From: Halarcobacter sp. | GTDB lineage: Bacteria; Campylobacterota; Campylobacteria; Campylobacterales; Arcobacteraceae | Direction of reading: 5' to 3' | Assembly (NCBI GenBank): GCA_963676565.1 | Contig: OY781089.1 | Location: 1,312,001 to 1,376,000, forward strand | DNA: 64,000 nucleotides | Shown: piece by piece, positions 1 to 64,000 of the stretch | How the letters are laid out: each line of letters starts with the position of its first letter | Numbering within the stretch: the stretch's first letter is position 1 | Notes under the pieces: generated by a model | Database searches by the model: none | What the model was told of the DNA's origin: nothing | What the model saw: the letters and a program-made list of their open reading frames with translations, nothing else | Position numbers and translations under genes: made by a program

Positions 1-1152
1 CTTAGTGAAGAGGATACTTATTTACTAGTTATTGATAATTTTAAAGAAAAAATTATAGAGGGTCTTTCTAATAGTCCTTTTTTATTCCCGACAAGAGTTT
101 TTTCTGCAAATGATATATCTATAGTAAGTTGTATGTCAGATGGGAATCAGAACTCATTATTAAAAGCTTATGTGAATTGTTTAAGAGGAAATCATAATAA
201 TTATTTTACAGATTCTCCCTTAGATAATAACAATAAAGAAGTTCTAACAATACCATATAAGAAATTTAGTAAGAGCGACAATATAAATATTGCAATTACT
301 AATTTTAAAGTGGATGAAAGCTTTTGGAAAAAATCAGTCATAAAAAAACCTGTTAAAAGTTTATCTAGATATTTACAATTAGAGAGAATTATAAAAGATG
401 CAGTTAAAAAGAAACCTGACTATTTAATACTTCCAGAGTTATCTATACCACAAGAGTGGGCTTGGAGAATATCTAAAAAATTACTATCTAATGGCATATC
501 TTTGATTACAGGGGTAGAATATATTCACTCAGAAGTAAATTCTCAGAAATATGTTCATAATCCAATAATGATGTTCTTAATTTCAGATGATATTGGATTT
601 AAGTATATGAAATATTTTAGACAAGACAAACAAGTTGGTGCACATGGAGAATCATTTGAATTAAAAAAGATTGCAAATATTGAACTTATTGCAGATAAGC
701 TATATAAAAAGAAATATATTTATTCTCATGGTGATTTTTTCTTCTCATGTTTAATTTGTAATGAGTTAACAGATATTGAAAATAGAATGAGACTTAGAGG
801 TAATATTGATACTCTATTTATAGTAGAATGGAACAAAGATATAAAATCTTTTAATTCATTAGTAGAGTCGGCTTCATTAGATATTCATTCGTATATAGTA
901 CAAGTTAATAATAGAAAATATGGAGATAGTAGAATAAGAGCACCTTTTAAAGATGATTTTAAAAGAGATATTGTACAAGTCAAGGGTGGAAAGCATGACT
1001 ATCTAATAGTTGGTGAAATAAATGTTAATAGTTTAAGAAATTTTCAATCACACAATATTTCACCATCAGTACCTTTTAAGCCTGTTCCTACAGGGTTTAA
1101 AATGTTAAAAGCTAGAAAAAAATGGGAAAATGAAATAAAAGAAGATTTATAA
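1..1152 (+). CDS. 5'-truncated ORF: C-terminal carbon-nitrogen hydrolase (nitrilase) domain, probably of an RT-nitrilase fusion (UG1/DRT1-like defence protein)
   Basis: Frame 1 is open from base 1 (LSEEDTYLL...FLFPTRVFS...), so the track's M at 133 is internal. Nitrilase triad-like motifs PELSIP (E), QDK (K), LICNE (C). C-terminal EWNKD..F..LVE..LDIH...NNRKYGDSRIRAP...KGG...FKPVP block, which I recall from RT-nitrilase proteins. The RT domain lies outside the window. Confidence 0.7.
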   Translation, partial: LSEEDTYLLVIDNFKEKIIEGLSNSPFLFPTRVFSANDISIVSCMSDGNQNSLLKAYVNCLRGNHNNYFTDSPLDNNNKEVLTIPYKKFSKSDNINIAITNFKVDESFWKKSVIKKPVKSLSRYLQLERIIKDAVKKKPDYLILPELSIPQEWAWRISKKLLSNGISLITGVEYIHSEVNSQKYVHNPIMMFLISDDIGFKYMKYFRQDKQVGAHGESFELKKIANIELIADKLYKKKYIYSHGDFFFSCLICNELTDIENRMRLRGNIDTLFIVEWNKDIKSFNSLVESASLDIHSYIVQVNNRKYGDSRIRAPFKDDFKRDIVQVKGGKHDYLIVGEINVNSLRNFQSHNISPSVPFKPVPTGFKMLKARKKWENEIKEDL

Positions 1153-1190
1153 GACTATTTATATTTTCAAGTAAATCTTGGAATATTCAT

Positions 1191-1314
1191 ATTATACCTT
1201 TATTGTAAAAAATATCATAAGATGGTTCATGATGGAACAATAAATGTAAATGGTTTTGTTGCAACTTCGACTGGATTAGAATTACATTATACAATGGTGG
1301 ATGAAGATAAATAG
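1191..1314 (+). pseudogene. Frameshifted remnant of an HNH-type C-terminus (MutS7/MutS-HNH-like)
   Basis: Reads IIPL(+1 nt)CKKYHKMVHDGTINVNGFVATSTGLELHYTMVDEDK*, resembling the HNH tail xLxPLCxxHHxxxH. No start codon or upstream domain. Confidence 0.5.
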
Positions 1315-1398
1315 AATAATATTTCTACAAAAAATTTAAAAAAATCATCTTTTTAATGTTAAAATACATAAAATATTTGTAGATTAAAAGGCTATTTT

Positions 1399-1791
1399 GT
1401 GAATGAACAAATAAAACATTATGAAGATAAATTAAAATATGAAATTGATTCATATGACCTATCAGTGCTTTTAGAAAAAAAAGAAAAAGTTATTGTAATA
1501 GATGCAAGGGCGACTGAAGTTTATAATCAATCACATATTCCAACTGCTATTAGTTTTCCCCACAGAACTATGAATGAAGAAACAACAAAAGATTTAGATA
1601 AATCATTTTTATATGTAACCTATTGTGATGGCATAGGATGCAATGCTTCAACAAAAGGAGCATTAAACATGGCAAAGCTAGGGTTCAATGTAAAAGAGCT
1701 TCTAGGTGGTTTAGATTGGTGGAAAAGGGATGGTTATGAAACCTTAGGAACAAAAGGAACTGCGAAACAAAATATTCAGTGTGGATGCTAA
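1399..1791 (+). CDS. Rhodanese-like domain protein
   Basis: IDAR...HIP.A, YCDGIGCNAS active loop, LLGGLDWW. Confidence 0.85.
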   Translation: MNEQIKHYEDKLKYEIDSYDLSVLLEKKEKVIVIDARATEVYNQSHIPTAISFPHRTMNEETTKDLDKSFLYVTYCDGIGCNASTKGALNMAKLGFNVKELLGGLDWWKRDGYETLGTKGTAKQNIQCGC

Positions 1792-1814
1792 TTAGTTTTA
1801 ATCTAATTAACATC

Positions 1815-3137
1815 CTACTCTGAAGTTACATCAGGTAGTTTTGATGCCATAAAAACTCCAGCTAATCCTACAATTGCTAGTAGTAAAATAATTCCATTTA
1901 GACCAATAATTGAACTTAAAATACCAATAAATCCACTAAATAGTAAAATAAAACCAATAACAGTATTTGAAACAGCTACATAATCTGTTCTTTTATTTCC
2001 CCCTGCAAGGTCAACTAAATAGGTTTTTCTTCCTATTCTAATACCTTGATATCCAATAGTTAAAATAAAATAGATTAAGGGCATTAACCAAATAGTTGCA
2101 AAAATATTTTCAAAAAAAGTGTCTAAAAAGAATACTAGAAATCCTAAAATAGAAGCAATAGTTGCCCCAATAATCATAGAGTTTTTACTTGATTTATCTG
2201 ATAGTTTTCCCCAAATAATTGAAGAAGAAAAATCAGCTAATCCTCCTGCAAGTATAAAAAGGCCAAGTAAGTAGTTATTTGATTCACTTTGTTGTTGGGC
2301 TAAAATTACAAAAAATGGAGCAGATAAAACAGAGCATAAAAAAAGTGCCCTTGATATTACAAAATTTCTAAAATCTTTATCTGTTTTAAGTAATTTTACT
2401 TTTTTTAGTGCAACACTAATTGCATTTCCTCCACCATCAGTTTCCCCTTCAAACTCATTTATTCTTGAATATATCAGCCCTGCTATTATCCAAAAAGCAC
2501 CAGCAGAAAATAAAATTATTCCAAAGTTTTGAGGCGAAAAAGGCTTTTCTCCAACTATTAAAAAATAGATTCCAAGACCTATTATTAAAAGTCCAGCTAA
2601 ACTTCCAGAGTATCCATTTAATACCCCTCGTCTAGTTTTAGGAATAGTTTTTCCTAAGACATCCTTTGCGGCAACTGAGCTAAGACCCCTTGCAAGTGAA
2701 AAAACAATAATTAATGCAATGATTGCAATTCCTGCATTAAGTCCTGTCATATTCCAAGCAACAATTCCAATTCCTATCATAGAAAGCGCTTGTAAAAAAG
2801 CACCACTCACCCAAACATATTTTCTAATAGGCATTTTTCTAACATAAGCAGCAATTAAAAGTTGAGGTAGAAGTGAACCTGATTCTCTAATAGGAACAAG
2901 GAAACTTATTAAAAAAAGAGGTACTGAAATTGATTCCATAATCCAAGGTATAATAACCTTCGTATTTGCAACTGAGTCTGCTAATTTATTAAAAAAGTAG
3001 CTAATTATTGTAAGAAAAAAGTTTCCAGGAACTACTTTACAAGCACTTTCATCAATTGCTTTACAAACTCTAGCATCTTCTTCATTCATCAGTTTTTCAT
3101 AAACTGATTCAGTTTTTTTTCTAATTCTTTCTTTCAT
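1815..3137 (-). CDS. MFS transporter
   Basis: About 12 hydrophobic segments; WGKLSDK MFS loop motif. Confidence 0.8.
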   Translation of the reverse strand: MKERIRKKTESVYEKLMNEEDARVCKAIDESACKVVPGNFFLTIISYFFNKLADSVANTKVIIPWIMESISVPLFLISFLVPIRESGSLLPQLLIAAYVRKMPIRKYVWVSGAFLQALSMIGIGIVAWNMTGLNAGIAIIALIIVFSLARGLSSVAAKDVLGKTIPKTRRGVLNGYSGSLAGLLIIGLGIYFLIVGEKPFSPQNFGIILFSAGAFWIIAGLIYSRINEFEGETDGGGNAISVALKKVKLLKTDKDFRNFVISRALFLCSVLSAPFFVILAQQQSESNNYLLGLFILAGGLADFSSSIIWGKLSDKSSKNSMIIGATIASILGFLVFFLDTFFENIFATIWLMPLIYFILTIGYQGIRIGRKTYLVDLAGGNKRTDYVAVSNTVIGFILLFSGFIGILSSIIGLNGIILLLAIVGLAGVFMASKLPDVTSE

Positions 3138-3306
3138 CTTTTTTATTTTCTTCTTTTCTTCGTTTTTTTTCTTTTAAAATATTTCTAGTCATTAGTAATA
3201 AAAAAAGTAGGGCAATTGAGATATTTATATAAAAGCCTAACATATTGTTTTCTATAAAAAACATATATGCAAGGCTAGAAAAGATTAGTGAGATTATTAA
3301 GCACAT
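3121..3306 (-). CDS. Small membrane protein, hypothetical
   Basis: Two hydrophobic segments plus basic tail; fills the gap between hisA and the MFS gene and overlaps the MFS start. Confidence 0.5.
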   Translation of the reverse strand: MCLIISLIFSSLAYMFFIENNMLGFYINISIALLFLLLMTRNILKEKKRRKEENKKDERKN

Positions 3307-3322
3307 AAAGTATATGTGCCTA

Positions 3323-4036
3323 TTAGTTTTCTAAAACTTTAAACCCTTCTTCTAAGTCTAAAGTTCCTTCGTAAAATGCTTTACCAACAATTACTCCAGC
3401 AATATTTCCATTGGCTTTACAAGAAGTTATATCGTTAATATCTTTTACTCCACCGCTTGCAATTGTATCAACACCACTAGCAAGGGCAATTGATTCAGTA
3501 AATTCTACATTTACACCACAAAGCATCCCATCTTTTGAAATATCAGTACAAATAATTGCCTCAACGCCAGCATTTGCAAACTCTTTGGCTAAATCAGTTG
3601 CCCTCATTGTTGAAACTTCAGCCCAACCTTCAACTGCAACCATTCCATCCATAGCATCGATTCCAACAGCAATTGGATATTTTGAAGCCATATCTTTTAC
3701 AAATTGTGGATCTTTTACTGCAATTGAACCTAAGATAAGTCTGTCAATTCCTAGTTCAACATACATTTTGATAGTTTCTTCATCTCTAATTCCACCACCA
3801 ACTTCAATATTTAGATTACAGTTTTCTTTGATTTTTTTGATTTGTTCTAAGTTTGCTGGTTCCCCTGCAAATGCTCCATTTAAATCAACTACATGAACCC
3901 ACTTAGATCCTAACTCTTCAAATCTTTTTGCTACTTGCCATGGCTCATCTGAATAGATTTTTGCACTATCCATAAGTCCTTTACTTAATCTTACAGCTTT
4001 TCCATCTTTTAGGTCGATTGCTGGTAAAATATCCAT
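3323..4036 (-). CDS. hisA: ProFAR isomerase
   Basis: [38 protein letters not shown]. Confidence 0.97.
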
Positions 4037-4048
4037 TATTATATTTCC

Positions 4049-4663
4049 TTAATGTGTTAAATTTATAAAGTTTTTTAATATTTTGAGCCCATTGTCATGT
4101 GATTTTTCAGGGTGTGGTTGAAAACCATAAATATTTTCTTTATGTACAGCACTTACAAACTCATATCCATATTCAGTTGTTCCTATAACATTTTTTTTAT
4201 CTGTTACTGCATGGTAAGAGTGTACAAAATATAAATAAGGGTCTTTTAAGCCTTCAAATAAAGTATGCTCATCTTGTGTTTTTATTACATTCCATCCCAT
4301 ATGAGGGATTTTAGTATCTTCATGCATTTTAGATTTATCAAATTTTATAATATTTCCATCTATTAGCCCAAGACCTTCATGATTTCCAAATTCCTCAGAG
4401 CTTTCAAAAAGTAATTGCATACCTAAGCAAATACCAATCATTGGTTTACCTGTCTTAGCAAATTCATAAATAGCTTCTTTCATCCCTGTTTTATTTAAGT
4501 GTTCCATCGCATCACCAAATGCCCCAACACCAGGTAAAATAACCCTGTCAAAGTTTTTTAAATCTTCTGGGTTTTTTACAAATGAAGCTTTAGTATCAAG
4601 TAAACTACAGGCATTGTATACACTTGCTAAATTCCCCATATTATAATCGATAATTCCAATCAC
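4049..4663 (-). CDS. hisH: Imidazole glycerol phosphate synthase, glutaminase subunit
   Basis: IDYNMGNL, LPGVGAF, GICLGMQ, PHMGWN, YFVHSY, QPHPEKS; GTG start. Confidence 0.97.
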   Translation of the reverse strand: MIGIIDYNMGNLASVYNACSLLDTKASFVKNPEDLKNFDRVILPGVGAFGDAMEHLNKTGMKEAIYEFAKTGKPMIGICLGMQLLFESSEEFGNHEGLGLIDGNIIKFDKSKMHEDTKIPHMGWNVIKTQDEHTLFEGLKDPYLYFVHSYHAVTDKKNVIGTTEYGYEFVSAVHKENIYGFQPHPEKSHDNGLKILKNFINLTH

Positions 4664-4793
4664 ATATAATCCTTTATTAAAAAGAAGATATTATACAAAA
4701 AAATTTCATTGCATAGAGTTAAAAGAAGATTTAAATTCTTTTTTGAGCTTTAATATAATTTTTTATATAATTTTATTTGAAAGGAATAAAAAT

Positions 4794-5225
4794 ATGTATA
4801 TATCTTTTAAAAGATATTTTTTAATATGCTTTATTGTTGTATTTACAGGATGTAGCTATCAACAGATTGATAAAAAAACAATAGTTTCTCCCAAAGTAGT
4901 AGATAAAAAGCCTAAATATAAGTTTTGTCATAATCATATAGAAATTATGAGACATGCTTCAACTTATATTTTTAATGAGTTTGAAAAAGGGTATTTTGCT
5001 CAAGAGGATGATATTGGTGCGAAGGCACAAGTTTTTTTGATTGAAAATAGATCTCCTACACCATTTTCTAAAAACATCAATGCTGCGCTGGATTCTTATA
5101 AGAAACAGTACAATTTAGCAAAAAAATATAAATGTGATTTAAACGATTTTGGAATAAACCCACTTGATAAAATCAAAGATAGAATTAAAACTATTGAAGC
5201 AAAGAAAGAAAAGGATAATAAATGA
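4794..5225 (+). CDS. Hypothetical lipoprotein
   Basis: ATG at 4794 after an AAGGA SD; lipobox FTGC. Confidence 0.65.
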   Translation: MYISFKRYFLICFIVVFTGCSYQQIDKKTIVSPKVVDKKPKYKFCHNHIEIMRHASTYIFNEFEKGYFAQEDDIGAKAQVFLIENRSPTPFSKNINAALDSYKKQYNLAKKYKCDLNDFGINPLDKIKDRIKTIEAKKEKDNK

Positions 5226-5476
5226 ATCCTTTAAAAATTTTTGCTTTTATAGTTTTTTTAGTTACTGTATCATTTGGAGAAGTTAAAGAGGTAGATAAAC
5301 TATTTGAAAAGGTTAATCATGCGTCTGATCCAAAAGAGAAAAAACAATTAATTGAAGAACTTAAAAAAAAGTTAGCTCAAGAAAATATCAAAAAACGTGA
5401 AGAGGCTGATGCTATTTTAAAAGCAAAAGAAAAGCTACCTAATAAACCCTATAAAGATATCTCTTTATCTAAATAA
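5222..5476 (+). CDS. Small secreted helical protein
   Basis: Signal peptide, charged helical mature part; SD AAGGA; overlaps the upstream stop. Confidence 0.65.
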   Translation: MNPLKIFAFIVFLVTVSFGEVKEVDKLFEKVNHASDPKEKKQLIEELKKKLAQENIKKREEADAILKAKEKLPNKPYKDISLSK

Positions 5477-5485
5477 AGAAGCATT

Positions 5486-6130
5486 ATGAATAAAAAAATT
5501 AAAATTTTACTTTTAGAAGATGATACTATCTTAGCTCAAACAATGGTTCAAATTTTAGAGCAAGAGAACTATGATATTACCCTTGCAATTGATGGAGAAG
5601 AAGTTCTTGAATATACATATGAAAATAGATTTGATTTATATCTATTTGATATAAATGTACCATTGTTAAATGGAAAGGATGTCTTAAATTTATTAAGAGA
5701 AGCTGAGGATAACACACCAACTTTTTTTATTACAGCTTTAAGAGATACTAGATCAGTTTTGGATGGATTTAATTGTGGCTGTGATGATTATATTAAAAAG
5801 CCATTTGATATTGATGAATTATTAGCAAGAGTAAAAGCTACTTTAAAAAGAAAAAATCCAACACTTACATATAAAGATATAAGTTTTGATTTACTTGAGA
5901 ATAGAGTTTTAAAAGCAAATGAAGAGGTTCCTTTGGGAAACGTTGAAAAAGATATCTTTTCTTTACTTATAAGAAATATTGGTATGACAGTTAGTAAATC
6001 TTCTTTTTTTGATTATATGAATAAACCTAGTGAACCAGGACTTCGAGTTTTGATTAGTAAGTTAAAAAAAGTTTTAGAAATAGAGATTACAAATACAAAA
6101 GGTATAGGATATAAACTTGAAAAATTATGA
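5486..6130 (+). CDS. OmpR-family response regulator
   Basis: LLEDD, FDINVP, KPF, winged-helix C-terminus GIGYK. Confidence 0.92.
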   Translation: MNKKIKILLLEDDTILAQTMVQILEQENYDITLAIDGEEVLEYTYENRFDLYLFDINVPLLNGKDVLNLLREAEDNTPTFFITALRDTRSVLDGFNCGCDDYIKKPFDIDELLARVKATLKRKNPTLTYKDISFDLLENRVLKANEEVPLGNVEKDIFSLLIRNIGMTVSKSSFFDYMNKPSEPGLRVLISKLKKVLEIEITNTKGIGYKLEKL

Positions 6131-7148
6131 AAAAAAGTCTTTTTTTACCTCAGTTTATCTTTTCTTTATACCTTTAATGGTTTTTTCAAGTATTGTTTTA
6201 TACATGTATCATCAAGATAAGGTCAAAGATTTGAATCAAACAATTCTTTATCAAATGAAAGATTATACTTTTGATTTTAAAGGGGATACTTTTTCTTTAG
6301 ATATTGTTGAAGATAAAAAAGAGAAAGAGACTTTCAAAACATATTTTTGTGAAGAAGGACTTTGTGCATATTTTAAAACAAGCACTTCAGGACCATATCT
6401 TCTAAAAGTGATTTTTGATAAGCAAAAGTATAATGTTCTTTACAATGAGTTATTGCTTAGGATATTAAAATTTGCAATTATAGTATTTATCTTATTGTTT
6501 CTTCTATCTGTTGGTTTTGCAATGTACTCTTTAAGACCTATGAAAGAAGCTTTAACTTTATTGGAAACCTTTTTAAAAGATTTAATTCATGATTTAAATA
6601 CTCCTGCCACATCAATTTTATTAAATTCGAAACTTTTAAGAAGACGTGGAGATTTTGAAGAGATTGATAGAATAGAACTTAGTGCAAAAAGCATTGCTTC
6701 TTTATATAAAAACTTAGAATTTATTAATCCTAATAATATCACAACAGATGAAAAAGTTGATGTTTCAGAGTTAGTGAATAATAAAATAGAAATATTAAAA
6801 AAAATATATCCTAATATTAAATTTATTAACAACATAAAAAGTTTTGTTGTAGATAGCAATAAAAATGGACTTGATAGAATAATTGATAATTTATTAACAA
6901 ATGCATGTAAATACAATAAAAAAAATGGAGAAATAATTATCACAATAAAAGATAAAAAACTTATTATTGAAGATACAGGTATTGGAATTAAAAATACTAA
7001 AAAAGTTTTTGAAAGATATTATAAAGAAAACGATCGTGGATTAGGTTTAGGTTTGAGTATTGTAAAACAATTGTGTGATATTTTAAATATAAATATTTTT
7101 ATAAAAAGTGAACTTGGTAAGGGTACAAGTGTCGAATTAACTTTTTAA
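6117..7148 (+). CDS. Sensor histidine kinase
   Basis: 2 TM; HDLNTP H-box; NLLTNACKY, DTGIGI, GLGLGL. Confidence 0.92.
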   Translation: MKNYEKKSFFTSVYLFFIPLMVFSSIVLYMYHQDKVKDLNQTILYQMKDYTFDFKGDTFSLDIVEDKKEKETFKTYFCEEGLCAYFKTSTSGPYLLKVIFDKQKYNVLYNELLLRILKFAIIVFILLFLLSVGFAMYSLRPMKEALTLLETFLKDLIHDLNTPATSILLNSKLLRRRGDFEEIDRIELSAKSIASLYKNLEFINPNNITTDEKVDVSELVNNKIEILKKIYPNIKFINNIKSFVVDSNKNGLDRIIDNLLTNACKYNKKNGEIIITIKDKKLIIEDTGIGIKNTKKVFERYYKENDRGLGLGLSIVKQLCDILNINIFIKSELGKGTSVELTF

Positions 7149-7156
7149 AAAAAAGT

Positions 7157-7191
7157 ATACAGATTACCTATTTTGGTAATCTGTATTTTTT
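7157..7191. terminator. Probable bidirectional intrinsic terminator
   Basis: 12-bp stem ATACAGATTACC/GGTAATCTGTAT flanked by A and T runs, between convergent genes. Confidence 0.75.
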
Positions 7192-7232
7192 ATAGGGACT
7201 TAATTTTTTGTATAGGAAAGAGTGTTATGGGT

Positions 7233-7481
7233 TTAGTTGTTTTTTGTTGTTTCTACGGTTTTTAAGTTTTTGTTAACTAACTCATGTGCTTTTTTAAGAT
7301 TTTTTTTCTCAACTTGTCCAATCTCAATATCTAATTTGTCAAGCAATTTAGCTCTTTCTTCTTGATTAGTTGTATTGTTAATTTTCTCAACTAACATACT
7401 AATACCTTCTAGTCCAGTAGCTGCAAATACTGTAGTAGCAGTAACTATTAATAGTAATGCTAAATTCTTTTTTAAATTCAT
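7233..7481 (-). CDS. Small secreted helical protein (similar to 5222..5476)
   Basis: Signal peptide ending VFA; SD AGGAG; LVEKINN...EERAKLLDKL. Confidence 0.7.
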   Translation of the reverse strand: MNLKKNLALLLIVTATTVFAATGLEGISMLVEKINNTTNQEERAKLLDKLDIEIGQVEKKNLKKAHELVNKNLKTVETTKNN

Positions 7482-7515
7482 CTTTTTTTATCTCCTTTTA
7501 ATTTAGATGTATGGA

Positions 7516-7549
7516 ATTATATATTTACAGTGTTAGTTAAGTGTAAGTT
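7516..7549 (-). promoter_or_regulatory. -10 TATAAT with an upstream 11-bp-period direct repeat (OmpR-type box)
   Basis: GTGTTAGTT (7530) / GTGTAAGTT (7541); ATTATA at 7516-7521 reads TATAAT on the minus strand. Confidence 0.5.
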
Positions 7550-7568
7550 TATAAAAAAATCAAATTTT

Positions 7569-8150
7569 TTAGAGTTTTGCATCTGCTAAAGTAAGAGAAA
7601 ATAGAATTTTATTGTTTCTTTTTTCTAAAACTTTTTTTGCTTCTAATATGGTAGTTCCTGTTGTAATCATGTCGTCAACTAAGATTATATTTTTATTTGT
7701 AAGTTGTGTATTGAATTTTCTTTTATTTTTTTTTCTAAATTCTAGGTCATGACCTGCATATTTTACTATATTTGTTGCTATTAGTTTTGAATATAAAGGT
7801 TTGATAGCCTTTGATTTTAAATGACGTGAAAGAATTGCTGTTTGAGAAAAATCATGGCGTGTATGTTCATCTATACCTATTGAGTAAATCAATTCATCAA
7901 ATTCAAAATTTTGTGCAAATTTTTTAAATGAAAGTTTTGCCAAGATATTAAAAACTCTATCTCCATGGGAATAGTATTTTGAAGAGATTAAATCTTCGAT
8001 TTCACTAAATGAGTAAAATGAATAGTTGAAAAAATCTTTTTCAAGTTCTCTTTTATGAAAAGAGGGTGAAAGTAGATTTTCTTGACAAGATTTACAAATG
8101 ATTGATAAAGATAGGGTTTCACATAATAAACATTTCATAATAAAAAACAT
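7569..8150 (-). CDS. ComF family protein (Zn ribbon + PRTase); start may be 8138
   Basis: CxxC...CxxC; ILVDDMITTGTT. Confidence 0.85.
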   Translation of the reverse strand: MFFIMKCLLCETLSLSIICKSCQENLLSPSFHKRELEKDFFNYSFYSFSEIEDLISSKYYSHGDRVFNILAKLSFKKFAQNFEFDELIYSIGIDEHTRHDFSQTAILSRHLKSKAIKPLYSKLIATNIVKYAGHDLEFRKKNKRKFNTQLTNKNIILVDDMITTGTTILEAKKVLEKRNNKILFSLTLADAKL

Positions 8151-8229
8151 TATATCATCTTTTTAATTTTAGATGATACAATTTATTATATTTATGATAC
8201 TATCCAATAAAATTTTTTAAAGATAAAAA

Positions 8230-9558
8230 ATGCTTGATTCTAAACCTTTTATTTTATTTTTCAAATATGTAATCCCTTCTATGTTGGGTTTTTTAGCAAT
8301 ATCATCTGCAAGTATTATTGATGGATATTTTGTAGGTAATTATATTGGCTCAGTAAGTTTAGCGGCTATTACTGTTTCTTTCCCTTTATTTAATATTTTA
8401 TTTGGCTTTGCTTTGATGTTTGCAGTTGGAAGCTCAGTTATTACAGGTAAATTAATGGGGGAGGGGAATAAAGAAGAAGCTTCTAATGTTTTTTCAAAAG
8501 CTATATATGTTATTGTTGTACTTTCAATCTCTTTGAATTTGTTACTTTATCTAAATATAGACAATATCTTAGACTTAATAAATGTAAAAGATCAATTAAG
8601 AGTTGAGACTTTAAATTATCTTCCTATTATTCTAAAGTTTTTACCATTTTTGATGATAGGAATTACACTTGATTACTTTGTAAGAGTAGATGAAAACCCA
8701 AACTTATCTTTTCTAGCCTTACTTGTAAGCTCACTTATTAACATAGTTTTAGATTATATTTTTATAGTAAAATTTGATTGGGGTATAAATGGTGCTGCAT
8801 ATGCAACTGGTATTTCACAAGTTTTTATTTTACTAGTATTAATTCCCCATTTTTTTCTAAAAAAGACAACATTAAGACTAGTAAAACCAAGGGGAAGTTT
8901 TTTGAGTATGTTTAATGCTTTGAAAAATGGTTCTTCAGAATTTGTTAATGAATCTTCTGTAGGTATTACTATTTTGGTTTTTAACTATATTTTATTAAAA
9001 ACCTTTGGTCCTTTAGGAATTGCTTCTTTTACTATTATTGGATATTTTATAACTATTAGTATCATGACAAGTTTTGCTGTTTCTGATTCTTTGCAAGCTA
9101 TTATTAGTAAAAATTTCGGCGCACAATATTTTAATAGAATGAAAAGTTTTCTAAAATTAGGAGTAGTAAGTATTTTATGTGTAGAGATATTTTTAACACT
9201 GTTTGCAATAATCACACCAGAGTCATTGATAAATATATTTTTAAATGATAGTGATATAAAAACAAAGCAGATAACAATAGAGTTCATCTCTTATGTCTGG
9301 CCTGCTTTTATTTTTTCAGGATTGAATTTATTAGCAAGTGCATATTTAACATCAATACAAAAGCCACTTTATTCAGGACTAATAGCTATTATGAGAAGTT
9401 TAATCTTTCCAATAATATTTATTTTTATATTGCCTCTTATTTTTGGAAATATAGGAATATTTATAGCTTTATCATGTGCAGAGATATTAACTTTTATTTT
9501 TGCATTTAGATTTTTTATGCTAAATAGACCAAGTGTACTTTCTAGAGTTTCTAAATGA
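8230..9558 (+). CDS. MATE family efflux transporter
   Basis: IDGYFVG, NIVLDYIFI...GINGAAYAT; 12 TM. Confidence 0.9.
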   Translation: MLDSKPFILFFKYVIPSMLGFLAISSASIIDGYFVGNYIGSVSLAAITVSFPLFNILFGFALMFAVGSSVITGKLMGEGNKEEASNVFSKAIYVIVVLSISLNLLLYLNIDNILDLINVKDQLRVETLNYLPIILKFLPFLMIGITLDYFVRVDENPNLSFLALLVSSLINIVLDYIFIVKFDWGINGAAYATGISQVFILLVLIPHFFLKKTTLRLVKPRGSFLSMFNALKNGSSEFVNESSVGITILVFNYILLKTFGPLGIASFTIIGYFITISIMTSFAVSDSLQAIISKNFGAQYFNRMKSFLKLGVVSILCVEIFLTLFAIITPESLINIFLNDSDIKTKQITIEFISYVWPAFIFSGLNLLASAYLTSIQKPLYSGLIAIMRSLIFPIIFIFILPLIFGNIGIFIALSCAEILTFIFAFRFFMLNRPSVLSRVSK

Positions 9559-9627
9559 AACTTGAAATATTAATTTAGGAAATAATGACTTAAAAAGATA
9601 GTTTTAATGTAGAAGATGTGCTGAAGA

Positions 9628-11415
9628 TTAAATCTTCAACACTGCCATGAAAGCTTCTTGTGGTACATTTACTTTACCTATAGCTTTCATTCTTTTCTTA
9701 CCTGCTTTTTGTTTTTCTAAAAGTTTTCTTTTTCTTGTAATATCACCACCATAACATTTAGCAGTAACATTTTTACCCATAGATTTTACAGTTTCTCTAG
9801 CAATAATTGTATTTCCAATTGATGCTTGAATTGCAACTTCAAATAGTTGTCTTGGGATTAATTCTTTTAAGGCTTTAATAAACTCTCTACCCCTTGAAAC
9901 TGCTTTTTCTTCAGGAACAATAATTGATAAGGCATCAACAACATCCCCCGCAACTCTAACATCAAGTTTTTTAAGATTTCCTGGTCTAAATTCAATTGGT
10001 TCATAATCAAAAGATGCATAACCTTTTGTAGTTGATTTTAATTTATCATAAAAATCCATAACAATTTCATTCATTGGAATATCATAATCTAAAAGAACTC
10101 TTTTACCTAAGTAATCCATTTTATTTTGAACGGCTCTTTTATCATTTAACAATTTAATTACATTTCCTAAAAACTCATCTGGAACTAAAATTGTTGCTCT
10201 TACATATGGTTCAAATATAGTATCAATATAGTTTGGTTCAGGAAGTTCAGATGGATTTTCTATAGTTAATTTTTCTCCATCAGTTTTTAAAATTTCATAA
10301 ACAACTGTTGGCGCAGTTGCTATTAAGTCAAGATTAAATTCTCTTTCTAGTCTTTCTTTTATAACTTCCATATGAAGCATTCCAAGGAAACCAGTTCTAA
10401 ATCCACTTCCAAGTGCAGCTGAGGATTCTGGTTCAAAAGAGATTGATGAATCGTTTAACTGTAATTTAGTAAGAGCTTCTCTTAAATCTTCAAATTTATC
10501 TGTTTCAATTGGATAAAGTCCTGCAAATACAAAAGGTTTTGCTGGTTCAAATCCATCAATTGCAATTTTAGTTGGATTTTTTGCATCAGTCATAGTATCA
10601 CCAACGGCAATTCCATCTAAAGTTTTAAGACCAAGAACAACAATTCCAATTTCACCCGTTTGTATTTCATTCGTTTTTTCTCTTTTTATTGGGTGAGGAT
10701 ACATTAAGTCTAATACTGGGTGTTCAACTTTTGTATTCATCATTTTAAGCATTTGACCTTTTTTAATACTACCTTCATAAACTCTTACTAGTGCTAAGGC
10801 ACCAAGGTAGTTATCAAACCATGAATCGTATATCAAAGCTTTAGTTGGTGCATTTTCATCACCATTTGGAGCAGGAACTCTATCAACTATAGAATCAATT
10901 AATTCTTTAACCCCTAAACCTGTTTTTGCCGAGATTAAATTGTGTTCAGTACAATCAAGTCCAATTGCTTCTTCGGTTTCTTCAAGTACCCTCATAGGAT
11001 CTGCACTTGGTAAATCGATTTTATTTACAACAGGTAATAGTTCTAAATCATTATCAAGTGCAATATAAACGTTTGCAATAGTTTGTGCTTCAACACCTTG
11101 TGTTGAGTCAACAATTAAAAGTGCACCCTCTGATGAAGCTAAAGAACGACTCACTTCATATGAAAAGTCAACGTGACCTGGAGTGTCAATTAGGTTTAAG
11201 ATGTATGTCTCACCATCTTTTACATATTTTAATCTTACACTTTGAGCTTTAATTGTAATTCCACGCTCTTGTTCAATATCCATTGTATCCATCATTTGTG
11301 AAGTAAGTTCTCTATCTGTAACAGCTCCACACTCTTGAATTATTCTATCTGCAAGAGTTGATTTACCATGGTCAATATGAGCAATAATACTAAAGTTTCT
11401 AATATTTTTTTGCAA
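9628..11415 (-). CDS. lepA: Elongation factor 4
   Basis: [37 protein letters not shown]. Confidence 0.99.
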
Positions 11416-11495
11416 GGTTATTCCTATATGTTTATTAAGTTCGCGATTATATCTAAAAAATTGTTAGTAATGAGTTAAGAAAAAAAAGTAAGTTT

Positions 11496-11529
11496 TTTCA
11501 GATTTTAGACAAAAGCCTAAAATCTGAAA
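11496..11529 (-). terminator. Hairpin terminator downstream of the OmpA-like gene
   Basis: 13-bp stem TTTCAGATTTTAG/CTAAAATCTGAAA. Confidence 0.65.
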
Positions 11530-11540
11530 TTTAAAATAAA

Positions 11541-12620
11541 TTATTGTTGAATAGAACCTTCAACTCTTCTGTTTTGTGCTCTACCTTCAGCAGTATCATT
11601 AGATGCTTTAGGTTTAGTTTCACCATAACCAATTGCATTTAATCTATCAGTTTCTACACCGTAAGCTTCAATAGCTTTAACTGCAGATGCTGCTCTTCTT
11701 TCTGATAATTTTTGGTTATATTTTTCAGAACCAACTGAGTCAGTATGAGCTTCAATTTTTCCTTTTACAGATGGGAAAGCTTTCATAAAGTCAGCAAATT
11801 TTTTGATTTTTGAATCATAAGAATTGTTAATTACTGCAGAGTCAGTCTCAAAGTTAATATTTAAGTCAACTTTTAAAGAACAACCATTTTCATCAACAAT
11901 ATTACCTTTTGGAGTATCTGGACATTTGTCTTTTGAATCAACTACACCATCTCCATCAGTATCAATTTCACAACCTTTTGCATCAACAACTGCACCAGGT
12001 GCTGAGTTTGGACATTGGTCATTTGCATCAATTACACCATCATTATCAGAATCCATTGGTTTTGGCTCTGGTTTTGGTTCTGGAGCAGGAGCTGCTTTTT
12101 TACCAAATGGAATTGCTAAACCTACTGTATAAAGAAGGTTATTGTCTCCACCATCAAAAGAAATTAAATGTCTTACGTCAGCTTTTAAAGCCATTGCTTC
12201 AGAAATTTTATATTTGATACCAACACCGTAGTTAGCAAATAATCCATTGTCATTATTAAATTGCTCATCATCAAACCATTCAACACCAGCACCTGCTAAT
12301 GCATATAAAGAAGTTGAATCATTTAATCCATAATCTTTTACTAAGTTAGTAAATACTCTAGTTACACCAGTATCATCACCATTGTCATAATCAACATCTT
12401 CAAAAGATCTTAATATTCCAACTTCTATTTGATCAAACATAGAATCATCTAAGTTAAATCCTAAAGATAAACCTGCATTTGCATAATTTTGATCATCAAA
12501 GTTTAAGTTACCCTCAGAATAAGTACCACCTATCATTGGTGTAATTTCATACTTATACTCACTATTTGCTGCGAACATCATAGAAGCACAAAGTGCTGCT
12601 GATAAAACAATTTTTTTCAT
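11541..12620 (-). CDS. OmpA/OprF/CadF-like outer membrane protein with DxDxDG Ca-binding repeats
   Basis: Signal peptide, beta-barrel, Pro-rich linker, DSDNDG/DTDGDG repeats, HTDSVG..YNQKLSERRA, NRRV. Confidence 0.92.
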   Translation of the reverse strand: MKKIVLSAALCASMMFAANSEYKYEITPMIGGTYSEGNLNFDDQNYANAGLSLGFNLDDSMFDQIEVGILRSFEDVDYDNGDDTGVTRVFTNLVKDYGLNDSTSLYALAGAGVEWFDDEQFNNDNGLFANYGVGIKYKISEAMALKADVRHLISFDGGDNNLLYTVGLAIPFGKKAAPAPEPKPEPKPMDSDNDGVIDANDQCPNSAPGAVVDAKGCEIDTDGDGVVDSKDKCPDTPKGNIVDENGCSLKVDLNINFETDSAVINNSYDSKIKKFADFMKAFPSVKGKIEAHTDSVGSEKYNQKLSERRAASAVKAIEAYGVETDRLNAIGYGETKPKASNDTAEGRAQNRRVEGSIQQ

Positions 12621-12692
12621 AATTTGCCTTTGTTTTTTTGTGTGTTTTATTATTATAACTAAAATAAATTAATATTAAATTTATTATAAAAA

Positions 12693-13625
12693 TTAATCTA
12701 TAAAAATAGAATTAACTGATTCATTATTAGTGATTCTTCTAATAGTTTCACCAATAATTTTTGTTGCACTTAATACAGTGATTTTATCACATTTACCATG
12801 CATAGGTATTGTATCAGTAATAATTAACTCATCTAATGTTCCATTATTTATTCTTTCAAATGCTGGTCCACTTAATACACCATGTGTACAACATGCCATA
12901 ACTGAAGTTGCACCTTTTGCTTTTAAAACTTCTGCTGCTTTAACTAAAGTTCCTGCTGTATCAACCATATCATCAACTAAGATAACATCTTTACCTTTTA
13001 CTTCACCGATGATATTCATTACTTCAGCAACATTAGCTTTTTCTCTTCTTTTGTCAACGATAACTAAGTCATATCCTAATTTTTCAGCATAAGATCTAGC
13101 CCTTGCAACACCACCAATATCTGGAGATGCAATAATCGGATTTTTTAAGTTTTTAGCTCTTAAATGATCAACAAATAATACTGAACCATAAAGGTTATCT
13201 ACTGGGATATCAAAGAATCCTTGAATTTGAGCAGCATGTAAATCAATAGTGATAATTCTATCAATTCCTACTGTTTCAAGCATATCTGCAACTAATTTTG
13301 CCGTAATTGGAACTCTAGGTGCTGCTTTTCTATCTTGTCTTGCATAACCAAAATAAGGCATAACTGCAGAAACAGATTTAGCACTTGATCTTTTTAGTGC
13401 ATCTACAATAATTAGTAGTTCCATTAAATGATCATTTGTTGGAGCACAAGTTGGTTGTACGATAAACACATCTTGTCCCCTAACACTTTCATGAATTTGA
13501 ACAGATATTTCACCGTCACTAAACTTATTTATAGATGCCCCACCAACATTTACATTAAGATACTTTCCTACTTTTTTTGCAAATTCAGGATTGGCAGTAC
13601 CACTAAAAAGTTTAAATTTCGCCAT
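12693..13625 (-). CDS. prs: Ribose-phosphate pyrophosphokinase
   Basis: FSDGEI, YARQDRK, DLHAAQIQGFF, VDDMVDTAGT. Confidence 0.98.
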   Translation of the reverse strand: MAKFKLFSGTANPEFAKKVGKYLNVNVGGASINKFSDGEISVQIHESVRGQDVFIVQPTCAPTNDHLMELLIIVDALKRSSAKSVSAVMPYFGYARQDRKAAPRVPITAKLVADMLETVGIDRIITIDLHAAQIQGFFDIPVDNLYGSVLFVDHLRAKNLKNPIIASPDIGGVARARSYAEKLGYDLVIVDKRREKANVAEVMNIIGEVKGKDVILVDDMVDTAGTLVKAAEVLKAKGATSVMACCTHGVLSGPAFERINNGTLDELIITDTIPMHGKCDKITVLSATKIIGETIRRITNNESVNSIFID

Positions 13626-13699
13626 TAGATTTTTCCTTGTGTGATTGTGTAAGTTTTGCTGATTTTATCTAAATTTATCTTATACAAAATTTAGTTGCT

Positions 13700-14743
13700 T
13701 TATTTTGCACTTTTTATCCAACCACTTCCTATTACTTTATCACCTTGATAAAACACTGCAAGTTGACCAGCAGCTACTCCAAAAGCAGGTTCTTCTAAGT
13801 AGATTGTTCCACTATTTTCTTCAAGTTTAACTTTACATGCAGTTGAAACAGCTCTATATCTTAGCTTTACATTACAAGTAAACTCTTTTTCATCAATAAA
13901 CATATTTAGATTTTCAATTTTAACTTCATTTATCTCTAAGGCTTGTTTTTTTCCCACAACAATAGTATTGTTTTCAGGATTTAATTTTGTAACAAAATGT
14001 GGTTCATGGGCACCATGAACTGTAAAGCCTCTTCTTTTTCCAATGGTATAATGCATATATCCTTTATGTTCACCAATCTCATTTCCATCTTCATCTAAAA
14101 CTTTTCCTGGAATGTCAATATTTGCATGTCTTTTTACAACATCTGTGTAAACTGTTTCAACAAAACATATCTCTTGTGATTCATTTTTTTCTGTAATTCT
14201 TTTATAGGCTGAATCTAATTTTGCTGCAAATTCAATAATATCTTCTTTTTTTCTTTCGCTTAATGGAAACATCATATATGGCAATGCTTCTTTATCAACT
14301 TGAGATAAAAAATAGCTTTGATCTTTTGTTTTATCTCCTGCTTCATAGAAAAATTTGCCATCGGTTTTTGCATAATGACCAGTTGCTAGATAAGATGCTC
14401 CATGTTCCTTTGCAAAGTCTAACATTTTTCCAAATTTGATTTGCCTATTACATTTAACACATGGATTAGGGGTTGTTCCTTCTAAATAAGAGTCTACAAA
14501 ATAATCATAAACCTCCTTAGAAAAATCATCTGATAAATCTAAAATATGATATTTAATCCCGAGAAATTTTGCTACATCTTCAATATATCTAAGGTTTTTT
14601 TCATGATAACCATCAGTTCTATCATGAAGTTTTAAATAAACACCTTCAACTTCGTATCCATCTTTTTGTAACATATAAGCAGTTACAGAAGAATCAATTC
14701 CTCCACTCATACCCACTATTACTTTCTTTTTCTCACAACTCAT
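13700..14743 (-). CDS. mnmA: tRNA 2-thiouridine(34) synthase, C-type (CxxC)
   Basis: SGGIDS, PNPCVKCN, ATGHY, KDQSYFL, EICF. Confidence 0.93.
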   Translation of the reverse strand: MSCEKKKVIVGMSGGIDSSVTAYMLQKDGYEVEGVYLKLHDRTDGYHEKNLRYIEDVAKFLGIKYHILDLSDDFSKEVYDYFVDSYLEGTTPNPCVKCNRQIKFGKMLDFAKEHGASYLATGHYAKTDGKFFYEAGDKTKDQSYFLSQVDKEALPYMMFPLSERKKEDIIEFAAKLDSAYKRITEKNESQEICFVETVYTDVVKRHANIDIPGKVLDEDGNEIGEHKGYMHYTIGKRRGFTVHGAHEPHFVTKLNPENNTIVVGKKQALEINEVKIENLNMFIDEKEFTCNVKLRYRAVSTACKVKLEENSGTIYLEEPAFGVAAGQLAVFYQGDKVIGSGWIKSAK

Positions 14744-14754
14744 TTTAATCCTAC

Positions 14755-15855
14755 TTACTTATAGTCACTTATAAATCCACCACCTAGACAATAATTTCCA
14801 TCGTATAAAACTAGACTTTGTCCTAAGGTTACAGCTCTTTGAGGGGTGTCAAATTTAACAAGTACTCTATTTTCATCTGCTTCTATTACTGTACAAGCTT
14901 GTTTGTGTTGTCTATATCTAACTTGTGCCATCAATTTTTCACCAACTTTTGGTGCCTCTTCTAATACCCAATGCATATGACTAGCTTCTGTATATTCACT
15001 CATAAGTAAAGGATGGTTTGTATCTTGAACTACTGTAAGTGTATTATTTTCAATATCTTTTTTAGCTGCAAACCATGGTTTGTGTGTATTGTTCTCACCT
15101 TCATTATCTTTAATTCCACCAAGACCAATACCTTTTCTTTGACCTAGTGTGTAACAAATAAGACCTTTGTGCTTTCCTAAAACTTTTCCATTTTCATCTA
15201 TCATATCACCAGGAATAGCTTTTAAATGTTGTGTGATAAAATCATCAAATCTTTGATTACCAATAAAACAAATTCCTGTACTATCTTTTTTATCACTTAC
15301 AGGAAGATTATGCTCTCTAGCTATTTCTCTAACTTCTTTTTTTGTTAAATCTCCAAGGGGAAACATCGCATGACTTAATTGTTCACTTGATAATGCATGT
15401 AAAAAGTAACTTTGGTCTTTTGAACTATCTTTGGGAGTATCAAGAACATAATGGTCTTTATAAAAAGCAATTTTGGCATAGTGTCCAGTTGCAATCATAT
15501 CTGCACCCATTTTTTTAGCTTCATTTAAAAATACATTAAATTTAATTTCACGATTACATAAAATATCTGGGTTAGGAGTAAGTCCTTTTTTTAAACCTTC
15601 TAAAAAAACATCAAAAACTTTTGTTCTATACTCTTCAACAAAGTCTTTACCCTTTACCTCAATTCCTATTAAGGCACCAACTTTTTTTGCATCTTCAAAT
15701 TCAATACGATTAGGGCATTGGCTACCTTTTATTCCATATTCCCAATTTCGCATAAATAGACCAACTACATCATAACCTTGTTGTTTTAACAATAGTGCTG
15801 TAACTGAAGAATCAACACCACCTGACATTCCTACAACAATTTTCTTTTTTTTCAT
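14755..15855 (-). CDS. mnmA: tRNA 2-thiouridine(34) synthase, D-type (DxxC)
   Basis: SGGVDS, PNPDILCN, ATGHY, KDQSYFL, DSTGICFIG. Confidence 0.95.
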   Translation of the reverse strand: MKKKKIVVGMSGGVDSSVTALLLKQQGYDVVGLFMRNWEYGIKGSQCPNRIEFEDAKKVGALIGIEVKGKDFVEEYRTKVFDVFLEGLKKGLTPNPDILCNREIKFNVFLNEAKKMGADMIATGHYAKIAFYKDHYVLDTPKDSSKDQSYFLHALSSEQLSHAMFPLGDLTKKEVREIAREHNLPVSDKKDSTGICFIGNQRFDDFITQHLKAIPGDMIDENGKVLGKHKGLICYTLGQRKGIGLGGIKDNEGENNTHKPWFAAKKDIENNTLTVVQDTNHPLLMSEYTEASHMHWVLEEAPKVGEKLMAQVRYRQHKQACTVIEADENRVLVKFDTPQRAVTLGQSLVLYDGNYCLGGGFISDYK

Positions 15856-15913
15856 TTTTTACCTTTAAAAAAGTTCTATTTTAAGAACTGTATTTACAAC
15901 AATAAGTTGTTTT

Positions 15914-16390
15914 TTATAAATGTTTTAAAGGAATAAGCACAGACTCTCTATTTGCCCAATCTTTGTGAGGGATAATAAGTTTTTTAGTATTAATTTTTTT
16001 ATTATCAAAAAAGATTATATCTATATCTAAGGTTCTAGGCGCATCTTGAAAGGACCGCTTTCTTCCAAATCTTTTTTCTAATCTATTCATGTTTTTTAAA
16101 AATTCATTTGGTGATAGATTAGTTTTAAGTATTATTATACCATTTAAAAACTCATTTTGTTCTAGGTATCCAAAAGGGGGATTAAGAAGAAGTGGGGAAG
16201 TTATAAGTAAATCAAATCTAGAATCACCTTTTAAACATAAGATTAACTTATCAAATAATTTCTTTGTATCCCCAATATTTCCCCCAATTCCAATAGTTAC
16301 ATGATATTTCTTATTTGATTGTGATTTAAATTTTTTTGGAAAATTAGGGGTTTTAAAAAGGGTTAAATCATCTCGTAATTTTTTTTTCAA
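15914..16390 (-). CDS. folK: HPPK, 6-hydroxymethyl-7,8-dihydropterin pyrophosphokinase
   Basis: IGIGGNIG, FLNG, PRTLDIDI, IPH. Confidence 0.92.
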   Translation of the reverse strand: MKKKLRDDLTLFKTPNFPKKFKSQSNKKYHVTIGIGGNIGDTKKLFDKLILCLKGDSRFDLLITSPLLLNPPFGYLEQNEFLNGIIILKTNLSPNEFLKNMNRLEKRFGRKRSFQDAPRTLDIDIIFFDNKKINTKKLIIPHKDWANRESVLIPLKHL

Positions 16391-16453
16391 ATTTCTCCTT
16401 AAAAAGTAAACTTATTAAATAAGTCAAGTATAAATATTTTAAATTTTTATAAT

Positions 16454-17479
16454 TTAAAGTATTAGTGCTTTACCATTTTTCATAACAACTGTATCTTCTA
16501 TTCTAACACCAAACTCTTTTGGCAAATAAATTCCTGGCTCAATTGTAAAAACCATATTATCTTCAATAATTACATCACTTTTAGAGTTAATATTTGGGAA
16601 CTCATGAATGTCAAGTCCCACTCCATGGCCAGTACTGTGAACAAAATATTTTCCAAAACCTGCTTTTTCAATTACATCTCTAGTTAATTTATCAATTTGA
16701 GAAGCTTTCATTCCAACTCTTGCATTATTAATAGCGTTTAATTGGGCTTTATAAACTAAATCATAAATCTTTTGATGTTTTTTATTTTTGAAAGTTTGTT
16801 CTCTTTTAAAAGAAAACTTTTCAAAATTTGCATTTGATGTGCAAGTTCTATCTGAACAATATCTTTTGTACTTTACCCCTGCATCAACTAGTATTAAATC
16901 ATTTAATTTTAATTTTTTTGAAGTTGGTAGGGCATGGGGTTTTGCTGCATTTTCATTTATTGCAACAATTGGATCGAAACTTAAATCATATTTTCCAAAT
17001 GAACTCATTTTTTCTATAGCTTTAAAATGTAAAAAACTCTCTTTTTCATTAAAGCCATTTTTAGCAATATATTTTGCAAGTTGCTTAAATCCATCTCTTC
17101 CAATACTAGCAGCTTTTTTTAAGTATTTTATCTCTTCATCAGTTTTTATAATTCTTTTTAGTTTAGAAAAATTTTCTTGAGGTTTAAAATCAGTTTTTAA
17201 ATCAGCTGTCAATTTTTGATAAAAACTTAGGTTAAAATCGTTTGGATCAAAAACAATTTTTTTGATTTTATTTTTCTTTAGTAATAGTTTTGTATCTTCT
17301 ATTAGATTTGAGCTTTCAATCACTTCACATTTCTTTGTGAACTCTTTTGCTTCAACTGTATATCTTGCATCTGTTATAAAATATTTTTCATTATTTAAAT
17401 TTAAAAATACAACATTGTCACAAGAAAAACCACATTCATAAAAAACAGCATTTTCATTCAGTAATATATAGTTTTTCAT
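16454..17479 (-). CDS. Xaa-Pro aminopeptidase (M24 family, PepP/PepQ-like)
   Basis: DAG..YCSDRT, HSTGHGVGLDIHE, EPGIY, GVRIED; ATG at 17479 follows an AAGGA SD. Confidence 0.92.
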   Translation of the reverse strand: MKNYILLNENAVFYECGFSCDNVVFLNLNNEKYFITDARYTVEAKEFTKKCEVIESSNLIEDTKLLLKKNKIKKIVFDPNDFNLSFYQKLTADLKTDFKPQENFSKLKRIIKTDEEIKYLKKAASIGRDGFKQLAKYIAKNGFNEKESFLHFKAIEKMSSFGKYDLSFDPIVAINENAAKPHALPTSKKLKLNDLILVDAGVKYKRYCSDRTCTSNANFEKFSFKREQTFKNKKHQKIYDLVYKAQLNAINNARVGMKASQIDKLTRDVIEKAGFGKYFVHSTGHGVGLDIHEFPNINSKSDVIIEDNMVFTIEPGIYLPKEFGVRIEDTVVMKNGKALIL

Positions 17480-17529
17480 TGGTATTCCTTTTAAATAGTC
17501 CCTATTTAAAAGGGACCTTATTTGTTTAA

Positions 17530-17598
17530 CTTCTTTTATCAGCAAAAGTAAATTTTGCTTAAAGAAGGAAATTCTAAAGAGAACAACGAGTTGTTCTT
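17530..17598 (-). repeat. Dispersed ~70-bp two-hairpin intergenic element, copy 1
   Basis: Reverse complement aligns to 56857..56929; the first 25 nt match 24/25 (AAGAACAACwCGTTGTTCTCTTTAG). Confidence 0.75.
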
Positions 17599-17660
17599 GT
17601 GTTACTTTAACTAAAATTTCAATATAATCTTACCTAAAATTTATAAAAGGAAAATATAAA

Positions 17661-18143
17661 ATGAAAATTGCAGTTATCCAAGGTCCAAATCTAAATATGT
17701 TAGGTGTAAGAGAACAACATATTTATGGTCCAATGACTTTAGAACAAATCCATGAACAAATGAAAGGTAGTGCACAACAAAATGGTGTAGAACTTGAGTT
17801 TTTTCAATCTAATTTAGAGGGTGAAATTGTTGATAGAATCCAAGAGTCTTTAGGTACAGTTGATGGAATTTTAATTAATCCAGCAGCATTTTCTCATACA
17901 TCAATTGCTATTAAAGATGCACTAAGTGCAGTAAATCTTCCAACAGTTGAAGTTCATATTTCAAATATCTATAAAAGAGAAGAGTATAGACAAAAATCGA
18001 TTACTGCAGGTGCAGCAACAGGTGTAATTACAGGTTTTGGACCTTTTAGTTACCATATGGGTCTTATTGCATTAACTCAAATTATTTCAGAAGTTAAGGC
18101 TGTTGAAGCTCAACAAAAAGCACAAGCTGAAGCTCAAGCTTAA
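17661..18143 (+). CDS. aroQ: Type II 3-dehydroquinate dehydratase
   Basis: [31 protein letters not shown]. Confidence 0.97.
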
Positions 18144-18165
18144 GCCTTATTTTTAATCTAAAAAA

Positions 18166-19395
18166 ATGAAAATATTAAGTGCATCTTGGGTTATTACTTG
18201 TGATGCAAATAGCACCATCATTAAAGATGGTGCTATTGTTTATGATAAAACAATTATAGAAATTGCTTCAAAAGAATTTATCCAAGAAAAATATAAAAAT
18301 ATAAAAATCGAAGATTTAGGTGAAAACTCTGTTTTAATGCCAGGTCTTATTAATTCACATGTTCATTTAGAATTCTCATCAAATAGTACAACATTAAAAT
18401 ATGGTAATTTTATGTTATGGTTAAACTCTGTTATAAAAAATAGAGAAACCTTGATTGAAAAAGCAAACACAAAACTTATAAGTACAAAATTAGCTAAGAT
18501 GAAAAAAACTGGAACTACAACTATAGGAGCTATCTCTTCATATGGATTAGAGATTGAAGCTTGTCTTAAAAGTTCTATTAATACTGTTTTTTTTAATGAG
18601 GTTATTGGAAGTAAAGCAGAGATGATTGATAATCTTTTTGCAGATTTCAAAGCAAGATTAAACTCTTCTAAGAAAAATAAAAATAAAAATTTTATTCCTG
18701 CAATTGCAATACATTCACCATATTCAGTTCATCCAATACTAATTAGAGAAACATTAAAAATTGCAAAAGAAGAAAATCTAAGTGTTAGTGCTCACTTTTT
18801 AGAATCACCAGAAGAGTTTGAATGGTTACATAAAGATGAGGGTGGTTTTTTAGAATTTTTTAAAAATTTTTTAGGTCAAGAGAAAGCTGTTACTAAACCA
18901 ATGGAGTTTCTAGAACAATTTAAAAATCTTGATAATCTTTCTTTTACCCATTGTGTAGAAGCAAGTGAAAATGATTTAGATAAAATTAAAAAATTAGGGG
19001 CGATTATAAATCATTGTCCTACATCAAATAGATTTTTGAATAACAATAAACTTGATTTAACTAAGTTAATAGATAAAGAGATACCTTTTTCAATAGGTAC
19101 AGATGGACTTAGCTCAAATAATTCTTTATCTATGTTTGATGAGTTAAGAAACGCTTTAATGGTTCATGAAAATATTAATATAATAGAATTATCGAAGATA
19201 TTAATTAAAGCAGCTACAAAAAATGGAAGTGATGCTTTGGGCTTAAATAAAGGTGTTTTAGAAGAAAATAAAGATGCAGATATAATTTGTATTAAGTTAC
19301 CAGACATGATTGAGGATGAAGAGGATCTATATATGAACGTGATTCTTCATACTAAATTTGTGGAAAAAACAATTATTGGAGGTTTAGATGATTAG
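18166..19395 (+). CDS. Metal-dependent amidohydrolase (aminofutalosine deaminase family)
   Basis: PGLINSHVHLE, HSPYS, HFLES, HCPTSN, GTDG. Confidence 0.8.
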   Translation: MKILSASWVITCDANSTIIKDGAIVYDKTIIEIASKEFIQEKYKNIKIEDLGENSVLMPGLINSHVHLEFSSNSTTLKYGNFMLWLNSVIKNRETLIEKANTKLISTKLAKMKKTGTTTIGAISSYGLEIEACLKSSINTVFFNEVIGSKAEMIDNLFADFKARLNSSKKNKNKNFIPAIAIHSPYSVHPILIRETLKIAKEENLSVSAHFLESPEEFEWLHKDEGGFLEFFKNFLGQEKAVTKPMEFLEQFKNLDNLSFTHCVEASENDLDKIKKLGAIINHCPTSNRFLNNNKLDLTKLIDKEIPFSIGTDGLSSNNSLSMFDELRNALMVHENINIIELSKILIKAATKNGSDALGLNKGVLEENKDADIICIKLPDMIEDEEDLYMNVILHTKFVEKTIIGGLDD

Positions 19396-20278
19396 TATTA
19401 TAAAAAAACTTTTTTATCCGATTATTGCTATATTAGATTTTATTACTAAATATTTTAAAACAGTAGTATTTTTAACTATAGTTTATTTCTTTGTTTCAAG
19501 TTCAAATGAGTCAGCAATAAACGGTGAAAGTTTTGAGATGGCAAATTTACAAAAAATAGAACTTGTAGGACCTATTTTAAATGTTGATAAAGTTCTAGAG
19601 CAAATAAATCAAGCAAAAAAGAATAACAACATTAAAGGTGTTCTTTTAATTGTAAATTCTCCAGGTGGAGCTGTTGCTCCTTCAGTTGAATTAGCTTATG
19701 CAATTAAAGAATTAAAACAATTAAAACCTGTTGTGGCATATGCAAGTGGAGTTATGGCAAGTGGTTCATACTATGCTTCAATTTGGTCAAATAAAATTAT
19801 TGCAAATCCTGGGGCTATGATTGGATCTATTGGTGTAATTTTTCAAGGAACAAATGTAGAAGAACTTATGGAAACTATTGGTGTTAAGACACAAACTGTA
19901 AAAGTTGGGAAATACAAAGAAGTAGGGACACCTACAAGACCTTGGAAAGATTATGAAAGAGAAGAGTTAGAAAAAGTTATAAATGATACATATGATATGT
20001 TTATAACTGATGTAGCAAATGCAAGAAAATTGAAAAAAGAAAATCATACTCAATTTGCAGATGCACATATTTTTACTTCAGGACAAGCAAAGAAGCTTGG
20101 ATTAGTTGATGAGGTGTCAACATTAAGTTTTGCAAAAGAAGAGATAATAAAACTTTCAGAAGTTGAAACCCCAATTTGGAAAAAAGAGGATAAGTTTGAT
20201 AAATTCCTTGACAAAATAATGCAAGAAGCAGTAACAAACTTTAGTGTTTTATTTACAAGTGGATTAAAAGCTTATTAA
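19388..20278 (+). CDS. sppA: Signal peptide peptidase
   Basis: NSPGG, ASGSYY, GSIGV, GKYK. Confidence 0.92.
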   Translation: MISIIKKLFYPIIAILDFITKYFKTVVFLTIVYFFVSSSNESAINGESFEMANLQKIELVGPILNVDKVLEQINQAKKNNNIKGVLLIVNSPGGAVAPSVELAYAIKELKQLKPVVAYASGVMASGSYYASIWSNKIIANPGAMIGSIGVIFQGTNVEELMETIGVKTQTVKVGKYKEVGTPTRPWKDYEREELEKVINDTYDMFITDVANARKLKKENHTQFADAHIFTSGQAKKLGLVDEVSTLSFAKEEIIKLSEVETPIWKKEDKFDKFLDKIMQEAVTNFSVLFTSGLKAY

Positions 20279-20288
20279 AAAAGGCTAA

Positions 20289-20777
20289 TTGTATATGAGA
20301 AAGCAAGACATAATTGCAAATAAGTTTAAACGTGAAAACTTAATTAATATAATGGCTACATATCAATTGTATTATCAAATTACCCTTGGTGAGATAATTG
20401 AAAAAAGTAGTTTTGACAAAGAAAAAGTTGCAGATCTTAATTTAGATATTGACCCAGAAAATGTATTAAATACTATGACAGAAGTTATTAATACATTTAG
20501 AAAAGAAGATGATTTTGATTCTATTTTTGAAGATAATATGAAAATAAATGCAATGATTCATGCTTTAAAAGATTTTACATTAAAGTATGAAGAATTAAAT
20601 AAAAAAGAAAACATTTATGATGATTTCTATGAAAAAATCATGAATGATCAATTTTTTACTCTAAGTATGCAAGTATTTTTTTCTGAAGAATTAAAAAGTA
20701 GAATTGATTATTGGAAAAAATTAATTAGTAATGAAACTGCTAAAGAGTTAAAGCAATCGGCTTTAAAAATTATATAA
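20289..20777 (+). CDS. Hypothetical protein (start may be the ATG at 20295)
   Basis: 162-aa ORF continuing the operon; no recognisable motif. Confidence 0.65.
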   Translation: MYMRKQDIIANKFKRENLINIMATYQLYYQITLGEIIEKSSFDKEKVADLNLDIDPENVLNTMTEVINTFRKEDDFDSIFEDNMKINAMIHALKDFTLKYEELNKKENIYDDFYEKIMNDQFFTLSMQVFFSEELKSRIDYWKKLISNETAKELKQSALKII

Positions 20778-20811
20778 AAAAAGGGGCAAGTTTTTCACTC
20801 CTTGCCCCTTT
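20776..20811 (-). terminator. Intrinsic terminator after ackA
   Basis: AAGGGGCAAG/CTTGCCCCTT stem followed by a U-run on the minus strand. Confidence 0.75.
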
Positions 20812-20842
20812 GTCTTTCCCTAGATTAGATATTGAGTAATTT

Positions 20843-22042
20843 CTACTCAAGACCCTTAACGATTTTATAAGTATCGTTTGCAATAACATATTCCTCATTT
20901 GTAGGAATAACGAAGATTCTACCTCTTGAACCATTTGTAGAGATATCTCTAGCATCACCAGATCTTTTATTGTTTTTAACTGGATCAATATTTAATCCCA
21001 TATAATCTAAACCAGCACAAACTTTTTCTCTGATTAATGCAGCATTTTCACCAATACCACCTGTGAAACATAATGCGTCAACACCATCAAGTGCTGCAGC
21101 GTATGCACCAACATAATGTTTGATTTTATAAGCAATCATATCAACAGCTAATCTACATCTGTCGTCACCAGCTTCAGCACCTTCTAATACTTCTCTTAAG
21201 TCTGAAGATTTACCAGAAATACCAACAATACCAGATTTTTTATTTAATACATCAAGCATCTCTTTGATATTCCAACCTTCAGTTTCCATCATATACTGAA
21301 TAGCACCTGCACCAATGTCTCCAGCTCTTGTTCCCATCATTAAACCTTGAACAGGAGTAAGACCCATTGATGTGTCAATACATTTACCATCAAATACAGC
21401 TGAAACAGATGAACCATTTCCTAAGTGACAAACAATAATTCTTGTATTATGTTTTTTATCTAACATTTTTGCTGCTTCATTTGATACGAAGAAGTGTGAT
21501 GTACCATGGAAACCATATTTTCTTACACCATTTTTAGTATATTGCTCATGTGGTAATGCATACATATAAGCATAATCTGGCATAGTTTGGTGGAATGCAG
21601 TGTCAAATACAGCTACATTTGGCTTACCTGGCATTAATTCTTGACAAATTTCCATACCCATAATATTTGCAGGGTTATGTAAAGGAGCAAGTGGAATAAG
21701 TTTTTTCATAGTTTCAATTACTCTATCGCTTACCATAACAGAACCAGCAAACTCTTCTCCCCCGTGAACTGCTCTGTGTCCAATCGCCTCAATATCATCA
21801 ATTGAGTCAATAACTTTACCTTCACCATCAGTTAATGTTTTTAAAACTAATTCAATAGCTTCTTTATGAGTTGGTAAATTTGAATCAACTTTAATTTTTT
21901 GACCATCACCAAATTCATGTTTTAATACACCATCAATACCAATTCTTTCACAAATACCTACTGCTAAAACTTCTTTATTAATTGGATTCATTAATTGATA
22001 TTTTAATGATGAACTTCCCGCGTTTAAAATAAATACTAACAT
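20843..22042 (-). CDS. ackA: Acetate kinase (copy 1)
   Basis: NAGSSSLK, GHRAVHGG, APLHNP, FDTAFH, YGFHGTSH, PTNEE. Confidence 0.96.
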   Translation of the reverse strand: MLVFILNAGSSSLKYQLMNPINKEVLAVGICERIGIDGVLKHEFGDGQKIKVDSNLPTHKEAIELVLKTLTDGEGKVIDSIDDIEAIGHRAVHGGEEFAGSVMVSDRVIETMKKLIPLAPLHNPANIMGMEICQELMPGKPNVAVFDTAFHQTMPDYAYMYALPHEQYTKNGVRKYGFHGTSHFFVSNEAAKMLDKKHNTRIIVCHLGNGSSVSAVFDGKCIDTSMGLTPVQGLMMGTRAGDIGAGAIQYMMETEGWNIKEMLDVLNKKSGIVGISGKSSDLREVLEGAEAGDDRCRLAVDMIAYKIKHYVGAYAAALDGVDALCFTGGIGENAALIREKVCAGLDYMGLNIDPVKNNKRSGDARDISTNGSRGRIFVIPTNEEYVIANDTYKIVKGLE

Positions 22043-22076
22043 ATGTCTTTTCCCTCTTTTAAATTAGTTTTTTTAA

Positions 22077-23069
22077 TTAACATTGTGTTGCAGTAATTGC
22101 AACTAAATTTGAAATGTCTTCAACTGAACAACCTCGTGATAGGTCATTAACAGGTTTATTTAATCCTTGTACAATTGGTCCATGAGCTGCTGCCCCTGCA
22201 AATCTTTGAACTAATTTATACCCAATATTTCCTGATTGTAAATCAGGGAATACTAGTACATTTGCTTTTCCAGCAACTGAAGAATTTGGTGCTTTTTTAG
22301 CTCCAATAGCTTCAACGATAGCAGCATCAGCTTGCATCTCTCCGTCATATGCAAAATCAACTTCTCTATCTTCTAAAATTCCGCAAGCAAATTGTACTTT
22401 ATCAACTAATGGATGTTTTGCACTTCCCATAGTAGAGAATGATAACATTGCTACTCTTGGCTCTAATCCAACAACGCTTTTTGCAGTAGCTGCTGTTGCA
22501 CTTGCAATATCAGCTAATTGTTCCGCATTTGGCTCTGGATTTACTGCACAGTCTGCAAATAAAATTAAACCATTATCACCAAATTTTCCATCTGCAGTTT
22601 CCATAATAAATGTAGATGATACAGTGTTAATACCAGGTGCTGTTTTAATTACTTGAATTGCAGCTCTTAAAACATCTGCAGTTGGTGAATTTGAACCAGC
22701 AACTAAACCATCAGCATCTCCAAGTCTTACCATCATACAACCAAAAAATCTTGGTTCTGTTGTCATGATTTCAGTAGCTTCTTCTTTAGAAAGACCTTTT
22801 TTCTTTCTAAGCTCAACTAATTCATCAATATAAGCATCAATTTTATCAAAAGATTTTGGGTCTATAATAGTAGCACCCTCAATGTTTGCACCGCATGAAG
22901 CAGCATCACTTTTGATTGTTTCTTCATTTCCAATCAAAATAACATTTGCAGTTTTTTCCTCTAGAACAATTTGAGTAGCTTTTAATACTCTTTCGTCCTC
23001 AGATTCTGGAAGAACTATTGTTTTTAGCTCTTTCCTTGCATTCTCTTTTATACTTTCAATTAAACCCAT
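22077..23069 (-). CDS. pta: Phosphate acetyltransferase (short class I)
   Basis: VLPE, ADCAVN, LSFST.GS, FPDLQSGNIGYK, NDLSRG; ATG at 23069 after AAGGA. Confidence 0.96.
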   Translation of the reverse strand: MGLIESIKENARKELKTIVLPESEDERVLKATQIVLEEKTANVILIGNEETIKSDAASCGANIEGATIIDPKSFDKIDAYIDELVELRKKKGLSKEEATEIMTTEPRFFGCMMVRLGDADGLVAGSNSPTADVLRAAIQVIKTAPGINTVSSTFIMETADGKFGDNGLILFADCAVNPEPNAEQLADIASATAATAKSVVGLEPRVAMLSFSTMGSAKHPLVDKVQFACGILEDREVDFAYDGEMQADAAIVEAIGAKKAPNSSVAGKANVLVFPDLQSGNIGYKLVQRFAGAAAHGPIVQGLNKPVNDLSRGCSVEDISNLVAITATQC

Positions 23070-23099
23070 TAAAGCTTCCTTTTTTGTAAAAATCATAAA

Positions 23100-23143
23100 A
23101 TTATATTATTCAAACATAGCAAAAACATAGCATTAGTGTAGCA
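23100..23143 (-). promoter_or_regulatory. pta promoter: TATAAT plus three TAGCA half-sites with 11-bp period
   Basis: TAGCA at 23117, 23128 and 23139; ATTATA at 23100-23105. Confidence 0.7.
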
Positions 23144-23263
23144 TTTTGTAAAAAAAATTGTTCAAAAAAACCTAGTGTGTATCAATATTGTACATATTTG
23201 ATCAACTAGTATAAGTTTTGTATAGTTTTGTTGTGTATATTAGAATTGAGTTTAGTAAAAGGA

Positions 23264-24451
23264 TTAACCTTTTACTAACTCATAAGTGTCATGTGCGATT
23301 ACATATTCTTCATTAGTAGGGATTACATAAATTTTAACTTTTGAGTCATCGCTATTTATTTCTCTAGCTTCCCCTGATCTAATTGCATTTTTTTCATCAT
23401 CAAGTTTTATTCCCATAAATTCAAGATTTTCACAAACTTTTTCTCTAACTAAGTTTGCATTTTCTCCAATACCTGCAGTAAAGCAGATTGCATCAACACC
23501 ACCTAGAATTGCTGCATATGATGCAATATATTTTTTAATTCTATTTGTCATCATTTCAATTGTAATAATAGCTCTTTCATTACCTTCTTCTGCTTCTTCA
23601 ATAACCTCTCTTAAGTCTGAACTAATCCCAGATACTCCTAAAAGACCTGATTTTTTATTTAAGTAGTTATTAACTTCATCTCCACTCATCCCTTTCTTTT
23701 CCATTAAGAAAGTTACAACAGTAGGGTCTAAATCACCAGATCTAGTACCCATTATTAAACCTTCCAGTGGAGTAAGTCCCATTGAAGTTTCAACTGATTT
23801 ACCATCTTTAATAGCACAAACAGATGAACCATTTCCTAAATGGCAAACGATAATTTTAGACTCTTCTTTATTTAATAGTTTTTGTGCTTCATTTGAAACA
23901 TAATAGTGAGAAGTTCCATGGAAACCATATTTTCTTATTCCAAAATTTTCATAATCTTCATATGGTATTGCATACATAAAAGAACTAGCAGGCATAGTTT
24001 GGTGAAATGCAGTGTCAAATACAGCAACATTTGGTTTTGTTGGCATTAATTCTCTTGTTATTTTCATACCCATGATATTTGCAGGATTATGTAATGGTGC
24101 TAAGGGAATAATAGATTCAAGTTTTGCAATAACATCTTCATCAACTATTACTGATCTATCAAAAAACTCTCCACCATGAACAACTCTATGTCCAATTGCT
24201 TGAATATCATCTATTGAGTCAATTACTTTATCTTCACCATGGGTTAATATATTTATTACATTTAAAATTGCTTCTTTATGTGATGGCATATTATGATCAG
24301 TCTTTGTTTTATGGCCATTTGCTATGTGAACTATTTTACCATCGATACCAATTCTTTCACAAAGTCCAGTTGCTTTTACCTCTGCAGTTTGTGGATTCAT
24401 TAGTTGATATTTTAGGGAAGAACTACCCGAGTTAAGTACTAAAACTAACAT
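23264..24451 (-). CDS. ackA: Acetate kinase (copy 2; acetate/propionate family)
   Basis: NSGSSSLK, GHRVVHGG, YGFHGTSH, PTNEE. Confidence 0.94.
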   Translation of the reverse strand: MLVLVLNSGSSSLKYQLMNPQTAEVKATGLCERIGIDGKIVHIANGHKTKTDHNMPSHKEAILNVINILTHGEDKVIDSIDDIQAIGHRVVHGGEFFDRSVIVDEDVIAKLESIIPLAPLHNPANIMGMKITRELMPTKPNVAVFDTAFHQTMPASSFMYAIPYEDYENFGIRKYGFHGTSHYYVSNEAQKLLNKEESKIIVCHLGNGSSVCAIKDGKSVETSMGLTPLEGLIMGTRSGDLDPTVVTFLMEKKGMSGDEVNNYLNKKSGLLGVSGISSDLREVIEEAEEGNERAIITIEMMTNRIKKYIASYAAILGGVDAICFTAGIGENANLVREKVCENLEFMGIKLDDEKNAIRSGEAREINSDDSKVKIYVIPTNEEYVIAHDTYELVKG

Positions 24452-24523
24452 TTCTCTACCTTTAAAAAAATTTGGAATTATTATAACACAGGGATACTAA
24501 ATTAATATATTAGTCTAAAATTT

Positions 24524-25144
24524 TTATTTAATTTTAACTTTGGGTTGATTTTTTAGTTTTAGGAACATAAGGGCAGTCATAGTTGCATCATTATAAGCAT
24601 CATGTTTACCCATAATTGGAATTTTTAAGTCATTCATTATAGTATCAAATCTCAGGTCGATATTACTTTGAGGAATCATCTCTATTTTATAGTCATGGTA
24701 TATAGCTGAAACTTCATATGTTTTGTTCGGTAGTTTTATTCCTAATTTGGGTTTAATATATTTATTAATCATAGCAATGTCAAATTCTAAATAGTATCCA
24801 ACTAATTTCCTATTTCCTATAAACTCTAAAAAGTCTTCTATCACTTTATCAATCTCTTCAGCATTTTCTAAATCTATTTCTCTGATATGATGAACTTTAA
24901 TTGCTTCGATTTGAAGTCTTGTTTTTGGTTTAACAAATCTAACAAATTTTTTACTTGCTACTATTGTATTATCTTTAATTATTACTGCTCCAATAGATAT
25001 AATATCATCCTCTTTAGGATTTAAACCTGTTGTTTCACAATCAAAACAAACATACTCATTTTCCACTGGTTTGTCAAAAAGATATTCATATTTTAAATCT
25101 TTTAGATTTTTTTTATTAAAATGATTTTTGATTTTATTAAACAT
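24524..25144 (-). CDS. DEDDh 3'-5' exonuclease (DnaQ-like), copy 1
   Basis: DCETTG, YLEFDI, HDAYND. Confidence 0.9.
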   Translation of the reverse strand: MFNKIKNHFNKKNLKDLKYEYLFDKPVENEYVCFDCETTGLNPKEDDIISIGAVIIKDNTIVASKKFVRFVKPKTRLQIEAIKVHHIREIDLENAEEIDKVIEDFLEFIGNRKLVGYYLEFDIAMINKYIKPKLGIKLPNKTYEVSAIYHDYKIEMIPQSNIDLRFDTIMNDLKIPIMGKHDAYNDATMTALMFLKLKNQPKVKIK

Positions 25145-26978
25145 AATTCAACTTATAATGCATTTCTAGTTTTTTCTTTAATTTATTTACAATTTTAAAA
25201 CTATCTTTTAAAAGATCTTTTTCCATTGTTGTTAAATTATCAGGATTAATAAAGTTATCTATTTTTTCTCCACTATCAAGTTTTTGTAAATTTGATTTTA
25301 ATTTAATTGTTAGAAAAAAGTTAAATGCTTGACTAAGTTCTGAAGCGAATTCATCATCTAAAACATTTAGTTTATTTAACTCTTTTATTCTTTTCTGGGT
25401 ACTTGACCTTAAGATTTTATTTTCTAAAGATAAACTTCTAATACTTTGAACTAGTATAAAGATTCCACCTTTTTTTATATCAATTTCATTTTTATGCTCT
25501 TTATCATCTGAGTTAAAAACAAAACCATCAAAAAAACCTAAAGGAACATCAAAATCCATAATGATTTTTGCAAAATGCATATAAAATGTTTTTGATGTAG
25601 AGCCTATTTTAAATAGGTATTCTTTTAGATTATCCAATAAGGTTCTGTCATCTGTTACAGCTAATGCATCATAAAAAATTGCAAGGTTCATAAAATTATC
25701 ACCACTTGGTTTCATAATCCATTCATAAATTAAATCTTTAAAATCTTTTTCTCTTCTACACCAATATGGATTTGAAACCATAATATTACCTTCACATCTA
25801 GGAAAACCAAAATCAACTAAATGTTCAGTATACTCATGGGTATATTTTAAAATATCTTCATCACTTAAACTACAATCATCAGAAATAATAAGTGCATTAT
25901 CTTGGTCAGTTTTTAAAATCTGCTCACCTCTACCTTCACTTCCCATTACTACTAAACAAGCTTTATCTTTTAGTCCATCAGGTGCAGTGATTTTAAAAAG
26001 TTTATTCATCATTTTTCTATTTAATTGATTAATTAATTTAGAAATAAATTCTACTTTTACCCCTTTTGCATTTAAAGATTTAATAATTTTAATAAATGAC
26101 TTAGAAGCATTTTTTAACTCTTCAATAGTTTCAGCTTTGTCAATTTCATTTGATACAGAAAATGTATGTGTAGCAAAAAATGATGATAAGGAGATTTGGT
26201 CAATTATTCCAACAATCTCATCATTATTGTTAACAACAACCAATCTTTTTAATCCATGTTGAGACATTATTAATTGGGCATTAAATAAAAAGTCATTTTC
26301 ATTTACATATTTAATTCCTGAGTTTGAAATCTTACCTACTATCTCATCAAAATCCATTCTGTTTAATATCACTTTTTCTCTAAAATCTGAATCAGTAACA
26401 ATATGAATTTGTCCTCCATTGTCTCTTAAAAGTAGAGTAGGGACTTTTTCTTTTTTTATGGTTTTAACAGCTTCAAAAATTGAAGTTTCAAAGGGAACTA
26501 TTACTGCTCTGTGAAGATTTGCATCTTTAACCTTTGCAACCATAATATTTGCAAGTTCTTTATTTTTTTCATAATTAATGTTTGCATTCAACTTTTGTGA
26601 AATAGACTGGAAGAAAAAACTCTCTAAAGCTCTATTTTTTCTAAGGGTTTTAATAAAAATATCTTTTGGCAAAGAGTAACAAATAGTTTCTTGTGCTGTT
26701 ACGAAACTATTTTTTGAGAAGTCTTCAATTAATGAAATAGGGTCAAAAAACTCTTTATTTGAATATATTGAGATAACTTCATCTTCATAAAGTTCTTGAA
26801 CTAAACCTTTTATAATAAAGTATAAATTTTTAGGCTCCTCTTTTTCTTTTTGAAGAACTTCACCTTTTTTTAAATATATAATATCTATATTGTTTGAAAA
26901 CTCTTCTAGTTCAGCTTTTGTTAGGTTTTCAAAAGGGTGTATCCCTTTTATAAAATTACTTTGTTCATGTATACTCAT
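25137..26978 (-). CDS. cNMP-binding + CBS + DUF294 putative nucleotidyltransferase, copy 1
   Basis: GSEGRGEQ...TDQDNA; GFPRCEGNIMVSNPYW; DIKKGG. Confidence 0.9.
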   Translation of the reverse strand: MSIHEQSNFIKGIHPFENLTKAELEEFSNNIDIIYLKKGEVLQKEKEEPKNLYFIIKGLVQELYEDEVISIYSNKEFFDPISLIEDFSKNSFVTAQETICYSLPKDIFIKTLRKNRALESFFFQSISQKLNANINYEKNKELANIMVAKVKDANLHRAVIVPFETSIFEAVKTIKKEKVPTLLLRDNGGQIHIVTDSDFREKVILNRMDFDEIVGKISNSGIKYVNENDFLFNAQLIMSQHGLKRLVVVNNNDEIVGIIDQISLSSFFATHTFSVSNEIDKAETIEELKNASKSFIKIIKSLNAKGVKVEFISKLINQLNRKMMNKLFKITAPDGLKDKACLVVMGSEGRGEQILKTDQDNALIISDDCSLSDEDILKYTHEYTEHLVDFGFPRCEGNIMVSNPYWCRREKDFKDLIYEWIMKPSGDNFMNLAIFYDALAVTDDRTLLDNLKEYLFKIGSTSKTFYMHFAKIIMDFDVPLGFFDGFVFNSDDKEHKNEIDIKKGGIFILVQSIRSLSLENKILRSSTQKRIKELNKLNVLDDEFASELSQAFNFFLTIKLKSNLQKLDSGEKIDNFINPDNLTTMEKDLLKDSFKIVNKLKKKLEMHYKLNYV

Positions 26979-27047
26979 ACTGACTCTTTTTATGTAGATG
27001 ATAAATTTTAACAGATTATTTATAAAATTTTATTATTTTTTAGTTTC

Positions 27048-27072
27048 ACTAAAGGGCCAAAAACCCTTTAGT
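27048..27072 (-). terminator. Hairpin after actP copy 1
   Basis: ACTAAAGGG/CCCTTTAGT stem. Confidence 0.55.
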
Positions 27073-27108
27073 ATTTGAAGTTTTTAGTAAAAGTACTAAA
27101 ATTTAAGT

Positions 27109-28755
27109 TTAGTGGTCAACCGCTCCTGCTGAACCAATACCTGTATTTGCTCTAACATTTTGAGCTCTAAATAATTCTTTTTCTGCTTTTCCTCTTTCAC
27201 TTGCATCAATTTTAGAGAAGAACCAAATTGAAACAAATGCAACAGTTACAGAGAATAAAGCAGGGTGTTTATAAGGGAATAATGCTTCAGCATTTCCTAA
27301 AATTTGTACCCAAACAATTGGCCCAATAATTACAAGTGTAACTGCAGTTAATAAACCACATAATCCACCTAAGAATGCACCTCTAGTTGTTAAACCTCTC
27401 CAATAAATTGATAAGAAAAGAATTGGGAAGTTTGCAGATGCTGCAATACCAAATGCTAATCCAACCATATATGCAATATTTTGTTGTTCAAAGGCAATTC
27501 CAAGTGTAACTCCAACAATACCAACAACAACAACTGTAAATCTAGAGATTTTAACAACTTGCTCATCAGTAGCATTTGGATTAATTACATTTGAATAAAG
27601 GTCATGGGCAATAGCTGATGAACCAGCTAATGTAAGACCAGATACAACTGCTAAAATTGTAGCAAATGCAACTGCTGAAATAAATCCTAAGAATGCATTT
27701 CCACCTAACATATGTGATAAGTGAATTGAAGCCATATTGTTTCCACCAAATAGTTTACCATCTGTGAAATATTGAGCACCATCTGCACTATTTAAAAATG
27801 CAATTGCACCAAATCCAACGATTGTAATAATAACCCAGAAATAACCAACAAAACCTGTTGCATAAACAACAGATTTTCTAGCTTCTTTTGCATTTCCTAC
27901 TGTAAAGAATCTCATAAGAACGTGAGGTAAACCGGCTGTTCCTAACATTAAAGCCATACCAAGTGAGATTGCTGAAATAGGATCAGAAATAAAACCACCA
28001 GGTGCTAAAATAGATTCACCAGCTTTGTGGTTTTCAGTAGCTTTAACTGCTAAAGATTCAAAAGAAAACCCAAAGTGATATAAAACCATGATTGCCATGA
28101 AAGAAACACCAGTTAATAGTAAACATGCTTTGATAATTTGAACCCAAGTAGTTGCAAGCATACCACCAAAAGTTACATAAATAATCATCATTACACCAAC
28201 TAAGATAACTGCATATTCATACTCAAGTCCAAATAAAACTTGGATAAGTTTTCCAGCCCCAACCATTTGTGCAATAAGATATAAAACAACAACAGATAGC
28301 GTACCAAATGCAGCAAGTGTCCTAATCTCTTTTTGACCTAGTCTATAAGCTGCAATATCTGCAAATGTAAATTTACCTAAGTTTCTTAATTTTTCAGCCA
28401 TAAAGAAAAGAATAATTGGCCATCCTACTAAGAAAGAAACAGCATAGATTACTCCATCATAACCTTTTAAATAAATTAAACCTGAAACACCAAGGAATGC
28501 AGCAGCTGACATATAATCCCCTGCAATTGCTAAACCATTTTGGAATCCTGTAATTCCTCCACCAGCAGTATAAAAGTCAGATGCTGATTTTGTTTTTCTT
28601 GCTGCCCAAACAGTTAAACCTAAAGTAAAAACAATAAATGCAAAGAACATAACAATCGCAGGAATATTAAGTTCTCTTTTTGTTGCCTCAAATGTTGCAT
28701 CTCCCGCTGCAAATGCACTTAGTGCAACAATAAAAATTAGTGCTAATATTCTCAT
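27109..28755 (-). CDS. actP: Cation/acetate symporter (SSS family), copy 1
   Basis: [39 protein letters not shown]. Confidence 0.92.
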
Positions 28756-29069
28756 TATATTAGATCCTTTACATCTTCTTTAATCTCATTATTTAAGTCT
28801 TCAAACTCACCATTTGCTCTTTTAACATAAATTAGTGTTGTTAAAAAGCTAATAATTAAGATTGCAAGTGCAATAGGAAATGCTATTGTAGTAACACCTT
28901 CACCAATTTTTGTAGCTAATATTTCTTTGTTAAATGCAATTGTTAAAATATATGCATAAAACATAACAAGTACAAAAATACCTAACTTAATTCCAAAGCT
29001 ATTTTTCTTTGAAACAAGCTCTTGATACTTAGGATTGTTTTCAATCCTTTCAACTAGTTCATCCTTCAT
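28755..29069 (-). CDS. DUF485 (YjcH-like) small membrane partner of ActP
   Basis: [18 protein letters not shown]; 2 TM; directly upstream of actP. Confidence 0.88.
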
Positions 29070-29133
29070 CTTTTCCCCTTCTATCTCTTATGTTTTCACG
29101 CCATAAGAGAACTTTTTTGATGATGTAAGTCAA

Positions 29134-29176
29134 AATATAAGCTATTTTTCTGCGACTCTATAGCACAGAAATAGCA
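29134..29176 (-). promoter_or_regulatory. Promoter with TAGCA-N6-TAGCA box
   Basis: TAGCA at 29161 and 29172; -10-like TATATT at 29134-29139 (minus). Confidence 0.6.
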
Positions 29177-29326
29177 AATTAGACAAAGTATTATTACATA
29201 AAAAATTGGTTAATGAACAAAAATTATACTAAATATGTAAAAAAGATGTAAAAGATGTAGAAAAGTAACAAGTAATAATATTTATAAGTAGCCCTAATAA
29301 TGGGGCTTTGTGAGCATTTTTTGTTC

Positions 29327-29350
29327 AAAGAGGGTAAGCGTACCCTCTTT
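29327..29350 (-). terminator. Hairpin after actP copy 2
   Basis: AAAGAGGGTA-agcg-TACCCTCTTT. Confidence 0.65.
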
Positions 29351-29379
29351 TATGTACAATAATTGTACAAAATGTATTT

Positions 29380-31029
29380 TTAATGGTCAACTGCTCCAGC
29401 AGCTCCAAAACCAGTTTCCGCTCTAATGTTTTGAGCTTCAAATGCTTTTTTCTCATCTTTTGCTCTTTGTGAATTATCAGTTTTAGAAAAGAACCAAATA
29501 CCAATAAATGCAACAGTTACAGAGAAAAGTGCAGGGTGTTTATATGGAAATAAAGCTTGCTCATTTCCTAAGATTTGAACCCATACAATTGGTCCAATAA
29601 TTACAAGAACTACAGCTGTAATAAGACCTAATAAACCACCTATGAAAGCACCTCTTGTTGTTAAACCTCTCCAATAAATTGATAAGAAAAGAATTGGAAA
29701 GTTTGCAGATGCAGCAATTGCAAAGGCAAGACCAACCATAAATGCAATGTTTTGTTGTTCAAAGGCAATACCTAAAATAACTCCAATAATACCAATAACA
29801 ATTACGGCATATTTAGAGATTTTAATCTCTTGTTCTTCTGTACAATCTGGATTAATAACTGATGCATAAAGGTCATGTGAAATTGCCGATGCTCCAGCTA
29901 ATGTAAGACCAGAAACAACTGCTAAAATTGTAGCAAAGGCAACAGCTGAAATAAATCCTAAGAAAATATTTCCCCCAACAACATGTGATAAGTGAATAGC
30001 AGCCATGTTATTTCCACCAAATAGTTTTCCATCTACAAAATATTGAGCTCCTGCATCAGAATTTAAAAATACAATTGCACCTAAACCAATTACTGCAATT
30101 ACTAAATAAAAATATCCAATAAACCCAGTAGCATAAACAACAGATTTTCTAGCTTCTTTTGCATTTCCTACTGTAAAGAATCTCATAAGTACATGTGGTA
30201 AACCTGCTGTTCCAAGCATTAATGCTAGTCCTAAAGATATAGCAGAAACAGGATCTGAAATGAATCCACCAGGTGCCATAATATCTTGCCCTAATTCATG
30301 TGTTTCAACAGCTTTTGTTGCAAGTGCTTCAAAGCTAAATCCAAAATGACTTAATACCATGAATCCCATAAATGTTACCCCTGAAAGAAGTAAAACTGCT
30401 TTGATAATCTGAACCCAAGTAGTTGCAAGCATACCACCAAAAGTTACATAAACAATCATCATAATACCAACTAAGATAACAGCATATTCATATTCTAAAC
30501 CAAATAATACTTGAATAAGTTTTCCAGATCCAACCATTTGTGCAATTAGATATAAAGTTACAACTGCTAAAGAACCAAGTGCTGCTAACGTTCTAATCTC
30601 TTTTTGAGCAAGTCTATAAGCTGCAATATCAGCAAAAGTAAATTTACCTAAGTTTCTTAATTTTTCAGCCATTAAGAATAAAATTACAGGCCATCCAACT
30701 AAAAATCCAACTGCATAAACTAAACCATCATAACCTTTTAAATAAACAAGTCCTGAAAGTCCTAAGAATGAAGCCGCTGACATATAATCCCCAGCAATAG
30801 CCATACCATTTTGGAACCCACTAATTCCTCCACCAGCTGTATAGAAATCACTAGCAGATTTTGTTCTTTTAGCAGCCCAATAAGTAATACCTAATGTACC
30901 ACCAACAAAAATAAAGAACATAATAATTGCAGGGATATTAAGCTCTCTTTTTGTTGCTTCAAAAGAAGCATCACCTGCTGCAAATAGTGCAACAGAAAAT
31001 ATTGAAATAAGTGTTATTAATCTTATCAT
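29380..31029 (-). CDS. actP: Cation/acetate symporter, copy 2
   Basis: Same ActP motifs; close paralogue of 27109..28755. Confidence 0.92.
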
Positions 31030-31343
31030 TATAATTCGCCCTTTACATCATTTCTTACTTTTTCTGTTAATTCTTCAAACTCACCGTTTGCTCTTCTTAC
31101 ATAAATAAGTGTAGTAATGAAACTAATTACAATAATAGCCGCTGCTATTGGAAAAGCAATTGTCATAACACCATCACCTGTTTTCATACCTAAAATGCTA
31201 GGTTCAAATGCAATAGTTAAAATAAATGCATAAAACATAACAAGTACAAAAATACCAAGTTTTACTGCAAAGCCAGTTCTCTTTTTTACTAATTCCTGAT
31301 AATTAGGATTAGCTTTAATTTTTTCAACCAATTGGTCATTCAT
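31029..31343 (-). CDS. DUF485 (YjcH-like) small membrane protein
   Basis: [18 protein letters not shown]. Confidence 0.88.
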
Positions 31344-31373
31344 ATACGCCCCTCTTTTAATAAATTTTCACCC

Positions 31374-31404
31374 ACTTTAATACAAACGTAGCATTAAAGT
31401 AGCA
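31374..31404 (-). promoter_or_regulatory. Promoter with TAGCA-N6-TAGCA box
   Basis: TAGCA at 31389 and 31400; -10-like TAAAGT at 31374-31379 (minus). Confidence 0.65.
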
Positions 31405-31518
31405 CCTAGAAAACATTTTTGATTATAACAGCAATTAGTTTTGTTTATAGTGAAAACGAATAGTTATTCATTAAATAATAAGTGAGATTTTTTCATAAAG
31501 TAACAGTTAAAGGAAAAA

Positions 31519-31534
31519 TGCTACGTTAATGCTA
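31519..31534. promoter_or_regulatory. Inverted copy of the same box (TGCTA-N6-TGCTA)
   Basis: TGCTA at 31519 and 31530. Confidence 0.55.
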
Positions 31535-31547
31535 TTTTTCCCTATTT

Positions 31548-32180
31548 TTAGCCTGTGTAAAAGGTAGAATTAGCTGGAGACATATCCCTAAGTTTTAGAA
31601 AAATCATTGAGGTCATTAGTGCATCATTTAATGCATCATGTTTTCCTAATTCTGGAATATCAAGTTCTTTCATGATAGTATCAAATTTTAAATCTACAAA
31701 TTCATAATCAGAACTTCTTTTTCTTGTTTTAAAATACATTGAACTAACTTCAACTTGATGATTTGGTAATGAAATACCAATATATTTTTTTGTATATTTT
31801 GAAATCATAGCAATATCAAATTTTATGTAATAACCAACTATTGGTCTATTTCCAATAAATTCAAGAAGTTCCATAATCGCAACTTTAGGTTCAACGGCAT
31901 TTTCTAAATCTATAGGTCTTATTTGATGGATTTTAATTGATGCTTCTGTTACTTTTTGTGATGGCTTAACAAAAATATTAAGTGTTTGTCTCATTAATAT
32001 TTTGTTTTGTTTTATAATAACTGCTCCAATTGACAAAATCTCATCTTTTTTGGGATTTAATCCTGTTGTCTCGCAATCTAGGCAAACATACTCATCAACA
32101 GGTGGCTCATCAAAAAGATAAAGATATCTTTCATCTTTTAGATTTCTAAGACGCCATTTGTTCATTAATTTCTTTAACAT
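31548..32180 (-). CDS. DEDDh 3'-5' exonuclease, copy 2
   Basis: DCETTG, YIKFDI, HDALND. Confidence 0.9.
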   Translation of the reverse strand: MLKKLMNKWRLRNLKDERYLYLFDEPPVDEYVCLDCETTGLNPKKDEILSIGAVIIKQNKILMRQTLNIFVKPSQKVTEASIKIHQIRPIDLENAVEPKVAIMELLEFIGNRPIVGYYIKFDIAMISKYTKKYIGISLPNHQVEVSSMYFKTRKRSSDYEFVDLKFDTIMKELDIPELGKHDALNDALMTSMIFLKLRDMSPANSTFYTG

Positions 32181-34000
32181 TATGAAATCTTATCTATTTT
32201 AAATGTGTAAGTTATAAATTTTTTAAAATCATTAACAATTTTAAAACTATCTTTTAGCAAATCCCTTTCAATTTTACCAAGTTTATGGGTATCTATTTCA
32301 TTATTTATTTTTTGATTATCTTGAGCTTTTTGTAAATGGGCTTTAAGTCTTAATGTATTTAATACATCAAAAGCTTCCAGTAGTTCATTTGCCATTTCAG
32401 ATTCTAAGATTTTCTTTTGTTCAAGTATTCTTATTCTATTTGTTGTTCTTGTTTCTCTAATTCTTTCCCTTAAAGCTAAACTTCTAATCCCTTGTACTAC
32501 AGGGAAAACACCAGTTTTTTTTATATCAATTTTATGGGATTTTGTCATAAAATTAGCAACTGTACTTGGGGTATCAAAGGTTAAGGTTGCCTTTGCAAAA
32601 TATGCCATAAATACATCTTTATCATGAAGTTTATTAAACAAATCATCTTTTAGATTAATTAAAAGTTCTTTATCCCCTGCAACAGCAAAAGCATCAAAGA
32701 AAATCGCTAAATCCATATAGTTTTGCATATCAGGATTTTCAATCCATTTTTTTGTTTCTGATTTATATTCACTAACAGTTTTACACCAAAATGGATTTGA
32801 AACCATAATATTACCCGGACATGGAGGATAACCAAAGTCGATAAGTGACTCAGTCATTTGTTGCATAAAAGGTCTATATTGTTCAATATCAATACCATCT
32901 TTTACAACCAAGGCATTGTCTTGGTCAGTTTTCATTATCTGTTCATTTCTTCCTTCACTTCCCATCACAATAAAACATGCACTTTTTTGAAGTTTTAGGG
33001 GAACAATAAACTTAAATAGTTTTTTATAAACTTTTGTGTTTAATTGACCAATTAAATTTGAAATATGATTAACTTTTACACCTTTTGCATTTAATGTTTT
33101 AATGGTATTTATAAATTCACTACTTGCTTCTTTTAACTCTTCAATTGTTTTTGCATTTTTTATTTTAGAATCAACCACATAAGTATGATTTGCAAAGTGT
33201 GATAAAACATCAATTTGCTCTAAAACACCTACCATTTGACAATCATTATCCACTACACCAACTCTTTTAATATTCTTTTTTATTAAAAGGGAAAATGCAT
33301 CAAATAAATAATCATCCTGATTTACAGCAAGCAATGGAAAAATAGCAATATCTTCGACGTGAATGTTCAAATCTCTTCCTTGAAGTAAAACTTTCACCTT
33401 TAAAAGTGAATCTGTAATAATTCCATATTCTCCATTTTGCTTTTTTACAATAATTGTTGAAGTATGGAACTGCATTGATTTCTCGATTGCATCAATTAGT
33501 TTTGTTCCCTCTTCAACTATACATGGAGGGTGTAATACTGTATCAGCAACCCTTGCAATCATAAACGAGGATAATTCAGAAGTATATTTCTTCTCTTTTA
33601 GAGTTTGAAGTTTATTTACAAGATTATTTAAAAAGAAGTTTTTAAAACCTTCATTTTCTTCAAGTAGTTCTAAAAAAGCTTTTTTCTCTATTTCATAACA
33701 AATTAAATCTTCATATACTTTAAAGTTATTTTTTGTTTTCCCATAAATCAATGAGTTTGCATCAAATGAGTCTTGTTGATGGAAATCTACTAAAATCTCT
33801 TCATTTTCATTGTATTCATGAACAATACCTTTGATAATAATAAAAAAATGTTCAGGGATTTTTTCTGGGGTAATTAAAATTTCATCTTTTGGATAATACG
33901 CTATATCCATGTGTTTTATGCATTTGTCCATTTGTTTTTCATTTAATAATTCAAATGGATGGATTTGAGATAAAAATTCTTTTTGGTCTCTAAGACTCAT
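32180..34000 (-). CDS. cNMP-binding + CBS + DUF294 putative nucleotidyltransferase, copy 2
   Basis: GSEGRNEQ...TDQDNA; GYPPCPGNIMVSNPFW. Confidence 0.9.
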   Translation of the reverse strand: MSLRDQKEFLSQIHPFELLNEKQMDKCIKHMDIAYYPKDEILITPEKIPEHFFIIIKGIVHEYNENEEILVDFHQQDSFDANSLIYGKTKNNFKVYEDLICYEIEKKAFLELLEENEGFKNFFLNNLVNKLQTLKEKKYTSELSSFMIARVADTVLHPPCIVEEGTKLIDAIEKSMQFHTSTIIVKKQNGEYGIITDSLLKVKVLLQGRDLNIHVEDIAIFPLLAVNQDDYLFDAFSLLIKKNIKRVGVVDNDCQMVGVLEQIDVLSHFANHTYVVDSKIKNAKTIEELKEASSEFINTIKTLNAKGVKVNHISNLIGQLNTKVYKKLFKFIVPLKLQKSACFIVMGSEGRNEQIMKTDQDNALVVKDGIDIEQYRPFMQQMTESLIDFGYPPCPGNIMVSNPFWCKTVSEYKSETKKWIENPDMQNYMDLAIFFDAFAVAGDKELLINLKDDLFNKLHDKDVFMAYFAKATLTFDTPSTVANFMTKSHKIDIKKTGVFPVVQGIRSLALRERIRETRTTNRIRILEQKKILESEMANELLEAFDVLNTLRLKAHLQKAQDNQKINNEIDTHKLGKIERDLLKDSFKIVNDFKKFITYTFKIDKIS

Positions 34001-34133
34001 TGATAATCCTTAGTATTTGTTAAATTAATTATAGTGAAAATATATATTAAAAAAGTATTAATTGGGAATGAAGCTTTAAATAAATTCATATATAAACCTT
34101 TTTTAAACAAAATGCTTATAAACAAATTTAGAT

Positions 34134-34164
34134 AAAAAAAAAGCCAACCCGAAGGTTGACTTTT
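34134..34164 (-). terminator. Intrinsic terminator with UUCG loop
   Basis: Minus strand AAGTCAACC-TTCG-GGTTGGCTT followed by a T-run. Confidence 0.85.
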
Positions 34165-34169
34165 ACTTT

Positions 34170-36047
34170 TTAGTGATCGTGTGCCTCACCAGCATTGTTA
34201 GGTAATCTAATAGATTCTACTAGATCTTGAATCTCTTGTGGAGGTTCAGGAGTCATTCTAGATACTACTAGTGCTACAATTAAGTGTAATATTGTACCTA
34301 CTGTACCAAATGATGCAGGAGCAATCCCTAGGAAGTAACCATCAGGAGTCCCACCACCCCAGATGAAGTACCACGCATAACCAACAGTTGATAAAAGACC
34401 AACAAGAATACCTGCAATTGCACCTTCTTTGTTCATTCTTTTGTCAAATACCCCAAGGATAATTGTTGGGAAGAATGCCGCCGCAGCAATACCGAATGCT
34501 AATGCAACAACTTGTGCAACGAAACCTGGAGGGTTGATACCTAAGTAACCAGCTACACAAATTGCAGCGATTGCTGAGATTCTTGCCCACATTAACTCAG
34601 TTTTCTCATTTAATGTAGATTTACCAGTTGCTTTGTCTTTAAATATTACTTGACCCATTAAGTCGTGTGAAATTGCTGAAGCAATTACAAGTAATAGACC
34701 TGCTGCTGTTGATAATGCTGCTGCAAGACCTCCAGCTGCGATGAATGCAATTACCCAGTTAGGTAAGTTTGCAATCTCTGGGTTTGCAAGTACCATAATA
34801 TCTCTATCAACATAAAGCTCATTTTCAATTTTTCCAGAATTTCCAGCTGGTTTACCATTCGTAGTCGCTCTCTCTCCGTTTGGTCCAACATTAGTTCCAT
34901 CAAATTGTGGTTTACCTTTTGCTCCATCAAATGCTGCACCTGGAGCATATTGAATTTTACCATCACCATTTCTATCTGTCCATGCTAATAATCCACCTTG
35001 TTCCCAAGTTTTGAACCATCCACCATTATTTGGTGTTCCGTCAGCATGTTTTAATTCACCAGAAACAAATGCTTTATATTCAACATTTTGTACATTCTTG
35101 ATTAAGTTTAATCTTGAGAATGCAGCAACTGAAGAAATAGTTGTATACATAATAGCAATGAATACTAATGCCCATCCAGCAGAACTTCTTGCATCTTGTA
35201 CAGTTGGAACTGTAAAGAATCTAACGATAACGTGTGGAAGACCAGCAGTACCAAGCATTAATGCAACAGTTAATAAGAACATATTTGTTAAGTTTCCTGG
35301 ATTAGTATATGCAGTAAATCCTAAATCAGTAACTGCGGTATCCAGTGCATGTAACAAGTAGGTTCCTTCTGGAATAACTTTAACTCCATCATGGAATGCA
35401 AATGAAGTTGTACCAAATAATCCTAATTGTGGTAAGAATGTATCAGTAACTTGTAATGAGATGAAAATTGCTGGAATCATATAAGCAAAAATCATAACAA
35501 CATATTGTGCTACCTGAGTATAAGTAATACCTTTCATACCACCAAGAACTGAGTAGAAGAATACAACAGCCATACCAATAAGTACACCTGTGTTTACATC
35601 AACTTGTAAGAATCTTGAGAATACGATACCAACCCCTCTCATTTGTCCAGCAACATATGTGAACGATACGAAAATAACTGAGACAACCGCAACAAGTCTT
35701 GCAGTATCTGAATAATATCTATCACCAACGAAATCAGGAACTGTAAATTTACCAAATTTTCTTAAGTATGGAGCTAATAACATAGCAAGTAGAACATATC
35801 CACCTGTCCATCCCATTAAGTAAGCACCACCTGATGATCCCTTAAATGAGATAATACCAGCAAGTGAAATAAATGATGCAGCTGACATCCAGTCTGCAGC
35901 AGTTGCCATACCATTAGCTACTGGGTGAACCCCACCACCAGCTACATAGAAATCTTTAGTAGATCCAGCTTTTGCCCAAAGTGCTATACCAATGTATACT
36001 GCAAAAGAAATACCTACGAATAAATAAATTAATGATTGTAATTCCAT
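34170..36047 (-). CDS. Sodium:solute symporter (VC2705-like acetate permease subfamily)
   Basis: [30 protein letters not shown]; large loop with DRNGDG. Confidence 0.88.
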   Translation of the reverse strand: MELQSLIYLFVGISFAVYIGIALWAKAGSTKDFYVAGGGVHPVANGMATAADWMSAASFISLAGIISFKGSSGGAYLMGWTGGYVLLAMLLAPYLRKFGKFTVPDFVGDRYYSDTARLVAVVSVIFVSFTYVAGQMRGVGIVFSRFLQVDVNTGVLIGMAVVFFYSVLGGMKGITYTQVAQYVVMIFAYMIPAIFISLQVTDTFLPQLGLFGTTSFAFHDGVKVIPEGTYLLHALDTAVTDLGFTAYTNPGNLTNMFLLTVALMLGTAGLPHVIVRFFTVPTVQDARSSAGWALVFIAIMYTTISSVAAFSRLNLIKNVQNVEYKAFVSGELKHADGTPNNGGWFKTWEQGGLLAWTDRNGDGKIQYAPGAAFDGAKGKPQFDGTNVGPNGERATTNGKPAGNSGKIENELYVDRDIMVLANPEIANLPNWVIAFIAAGGLAAALSTAAGLLLVIASAISHDLMGQVIFKDKATGKSTLNEKTELMWARISAIAAICVAGYLGINPPGFVAQVVALAFGIAAAAFFPTIILGVFDKRMNKEGAIAGILVGLLSTVGYAWYFIWGGGTPDGYFLGIAPASFGTVGTILHLIVALVVSRMTPEPPQEIQDLVESIRLPNNAGEAHDH

Positions 36048-36059
36048 TCTTCTCCCCTT

Positions 36060-36314
36060 CTATTCGTGAACGCCGTATTTCTCATCAATACCGTTCATTA
36101 ATTTCACATAAATAAAAATTAATGCAACGAATACATAGATAGAACCTTGCTGTGCAAACCAGAAACCTAATTTAACACCACTAATTTCGATAGTATTTAA
36201 TTCATTAATGAATATAATACCGCACCCATACGAAACAACAAACCAAACTACTAATAGTTTAAGAATTGTTGAAATATTTTCTTTCCAATAAGCCTGAGCT
36301 TTTTCTGGACTCAT
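36060..36314 (-). CDS. DUF4212 small subunit of the solute symporter
   Basis: YWKEN, LGFWFAQQGSI; ATG at 36314 after AGGAG. Confidence 0.88.
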   Translation of the reverse strand: MSPEKAQAYWKENISTILKLLVVWFVVSYGCGIIFINELNTIEISGVKLGFWFAQQGSIYVFVALIFIYVKLMNGIDEKYGVHE

Positions 36315-36374
36315 ATAGTACTCCTTTTTTAAGTTCACTAAAAAGATTAATCTCTTTAGTCATTCAACATTGAA

Positions 36375-36457
36375 AGTTTAATAGCTTAAGGTTGCAAAAG
36401 CGTAGCAATGACATTTTTTTTACATAAATTTATTTGAAGAGTAGTATTAAAGTAGCA
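36375..36457 (-). promoter_or_regulatory. Promoter with two degenerate TAGCA-N6-TAGCA boxes
   Basis: TTGCA 36392/TAGCA 36403; TAGTA 36442/TAGCA 36453; -10-like TAAACT at 36375-36380 (minus). Confidence 0.6.
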
Positions 36458-36491
36458 AATAAGCTCTAGACGAGCCTATTTAAGGGATTTT

Positions 36492-37154
36492 TTAAGCTGA
36501 ATAAAATCTGTCAATTTTATACCCAAGACCTCTAATATTTTTAATAAAGTCTTCTTTTAATGCTTTTTTTAGTCTTGAAATTTCAGCTCTTATAGTAGGA
36601 TTGTCAATATTCTCACCTCTCCAGATGTCAATTCTAAATCTTTCGAAGTCAACAATCATGTTTATATTAAGTGCTAAAATATGAATAATTTCAAGTTGTT
36701 TTTTTGTTAATGTTTGTGGTTCACCATTAAAATATAGTGTTTGTTTATCTTTTGAATATGAATAGTTCTCTGAAAATCTTATATGAGAAGTGTTACTTTG
36801 GTCTTTTTTAAGTATTTGATTAATTTTAATACCAAGTTCTTCTAAATGGAAAGGTTTTTTGATATATTCTCTACAACCTAAGTCGTAAGCTCTTGTAATA
36901 TCTTCTATATCATTTAAAGCTGTTATATAAATAGTTGGAATATAAATTTTCTTTTCATTCAATTCTTGAAGTATTTCAAAACCATCTTTTTTTGGAACGT
37001 TAATATCAAGTATAAGTAGATCAAAACTCATATCAACTGTATTAACAACATCTTCACCATCTGTGAAACTTTCTACCATATGCCCAATATCTTTCAGATA
37101 TTCTGAAATTGCATTATTAAGCATTAATTCATCTTCAAGAAGTAATATCTTCAT
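36492..37154 (-). CDS. OmpR-family response regulator
   Basis: LLEDE, LDINVP, KPF, IRGLGYK. Confidence 0.92.
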   Translation of the reverse strand: MKILLLEDELMLNNAISEYLKDIGHMVESFTDGEDVVNTVDMSFDLLILDINVPKKDGFEILQELNEKKIYIPTIYITALNDIEDITRAYDLGCREYIKKPFHLEELGIKINQILKKDQSNTSHIRFSENYSYSKDKQTLYFNGEPQTLTKKQLEIIHILALNINMIVDFERFRIDIWRGENIDNPTIRAEISRLKKALKEDFIKNIRGLGYKIDRFYSA

Positions 37155-38718
37155 TTATTTTAAACCTATAAGTGAATTTTGTATATTTATCGTTAGAATC
37201 CAAGTTAATTATAACTAAATTCTTATCACAAATCTCTTTTACAATTCTTAAGCCTAATCCAAAGCCACCTCTAGAATTGTTTTCCCTATAAAAATCATCA
37301 AAAATCATATCTATTGATTCAATTTTATCTGAATTTGTTTTTACACTAAACTCTACACAGTCATCATTAAAGTATGTTAGTCTTATATATATTGCTGATT
37401 TAGCATATGAATATTTTATAGAGTTTGAAATATTATTATCAACTATTCTTTGTAGTTCTGTTTTATTAAATTTAATATAAATATCTTCATCAATATTATT
37501 AATAAACTCCAAGTCATTTGCTGTTGCGATTCCATCAAAAAAGTTTAATCTTTCTTCTAAGTATTCAGAAAAGTTTATATACTCTTTTGGGTAATCTACT
37601 CTATCCTTTTTGATTAAGTATGACAAGTCATCGTAAATATATTGAATAATTTTTGCACCACTTTCGATATTTGAAATATATTTATTATCTGGGGTATGCC
37701 TTTTAAGAAGATCAATATTTGTTCTTATAATTGCAAGTGGAGTGTTTACTTCATGCACTGAGTTTTTTAAAAACTTTTTTTGTGATTCAATTAAGTATGT
37801 TAGTTCTTTTGTTTGGTGTTCAACTGTTTCTTGAAGATTTTTATTTAAATCTTCTAACATATGTGTTTTATCTTTGATATTATGCATTGCATCATAGGCA
37901 TAGTTTGCAATTACTTTAAACTCACCAAAGATAAGTCTATCTTGATTTATTCTAGTATCATCTGTTTGTGTCTCTTTAAAATACTTTCCTATTTCTTTTA
38001 CATCATTTACAATTAAAAGTGTTGCATTTTTATAAATAAATATAGAATATAAAACTAACATTATTGTTAAAGATAAAATTTGTAAAACATAATTTGAAAT
38101 TTTTTCATCATATTCTATTTTCTTTTGTTTAACAATCTCTTCAATTTCATCTAGATAAATACCAGTACCTATTGTCCAATTCCAAGGTTTATAAGAAAGG
38201 GCATATGATATTTTTAGGGCATCATCTTTAATTATTGGTTTATACCATATATATTGTACAAATCCACCTTCTTCTTTTTGTGATACCTCAATTATTTCTT
38301 TGATAACTTTTTTACCAGAGGGGTCTGTAAATTCATATAGGTTTTGACCAATTTTTGCATTTGCTATTGGGTAGTAAAGTAGTGTACCCTCAAAATCATA
38401 TACAAAAATGTAATCATCTACATCTTTTGTGTCTCTCATTAATTCTATTGCATTTAATAAATCACTTTTAATCTCTTCTTCTGGTTTTATGTCTTTAAAT
38501 TTCTTATGGTAGTATTCTATAAACTTGAGTGTTTTTTTAATATCTTCTTTTATAAGTTCTTTTTTCTTACTTGCATGGTCAGTTTTTATAATTTCAATTT
38601 TTTCTTGAAACTCATCAAAGGCATTTTCAATAATAATAAAAGTAAAAGAAGAGGTTAGTATTATAATAAAAATAATACTATATAAAATCAAGTGATATAA
38701 CGATTTAGCCTTAATCAT
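37135..38718 (-). CDS. Cache-domain sensor histidine kinase
   Basis: TM-Cache (YIFVYD...GGFVQY.W.KP...KISY...WNWTIGTG)-TM; HEVNTPL; GFGLGL. Confidence 0.9.
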   Translation of the reverse strand: MIKAKSLYHLILYSIIFIIILTSSFTFIIIENAFDEFQEKIEIIKTDHASKKKELIKEDIKKTLKFIEYYHKKFKDIKPEEEIKSDLLNAIELMRDTKDVDDYIFVYDFEGTLLYYPIANAKIGQNLYEFTDPSGKKVIKEIIEVSQKEEGGFVQYIWYKPIIKDDALKISYALSYKPWNWTIGTGIYLDEIEEIVKQKKIEYDEKISNYVLQILSLTIMLVLYSIFIYKNATLLIVNDVKEIGKYFKETQTDDTRINQDRLIFGEFKVIANYAYDAMHNIKDKTHMLEDLNKNLQETVEHQTKELTYLIESQKKFLKNSVHEVNTPLAIIRTNIDLLKRHTPDNKYISNIESGAKIIQYIYDDLSYLIKKDRVDYPKEYINFSEYLEERLNFFDGIATANDLEFINNIDEDIYIKFNKTELQRIVDNNISNSIKYSYAKSAIYIRLTYFNDDCVEFSVKTNSDKIESIDMIFDDFYRENNSRGGFGLGLRIVKEICDKNLVIINLDSNDKYTKFTYRFKINEDITS

Positions 38719-38808
38719 AATTGCAACGCCCTAATTAATAATTAAATTAGCTTAACAAAATATAAATAAAAAACATATAAATTAAAGGGGAAAATAAATA
38801 AAAGTAAA

Positions 38809-38885
38809 TGGCGCGGTTGACGAGACTCGAACTCGCGACCTCCTGCGTGACAGGCAGGCATTCTAACCAACTAAACTACAACCGC
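38809..38885 (-). tRNA. tRNA-Asp(GTC)
   Basis: Cloverleaf, anticodon GTC, CCA end. Confidence 0.97.
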
Positions 38886-38901
38886 AACATTTTTAAATTG
38901 A

Positions 38902-38977
38902 TGGTGGTCGATATAAGACTCGAACTTATGACATCTACCTTGTAAGGGTAGCGCTCTACCAACTGAGCTAATCGACC
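38902..38977 (-). tRNA. tRNA-Val(TAC)
   Basis: Cloverleaf, anticodon TAC, CCA end. Confidence 0.97.
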
Positions 38978-38978
38978 A

Positions 38979-39054
38979 TGGTGACCCGTGAAGGATTCGA
39001 ACCTTCGGCCACCTCCTTAAAAGGGAGATGCTCTACCAGCTGAGCTAACGGGTC
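38979..39054 (-). tRNA. tRNA-Lys(TTT)
   Basis: Cloverleaf, anticodon TTT, CCA end. Confidence 0.97.
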
Positions 39055-39078
39055 GCTCATGAAATAAGTGTATAAAAG

Positions 39079-39155
39079 TGGCGCGGTTGACGAGACTCGA
39101 ACTCGCGACCTCCTGCGTGACAGGCAGGCATTCTAACCAACTAAACTACAACCGC
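39079..39155 (-). tRNA. tRNA-Asp(GTC)
   Basis: Identical to 38809..38885. Confidence 0.97.
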
Positions 39156-39169
39156 ACACTTATACATAT

Positions 39170-39244
39170 TGGTGACCCCTAGGAGACTCGAACTCCTGTG
39201 GCATGGATGAAAACCATGAATCCTAACCGCTAGATGAAGGGGCC
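39170..39244 (-). tRNA. tRNA-Glu(TTC)
   Basis: Cloverleaf, anticodon TTC, CCA end. Confidence 0.97.
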
Positions 39245-39272
39245 AATATTATTAACAATAAACTTTAGTAAA

Positions 39273-39348
39273 TGGTGGTCGATATAAGACTCGAACTTAT
39301 GACATCTACCTTGTAAGGGTAGCGCTCTACCAACTGAGCTAATCGACC
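39273..39348 (-). tRNA. tRNA-Val(TAC)
   Basis: Identical to 38902..38977. Confidence 0.97.
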
Positions 39349-39357
39349 TTTATATGA

Positions 39358-39432
39358 TGGTGACCCCTAGGAGACTCGAACTCCTGTGGCATGGATGAAA
39401 ACCATGAATCCTAACCGCTAGATGAAGGGGCC
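39358..39432 (-). tRNA. tRNA-Glu(TTC)
   Basis: Identical to 39170..39244. Confidence 0.97.
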
Positions 39433-39449
39433 AATATCAATATAAAAAA

Positions 39450-39525
39450 TGGTGACCCGTGAAGGATTCGAACCTTCGGCCACCTCCTTAAAAGGGAGAT
39501 GCTCTACCAGCTGAGCTAACGGGTC
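39450..39525 (-). tRNA. tRNA-Lys(TTT)
   Basis: Identical to 38979..39054. Confidence 0.97.
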
Positions 39526-39563
39526 GCTCTAAAATTTAACTGCTTTAGTTAAATTGGAGTGGA

Positions 39564-39592
39564 AGTATACTGATTTATTTTTTATTTGTCAA
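39564..39592 (-). promoter_or_regulatory. Sigma70 promoter of the tRNA operon
   Basis: TTGACA-17 nt-TATACT on the minus strand; the -35 overlaps the end of the CinA gene. Confidence 0.85.
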
Positions 39593-40091
39593 GGGTTTTT
39601 TGAAAAAATTTTAAAATTTTTTTCAAAGAGTATTTTGCGCTTTGATTTTGCACCTCTTTTCTACTTCCTTCAAAGTGGCAAACTTCAATATTTTTTATTA
39701 GATTTTCATCACATACACCAATTACAACAGTACCAACTGGTTTATCTTTTGTTCCCCCATTTGGACCTGCAATTCCACTTATAGCTATTGCATAACTAGC
39801 ATCAAATTTTTTTATTACACCCTCTAACATTTCATCTACAACTTCAATACTAACTGCTCCATGCTCTTCTAAAGTAGATTCTTTAACATTTAACTCTTGT
39901 GATTTTATTTTATTTGAATAACTAACTATTGCGCCATTAAAAATATCAGAAGAACCAGAGACTTCTGTAATCATTGAGGCAACTAATCCACCTGTACAGC
40001 TTTCTGCAGTTGTTATAGTCTTTTTATTGTCTCTTAGAAGGTTTTGTAGTAATAGAAGTTCTTTTTGTGTAATAAATTGAGATTCCTGCAT
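39582..40091 (-). CDS. CinA/PncC family NMN amidohydrolase
   Basis: AESCTGG, GSS, SGIAGPNGG..KPVGTV. Confidence 0.92.
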   Translation of the reverse strand: MQESQFITQKELLLLQNLLRDNKKTITTAESCTGGLVASMITEVSGSSDIFNGAIVSYSNKIKSQELNVKESTLEEHGAVSIEVVDEMLEGVIKKFDASYAIAISGIAGPNGGTKDKPVGTVVIGVCDENLIKNIEVCHFEGSRKEVQNQSAKYSLKKILKFFQKTLDK

Positions 40092-40137
40092 TTATACTCT
40101 TTATATAATGTATAAGGAAGATTCCTTATACATATTA

Positions 40138-41496
40138 TTATTGTTCGTCGTCTGTTAATTCTTCTTTAAATCTTTTTTCATCAAATGATAAATTTAAATG
40201 TTTACAAACGTGTTTAATATCTCTTTCTGCATTTCCTAAACATGATGTTGCTCCTGGAGATGGTGTCATATTAAATAAAATTCCATCACCTGGATTAATT
40301 GAAGCCTCTCCAAGCATTAGTTTTTGTTCATCTTTATTAAGAACTTGTGGTCTAACTCCTCCAAATCCTTTTGCATATTCAATATCATCTACACTTAGAG
40401 ATGGAACAATTTTTCTAGCATCTTTTACAAATAGTTTTTTGTTTATTCCTGGAACTTCAAATAAGAAGTTTCTAAATACATAGTTTCTAATATCAGAGTC
40501 TTTTAATAAGTCCCAGAAAATTTTAATTGTATTTCCATCAATATTCATTGTTTTTAAACATTGACCAAGTGATTTGAAAATACCTTTATATCTTTCAAGA
40601 ACTAATAAAGCTAAAGCTGTAGGTCCAAATCTAGTTTTTCCATCACAAAGAATATCTGGATCACCATGTAATGCAGCAAATGGTAATTTTGGGTTTTGTA
40701 CCATATATACTTTACCATTTAAGAATTCACCACTAGTAATATAAAACGATCCAGCCATAGATAAAGATCCCATATGTTTACCATAACCCATTTTATGAGC
40801 TAAGTATAATGAGTGAGCTCCTGCATTTACAACAACAAAATCGGCAGTGAATACAGAACCACTTGTAGTTGTTAATTTGAACATACCATTAACTCTTTCT
40901 ATCTCTTCTACTTCTGCATTATAAAAAATGTCAGTTTTTGTTTCTTCTTCTTGAGCAGCTTTTGCTAACTCTTTTGTCATAGCACCAAAATCAACTGTTG
41001 TATATTCACTTTGTGTTCCCATTGCGATGATTGGTTCAGGTCTATCTTTTGTTTGCTCTTTATTGGCATAAACAAGTTTTGGTTCAAGTTCTCTTAATTT
41101 CTCTTTGTCCCATAACTCTAAATAAGGGAAAAGTTCTTTAAATTCTTCATACCTATTTTTAATGAATTCAACTTCTTTCTCCCCAACACCTAATGCCATT
41201 TTTTGATGAGCAAACATAATTTTATCTTGTAACCCTCTCATTAAGTTAAACTTAACAATCATATTTGCAGTTCTTTTTGTAATTTTTGCTTTGTCAAGTG
41301 TATAGTTAGTCTCAATGTCACCAACGTGAATTGTTTGAGAATTACTAGTCCCTTTTGAATTCAAAGTTGCTAAATCTTCATATTTTTCTAACATACAAAT
41401 ACTTTTTGCATCTGTATATCTTGCTAGTTCATAGAATAAAGCAGCACCTGAAATACCACCACCTACAATAACTACTTCATAATGTTTAGTATCCAT
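40138..41496 (-). CDS. mqo: Malate:quinone oxidoreductase (epsilonproteobacterial type)
   Basis: GGGISG, NSQTIHVGDIETNY, LPFAALHGDPD, NMTPSPGATSCL. Confidence 0.8.
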   Translation of the reverse strand: MDTKHYEVVIVGGGISGAALFYELARYTDAKSICMLEKYEDLATLNSKGTSNSQTIHVGDIETNYTLDKAKITKRTANMIVKFNLMRGLQDKIMFAHQKMALGVGEKEVEFIKNRYEEFKELFPYLELWDKEKLRELEPKLVYANKEQTKDRPEPIIAMGTQSEYTTVDFGAMTKELAKAAQEEETKTDIFYNAEVEEIERVNGMFKLTTTSGSVFTADFVVVNAGAHSLYLAHKMGYGKHMGSLSMAGSFYITSGEFLNGKVYMVQNPKLPFAALHGDPDILCDGKTRFGPTALALLVLERYKGIFKSLGQCLKTMNIDGNTIKIFWDLLKDSDIRNYVFRNFLFEVPGINKKLFVKDARKIVPSLSVDDIEYAKGFGGVRPQVLNKDEQKLMLGEASINPGDGILFNMTPSPGATSCLGNAERDIKHVCKHLNLSFDEKRFKEELTDDEQ

Positions 41497-41835
41497 CTAT
41501 ACCGTCCCTGTTGTACATATTTTTTGATTTCAAAGATGATTTTAGCAGAATATCGAGTAAATTTACTTAGAAGGTTAATTCAATTTTCTTTTAATGCTAA
41601 AATTATGTGTTATGGTAACATTTTGTTCATTTTTCCTCAATTAATCTAATACACAATATGTGTACAAATGAAACAAATTAAGATTCATTTTAGCATAAAT
41701 TTTAAATTTGTACAATTTTTGTACATGTATGTAAACTTTTGAGTATAAAACTATATAAACTTAACTTAACTAAGTGTTAGATATAATCTGCGATTTATAG
41801 AATTAAGAACAAAATACAATTTAAGGTATTAAACA

Positions 41836-44568
41836 ATGGATTACAAAGATAGTTTACTATTACCAAACACAAAATTCCCAATGAGAGGGAATTTACCTCA
41901 GAATGAACCAAAGAGATATGAGCTTTGGGATGAAAATCAAGTTTATAACAAAATGAAAGAAAATAGAAAGGGAAAACCTTCTTTTACACTTCATGATGGT
42001 CCTCCATATGCAAATGGTCATATTCATATTGGACATGCATTAAATAAAATCTTAAAAGATATAATTGTTAAGTACCACTATTTCAATGGTAAATCAGTTA
42101 GATATGTTCCAGGTTGGGATTGTCATGGACTTCCAATTGAACAAAAAGTTGAAGAGAAAATTGGATCAACTAAGAAAAAAGAGCTTCCTAAGTCTAAAAT
42201 TAGAGAGTTATGTAGAGAACACGCTTCAAGATTTATTGATATTCAAAGGGATGAGTTTAAAAAACTTGGAATTACGGGTGATTGGGAAAATCCTTATTTA
42301 ACTATGGATTTTAAATTTGAAGCAAATATTTATAGAGAACTTTGTGCTATTGCAAAACAAGGTTTATTGGTTCAAAGAAGTAAACCAGTTTATTGGTCTT
42401 GGGCAGCACAAACAGCACTTGCTGAAGCTGAAGTTGAGTATGAAGATAAAACTTCGCCATCTATTTATGTCGCTTTTAAACATGAAACTATAGATGCAAG
42501 TGTAATTATTTGGACAACTACACCTTGGACATTACCAGCAAATACAGGTATTTCACTAAATGGTGAAGAAGAGTATGTATTAACAAGTGATAAATTCATT
42601 GTTGCAAAAAAACTGTATAATCAATTAATTGAAAAAGAAGTAATAAAAGGTGAAATAGTTGAGTCTATTAATCCAAATGATTTAGAGAATACTCATGCAA
42701 TTAATCCATTAAATGGAAGAGAATCTAAAATTATTTTAGGTGAACATGTTGAAATGGATGCTGGTACTGGTGCAGTTCACACAGCTCCTGGTCATGGTGA
42801 GGATGACTATAAAGTTGGTCTTAGATATGGTTTAGATGTTATTATGCCTGTTGATGCAGAGGGTAAATATGATGAAACTATAGTTAGAGAAAAACTATTT
42901 AATGATACAGAAAAATATCTTGGAATGCATGTATTTAAAGCAAATGAGATGATTTTAGAAGAGTTAACAGCTAATGGATCTTTATTAAGTAAAACGGATA
43001 TTAGACACTCTTACCCACACTGTTGGAGAACTCATAAACCAATTATCTTTAGAGCAACAAAACAATGGTTTATCTCTATTGATGATGAGTATGGTGAGCA
43101 AAATAAAACTTTAAGACAAAATGCACTTGATGTAGTTAATAATTTAACTTTTTATCCTGAATGGGGAAGAAACAGACTTAAATCTATGCTTGAAGGAAGA
43201 CCTGATTGGTGTATCTCTAGACAAAGAGACTGGGGTGTTCCAATCGCTTTCTTTAGAAACAAAAAGACTGATGAGATTGTTTTTGATGAAAATGTATTAA
43301 ATTACACAGCTAAGATTTTTGAAGAAAAAGGTTGTGATGCTTGGTATGACTTATCAATTGAGGAATTATTAGATCCTCAAAGTGGATTAAACCCTGAAGA
43401 TTTAGAAAAAACTATGGATATCTTAGATGTATGGTTTGATTCTGGTTCTACTCAAAATGCAGTTTTAAGAAGTGGAAACTATGATGCTGGTACATTCCCT
43501 GCTGATATGTATTTAGAAGGAAGTGATCAACACAGAGGTTGGTTCCAATCTTCACTTTTAACAACTTTAGCTTCAAGTGAAGTAGCACCTTACAAATCGA
43601 TTTTAACACATGGATTCACTGTTGATGAAAAGGGTGAAAAAATGTCAAAATCAAAAGGAAATGTTGTTGCTCCTGAAAAAGTTATGAAGCAATATGGTTC
43701 TGAGATTTTAAGATTATGGGTTGCAATGAGTGATTATCAATCAGATTTAAAAATTTCTGATAATATCTTAAAACAAAATGCTGAGCTTTACAGAAAGATT
43801 AGAAATACAGCAAGATTCTTACTTGCAAATGTTAGTGATCTTGAAGAGATTGTATCAGTTGATAAAATGGGACCACTTGATAAATGGGTATTAAGTAAAG
43901 CTAAAAAGACTTTTGATGAGATTGAGAGTTCATTTGCTGTATATGAATATTCTAAGGGATTAAATAAATTAAACAATTTCTTAGTTGTAGATTTATCAGG
44001 TATCTATTTAGATGTTTGTAAAGATAGATTATATTGTGATGATAAAAATGATATTCATAGAATTGCATCTCAAAGTGCAATGGCAATTATTCTTAAAAAA
44101 TTAATATCTACTATTGCTTGTATATTAACTTATACAATGGATGAATTAATTGAATATGCTCCTTCATTTATTAAAGGTGATGCAAAAGATATTTTTGATT
44201 TTGATAGGGTTGAACTTCCTGAAGTTGAAAGCAATCTTAATGAAGAGATTTTATTATTAGCTAAAGAAAAGTTTAGTGAAGCTATTGATACACTTAAAAA
44301 AGATAAAGTTATTAAATCAACTTTAGAGTTAGAAATTTCTACTACTTCAAAAGATATTTTAGATTTAGAAAGAGTTGAGGCTGAAGATTGGTTCTTAGTT
44401 AGTTCTATCACAAGTGAATCGCAAGAAGATATTTTGGCAAGTTTTGAAATTGAAGATGTTAAGTTTACTGTTGCACGAGCAAAAGGTGCTAAGTGTCCAA
44501 GATGTTGGAAGTTTACTTCAAAAAGTGAAGAAGAACTTTGTTCAAGATGTGAAGAAGTAATAAACTAA
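41836..44568 (+). CDS. ileS: Isoleucyl-tRNA synthetase
   Basis: [25 protein letters not shown]-terminal Zn finger. Confidence 0.99.
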
Positions 44569-44569
44569 T

Positions 44570-44701
44570 ATGTTTGAACAAGAAGTTACATTAACATTTA
44601 TTTTTTCTACAATAGCAGTGATTTTAATTTTCACTGCTATTGGAATAGTTTATGTAAATAAGAAAGCAAAAGAGGTAAAAGAAAAAAATGATGCCATTTA
44701 G
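44570..44701 (+). CDS. 43-aa single-TM protein (not in the ORF track)
   Basis: MFEQEVTLTFIFSTIAVILIFTAIGIVYVNKKAKEVKEKNDAI*; starts 1 nt after the ileS stop and overlaps the nfu start. Confidence 0.6.
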   Translation: MFEQEVTLTFIFSTIAVILIFTAIGIVYVNKKAKEVKEKNDAI

Positions 44702-44966
44702 CGATGAAGACCTAAGACCACCAGTTACTTCTATAGTTGAGAAAAAAATAGCACCTATGCTAGCAAGAGATGGTGGGGCTATTCAACTTTTAGATATAAT
44801 TAATGGAAAAGTATTTATACAATTACAAGGTGCTTGCGTTGGTTGTAGTGCAAGTTCTAGTACTTTAAAATTTATAGTTGAAAAAGAATTAAAATCAGCA
44901 ATCCATCCTGAGTTGGAAATAGTAAATGTTCCTCAAGGAATGGAAAACAATTTACAGGAGCTTTAA
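44688..44966 (+). CDS. NifU/Nfu-type Fe-S carrier
   Basis: PMLARDGG, LQGACVGC. Confidence 0.9.
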   Translation: MMPFSDEDLRPPVTSIVEKKIAPMLARDGGAIQLLDIINGKVFIQLQGACVGCSASSSTLKFIVEKELKSAIHPELEIVNVPQGMENNLQEL

Positions 44967-45562
44967 TGATAAATGAGAGTAGATTATTGAATGAAGCAAA
45001 TTCATTTTTTCTAGAGAGGAAATTTGACAAGGCTTTATTTTTATATTCACAACTATCATCAAATTTTCCAAGCAATAAAGAATATCCAGTTTATGCCTTA
45101 TTCTGTGATATTGCAACTGAAGATGAAGAAAAAGCTTTGTCTTTATTTGACTATTTTAGTGTTGCTAAGGATGAAAATATTGAAGAAGCACTTTCTTATG
45201 TAGAAGATACAATTAATGCATATGATGGTGATGTAGATAAGATGATGGAAATCCTCTCAGACTTAACTAATTCTACAGTTGATAATTTAGATGCAATTAG
45301 ATATGAAGATTTTAAAAAATTGATTGAATCGCGAGGTTCTTTTAAAGTAGCTTTTGAAGATATTATGTTCTCTACAAAAGTTGCAATAGAATCAAAAGAG
45401 GATTTTTTTGATTTTGTTAATAGATTAATTGATAATGATTTTAATAGCACAGCATATTCATATTTGGATGGTTTCAATGAATACTTTGCATATGATACTA
45501 AAATTGAAGAGTTATATAAAAAATTAGAAGAGAAAAAATTTGCAACTAACCATAAACAATAA
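44966..45562 (+). CDS. Conserved hypothetical protein (TPR-like N-terminus) upstream of murE
   Basis: Translationally coupled ORF; FEDIMFSTK block. Confidence 0.7.
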   Translation: MINESRLLNEANSFFLERKFDKALFLYSQLSSNFPSNKEYPVYALFCDIATEDEEKALSLFDYFSVAKDENIEEALSYVEDTINAYDGDVDKMMEILSDLTNSTVDNLDAIRYEDFKKLIESRGSFKVAFEDIMFSTKVAIESKEDFFDFVNRLIDNDFNSTAYSYLDGFNEYFAYDTKIEELYKKLEEKKFATNHKQ

Positions 45563-46823
45563 GATTTACACTGATAATTCACAAGAGGTGGATGAATCAA
45601 AAATATTTGTCATCTCTAAACAAAATGAAAAGTTTATTGAATCTGCAAAACAAAATGGATGTAAAGAGTTTGTTGAAGCTAAAGATTTAAAAAATCATCT
45701 TGATATGAGTAGTATCAAAGTTATTGGTATAACTGGGACAAATGGAAAAACCACAACAGCAGCTGCTATATATTCAATACTTCTTGACCTTGGGTATAAA
45801 GTTGCTTTACAAGGAACTAGAGGGTTTTTCATAAATGATGAAAAAATGGAAGATTATACCCTTACGACGCCAGTTCAATTAGGAAACTTTGCACACATAA
45901 AAAAAGCTATAGATAATGCTTGTGAATATTTTGTAATGGAAGTAAGTTCCCATGCAATTGAGCAAAAAAGGATTGAAGGCTTAGAGTTTGAACTTAAAAT
46001 TCATACAAATATCACTAGAGATCATTTAGATTATCACAAAAGTATTGAAGAGTATATCAATGTAAAGAACTCTTTTTTAAGTGATGAAACAAAAAAACTT
46101 ATTAATAAAGATGACCCAGTGGTTAAGTTTAATCCTAAAAATGGATACTCTTACGGTATGGAAAATCCATCAACATATAATGTATCAGCTTACTCATTTA
46201 AAAATGGTATGAATGTAATGTTTTCAAAAATTGAGGATATGTACTCATTTTCATCTCCTATGATGGGTATTTTCAATATTTACAATCTTTTAGCTGCAGT
46301 TGCTGCAGTTGATATTGTAAGTGAAAATAAACTTGAAGAGATTTGTGAAGTAGTTGATAACTTTGCAGGTGTAAGTGGAAGAATGGAAACTATAAGTGAA
46401 GAGCCTTTTGTTATTGTTGATTTCGCACACACTCCCGATGGTATGAAAGAGGTTTTACAAAGTTTTAATCATAAAGATATCATTGTAGTTTTTGGAGCAG
46501 GTGGAGATAGAGATCAAGAAAAAAGACCTCTTATGGGACAAGTAGCTTCTAATTTTGCAAAAACTATTATCGTAACAAGTGATAATCCTAGATTTGAAGA
46601 TCCTGATTTGATTATTGAAGATATTTGTAAGGGAATTAAAAATAAAGATAATCTAATAATTGAAATAAACAGAAAAGAAGCTATTAGAAAAGCTATAGAT
46701 TTAGGAAAAGAAAACTCTAATAGTGTAGTTTTAATTTTAGGAAAAGGTGATGAACCTTATCAAATAATTTATGATAAAAAGTTCTCCCTTATTGATAAAG
46801 AAGAGGTTTTAAAGCATATCTAA
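45540..46823 (+). CDS. murE: UDP-MurNAc-tripeptide synthetase (DAP-adding)
   Basis: GITGTNGKTT, MEVSSH, DFAHTPD, DNPR, GKG.E. Confidence 0.96.
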   Translation: MQLTINNKIYTDNSQEVDESKIFVISKQNEKFIESAKQNGCKEFVEAKDLKNHLDMSSIKVIGITGTNGKTTTAAAIYSILLDLGYKVALQGTRGFFINDEKMEDYTLTTPVQLGNFAHIKKAIDNACEYFVMEVSSHAIEQKRIEGLEFELKIHTNITRDHLDYHKSIEEYINVKNSFLSDETKKLINKDDPVVKFNPKNGYSYGMENPSTYNVSAYSFKNGMNVMFSKIEDMYSFSSPMMGIFNIYNLLAAVAAVDIVSENKLEEICEVVDNFAGVSGRMETISEEPFVIVDFAHTPDGMKEVLQSFNHKDIIVVFGAGGDRDQEKRPLMGQVASNFAKTIIVTSDNPRFEDPDLIIEDICKGIKNKDNLIIEINRKEAIRKAIDLGKENSNSVVLILGKGDEPYQIIYDKKFSLIDKEEVLKHI

Positions 46824-47773
46824 TGGTATGCTCTTATTAAAACCCCTTTATTATTTTCTTTAGATTTTACATAATAGTTTGTCGGGGTTAAAACTATATC
46901 TTCCCCTAGAATATCTTTTATTTTCCAAGATACTTCAAGAACTCTTTGTCTAGAAAGTCCCCTTAACATATACTCTTTTACCTTTTCAACATAGTTCTTG
47001 TCATTATTGTTTAAAACTTTTTTCATACCTTCAAATAATTGATTATCATCTTTTGCCATTACTGGGATTACTTCAAATCTAATCGCATCTTTATTTTTAT
47101 CTAAAAAAGGTTTAAGTTGCTTTAGGCATGATTCATCAGGTTTAGTATTAGCAGCCTTAAAATCGTAACATTTTAAGGTATTAAATTTTAACGAATTATA
47201 GAATTTCTTGAAATTTCCTTTTTCTAGGATAACTTCTTTTTCAACTATTTGTTTTTGAACAACTGTTTTTACAATCTCTTTTGGCTCTTTAATATTTTCC
47301 ACAATAGTTTTAGAGTCATCCTCTTTTTCAGCTTTTTTTTCAATTTCATCACCAAGTTCTTTTACAACTTTATCAAGTTCTTCTTTTACAACTTGCTTGA
47401 TTTCATTTGATTTTGGTTCTTGTGTGTCAGCAGTTTCTACATTGATTGTTTTTGTATTGAAGTTATCACTTGTAAATAAATATATTGTTAATATTAAAAG
47501 TAAAGCTGCAACAATAGAAACTAAATAAAGTAAAAGATTTGATTCTTTCTCTTCATCATGCTCTTTATCTTTTATAAAAGGTATTTTTACCTCTTCTTTA
47601 GTTTCATTCTCTTCTTTTTTATGTGCCTCTTTTTCATCAGAATCTTTTTCTTTTGTATTATTCTTTTCTTCTTTTATATTTTTTGTTTCTTCTTCTAACT
47701 TTTTTTGAATATCTTCTGTACTTAAAGTTTTTGTTAAAGCCTCTTTTAACTGTTCTTCTTTATTTTTTTGCAT
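46820..47773 (-). CDS. Single-TM hypothetical protein, paralogue of 47788..48570
   Basis: Charged N-terminus, TM, C-terminal LKCY..RFEVIPV..GLSRQRV..YYVKSK. Confidence 0.7.
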   Translation of the reverse strand: MQKNKEEQLKEALTKTLSTEDIQKKLEEETKNIKEEKNNTKEKDSDEKEAHKKEENETKEEVKIPFIKDKEHDEEKESNLLLYLVSIVAALLLILTIYLFTSDNFNTKTINVETADTQEPKSNEIKQVVKEELDKVVKELGDEIEKKAEKEDDSKTIVENIKEPKEIVKTVVQKQIVEKEVILEKGNFKKFYNSLKFNTLKCYDFKAANTKPDESCLKQLKPFLDKNKDAIRFEVIPVMAKDDNQLFEGMKKVLNNNDKNYVEKVKEYMLRGLSRQRVLEVSWKIKDILGEDIVLTPTNYYVKSKENNKGVLIRAYH

Positions 47774-47787
47774 TAATTATCCTATTA

Positions 47788-48570
47788 CTAATAATAAGCC
47801 TTTAATATAAATCCACTATTGTCTTGTTTTGATTTTACATAATAGCTATTTGAAGTCAATATTATATCATTTCCTAAAATTTTTTTCATTTCCCATAAAA
47901 GTTCAGAAACTCTTTTTATAGATACACCATTTAGTAGTAGGTCTTGAGTGTTTTCGTCAAATTTTTCAAAGGCTTTTATATCCTTTGAACTTAAAACAGG
48001 AATAACTTGAAATCTTAAGGCTTTTTGGTTTTCATTTAAAAACTCTTTAAATTTAGTAGAACAATTATTTGGAATAGTTGTTGATGCACTTTCATATTCA
48101 TAACATTTTAAAATTTGCGAGTTTTCACTAAAATAAAGTTGTTTAAAATTTTTAGCTTCAACTTTTGTTACAGAGACATTTTGTTGAGTATTGTTAAGTT
48201 TTTCAATTTTAAGTTTTAATTGTTTGTTCTCTTGTTTTAGTTTTTCTAAATCTTGAGTATCTTTGATTTCAACTTTTTTTTCTACAACTTTTATAGTTTG
48301 TTTTTTTGTTTTTAATTCATCAAGTTCTTTTTGGATTTTTTTATTATTTTCATTTAATACAAGATTTTCTTTTATGATTTTTTTGTACTTTTGTGTATCA
48401 CTTGGATTATTGTCTTTTTCATTTTTTATATTAAAATACATCACAGCAAAATAGACTGCTACAACTGCAAAAATTAATAGTAAGATAAAATTTAAAGGTG
48501 AACGGTTTTCTTCTACAGGGTCTTTATTTTCATTTAAAATTGAATTTAATTCTTTACTGATTTCTGCCAT
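47788..48570 (-). CDS. Single-TM coiled-coil hypothetical protein
   Basis: TM, coiled coil, LKCY..RFQVIPV..GVSIKRV..YYVKSK. Confidence 0.7.
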   Translation of the reverse strand: MAEISKELNSILNENKDPVEENRSPLNFILLLIFAVVAVYFAVMYFNIKNEKDNNPSDTQKYKKIIKENLVLNENNKKIQKELDELKTKKQTIKVVEKKVEIKDTQDLEKLKQENKQLKLKIEKLNNTQQNVSVTKVEAKNFKQLYFSENSQILKCYEYESASTTIPNNCSTKFKEFLNENQKALRFQVIPVLSSKDIKAFEKFDENTQDLLLNGVSIKRVSELLWEMKKILGNDIILTSNSYYVKSKQDNSGFILKAYY

Positions 48571-48571
48571 A

Positions 48572-49486
48572 TCATTGCCTATTTTTTAGATATATATAAA
48601 GTATCAATGAAATGATAGCAAAAAATAATGGAAAAAAGAATAAATAATTTTTCAATGTGATTTTATTGTTTTCAATTTTACTTTTTTCTAGGTTATCAAT
48701 CTCTTGGTATATTAGATTTAAATCCTCTTTAGAGTAAGCAATATATGATTTTCCATTTGTTTGTTCTGCAATAGTATTTAGCATAATTCTATTGGATCTT
48801 CCAATTCCAACTGTATAAACTTTTATTGAGTATTTTTTTAATAGTTTTACAATCACCTCTAAAGGTATTTTGCTTGAATTATCTTCTCCATCACTAAGTA
48901 AAATTATGATTTTTGATTTTGCTTTTGATGATTTTAATATTTTTGCTGAAGTTGCAAGGGAATCAAGTAAGGCTGTTTTGTCTCCAACAATCCCAACTTC
49001 TAAATAATCAATTATAGATTTTTGAGCTTCTTTATCAAAGCTTAATGGCGTTGCCATCATGACTGAACTTCCAAAAACTACAATGGCAACATTATCATTT
49101 GCCCTTTTAGGTAGGAAATCCTTTACAATATCTTTTACAACTGTAAATCTATTTTCATTTTGGTTATCTTTATTTAGTCCTAATTCTTTCATTGAGCCAC
49201 TTGTATCTAAACTTAGAACTATATCTATACCATCATTTTTTATGATTTGGGTATTTAATTGTTTATAGGGTGAACTAAGTGCTATAACAGAACCAATGAC
49301 AACAAAATATTTTAACAGATTTATTAATAAAACACTTTTATGTTTACTATTTTCAAAAATTGCTAAATGTGGAATTATATATGTAGGAATTTTTGCCTTA
49401 CAATATATTGAACAGATTATAAATAAAGGTATTAAAACCAAAAAGAAAGGAAATTCAAAACGTAAATCAGTAAATAAATCAAACAT
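48572..49486 (-). CDS. VWA domain protein (BatA-like)
   Basis: MIDAS DTSGSM, GDKTAL, LLSDGED; ATG at 49486 overlaps the upstream stop. Confidence 0.88.
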   Translation of the reverse strand: MFDLFTDLRFEFPFFLVLIPLFIICSIYCKAKIPTYIIPHLAIFENSKHKSVLLINLLKYFVVIGSVIALSSPYKQLNTQIIKNDGIDIVLSLDTSGSMKELGLNKDNQNENRFTVVKDIVKDFLPKRANDNVAIVVFGSSVMMATPLSFDKEAQKSIIDYLEVGIVGDKTALLDSLATSAKILKSSKAKSKIIILLSDGEDNSSKIPLEVIVKLLKKYSIKVYTVGIGRSNRIMLNTIAEQTNGKSYIAYSKEDLNLIYQEIDNLEKSKIENNKITLKNYLFFFPLFFAIISLILYIYLKNRQ

Positions 49487-49865
49487 CAACATTATCCATA
49501 AATCTACCAAATAGAATTTTTACTTCATCACTTAAAGGTTCAACCTCTTTTTTATATTTAAATGATTCTAACTCTTCAATAAGTTCACTTGATAGTTTCT
49601 TATCCCTTTGGCTAATTGCTAACAACCTTGCATACTTTGTAATAATATAGGCACTATTTTTTGAATCATTTAAATCTAATTTTTTTAAGATTTTATAATA
49701 GTGTTTCCTTTTATCTTTTTTTCTATATTTGAAATATTTAAAAAGTAAAAAAACTATTATACAAAATAAAATAACGCCTAAAATCCATAAGGTTAAATAT
49801 ATATACAATGAAAAATCTGGAATATCAACAAGTTGTTTTATATCATGTATTTCAATTTCATTCAT
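49479..49865 (-). CDS. Single-TM Bat-operon accessory protein (DUF4381-like)
   Basis: IHDIK...IPD then TM; sits between DUF58 and VWA. Confidence 0.65.
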   Translation of the reverse strand: MNEIEIHDIKQLVDIPDFSLYIYLTLWILGVILFCIIVFLLFKYFKYRKKDKRKHYYKILKKLDLNDSKNSAYIITKYARLLAISQRDKKLSSELIEELESFKYKKEVEPLSDEVKILFGRFMDNVDV

Positions 49866-50698
49866 TATTTCATTAACCTTAATAATTTAGGTAAAGGGTC
49901 TTCATTTGTATAGATTTTTACAAATTTTATCCCACATTTTTGAAAATGTTCATATAGAAGATGGTCATTATTTTTTATCTCTTTTTTATATTTTGATATT
50001 GTAGATTTATCTAATAATCCTTCAAATGTTTTATTTGTTGTTGGATCAATTAAATTTACATTTCCTAACTCAAAGGGATTTTCTTCAAAAGGGTCTCTTA
50101 GTATTATTGATATAATTTCATGCTTTCTACTTAAAACTCTTAAATCTAAATCTTTAATATTTAAAAAATCTCCAATCAAAAAAATGATAGATTTTTTTCT
50201 AATCTTTCTAAGAAGTTCACTACAAATATTTTTATAACTAAGATTTTGTCCTAAACTTGGATAATTAAATATCTTATCACACATTAAATCAACGGAAAAA
50301 TTTCTTTTTGATTTTTTTGTACAAAGTTGTAATTCTTCATTTGCTATAAAAGAGCTAAATGGGTCACTTTGTTTTACACATGAATATCCTAAAATTGCAC
50401 AAACCTCAGTTAATAAATCTTGTTTAAATCTTTTTGAGCCAAAATACATAGAACCATTTAAAATAGGGATAATATTTATATTTAACTCTTTTTGAGCATG
50501 GAAAACTTTTACATAAGGTTTTCTAAATTTAGCACTAATAACCCAATCGATTTTTTTTACATCTTCACCATATTCATACTCTTTTAATTCCATAAAGTCA
50601 TAACCTTCACCTTTTAATAAAGATGAGTTATTTCCAATAATTTCCGAAAAGATATTTCTTCTTGTTTTAATAAGTATTTTTTTTAGGTGATAGTTCAT
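49865..50698 (-). CDS. DUF58 domain protein
   Basis: GEGYDF.E.KEYEYGEDVKKIDW. Confidence 0.88.
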   Translation of the reverse strand: MNYHLKKILIKTRRNIFSEIIGNNSSLLKGEGYDFMELKEYEYGEDVKKIDWVISAKFRKPYVKVFHAQKELNINIIPILNGSMYFGSKRFKQDLLTEVCAILGYSCVKQSDPFSSFIANEELQLCTKKSKRNFSVDLMCDKIFNYPSLGQNLSYKNICSELLRKIRKKSIIFLIGDFLNIKDLDLRVLSRKHEIISIILRDPFEENPFELGNVNLIDPTTNKTFEGLLDKSTISKYKKEIKNNDHLLYEHFQKCGIKFVKIYTNEDPLPKLLRLMK

Positions 50699-50707
50699 AT
50701 ATTACTA

Positions 50708-51658
50708 TTATGGAATGTCAATTTTTTCTAAAATTTTTTGAATTAAATCATCAACTTTTATATCCATAGCTTCAGCTTCATAACTTAGGATTATTCTATG
50801 TCTTAAAACATTTTTAGCAACTAAAGCAATATCAATAGGGCTTACATAATCATTTCCTCTTATAAAAGCCATAGCTTTTACAGCTTTAAACATATCAATA
50901 GTTGCCCTTGGACTTGCTCCAAATTGAATATAATCTTTTATCTCTTCAAGTCCGTAATTTTCTGCTTCTCTTGTTGCACAAATAATATCAACTATATACT
51001 CTTCAAGCTCTTTATCTATATGAACTTTTAAAACCTCTTTTTTTAAATCCCTTAAAGTATTTTTATCAATAACCTTATTCATCTCAAGAATCTCATTTGA
51101 TGAAACCCTTTTTGCTATCTCATACTCTTCCTCTTTAGTATTGTATCCCACAACTATTTTAAACATAAATCTATCAAGTTGTGCCTCAGGTAAAGAGTAG
51201 GCTCCTTCTTGTTCTATAGGGTTTTGTGTTGCTAGTACTAAAAATGGTGCTTCAACTAAAAAAGTATCATCAGCAATTGTAACTTGTCTTTCTTGCATAA
51301 CTTCTAGTAGGGCAGATTGAACTTTTGCAGGAGCTCTATTTATCTCATCTGCAAGTAAAAGGTTAGTAAAAATTGGACCTCTTTTTATTTTAAATTCACC
51401 AGTTTTCATATCATAAATTTGAGCACCAATAATATCACTTGGTAATAAATCAGGTGTAAACTGAACCCTTTTAAAGTTTAAATCAATTACATTAGCCACT
51501 GTTTTAACTGTTGTTGTTTTAGCAAGTCCAGGAACACCTTCTAATAAAATATGACCATTTGTTAAAAGTCCAATTAATATGGCATCGACCATATCACCTT
51601 GACCAATTATTACTTTTGAAATCTCATTTTTTATATTTGAAATTATATTGTTATCCAT
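50708..51658 (-). CDS. moxR: MoxR AAA+ ATPase
   Basis: LLEGVPGLAKT, QFTPDLLPSD, DEINRAPAKVQSALL, LPEAQLDRF. Confidence 0.93.
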   Translation of the reverse strand: MDNNIISNIKNEISKVIIGQGDMVDAILIGLLTNGHILLEGVPGLAKTTTVKTVANVIDLNFKRVQFTPDLLPSDIIGAQIYDMKTGEFKIKRGPIFTNLLLADEINRAPAKVQSALLEVMQERQVTIADDTFLVEAPFLVLATQNPIEQEGAYSLPEAQLDRFMFKIVVGYNTKEEEYEIAKRVSSNEILEMNKVIDKNTLRDLKKEVLKVHIDKELEEYIVDIICATREAENYGLEEIKDYIQFGASPRATIDMFKAVKAMAFIRGNDYVSPIDIALVAKNVLRHRIILSYEAEAMDIKVDDLIQKILEKIDIP

Positions 51659-51893
51659 TAGTTCTCTTTTTTATTAATTGAGCGTATTTTATCGAAAGGA
51701 AAATTTAAAAGCAAAAAGATAAAAGTTTTTAAATAGCAATTTTAAAAGAGTGATTAAAAAGTAGACAAAAAATGTCCTATTTAATTTTATATAAGGTGTA
51801 TAATCAAAAAAATGATTAATAGGTTTTACTACTTCTAATAATTGTAGTATTCTCAATTGTTCTTAAAAAGAACCACCCCTTTAGGAGGATGAC

Positions 51894-52871
51894 ATGAATA
51901 GAATTTATGACATAGCTGTGATTGGTGCGGGACCTGCAGGAATTGCAACTTCATGTGAAGCAGTAATTTTTGGTTTGAAAAATATTTTAGTTTTAGAGAA
52001 AAGTGATAACCACTCAGATACTATTAGAAAATATTTTAATGATAATAAACCAGTTGATAAAGACTGGAAAGGGATTCAAGTAGACCTTAAGGGTCATATT
52101 GACTTTGAAGATGGAACTAAAGAGAGTACTTTAGATCTTTTTGATGATGCTTTAGAAAAAAATCTTATAAATGCACGATTTAATACTGAAGTTTCAAAGG
52201 TTAAAAAATATGGTAACTTGTATAAAGTTATTACTACAAACAAAGAGATGTATTTAGCAAAAAATATTGTTGTTTCAATTGGTAAGATGGCAAAACCTAA
52301 TAAACCAAGTTACAAAATACCATCAACTCTTAGAAAAAAAGCAAATCATACAATTGCAGATTGTAAAGGAAATGAAGAAGTTTTAGTTGTTGGTGGTGGA
52401 GATAGTGCCTGTGAATATGCATATTTTATTCATCAAGATAATATGGTTACATTTAATTACAGAAAAGAAAAGATAACTAAAGCAAATCCAAAAAACGTAA
52501 AAAATTTAATGAATTGTGCACAAGATGGTGAGATTAATCTGATGTTAGGAGTTGATATTGAAAAAGTTGAAGATGAAAATGGACAGTTCAAAGTGTTTTA
52601 TACAAATGGAGAGATTAAAAAATATGATAGGATAATTTATGCTTTAGGTGGAATGACACCAAAAGAGTTCTTGAAAAATTGTTGTGTCCTTTTAGATGAA
52701 CACGATAAACCAATTGTAGATGAACATAATTTAAACTCAGAAGGTATCTATTTAGCAGGTGACATTGCTGGGGATATTGGTGGCTCTATTGCTCTAGCAT
52801 TAAATCATGGATACAATATTATTAAAGATTGTGTTTATGAAGATGAAATACACCATGCAATAAGTGCATAA
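51894..52871 (+). CDS. NAD(P)/FAD-dependent oxidoreductase (TrxB-like, FqrB-type, no CxxC)
   Basis: GAGPAG, VGGGDSA, YLAGD; strong AGGAGG SD. Confidence 0.8.
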   Translation: MNRIYDIAVIGAGPAGIATSCEAVIFGLKNILVLEKSDNHSDTIRKYFNDNKPVDKDWKGIQVDLKGHIDFEDGTKESTLDLFDDALEKNLINARFNTEVSKVKKYGNLYKVITTNKEMYLAKNIVVSIGKMAKPNKPSYKIPSTLRKKANHTIADCKGNEEVLVVGGGDSACEYAYFIHQDNMVTFNYRKEKITKANPKNVKNLMNCAQDGEINLMLGVDIEKVEDENGQFKVFYTNGEIKKYDRIIYALGGMTPKEFLKNCCVLLDEHDKPIVDEHNLNSEGIYLAGDIAGDIGGSIALALNHGYNIIKDCVYEDEIHHAISA

Positions 52872-52875
52872 ACTT

Positions 52876-52896
52876 CACTATCCTTTAAGGATAGTG
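52876..52896. terminator. Hairpin between convergent genes
   Basis: CACTATCCT/AGGATAGTG. Confidence 0.6.
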
Positions 52897-52897
52897 T

Positions 52898-53782
52898 TTA
52901 TTGGAAGAAGTTTTTAAGCTCTTCGATAACTTCTTTTGGTTTTTCCTCAGGTAAAAAATGTCCACAGGGAAGTGTCTTACCCCGTACATTATTTGCATAA
53001 TCTTGCCAAACTTTTATAACATCATAGGTTTTATTTACAAAACCTTTTTCTCCCCATAAAACCAATAATGGAGTATTTAATTTCCTATTTCTTGTCTTTT
53101 CATCATCTATCATATCAATTGTTGCACCTGCTCTATAGTCTTCACAACTTCCATGAATTGAAGCTTCATCATAACATTTTATATATTCTTCTACTGCTTT
53201 TTTATCGAATTTATCTTTAAAAGGAGTATCTTTATCACTCCACCTTTTAAGTTTCTCTTTTAAATAATAAGCTGGGTCATCTCCTATCATCTTTTCAGGC
53301 AAGCCATCTGGCTGAATAAGAAAAAACCAGTGGTAATATCCAGTTGCAAAAGATTGATTAGTATTTTTAAACATATGATATGTGGGAGTTATATCCATTA
53401 TACAAGCTTTCAAAATTTTATCTTCATAATCTAAACACATTCTATGGGCAACTCTAGCACCTCTATCATGACCTGCTATATAAAACTTTTTGAAACCTAA
53501 ATGATTCATTAACTCAATCATATCTTTTGCCATGACTTTTTTAGAGTAATTTGAATGGTCATCTAAGCCCTTTGGTTTAGAACTTTTTCCATAACCTCTT
53601 AAATCGGGACAAATTACATAAAAATATTTTGAAAGTTCATTTGCAACTTTATGCCACATAACATGGGTTTGAGGGTATCCATGAATTAGAAGTAAAGGTT
53701 GACCAAAGCCCCCATGTCTAAAGTTAATTTCTATTTTATTGGATTTGATTTTTTCTTCTTTAAAAGTTTGATTAAAAAGCAT
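52898..53782 (-). CDS. Alpha/beta hydrolase, fluoroacetate/haloacetate dehalogenase-like
   Basis: HGYPQ, GHDRGAR, YYHWFF, CEDYRA, GHF. Confidence 0.8.
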   Translation of the reverse strand: MLFNQTFKEEKIKSNKIEINFRHGGFGQPLLLIHGYPQTHVMWHKVANELSKYFYVICPDLRGYGKSSKPKGLDDHSNYSKKVMAKDMIELMNHLGFKKFYIAGHDRGARVAHRMCLDYEDKILKACIMDITPTYHMFKNTNQSFATGYYHWFFLIQPDGLPEKMIGDDPAYYLKEKLKRWSDKDTPFKDKFDKKAVEEYIKCYDEASIHGSCEDYRAGATIDMIDDEKTRNRKLNTPLLVLWGEKGFVNKTYDVIKVWQDYANNVRGKTLPCGHFLPEEKPKEVIEELKNFFQ

Positions 53783-53852
53783 AAAAATCCTTTTTGGAAA
53801 ATTTTACTTAAAAATCATAAAAAGTACAAAACTATGGATTGAATTCTGTGTT

Positions 53853-54506
53853 TTATTTAGTTCTATTAACTTTTCGTTCTAAATGTTTAGCGAAAATTGC
53901 TATTGTGTATGTCATTATAAAATAAAAAACTCCAAGTGTTAAATATATTTCAAAAGGTTCATAAGTTCGTACATATATAAGTTGACCTGCCCTTGTTAAT
54001 TCAGTTATTGAAAGAACTGAAACTAGTGAACTATCTTTTAAAATAGATGCATAGGTATTTGTAAGTGGAGGTAAGACTATTTTAAGTGCTTGCGGATAGA
54101 TTATATGTATAAACATCTGAATTTTACTAAGTCCTAAGGAATTTGAAGCCTCATATTGTCCTTTTGGTATTGCTTGAATTCCAGCTCTAACAATTTCAGC
54201 CATATATGCACCAAAATTTAAAGACAAACCTATAATAGCAGCTTGATGACTTGACATCGTAATACCAATTTGTGGTAGGCCATAATATATAAAAAATAGT
54301 TGAATAAGTAAAGGTGTTCCTCTAAAGATTTCAATATATGAGCTGATTAAAAACTTGATAAAATAGTTTGTCTTTAAGCTTCTTAGCGTACCCACAATTA
54401 CACCAATAAATAGTGCAATTACAAAAGATACAAAAGAGAGATAAATTGTAAGCCATGAGGCTTCTAAAAGAAACCCCAAGTTATCAAAAACAGCGTTAAA
54501 ATTCAC
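53853..54506 (-). CDS. Polar amino-acid ABC transporter permease
   Basis: FRGTPLLIQL, AYMAEIVRAGI..IPKGQYEA, LKDSSL. Confidence 0.92.
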   Translation of the reverse strand: MNFNAVFDNLGFLLEASWLTIYLSFVSFVIALFIGVIVGTLRSLKTNYFIKFLISSYIEIFRGTPLLIQLFFIYYGLPQIGITMSSHQAAIIGLSLNFGAYMAEIVRAGIQAIPKGQYEASNSLGLSKIQMFIHIIYPQALKIVLPPLTNTYASILKDSSLVSVLSITELTRAGQLIYVRTYEPFEIYLTLGVFYFIMTYTIAIFAKHLERKVNRTK

Positions 54507-55232
54507 TTATTTTACTGCCAGCCATTTGTTAATTAATTTCTCGTAAGTACCGTTATCTTTTAAAGTTTTTAAAGCCTCATTAACTTGTTTTGTTAAATCA
54601 TCTTTTCCTTTTTTCATAACAACAACTAATTCTGCCGGTGCTAGTTTATCAACAATTTTATATTCACTATTAAAATCTTTTTGATTTAATGCATATGCAT
54701 ATCCAACTACAACAGCATCAATACGATTGTGTTTCAAATCTAAAAATGCTTCTGGATTATAGTTATATCTAGCTACTTTTCCAAGTCCAGTTAATTTATC
54801 AACAACTTGTTCACTTCCACTTCCAAGTTGAACACCAACAGTTTTACCAGCTAAATCTTTTTGTGAATTGATTTTATCATTATCTTTTTTTACTATTAAT
54901 ACATCATTTAGTAAGTAATAAGTATCTGATAAATTTACATTGTTTTCACCTGCTTCTTGTCTACTCATAGCACTTAATATAATGTCATAGTTGTCATTTT
55001 TAAGTCCACCAAGTAGAGCTTGCCACTCTGCATCTTTAATTTCAACTTTTTTACCAATGATTTTACCAATTTCATTTGCTAAATCGATATCAAAACCAAC
55101 AATATTTCCACTTTTTTCATCTCTTGATTCAAATGGTGGATACGCTGCACATAAACCAACTGTAATAACATCTTGTTGAGCATTTGCAAATATACCAAAT
55201 GTTAACAATAAGCCTGCAAAAAATTTTTTCAT
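54507..55232 (-). CDS. Polar amino-acid ABC substrate-binding protein (SBP family 3)
   Basis: Signal peptide, YPPFE, GFDIDL, VGVQLGS. Confidence 0.9.
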   Translation of the reverse strand: MKKFFAGLLLTFGIFANAQQDVITVGLCAAYPPFESRDEKSGNIVGFDIDLANEIGKIIGKKVEIKDAEWQALLGGLKNDNYDIILSAMSRQEAGENNVNLSDTYYLLNDVLIVKKDNDKINSQKDLAGKTVGVQLGSGSEQVVDKLTGLGKVARYNYNPEAFLDLKHNRIDAVVVGYAYALNQKDFNSEYKIVDKLAPAELVVVMKKGKDDLTKQVNEALKTLKDNGTYEKLINKWLAVK

Positions 55233-55780
55233 AAAAGTTCCTTTTGTATAGCCTTAACTAAGGCTGTTGGATTTTCTTCATCTAAAGCAAAAAAAGATAA
55301 CTCTAAATTGTTCTTTTTAAGTAATTTAAAAAACACTTCCATAAAAACGCCTGCTTCATTCACTGTTTGTAAAGAGTTTAACTTTTTTTCTAAATCAAAA
55401 GATTTATCTATCTCACCTTTCCAATTAGCTCTGCAGGTTTTATTTATGCCACAATTTGGACTTCCATCTATACCAATGCAGCCTTTAATTTCATATCCAT
55501 TATTTTTATAATCAATTATCTGATTTATAATAGGAAGTAGCATTTTTTTGTATTGTTTTTTATATATTGCTGTATCGTATTGTTCTTTTACCATTCCCCA
55601 TCTATTAACCCCACAGGTTAGCATTTCTGGACATGGTAATTGCAAAATTCCGTAACCTTTATCACATAAAGAAGTAACAAGTTCAGATATACACCCGCTA
55701 TAATTAGCTAAGGAATAAACTTTTGCATTAGAATTAAGTATACAATGACTTAAAAGAATGATTTTTTTGCTTCGATTCAT
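55229..55780 (-). CDS. DUF523/TudS-related putative Fe-S desulfidase (CD3072-like)
   Basis: SHCILN, QLPCPE, GIDGSPNCG, GVFME. Confidence 0.72.
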   Translation of the reverse strand: MNRSKKIILLSHCILNSNAKVYSLANYSGCISELVTSLCDKGYGILQLPCPEMLTCGVNRWGMVKEQYDTAIYKKQYKKMLLPIINQIIDYKNNGYEIKGCIGIDGSPNCGINKTCRANWKGEIDKSFDLEKKLNSLQTVNEAGVFMEVFFKLLKKNNLELSFFALDEENPTALVKAIQKELL

Positions 55781-55798
55781 GAAAACCTCAATTAAATA

Positions 55799-55868
55799 TA
55801 AGTTTTCCTAAAAAGCAGTGTTGACAAGAAAAGCTATGTTGTCATTCCAAACCTTGGAACTTGCTTAA
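55799..55868 (-). ncRNA. Candidate structured 5' leader (riboswitch-like three-way junction)
   Basis: P1 AAGCA/UGCUU encloses hairpins UUCCAA/UUGGAA and UGACAA/UUGUCA; -10-like TATATT at 55875-55880. Confidence 0.45.
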
Positions 55869-56020
55869 TTTTAGAATATAGAATTTTAGTTAACAAAAAC
55901 TTAATACTAGTTAAATTAATGACTCATTAATATATTTTTTATATTAATATATTTTATCAAGTGGATATTAAATCCACTTTTAATAATCTTCCATAATTTT
56001 AAAAAATAAATGGGTAAAAG

Positions 56021-56689
56021 ATGCGACTTCTTGTTAAAAGTGTATTGATTTTAATGTTAATTTTCACATCGACTTTAATTTTAATAAAGTTTAGTGGAGT
56101 ATTGACTGTTTCTGATATAAAAGAGGTTTTTGAAGTTTTAAAATCTCAACCATCATATATTTTAGGCTTTTTGATTATATTTTTACTTTTAGTAGATTTA
56201 TTTATTGCAGTGCCTACAATGACAGTAATAATTCTTGCAGGGTATTTTTTAGGTTTTGAATTAGCATTTTTATACACCTTTTTGGGGCTTTTATTGGCTT
56301 CTTTTACTGGATATTTTTTGTCAAGAAAATATGGTTTAAAAATTTTAAATAGATTAACGTCAGACCAAGAACAAATTGAGCAAATGAAAGATTTATTTAA
56401 TAAACATGGAATCCTAGTACTAATTTTATCAAGAGCAGTACCTATGCTTCCGGAGATTTCAGCTTGTTTAGCAGGAACTTGCAGTATGTCAATAAAAAGA
56501 TTTTTCATTGCTTGGTCATTGGGAACAATACCATATTTATCTGTAATTGCATATGCAGGCTCAATAAGTGATTTAGAAAATCCTATGCCCGCAATTTACG
56601 GTGCCATTGGTATTACTATAAGCTTTTGGTTTTTGTGGATGATATTTTTAAAAGCAAACAAAATAAAATTAAAAAATCAAAAAAATTAA
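56021..56689 (+). CDS. DedA/TVP38 (VTT domain) membrane protein
   Basis: AGYFLG, GYFLSRKYG, SRAVPMLPE. Confidence 0.82.
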   Translation: MRLLVKSVLILMLIFTSTLILIKFSGVLTVSDIKEVFEVLKSQPSYILGFLIIFLLLVDLFIAVPTMTVIILAGYFLGFELAFLYTFLGLLLASFTGYFLSRKYGLKILNRLTSDQEQIEQMKDLFNKHGILVLILSRAVPMLPEISACLAGTCSMSIKRFFIAWSLGTIPYLSVIAYAGSISDLENPMPAIYGAIGITISFWFLWMIFLKANKIKLKNQKN

Positions 56690-56765
56690 TTCTTTAAACA
56701 AACTTACTTAAAGCTTAATTAAAGCTATTTTAGATAAAATCACGACTCTATTTTAAATAGAAAGT

Positions 56766-56840
56766 CACATGTGTCAATCCTGGTATGGGTTGTGACAAGT
56801 AAATTGTACTTGCCATTAAGGGGCACAGAGGCTAAACCCA
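56766..56840 (+). ncRNA. rpsB leader (t44-like autoregulatory element)
   Basis: CACATGTGTC...GGGTTG...GGGCACAGAGGCTAAACCCA resembles the proteobacterial rpsB 5'UTR; -10 TAAAAT at 56735. Confidence 0.6.
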
Positions 56841-56856
56841 GATTAAGTTTACTTAA

Positions 56857-56929
56857 AAGAACAACACGTTGTTCTCTTTAGGTTTTTGGTTCTTTTTAGC
56901 AAAACTTGTTTTTGCGCTATAAAAAGAAG
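56857..56929 (+). repeat. Dispersed ~70-bp two-hairpin element, copy 2
   Basis: Aligns to the reverse complement of 17530..17598. Confidence 0.75.
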
Positions 56930-56956
56930 ACATACAAATTAAAACAAGGAAAAACT

Positions 56957-57757
56957 ATGGTTACAATGAAAGACCTATTAGAGTGTGGTGTACACTTCGG
57001 ACACCAAACAAGAAGATGGAATCCAAAAATGAAAAAATACATTTTTGGTGTTAGAAAAAATATTTATATTATCGACTTACAAAAGACGTTAAGATATTTC
57101 AGATATACATATAATGTAGTTAGAGATGCAGCTGCTCAAGGTGAGACTATGATTTTTGTTGGTACAAAAAAACAAGCTTCTCAAGCAGTTAAAGATGCAG
57201 CAATCAAATGTGGAATGCCTTATGTAAACCACAGATGGTTAGGTGGAATGTTAACTAACTACGGAACAATTAAAAAATCAATTAGAAAATTAGAAGTTAT
57301 TAAAAAAATGAGAGAAGAAGGTCAATTAGATCTTTTAACTAAAAAAGAAGCTTTAATGCTTACTAGAAAAGAAGAAAAATTAGAATTATATCTTGGTGGA
57401 ATCAAAGAGATGAATAAATTACCAGATATGATGTTCGTTCTAGATGCAGTTAAAGAAAAAATTGCTATCCAAGAAGCAAGAAGATTAGGAATCAAAGTTG
57501 TAGCTCCTTTAGATACAAACTGTGATCCTGATGTAGTTGATTTACCAATTCCAGGAAATGACGATGCTATTAGATCAATTCAATTATTCTGTAACGAAAT
57601 GGCAGAAGCTATGTTAGAGGGTAGAGCTGCATTAGCTGAAGAAACTGGAGAAGAAGCACCAGTATCTGAAGAAGAGCAAGCAGAAGTAGTGGCAGAAGCA
57701 GTAGCTGAAGGTGAATCTGAAGCAGTAGAAACTGAAGAAACAACAGAGGAAGCATAA
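56957..57757 (+). CDS. rpsB: 30S ribosomal protein S2
   Basis: [31 protein letters not shown]; true ATG at 56957 after AAGGA. Confidence 0.99.
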
Positions 57758-57759
57758 TT

Positions 57760-58803
57760 ATGGCAGGAGCAACTCCAAAATTAATTAAAGAGTTAAGAGA
57801 AAAATCTGGTGCAGGAATGCTTGATTGTAAAAAAGCATTAAATGAGTGTAATGGAGATTTAGAAGAAGCTCAAAAGTGGCTAAGAGAGCAAGGTCTTGCT
57901 AAAGCTGCTAAAAAATCTTCTAATGTAGCTGCTGAAGGTATTGTTACAATTTTAGTAAACGAAGACAATACTAAAGCAACTATGACTGAAGTTAACTCAC
58001 AAACTGACTTCGTTGCTAAAAACGAACAGTTCCTTAATTTAACAAAAGCAATTACTGAGCATGCTCAAGTAAATGCAATTGCAGATGCTGAATCTTTAGC
58101 GTCTTCAACTATTGATGGACAAGATTTTACAACATATTTAAATGAAAAAATTGCAGTTATTGGTGAAAATTTAGTAGCTAGAAAAGTTGTAAATGTTGAA
58201 GGTACTGTTGTTAATGGTTATGTTCACATGGGTAAAGTTGGAGTTATTTTAGCTGCAAAATGTGATGATGCTGTAAAAGAAAAAGCTGCAGATTTATTAA
58301 AAAAAGTAGCTATGCATGCTGCTTCAATGAAACCAACTGTTATTTCTTACCAAGATTTAGCTGCTGATTTTATCGAATCTGAAAACAAAGCTATTATTGC
58401 TGATATTGAAAAAGAAAATGAAGAGTTAGTAAGACTTGGTAAACCTCTTAAAAATATCCCTCAGTTTGTTTCTAAACAACAATTAACTGATGATGCAATT
58501 GCAGCTGCTGAAGCTGAAATGAAAGAGCAATTATTAGCTGAAGGTAAACCAGAAAAAATTATCGGAAACATTGTTAAAGGTAAAATTGCTAGATGGATTG
58601 AGGATAACTCTCAATTAGATAAAGCTCATGCTTTATTATCTCAAACTTACGTTATGGATGACTCAATGACTGTTGAAGAAGCTATTAAAGCTTGTGATGC
58701 ATCAATTGAGTTAGTTGAATATATAAGATTCGAACTTGGTGAAGGTATCGAGAAAAAAGAAGAAGATTTCGCTGCAGAAGTTGCTGCACAAATGGGTAAT
58801 TAA
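57760..58803 (+). CDS. tsf: Elongation factor Ts
   Basis: LREKSGAGMLDCKKAL, EVNSQTDFVA, RFELGEGIEK. Confidence 0.98.
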   Translation: MAGATPKLIKELREKSGAGMLDCKKALNECNGDLEEAQKWLREQGLAKAAKKSSNVAAEGIVTILVNEDNTKATMTEVNSQTDFVAKNEQFLNLTKAITEHAQVNAIADAESLASSTIDGQDFTTYLNEKIAVIGENLVARKVVNVEGTVVNGYVHMGKVGVILAAKCDDAVKEKAADLLKKVAMHAASMKPTVISYQDLAADFIESENKAIIADIEKENEELVRLGKPLKNIPQFVSKQQLTDDAIAAAEAEMKEQLLAEGKPEKIIGNIVKGKIARWIEDNSQLDKAHALLSQTYVMDDSMTVEEAIKACDASIELVEYIRFELGEGIEKKEEDFAAEVAAQMGN

Positions 58804-58820
58804 AAAAGAAATCTAAAAAA

Positions 58821-59519
58821 GTGGAAGTAATGGGTGAAAATCAAAAAACAATCGAACCCATTACTCCAGCACAAAAAATACTCTTAGAAGCTAAAAACTT
58901 AACTCACGAATTTGATTATAAACTTTTTGAAAACATAACTTTAATACTTGAACAAAAACAAACTATTGCTATTATTGGAAAAAGTGGAAGTGGAAAATCA
59001 ACTTTATTAAATATTTTATCCTCTTTATTAGAACCAAAATTTGGTGAAGTTAATTTTAATAATCAAAATATATATAAACTAAATAAAAATACTCTCTTAA
59101 AGATTAGGAGAGATGATTTTGGTATAATATTTCAAGCGCATTATTTATTTCGTGGTTTTTCTGCAAATGATAATTTAAAAATTGCAACACTTTTGAGTGA
59201 AAATGAGATTGATGAAGAGCTATTAAAAAAGCTGGAAATTGATTTTGTAATTAATCAAGGAGTTGGGGAATTAAGTGGGGGACAACAACAAAGATTGTCT
59301 ATTGCTAGGGTTTTAACAAAAAAACCAAAAATTATATTTGCAGATGAACCCACAGGAAATCTAGATAAAACTACAGCTCAGATAGTAATGGATAGATTAC
59401 AAGAATATGTTAAAGAAAACAATTCTGGGATGATACTTGTTACCCATGAAGATGATTTGGCTATGCAGTGCGATAAAGTTTATAAGTTAGAGAATTTAGA
59501 ATTAAAAGAGTTAAAATAG
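58821..59519 (+). CDS. ABC transporter ATP-binding protein (LolD-like); start may be 58830
   Basis: GKSGSGKST, LSGGQQQR, FADEPTGNLD, VTH. Confidence 0.9.
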   Translation: MEVMGENQKTIEPITPAQKILLEAKNLTHEFDYKLFENITLILEQKQTIAIIGKSGSGKSTLLNILSSLLEPKFGEVNFNNQNIYKLNKNTLLKIRRDDFGIIFQAHYLFRGFSANDNLKIATLLSENEIDEELLKKLEIDFVINQGVGELSGGQQQRLSIARVLTKKPKIIFADEPTGNLDKTTAQIVMDRLQEYVKENNSGMILVTHEDDLAMQCDKVYKLENLELKELK

Positions 59520-60293
59520 ATGAATTTAATATTAGTAACGAAAACTCCTATTATAGAAAAAATATTTACTTTAGTTTGTAAAAAACTAAATATAGTTTTA
59601 AGTGTGCAAGACTCATCAAAGATAAATGAAAAAGTAGATTTTATTATTATTGATGAAGCGTTTGTCGATGATGACTTCAATAGACTAAAAGCAAATACAA
59701 AAAAATTAGCTGCAATTGTAAGTGAAGAATTGCCATTTGATAAATCAAGAGATTTTATTATTCAAAGACCTTTTTTACCAAATCATTTAGAAAGTTTATT
59801 AAAAGAACAAGTAGAGTTTATAAAAGAGGATTTAAAAGAAGAAAACAAACCTAAAAAGTTTGAATTTGATGAGGAAGAAGTTATTTCAAGTTATGTGGAA
59901 TCATTAGCAGATGATATTGCTGATACTATAGAAGAAGATAATGATGAATCAATAGTTACAATTGCTTCATTAAACAGTGGTGGTGTATTGGATAATCAAG
60001 AGTTACATAAAATTACAGATTTATTAGAAGAAAAAGAATTAGATTTTTCTGATGTAGTTTCTCAAAATGATTGGAAAGATATAAATCAAATAATAGATGA
60101 TGCTTTAAATGAAGTTGAAGAGTATGAGTTTAATCTTCAAGAAAATAAAGAGCAACCAATTAAATTAATATTAAATAATTACAATATCTCAGAATTAAAA
60201 CCTTTTTTACAAAAGTTTGATCAGGCAGTAATTGATAGACTTTCAAATGGTGAAGATGTAGATGTTACTTTATGTTTAAGGGTGAATAAATAA
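59520..60293 (+). CDS. Acidic hypothetical protein
   Basis: Coupled ORF upstream of gmk; RPFLP and GVLD blocks. Confidence 0.7.
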   Translation: MNLILVTKTPIIEKIFTLVCKKLNIVLSVQDSSKINEKVDFIIIDEAFVDDDFNRLKANTKKLAAIVSEELPFDKSRDFIIQRPFLPNHLESLLKEQVEFIKEDLKEENKPKKFEFDEEEVISSYVESLADDIADTIEEDNDESIVTIASLNSGGVLDNQELHKITDLLEEKELDFSDVVSQNDWKDINQIIDDALNEVEEYEFNLQENKEQPIKLILNNYNISELKPFLQKFDQAVIDRLSNGEDVDVTLCLRVNK

Positions 60294-60907
60294 TGGAAAA
60301 TAAAGGTGCTATTTTAATTCTTTCAGGTCCTAGTGGATGTGGAAAGTCAACACTTTTAAAAAATGTTTATAAAGAGATTGATGAGTATTATTTTTCAATT
60401 TCAACTACTACAAGAGAACCAAGACCTGGTGAAAAACATGGAGTAGATTATCTTTTTACAACAAGAGAAGAGTTTCAAGAAGATATAAAAACTGGAAACT
60501 TTTTAGAGTGGGCAGAGGTTCATGGAAACTATTATGGAACATCACTTAAACCTATCAAAAAAGCTCTAAGCGAGGGCAAAATTGTAATCTTTGATATTGA
60601 TGTCCAAGGTCATGATATAGTAAGAAAAAAAATGGATAAGGTTGTAACTTCTGTATTTATAACAACTCCAAGTTTAAAAGATTTAGAAGATAGATTAAAA
60701 AATAGAGCTACAGATTCTCAAGAAGTTATCGATAGAAGAATTCAAAATGCAAAAAGTGAGATTAGATTCTTCCAAAAATATGATTATTTTATAATAAATG
60801 ATGATTTAGAAAAAGCAAGCAAACAGCTTATTTCAATTGCAAATATTGCTAGAGTAAAATCGAAACTTTTTGATAAAGATGAAACATTAAATAACTGGCT
60901 TAATTAG
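60293..60907 (+). CDS. gmk: Guanylate kinase
   Basis: GPSGCGKST, STTTREPRPGE, HGNYYGT, DIDVQG. Confidence 0.97.
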   Translation: MENKGAILILSGPSGCGKSTLLKNVYKEIDEYYFSISTTTREPRPGEKHGVDYLFTTREEFQEDIKTGNFLEWAEVHGNYYGTSLKPIKKALSEGKIVIFDIDVQGHDIVRKKMDKVVTSVFITTPSLKDLEDRLKNRATDSQEVIDRRIQNAKSEIRFFQKYDYFIINDDLEKASKQLISIANIARVKSKLFDKDETLNNWLN

Positions 60908-62530
60908 TTATTTAATCTCATCATAACTTAGGGGTGCATCAAAGTAATACCCTTGAGAAAAGTCAACTCCAATATCTTTTATAACCTCATAAATCTCTTT
61001 ACTAGATACAAATTCCGCAACAGTTTTAAAACCAAACTTTTTAGCAAACTCATCTATAGTTTTTACGATGATTTTTTGATTTTCTGATTTATCTATACTT
61101 CTTATTAATGAACCATCAATTTTTACATATGAGATATTAAGATTTACTAACATATTAAAATTTGAATATCCCGCACCGAAGTCATCAACCCCAACTTTAC
61201 AACCATATTCATTTACTGTATTTATAAATTTAAATACCTCTTCAAAATTTGATATCTCTTCAGATTCTAGAATTTCAAATTCTAATAAATGAGTATATTG
61301 GGCATTCTCTTTCAAAACATTATTAATATGTTTCATTGTTACTGCACTGGCAATATCTTCAAAGGAGATATTAACAGCAACTCTTTTATTTTTTGTTTTA
61401 ATTAAGTTAAAAGCTTCATCCAGCATTATTTTAATAATGTGAGGGTAAAGTTTAGCTTTTTTTGCAATATTTAAAAAAGTATAAGGTGAAACAACAGTTC
61501 CATCATCTTCTATGTATCTAATTAAAGCTTCATATTTATAAATCTCTTTTGTCTTAGTATCTACGATTGGTTGGAAATATCCTTTAAAATCTCCATTTTT
61601 CACACCAGTTTTTATTTTTTTAATCCATTTAATATTTTCTTCAAAAGATTCTTGGATATTAAAAGAATCATTATAAATTAAAATTGGCTCAAATTTCTTT
61701 CTAGCATAGGTTACAACTCTTTGTGCATATTTATAAGCATTATTAGCATCACTCTTTGCAATACCAATTGTTATATTTAAATCAATCTCATGCTCATCAA
61801 TATAAACAGGTTCTTGTTCTATAAACTCTTCAAATTTCTTACATAAATCATAAAAGCTATTAACATCTCTATCAAAATTTTTTGATATTACTGCAAACTT
61901 ATCTGCTTCAATTCTATAAATAATAAATTCTTGATTTGAAAAATACTCTTTTAGAGCATCTGAAAACTCGATTAAAACTTTGTCTCCGTTATGTTCACCA
62001 AAAAGGTCATTAATAGTTGAAAATTTATCAATATTTATAATTGCCATTAAATCTTCGCTTGAGTTTTCTAAATCTTTTTTTAGTTTATTTCTATTTGGAA
62101 GATGTGTTAGGTTATCTGTATATAAATCTTTTAATTCATGGTAAAGTAAAGATTGACTCATTAGTTGTAAAAGTTTTTTCATATCAATTGGTTTTAATAC
62201 ATATTTATCTACACCAATATCAATAGCTTCAAGTAAATATTCTGTATTAGAAAATGCTGTTGCAACAATAATTGGAATATGAGGATTTATTTTTTTTATC
62301 TCCCTAATCATTTCCAGACCATTCATTATTGGCATATTTACATCAGTGATTATTAGGTCGATTTCAGATTCGTTTTGTTTAAAAAGATCAAGACCTTGTG
62401 CACCATTTTCAGCTACAAATTGTTTCTTTGTAAAACCTCGAAGGATATTTAAGGTAATCTCTCTTAATGCTACTTCATCTTCAGCATACAGGATTGTAAT
62501 ATTTTTTAGGATTGATACATTGTTAATCAT
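60908..62530 (-). CDS. REC-GGDEF(degenerate)-EAL protein, probable c-di-GMP phosphodiesterase
   Basis: REC (AEDE, DVNMP, KP); EADKF in place of GGDEF; YEALIR, DDFGAGYS, QGYYF. Confidence 0.88.
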   Translation of the reverse strand: MINNVSILKNITILYAEDEVALREITLNILRGFTKKQFVAENGAQGLDLFKQNESEIDLIITDVNMPIMNGLEMIREIKKINPHIPIIVATAFSNTEYLLEAIDIGVDKYVLKPIDMKKLLQLMSQSLLYHELKDLYTDNLTHLPNRNKLKKDLENSSEDLMAIINIDKFSTINDLFGEHNGDKVLIEFSDALKEYFSNQEFIIYRIEADKFAVISKNFDRDVNSFYDLCKKFEEFIEQEPVYIDEHEIDLNITIGIAKSDANNAYKYAQRVVTYARKKFEPILIYNDSFNIQESFEENIKWIKKIKTGVKNGDFKGYFQPIVDTKTKEIYKYEALIRYIEDDGTVVSPYTFLNIAKKAKLYPHIIKIMLDEAFNLIKTKNKRVAVNISFEDIASAVTMKHINNVLKENAQYTHLLEFEILESEEISNFEEVFKFINTVNEYGCKVGVDDFGAGYSNFNMLVNLNISYVKIDGSLIRSIDKSENQKIIVKTIDEFAKKFGFKTVAEFVSSKEIYEVIKDIGVDFSQGYYFDAPLSYDEIK

Positions 62531-62632
62531 TAAGAGTTACTCCAAACTTATTAGGATATAATATTATACTATCAATTAGATATATATTAAATTATCAAAT
62601 ATTAGTTATTTAAAAATTATTTAGGAAATTTA

Positions 62633-64000
62633 GTGGGTAAAGTTAAATGTAATCACTGTCATTTATCATTTGATGATGGTGTAATGATTAAAGAGGGAGA
62701 ATTAAACTTTTGTTGTAAGGGTTGTCAAGGTGTATATCATCTTTTAAAGGATGATGGACTTGATTCTTTTTATGACAAGTTAGGTAACAAAACAATCTCC
62801 CCTCCAATTGAGATAAATGACGATGTACAGAGGTTTGATACAAAAAGTTTTGAAGATACATTTATTTCAGAAACTGACAATGGATTTAAACAAATTGATT
62901 TGATTATTGAAGGAATTCATTGTGCTGCTTGTGTGTGGTTAAATGAAAAAGTTTTATATGAAACTGAAGGAATAATTAGTGCAGATATAAACTTTACAAA
63001 CAACAAAGCAAAAATTATTTGGGATAATGAAAAAATAAAATTATCTGAGATAATCTTAAAAATTAGAAGCATAGGATACAACGCTTATGCTTATGATGCA
63101 AGTGTAGCTGACGAACAAGCTGTAAAATCAAAAAGAGAATATTTTATTAGAATGATGGTTGCAGTTTTCGCAAGTATGAACATTATGATGCTTGCAGTTG
63201 CAAAATATACTGGTTTTTTTACAGGTATTGATGAGCAAATTAGAAATTATATCCATGTAGCTGAGTTTATTTTAGCAACTCCTGTTTTATTTTATTCTGG
63301 GTGGATTTTCTTTAGAGGCGCATATTTTGGATTAAGAAACAAAATCTTAAATATGGACTTTTTGGTTAGTTCCGGGGCATCTTTAACCTATATTTATTCA
63401 CTTTTTGTGATGTTTGGAGCCAAAGGTGAAAGCTATTTTGACTCCGTTGTTATGATAATTACTTTTGTTTTAGTTGGAAAATATCTAGAAGTTATTGGTA
63501 AAAAAAGTGCAGTTGATACTTTGGATAAAATAAAAAGTTCTATTCCCCTTGAAGCTACAATTGTAGAAGATGGAGTTAAAAAAACTGTTGCACTAAATAA
63601 TATCAAAGTTGGTGATACTATTGAGATTAGAAGTGGAGAAAAAGTTTGTATAGATGGTGTTATAACTTCAGGTGAAGGAAGTTTTGATGAATCAAGTTTA
63701 ACTGGTGAATCAGTTCCTATATATAAAAAAATGGGAGATAATATTTTTAGTGGAACTATAAATAATGATTCACTTATTAGATATGAAGCAACTAAAACAT
63801 ACAAAGATTCAACACTAAGTTCTATAGTTACTTTACTTGAGGAGTCACTAAGTTCAAAGCCAGAGATTGAATATAAAGCAAATGAAGTTTCAAAGGGTTT
63901 TACAGTAACAATTTTAACTTTATCACTTTTAACTTTTTTAGTTTGGTATTTCTTTGGAATTAATTTAGGTTTTGACTATGAAGGAACTGACCATTTTGAA
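62633..64000 (+). CDS. ccoI: Heavy-metal P1B-type ATPase CcoI/FixI, 3'-truncated (not in the ORF track)
   Basis: GTG start after AGGA; CNHC...FCCKGCQGVY, GIHCAAC, NMDFLV, DESSLTGES; open to the window end. Confidence 0.88.
   Translation, partial: MGKVKCNHCHLSFDDGVMIKEGELNFCCKGCQGVYHLLKDDGLDSFYDKLGNKTISPPIEINDDVQRFDTKSFEDTFISETDNGFKQIDLIIEGIHCAACVWLNEKVLYETEGIISADINFTNNKAKIIWDNEKIKLSEIILKIRSIGYNAYAYDASVADEQAVKSKREYFIRMMVAVFASMNIMMLAVAKYTGFFTGIDEQIRNYIHVAEFILATPVLFYSGWIFFRGAYFGLRNKILNMDFLVSSGASLTYIYSLFVMFGAKGESYFDSVVMIITFVLVGKYLEVIGKKSAVDTLDKIKSSIPLEATIVEDGVKKTVALNNIKVGDTIEIRSGEKVCIDGVITSGEGSFDESSLTGESVPIYKKMGDNIFSGTINNDSLIRYEATKTYKDSTLSSIVTLLEESLSSKPEIEYKANEVSKGFTVTILTLSLLTFLVWYFFGINLGFDYEGTDHFE

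What the first reader, a model, noticed from the sequence alone, without database searches (positions are those of the whole stretch)
1..1152. Tail of a probable reverse transcriptase-nitrilase (UG1/DRT1-like) anti-phage gene at the left edge
Seen: the frame is open from base 1, so this is the last ~383 aa of a larger protein. It keeps an intact nitrilase E-K-C triad (PELS / QDK / ICNE), an FPTR block and a long C-terminal YGDSRIRAP..KGG..FKPVP signature. Known: nitrilase domains are fused to the C-terminus of UG1/UG5/UG6-type defence RTs, including DRT1. Inference: an RT defence system lies just left of the window. No small membrane partner gene (drt1b-like) follows it, so this may be a stand-alone or differently organised variant.
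Basis: partly seen in the sequence, partly recalled or inferred. Interest (0 to 1): 0.8.

Follow-up and report, generated by a model that had tools for sequence, protein, structure and literature searches.

The report
Reverse transcriptase-nitrilase phage-defence gene tail
The left edge of the window is the last third of an intact reverse transcriptase-nitrilase gene of a known anti-phage type (UG5-large), which arrived in this genome together with an ATPase-nuclease gene as a small inserted cassette.

Summary
Extended into the genome, it is the tail of an intact 1037-aa gene. That gene has an N-terminal reverse transcriptase (YVDD at residues 296-299) and a C-terminal nitrilase with an invariant Glu800-Lys864-Cys907 triad.

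It matches PADLOC's RT_UG5-nitrilase profile end to end (E 1.3e-243). Drt1a matches only weakly. So it is UG5-large (class 3 UG/Abi, the DRT5L/DRT11 kind) and not DRT1.

No membrane partner follows it, which is true of most UG5-large genes.

The gene and an upstream 717-aa GHKL-ATPase/PD-(D/E)xK-nuclease gene form a 5.6-kb cassette. The cassette is bounded by 111-bp direct repeats of the 3' end of a MutS-HNH gene. The closest relative genome has the same site empty.

The two genes recur together in one clade of each family, including another organism with different flanks. Both families mostly occur apart.

Most likely mechanism, by homology with DRT1 and DRT11: protein-primed, template-free DNA synthesis gates a nitrilase effector and causes abortive infection.

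Verdict: a new member of a known kind. The possible partnership with the ATPase-nuclease is the only open novelty.

The parts
1..1152 (+). In-window part (last 383 codons and the stop) of the 1037-aa RT-nitrilase gene P0002. The whole gene is G000:C1:1310039-1313152 = L005 12039-15152 and starts 1961 bases left of the window. L005 coordinate = window coordinate + 14000. Its RT box YVDD (residues 296-299) lies at L005 12924-12935, left of the window.
   Evidence: ORF. PADLOC RT_UG5-nitrilase E 1.3e-243, residues 4-1034 on model 19-904 of 907. Pfam RVT_1 at residues 168-306, E 2.4e-13. YVDD position. Y296, D298 and D299 are invariant in 26 relatives and align with DRT1 D324/D325.
85..96 (+). FPTR block (residues 683-686) in the stretch between the RT and the nitrilase
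   Evidence: Position. F683, T685 and R686 are at least 90% conserved in 26 UG5-large proteins.
436..438 (+). Nitrilase catalytic Glu800 (in PELS)
   Evidence: Invariant in 26 of 26 sequences. Position.
628..630 (+). Nitrilase catalytic Lys864 (in RQDK)
   Evidence: Invariant in 26 of 26 sequences. Position.
757..759 (+). Nitrilase catalytic Cys907 (in LICNE)
   Evidence: Invariant in 26 of 26 sequences. It aligns with DRT1 Cys1116 in the profile match to PDB 9yfd; the C1116A mutation abolishes DRT1 defence.
1075..1101 (+). Conserved C-terminal tail FKPVPTGFK (residues 1013-1021), counterpart of the DRT1 C-terminal 'lid'
   Evidence: K1014, P1015, P1017, G1019 and F1020 are invariant. The tail aligns with DRT1 1218-1226, placing K1014 on K1219; K1219A and C-terminal deletions abolish DRT1 defence.
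1203..1313 (+). Right copy of the 111-bp direct repeat that bounds the 5.6-kb cassette. This is the orphaned original 3' end of the MutS-HNH gene and runs straight into the native downstream flank. The left copy, which is the present 3' end of that gene, lies left of the window at L005 9591-9701. Between the copies lie the 717-aa GHKL-ATPase/PD-(D/E)xK gene P0003 (L005 9867-12020, ending 18 bases before the RT start) and the RT-nitrilase gene.
   Evidence: Repeat: (92% identical, 5612 bases apart). In the alignment with the empty site of G014, this copy and the bases after it match G014's mutS end and spacer. Partner gene: ORF; invariant GHKL and D...ExK motifs; model with mean pLDDT 82; fold matches to the SMCHD1 ATPase module, Hsp90 and MutL-N; weak Pfam HSDR_N match at residues 581-639.
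1399..1791 (+). Rhodanese-domain gene (130 aa). Not part of the defence cassette; it is a separate indel of about 460 bp relative to G014 and G010.
   Evidence: Pfam Rhodanese E 4.2e-14. The alignment shows it missing from G014 and G010.

Best explanation
Window 1-1152 encodes the linker and nitrilase domain of an intact 1037-aa UG5-large reverse transcriptase-nitrilase. This is a class 3 UG/Abi defence RT of the same kind as DRT5L and the S. meliloti DRT11, and a relative of DRT1. Shown here: the full gene, both catalytic centres, the conserved C-terminal tail, and its arrival by horizontal transfer as a 5.6-kb two-gene cassette inserted at the 3' end of a MutS-HNH gene. Inferred by homology: the RT domain makes short DNA on itself without a template (protein-primed). 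These DNA adducts drive assembly into an oligomer in which the nitrilase is formed but kept closed by the C-terminal tail of a neighbouring subunit. A phage replication factor releases it, and the nitrilase then acts on an unknown essential small molecule, so the infected cell stops supporting the phage (abortive infection). No non-coding RNA and no membrane partner are needed. The upstream GHKL-ATPase/nuclease gene is most likely a second, self-sufficient defence gene that travels with the RT gene.
For: Identity:
- The whole 1037-aa protein matches PADLOC RT_UG5-nitrilase at E 1.3e-243, 809.5 bits, nearly end to end.
- Pfam RVT_1 matches residues 168-306.
- YVDD, Glu800, Lys864, Cys907 and the tail residues K1014, P1015, P1017, G1019 and F1020 are invariant in 26 UG5-large proteins at 30-64% identity.
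- A profile of 20 relatives finds solved DRT1 (9yfd) at E 1.3e-17. The alignment places YVDD on D324/D325, Cys907 on C1116 and K1014 on K1219.

Mechanism, from papers:
- DRT1, DRT5S and DRT5L make protein-linked DNA without a template. RT and nitrilase mutants lose defence. The C-terminal lid residues are essential (PMC13275509, sections 5, 8 and 10 read).
- DRT11, a UG5-large of 1005 aa with YVDD at 294-297, defends alone, with no membrane protein and no ncRNA seen (PMC13436386, abstract and sections 23-25 and 28 read).

Horizontal acquisition:
- No orthologue was found in the 24 same-genus and 16 same-order genomes searched; the 8 genomes that matched gave only short partial hits at E 1.2e-7 or weaker.
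- 3 of 400 other genomes of the class match at E <= 1e-30, only one of them along the whole length.
- The closest relative, G014 (MutS 98% identical), has the site empty.
- 111-bp direct repeats lie 5612 bases apart.

No RNA element: no Rfam match above threshold, and the upstream spacer folds no better than shuffles, z = +0.54.
Against: - No function was measured here; the whole mechanism is carried over from DRT1, which is only a distant relative (two local profile matches). The DRT1 priming serine S402 is not conserved in other class 3 RTs according to that paper.
- Pfam's CN_hydrolase model does not match the nitrilase part.
- The AlphaFold2 model of the protein was poor, with mean pLDDT 52.5 and the nitrilase part below 50, so the fold was not confirmed structurally.
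- One tested UG5-large system (E. coli E101) needs a membrane partner, according to Mestre et al. (passage read). This locus lacks one, so self-sufficiency is not guaranteed.
- The tight, recurrent linkage to the upstream gene could mean that the RT-nitrilase is not autonomous here.
Confidence: 0.85

Rival explanations
1. The RT-nitrilase and the upstream GHKL-ATPase/PD-(D/E)xK-nuclease are one interdependent two-gene system. This would be a new UG5-large variant in which an ATPase-nuclease takes the place that a membrane protein has in other UG5-large or UG1 loci, for example as sensor or second effector.
For: - The genes are on the same strand with tiny spacers: 18 bases in this genome and 2 bases in metagenome locus L196.
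- In run X3, from a differently labelled organism, one contig bridges the junction of the two genes at about 95% DNA identity. The likeness starts at the partner's start codon and ends 9 bases before the RT stop, so the flanks differ. X4 holds fragments of both genes.
- Three more pairs are inferred because the closest relatives of each protein sit on single contigs of identical length: 10697, 7407 and 5621 bases. The 5621-base contig can only hold both genes if they are adjacent.
- All 5 paired RTs fall in one 19-row clade (support 98) and all 5 paired partners in one 11-row clade (support 97). The pair has therefore lasted through about 40% protein divergence.
Against: - 0 of 80 genome loci of the partner family have an RT-nitrilase within 7 kb; 62 of them have at least 3.2 kb downstream. 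Instead 15-18 of the 80 sit inside type I restriction-modification operons.
- 0 of 79 wider UG5-large loci have the partner.
- Among close-clade RT loci with at least 1.9 kb upstream, 1 of 8 is paired. L201 lies inside the paired clade and is unpaired.
- Other close relatives sit next to different defence genes: a type III methylase, nSTAND3/PDC-S73, PDC-S02 and PDC-S05.
- Divergence of the two genes is not parallel: RTs P0111 and P0118 are 85% identical while their partners are 59% identical; Pearson r over 10 pairs is -0.27.
- DRT1 and DRT11 work as single genes.
Confidence: 0.27
2. It is a true DRT1 (UG1) system.
For: PADLOC Drt1a matches at E 2.9e-30, and solved DRT1 is the best PDB match to the family profile. 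Nitrilases of UG1 nest within the UG5 radiation according to PMC13436386 (section 23 read).
Against: - Drt1a scores 102.9 bits in two partial stretches, against 809.5 bits end to end for RT_UG5-nitrilase.
- The protein has 1037 aa, against 1200-1300 aa for UG1 (passage) and 1229 aa for the solved DRT1 chain.
- No drt1b-like gene follows.
Confidence: 0.03
3. It is a stand-alone metabolic nitrilase or amidase, or a decayed relic of a defence gene that no longer works.
For: The window alone shows only the nitrilase part. An internal ATG at window 133 could start a 339-aa protein. No expression data could be found.
Against: - The frame runs on for 654 more codons into an RT domain without a stop.
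- Pfam CN_hydrolase does not match, while defence RT-nitrilase profiles match at E 1e-120 to 1e-243.
- The profile is covered almost end to end, and every invariant catalytic residue is intact.
Confidence: 0.03

Closest known systems
DRT11 of Sinorhizobium meliloti RMO17 (UG5-large; PMC13436386)
   Same: A single polypeptide of about 1000 aa (1005 against 1037) with an N-terminal RT, YVDD at almost the same position (294-297 against 296-299), a C-terminal nitrilase with the K-C-E centre, no membrane partner, and a location in a variable, horizontally acquired region that is absent from related strains.
   Different: It comes from a different phylum and replicon (megaplasmid against chromosome). 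DRT11's neighbours are toxin-antitoxin modules, whereas here the neighbour is a GHKL-ATPase/nuclease gene 18 bases upstream.
UG5-large with membrane protein (E. coli E101 system; described in Mestre et al. 2022, PMC9226505)
   Same: The same RT-nitrilase fusion family.
   Different: That system needs a downstream transmembrane protein (clusters 85/1858, present at 31 of 299 UG5-large genes). Here the downstream gene is a rhodanese that is not part of the cassette.
DRT1 / UG1 of Klebsiella pneumoniae (structure 9yfd; PMC13275509)
   Same: Class 3 architecture. The RT DD, the nitrilase Cys and the C-terminal lid Lys align. The likely mechanism is the same: protein-primed, template-free DNA synthesis gating a nitrilase.
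   Different: DRT1 is about 190 aa longer. Only two local stretches match the profile. DRT1's priming Ser402 is reported as not conserved outside DRT1. This protein's best family profile is UG5, not Drt1a.
UG5-small plus separate nitrilase (cluster 249; PADLOC RT_UG5_small and RTasNitrilase)
   Same: The RT part matches RT_UG5_small at E 6e-36 and the nitrilase part matches RTasNitrilase at E 1e-46.
   Different: Here the two parts are fused in one reading frame.
Tiamat (GHL ATPase plus PD-(D/E)xK DNase; bioRxiv 10.64898/2026.09.30.754977), as the nearest known kind for the upstream gene
   Same: An N-terminal GHKL-type ATPase and a C-terminal PD-(D/E)xK nuclease motif in one protein, with a defence-island or restriction-modification neighbourhood.
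   Different: There is no PADLOC hit of any kind at E <= 0.001 and no Pfam NOV_C/DUF3883 hit. The protein is shorter (717 aa). The C-terminal part resembles the HsdR N-terminal nuclease only weakly (E 7e-4).

Membership tests
UG5-large (class 3 UG/Abi RT; DRT5L/DRT11 type) | Reverse transcriptase domain with catalytic YxDD | tested here: met
   Pfam RVT_1 E 2.4e-13 at residues 168-306. YVDD at 296-299. Y296, D298 and D299 are invariant in 26 relatives.
UG5-large (class 3 UG/Abi RT; DRT5L/DRT11 type) | C-N hydrolase (nitrilase) domain fused in frame at the C-terminus, with Glu-Lys-Cys | tested here: met
   PADLOC RTasNitrilase E 1e-46 at residues 789-1021. E800, K864 and C907 are invariant. C907 aligns with DRT1 C1116. 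Pfam CN_hydrolase itself does not match.
UG5-large (class 3 UG/Abi RT; DRT5L/DRT11 type) | Best and full-length match to the UG5-nitrilase profile rather than to other UG groups | tested here: met
   PDLC03780 scores 809.5 bits over model positions 19-904 of 907. The next other group is Drt1a at 102.9 bits.
UG5-large (class 3 UG/Abi RT; DRT5L/DRT11 type) | Placement inside the UG5 clade on the reference UG/Abi RT tree | not tested
   The reference sequence set was not available. The only supplement held for PMC9226505 is a tree file without sequences.
UG5-large (class 3 UG/Abi RT; DRT5L/DRT11 type) | Downstream transmembrane protein (optional: 31 of 299 members) | tested here: not met
   The downstream gene is a rhodanese, and the spacer holds only ORFs of 21-42 aa. 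This is not a defining feature.
UG5-large (class 3 UG/Abi RT; DRT5L/DRT11 type) | Anti-phage activity that needs both catalytic centres; protein-primed, template-free DNA synthesis | not testable with these tools
   Known for DRT1, DRT5S/L and DRT11 from papers only.
DRT1 (UG1) | Full-length match to the Drt1a profile; size of 1200-1300 aa | tested here: not met
   Drt1a scores 102.9 bits in two partial stretches. The protein has 1037 aa.
DRT1 (UG1) | Conserved priming serine (S402 of DRT1) | not tested
   The profile match to 9yfd does not cover that region. The paper says this serine is not conserved in other class 3 RTs.
Metabolic nitrilase/amidase (Pfam CN_hydrolase) | Match to the CN_hydrolase model in a free-standing protein | tested here: not met
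   0 Pfam families at E <= 1 for the 383-aa piece. The domain is fused to an RT.
Tiamat (for the upstream gene) | GHKL/Hsp90-like ATPase domain | tested here: met
   Bergerat-fold motifs are invariant. Foldseek top matches are the SMCHD1 ATPase module, Hsp90 and MutL-N, at E 1e-10 to 1e-9.
Tiamat (for the upstream gene) | NOV_C/DUF3883-type PD-(D/E)xK nuclease; match to the Tiamat profile | tested here: not met
   No PADLOC family at E <= 0.001. Pfam gives only a weak HSDR_N match. A D592...E606-x-K608 motif is invariant.

The most novel reading that the evidence does not exclude
In one clade centred on Campylobacterota, the UG5-large RT-nitrilase has acquired a dedicated GHKL-ATPase/PD-(D/E)xK-nuclease partner. 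The two form a mobile two-gene defence system not described so far, in which an ATP-driven DNA-binding nuclease either senses phage DNA for the RT-nitrilase or acts as its second effector. Searches for papers joining nitrilase RTs with GHKL ATPases found no report of such a pairing. Supplementary Table S2 of Mestre et al. 2022, which lists RT-associated gene clusters, could not be seen.
Probability: 0.27. Interest if true: 0.6.

Novelty: new member of a known kind. Interest (0 to 1): 0.35.

Why it matters
This locus adds an intact UG5-large RT-nitrilase from a lineage where the family is rare. It was found in 3 of 400 other genomes of the class at E <= 1e-30, and in only one of those along the whole length.

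It also shows how such a gene moves. The unit is a recombinase-free 5.6-kb cassette that carries its own copy of the target gene's 3' end. The insertion site holds different cargo in sister species.

The locus supplies a natural test case for whether class 3 defence RTs can recruit partners other than membrane proteins.

Finally, it points to a widespread, unnamed GHKL-ATPase/nuclease family that often sits inside type I restriction-modification operons and is itself a candidate defence gene.

Tried and rejected
- **Structure of the RT-nitrilase.** AlphaFold2 on 20 close relatives gave mean pLDDT 52.5, with residues 819-1037 below 50. That is too poor for a fold search, so none was run on it.
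- **Close relatives in genomes.** The search for related loci with the single protein found no relative in genome contigs. An alignment was needed.
- **Viral contigs.** No close-clade relative was found; only UG5-large genes at about 30% identity and unrelated RTs.
- **RNA element.** Rfam at E <= 1 gave one sub-threshold snoRNA match inside the partner gene, taken as chance. The 164-base spacer upstream of the partner folds no better than shuffles, z = +0.54, and is not conserved against L196.
- **Promoter and terminator scan.** 53 promoter-like sites against 48 expected, and 1 terminator-like site against 0.9 expected; uninformative in this AT-rich DNA.
- **Expression.** No RNA holder was listed among public runs, so nothing can be said about transcription.
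- **Flanking repeats in L196.** None longer than 37 bases was found.
- **Accessions for the paired metagenome proteins.** None are on record, so three pairs rest on equal contig lengths only.
- **Mestre 2022 supplement.** Only a tree file is held.
- **Complex prediction** was not used. The two proteins exceed its size limit, and there was no hypothesis about which domains touch.
- **Maximum-likelihood tree.** The treekit quick search did not finish in time. The trees used are FastTree with local support only.
Full report
**Observation**

Frame 1 of the window is open from base 1 to a stop at 1150-1152 and gives 383 aa. The piece alone matches three PADLOC profiles: RT_UG5-nitrilase at E 2.3e-120 (residues 21-380 on model positions 576-904 of 907), RTasNitrilase at 1.7e-47, and Drt1a at 2e-18. 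Pfam-A gives nothing at E <= 1. This fits the remark in Mestre et al. 2022 that class 3 hydrolases form a clade apart from other nitrilases (passage read).

**The whole gene**

The window is G000:C1:1312001-1376000. I fetched 14 kb to its left as locus L005, where L005 coordinate = window coordinate + 14000. The frame continues upstream to an ATG at L005 12039 and gives a 1037-aa protein, P0002.
- Pfam RVT_1 matches residues 168-306 at E 2.4e-13.
- YVDD lies at residues 296-299.
- PADLOC RT_UG5-nitrilase matches residues 4-1034 on model positions 19-904 of 907, at E 1.3e-243 and 809.5 bits. Drt1a reaches only 102.9 bits in two partial stretches.
- In an alignment of 26 UG5-large proteins at 30-64% identity, Y296, D298, D299, E800, K864, C907 and the tail residues K1014, P1015, P1017, G1019 and F1020 are invariant. 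F683, T685 and R686 of the FPTR block are at least 90% conserved.
- A profile of 20 close relatives finds the solved DRT1 structure 9yfd as best PDB match at E 1.3e-17. In the printed alignment the YVDD box falls on DRT1 D324/D325, C907 on C1116 and K1014 on K1219.

So the gene is intact, has both catalytic centres, and belongs to UG5-large (class 3 UG/Abi) rather than UG1/DRT1.

**Mechanism (inferred)**

Neville et al. 2026 (PMC13275509; abstract and sections 5, 8 and 10 read) report the following.
- DRT1, DRT5S and DRT5L synthesise DNA without a template and covalently on the protein.
- D324N/D325N and C1116A abolish defence.
- DNA adducts drive a tetramer and filament in which a domain-swapped C-terminal tail closes the nitrilase site.
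- K1219A, A1223F and C-terminal deletions abolish defence.
- A phage ssDNA helicase is needed for activation.
- The nitrilase substrate is unknown.

Sanchez-Nieto et al. 2026 (PMC13436386; abstract and sections 23-25 and 28 read) show that a 1005-aa UG5-large protein, DRT11, defends by itself. It needs no membrane protein, no ncRNA was detected, and the phenotype is abortive-infection-like.

Because the residues that matter in those studies are conserved here, I take the same mechanism as most likely. None of it was measured here. Consistent with the absence of an RNA partner, Rfam found nothing above threshold, and the upstream spacer has no fold signal (z = +0.54).

**Neighbours**

Downstream, the spacer holds only ORFs of 21-42 aa. 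It is followed by a 130-aa rhodanese (Pfam E 4.2e-14) and a convergent 440-aa membrane protein. There is no drt1b-like gene. A downstream membrane partner occurs at only 31 of 299 UG5-large genes.

Upstream, 18 bases before the RT start, lies a 717-aa gene, P0003 (L005 9867-12020). It has no PADLOC or NCBIfam match. In 16 relatives, GHKL ATPase motifs (E33, N37, D80-x-G82-x-G84, G107-S-G-R110) and a C-terminal D592...E606-x-K608 nuclease motif are invariant. Its predicted structure is confident, with mean pLDDT 82. The best fold matches are the SMCHD1 ATPase module, Hsp90, the MutL N-terminal domain and topoisomerase VI-B, at Foldseek E 1e-10 to 1e-8. In logic it resembles Tiamat, an ATPase plus PD-(D/E)xK DNase (passages of the 2026 preprint read), but it fails the Tiamat profile tests.

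**The cassette is an insertion**

The last 111 bases of the upstream MutS-HNH gene (P0004; Pfam MutS_I, MutS_III and MutS_V, with weaker HNH-type matches below their cut-offs) are repeated after the RT-nitrilase. The copies lie at L005 9591-9701 and 15203-15313, are 92% identical and are 5612 bases apart.
- MutS-HNH is present in 23 of 24 other genomes of the genus.
- In the closest relative, G014 (98% identical MutS), the gene is followed after 52 bases by the membrane-protein gene. There is no ATPase, no RT and no rhodanese.
- An alignment shows that the right-hand repeat copy and the bases after it are continuous with G014's native mutS end and spacer. The right-hand copy is therefore the orphaned original 3' end, and the incoming DNA supplied a new one.
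- The cassette contains no recombinase gene, which suggests single-crossover (Campbell-type) integration by homology. This is inference.
- The same site holds other cargo plus a mutS remnant in G010 (a 587-aa pentapeptide-repeat protein) and in G011.
- The rhodanese gene is a separate indel of about 460 bp.
- No orthologue of the RT-nitrilase turned up in the 24 same-genus and 16 same-order genomes searched. Eight genomes matched, but only over short stretches at E 1.2e-7 or weaker.
- In the class, 3 of 400 other genomes match at E <= 1e-30, one of them along the whole length at 55-60% identity.

**Is the ATPase-nuclease a partner?**

For a partnership:
- In metagenome locus L196, a 715-aa relative (68% identical) ends 2 bases before a 1043-aa RT-nitrilase (60% identical).
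- In run X3, labelled as a different organism, a 6692-base contig matches L005 11157-15143 with 204 differences (about 95% identity) and so bridges the gene junction. A second contig matches from the partner's start codon at 9867 onward at about 90% identity. Likeness stops at 9867 and at 15143, so the flanks differ. Run X4 holds fragments of both genes at 88-97% identity.
- The closest database relatives of the two proteins sit on single contigs of identical length: 10697, 7407, 5621 and 33089 bases. The 33089-base pair has the same gene lengths and identities as the pair in L196, whose contig is 31079 bases, and is probably the same locus.
- On FastTree trees all 5 paired RTs lie in one 19-row clade (support 98) and all 5 paired partners in one 11-row clade (support 97).

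Against a partnership:
- 0 of 80 genome loci of the partner family have an RT-nitrilase within 7 kb. Instead 15-18 of the 80 lie between hsdM/hsdS and hsdR of type I restriction-modification operons.
- 0 of 79 wider UG5-large loci have the partner.
- Of 8 distinct close-clade RT loci with at least 1.9 kb upstream, only L196 is paired. L201, which lies inside the paired clade, is not.
- The unpaired relatives sit next to other defence genes: a type III methylase, nSTAND3/PDC-S73, PDC-S02 and PDC-S05.
- Divergence of the two genes is not parallel: RTs at 85% identity go with partners at 59%.

I read this as two self-sufficient defence genes that often travel as one small island (about 0.55-0.6). 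A true two-gene system is a live alternative (about 0.27).

**Comparison and verdict**

The gene meets every defining feature of UG5-large that could be tested. It fails the tests for DRT1 and for metabolic nitrilases. Placement on the reference tree and function could not be tested.

It is a new member of a known kind.

Literature searches on UG5, DRT1, nitrilase and GHKL found no paper describing a GHKL-nuclease next to RT-nitrilases. Supplementary Table S2 of Mestre et al. 2022 might list such an association, but it could not be seen.

Noticed in passing
Left of the window: L005 6742-9702 (G000:C1:1304742-1307702): A 986-aa MutS with a C-terminal HNH-type nuclease region. Pfam matches MutS_I, MutS_III and MutS_V, with weak DUF968, HNHc_6 and HNH_2 matches. 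It is conserved in 23 of 24 other genomes of the genus. It resembles the MutS7 type discussed for epsilonproteobacteria and octocoral mitochondria (PMC3166940, search listing only).
   Followed up: partly
L027 (G010) 840-3185; L028 (G011) 840-2860; window 1203-1313: The 3' end of the MutS-HNH gene is a recurrent insertion site. G010 carries a 587-aa pentapeptide-repeat protein followed by a 72-codon mutS remnant. G011 carries other cargo followed by a 104-codon remnant. G014 is empty. None of the cassettes examined contains a recombinase gene.
   Followed up: partly
window 1399-1791: The rhodanese gene is a clean indel of about 460 bp relative to G014 and G010. It sits between the mutS spacer and the end of the membrane-protein gene, independent of the defence cassette.
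   Followed up: partly
Loci L031-L110 (for example L037 4224-13187): The 700-aa GHKL-ATPase/PD-(D/E)xK family of the upstream gene is widespread (Bacteroidota, Campylobacterota and others). In 15-18 of 80 loci it sits inside type I restriction-modification operons, in the order hsdM-hsdS-gene-...-hsdR. It has no PADLOC, NCBIfam or solved-structure sequence match. It is a candidate unnamed defence gene.
   Followed up: partly
L199, L204, L205, L195/L206, L207: Close relatives of the RT-nitrilase each have a different co-directional neighbour from known or candidate defence families: a type III methylase, nSTAND3/PDC-S73, a PDC-M36A-like protein, YhcG/PDC-S02, RhuM/PDC-S05, and a helicase with a T5orf172 protein.
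   Followed up: partly
L196 362-1954 (-): In the metagenome locus that carries the paired genes, a 530-aa protein with a weak replication-protein match (Pfam REP_ORF2-G2P, E 3.8e-7) lies 0.9 kb upstream. This hints at a plasmid or other mobile replicon context.
   Followed up: no
L005 9633-15243 in run X1: In the best-holding run the assembly graph breaks exactly at the repeats. A 5611-base piece spans the cassette, and a 61-base piece at the repeat has about twice the depth. This is consistent with a true duplication in the genome. It says nothing about excision.
   Followed up: no
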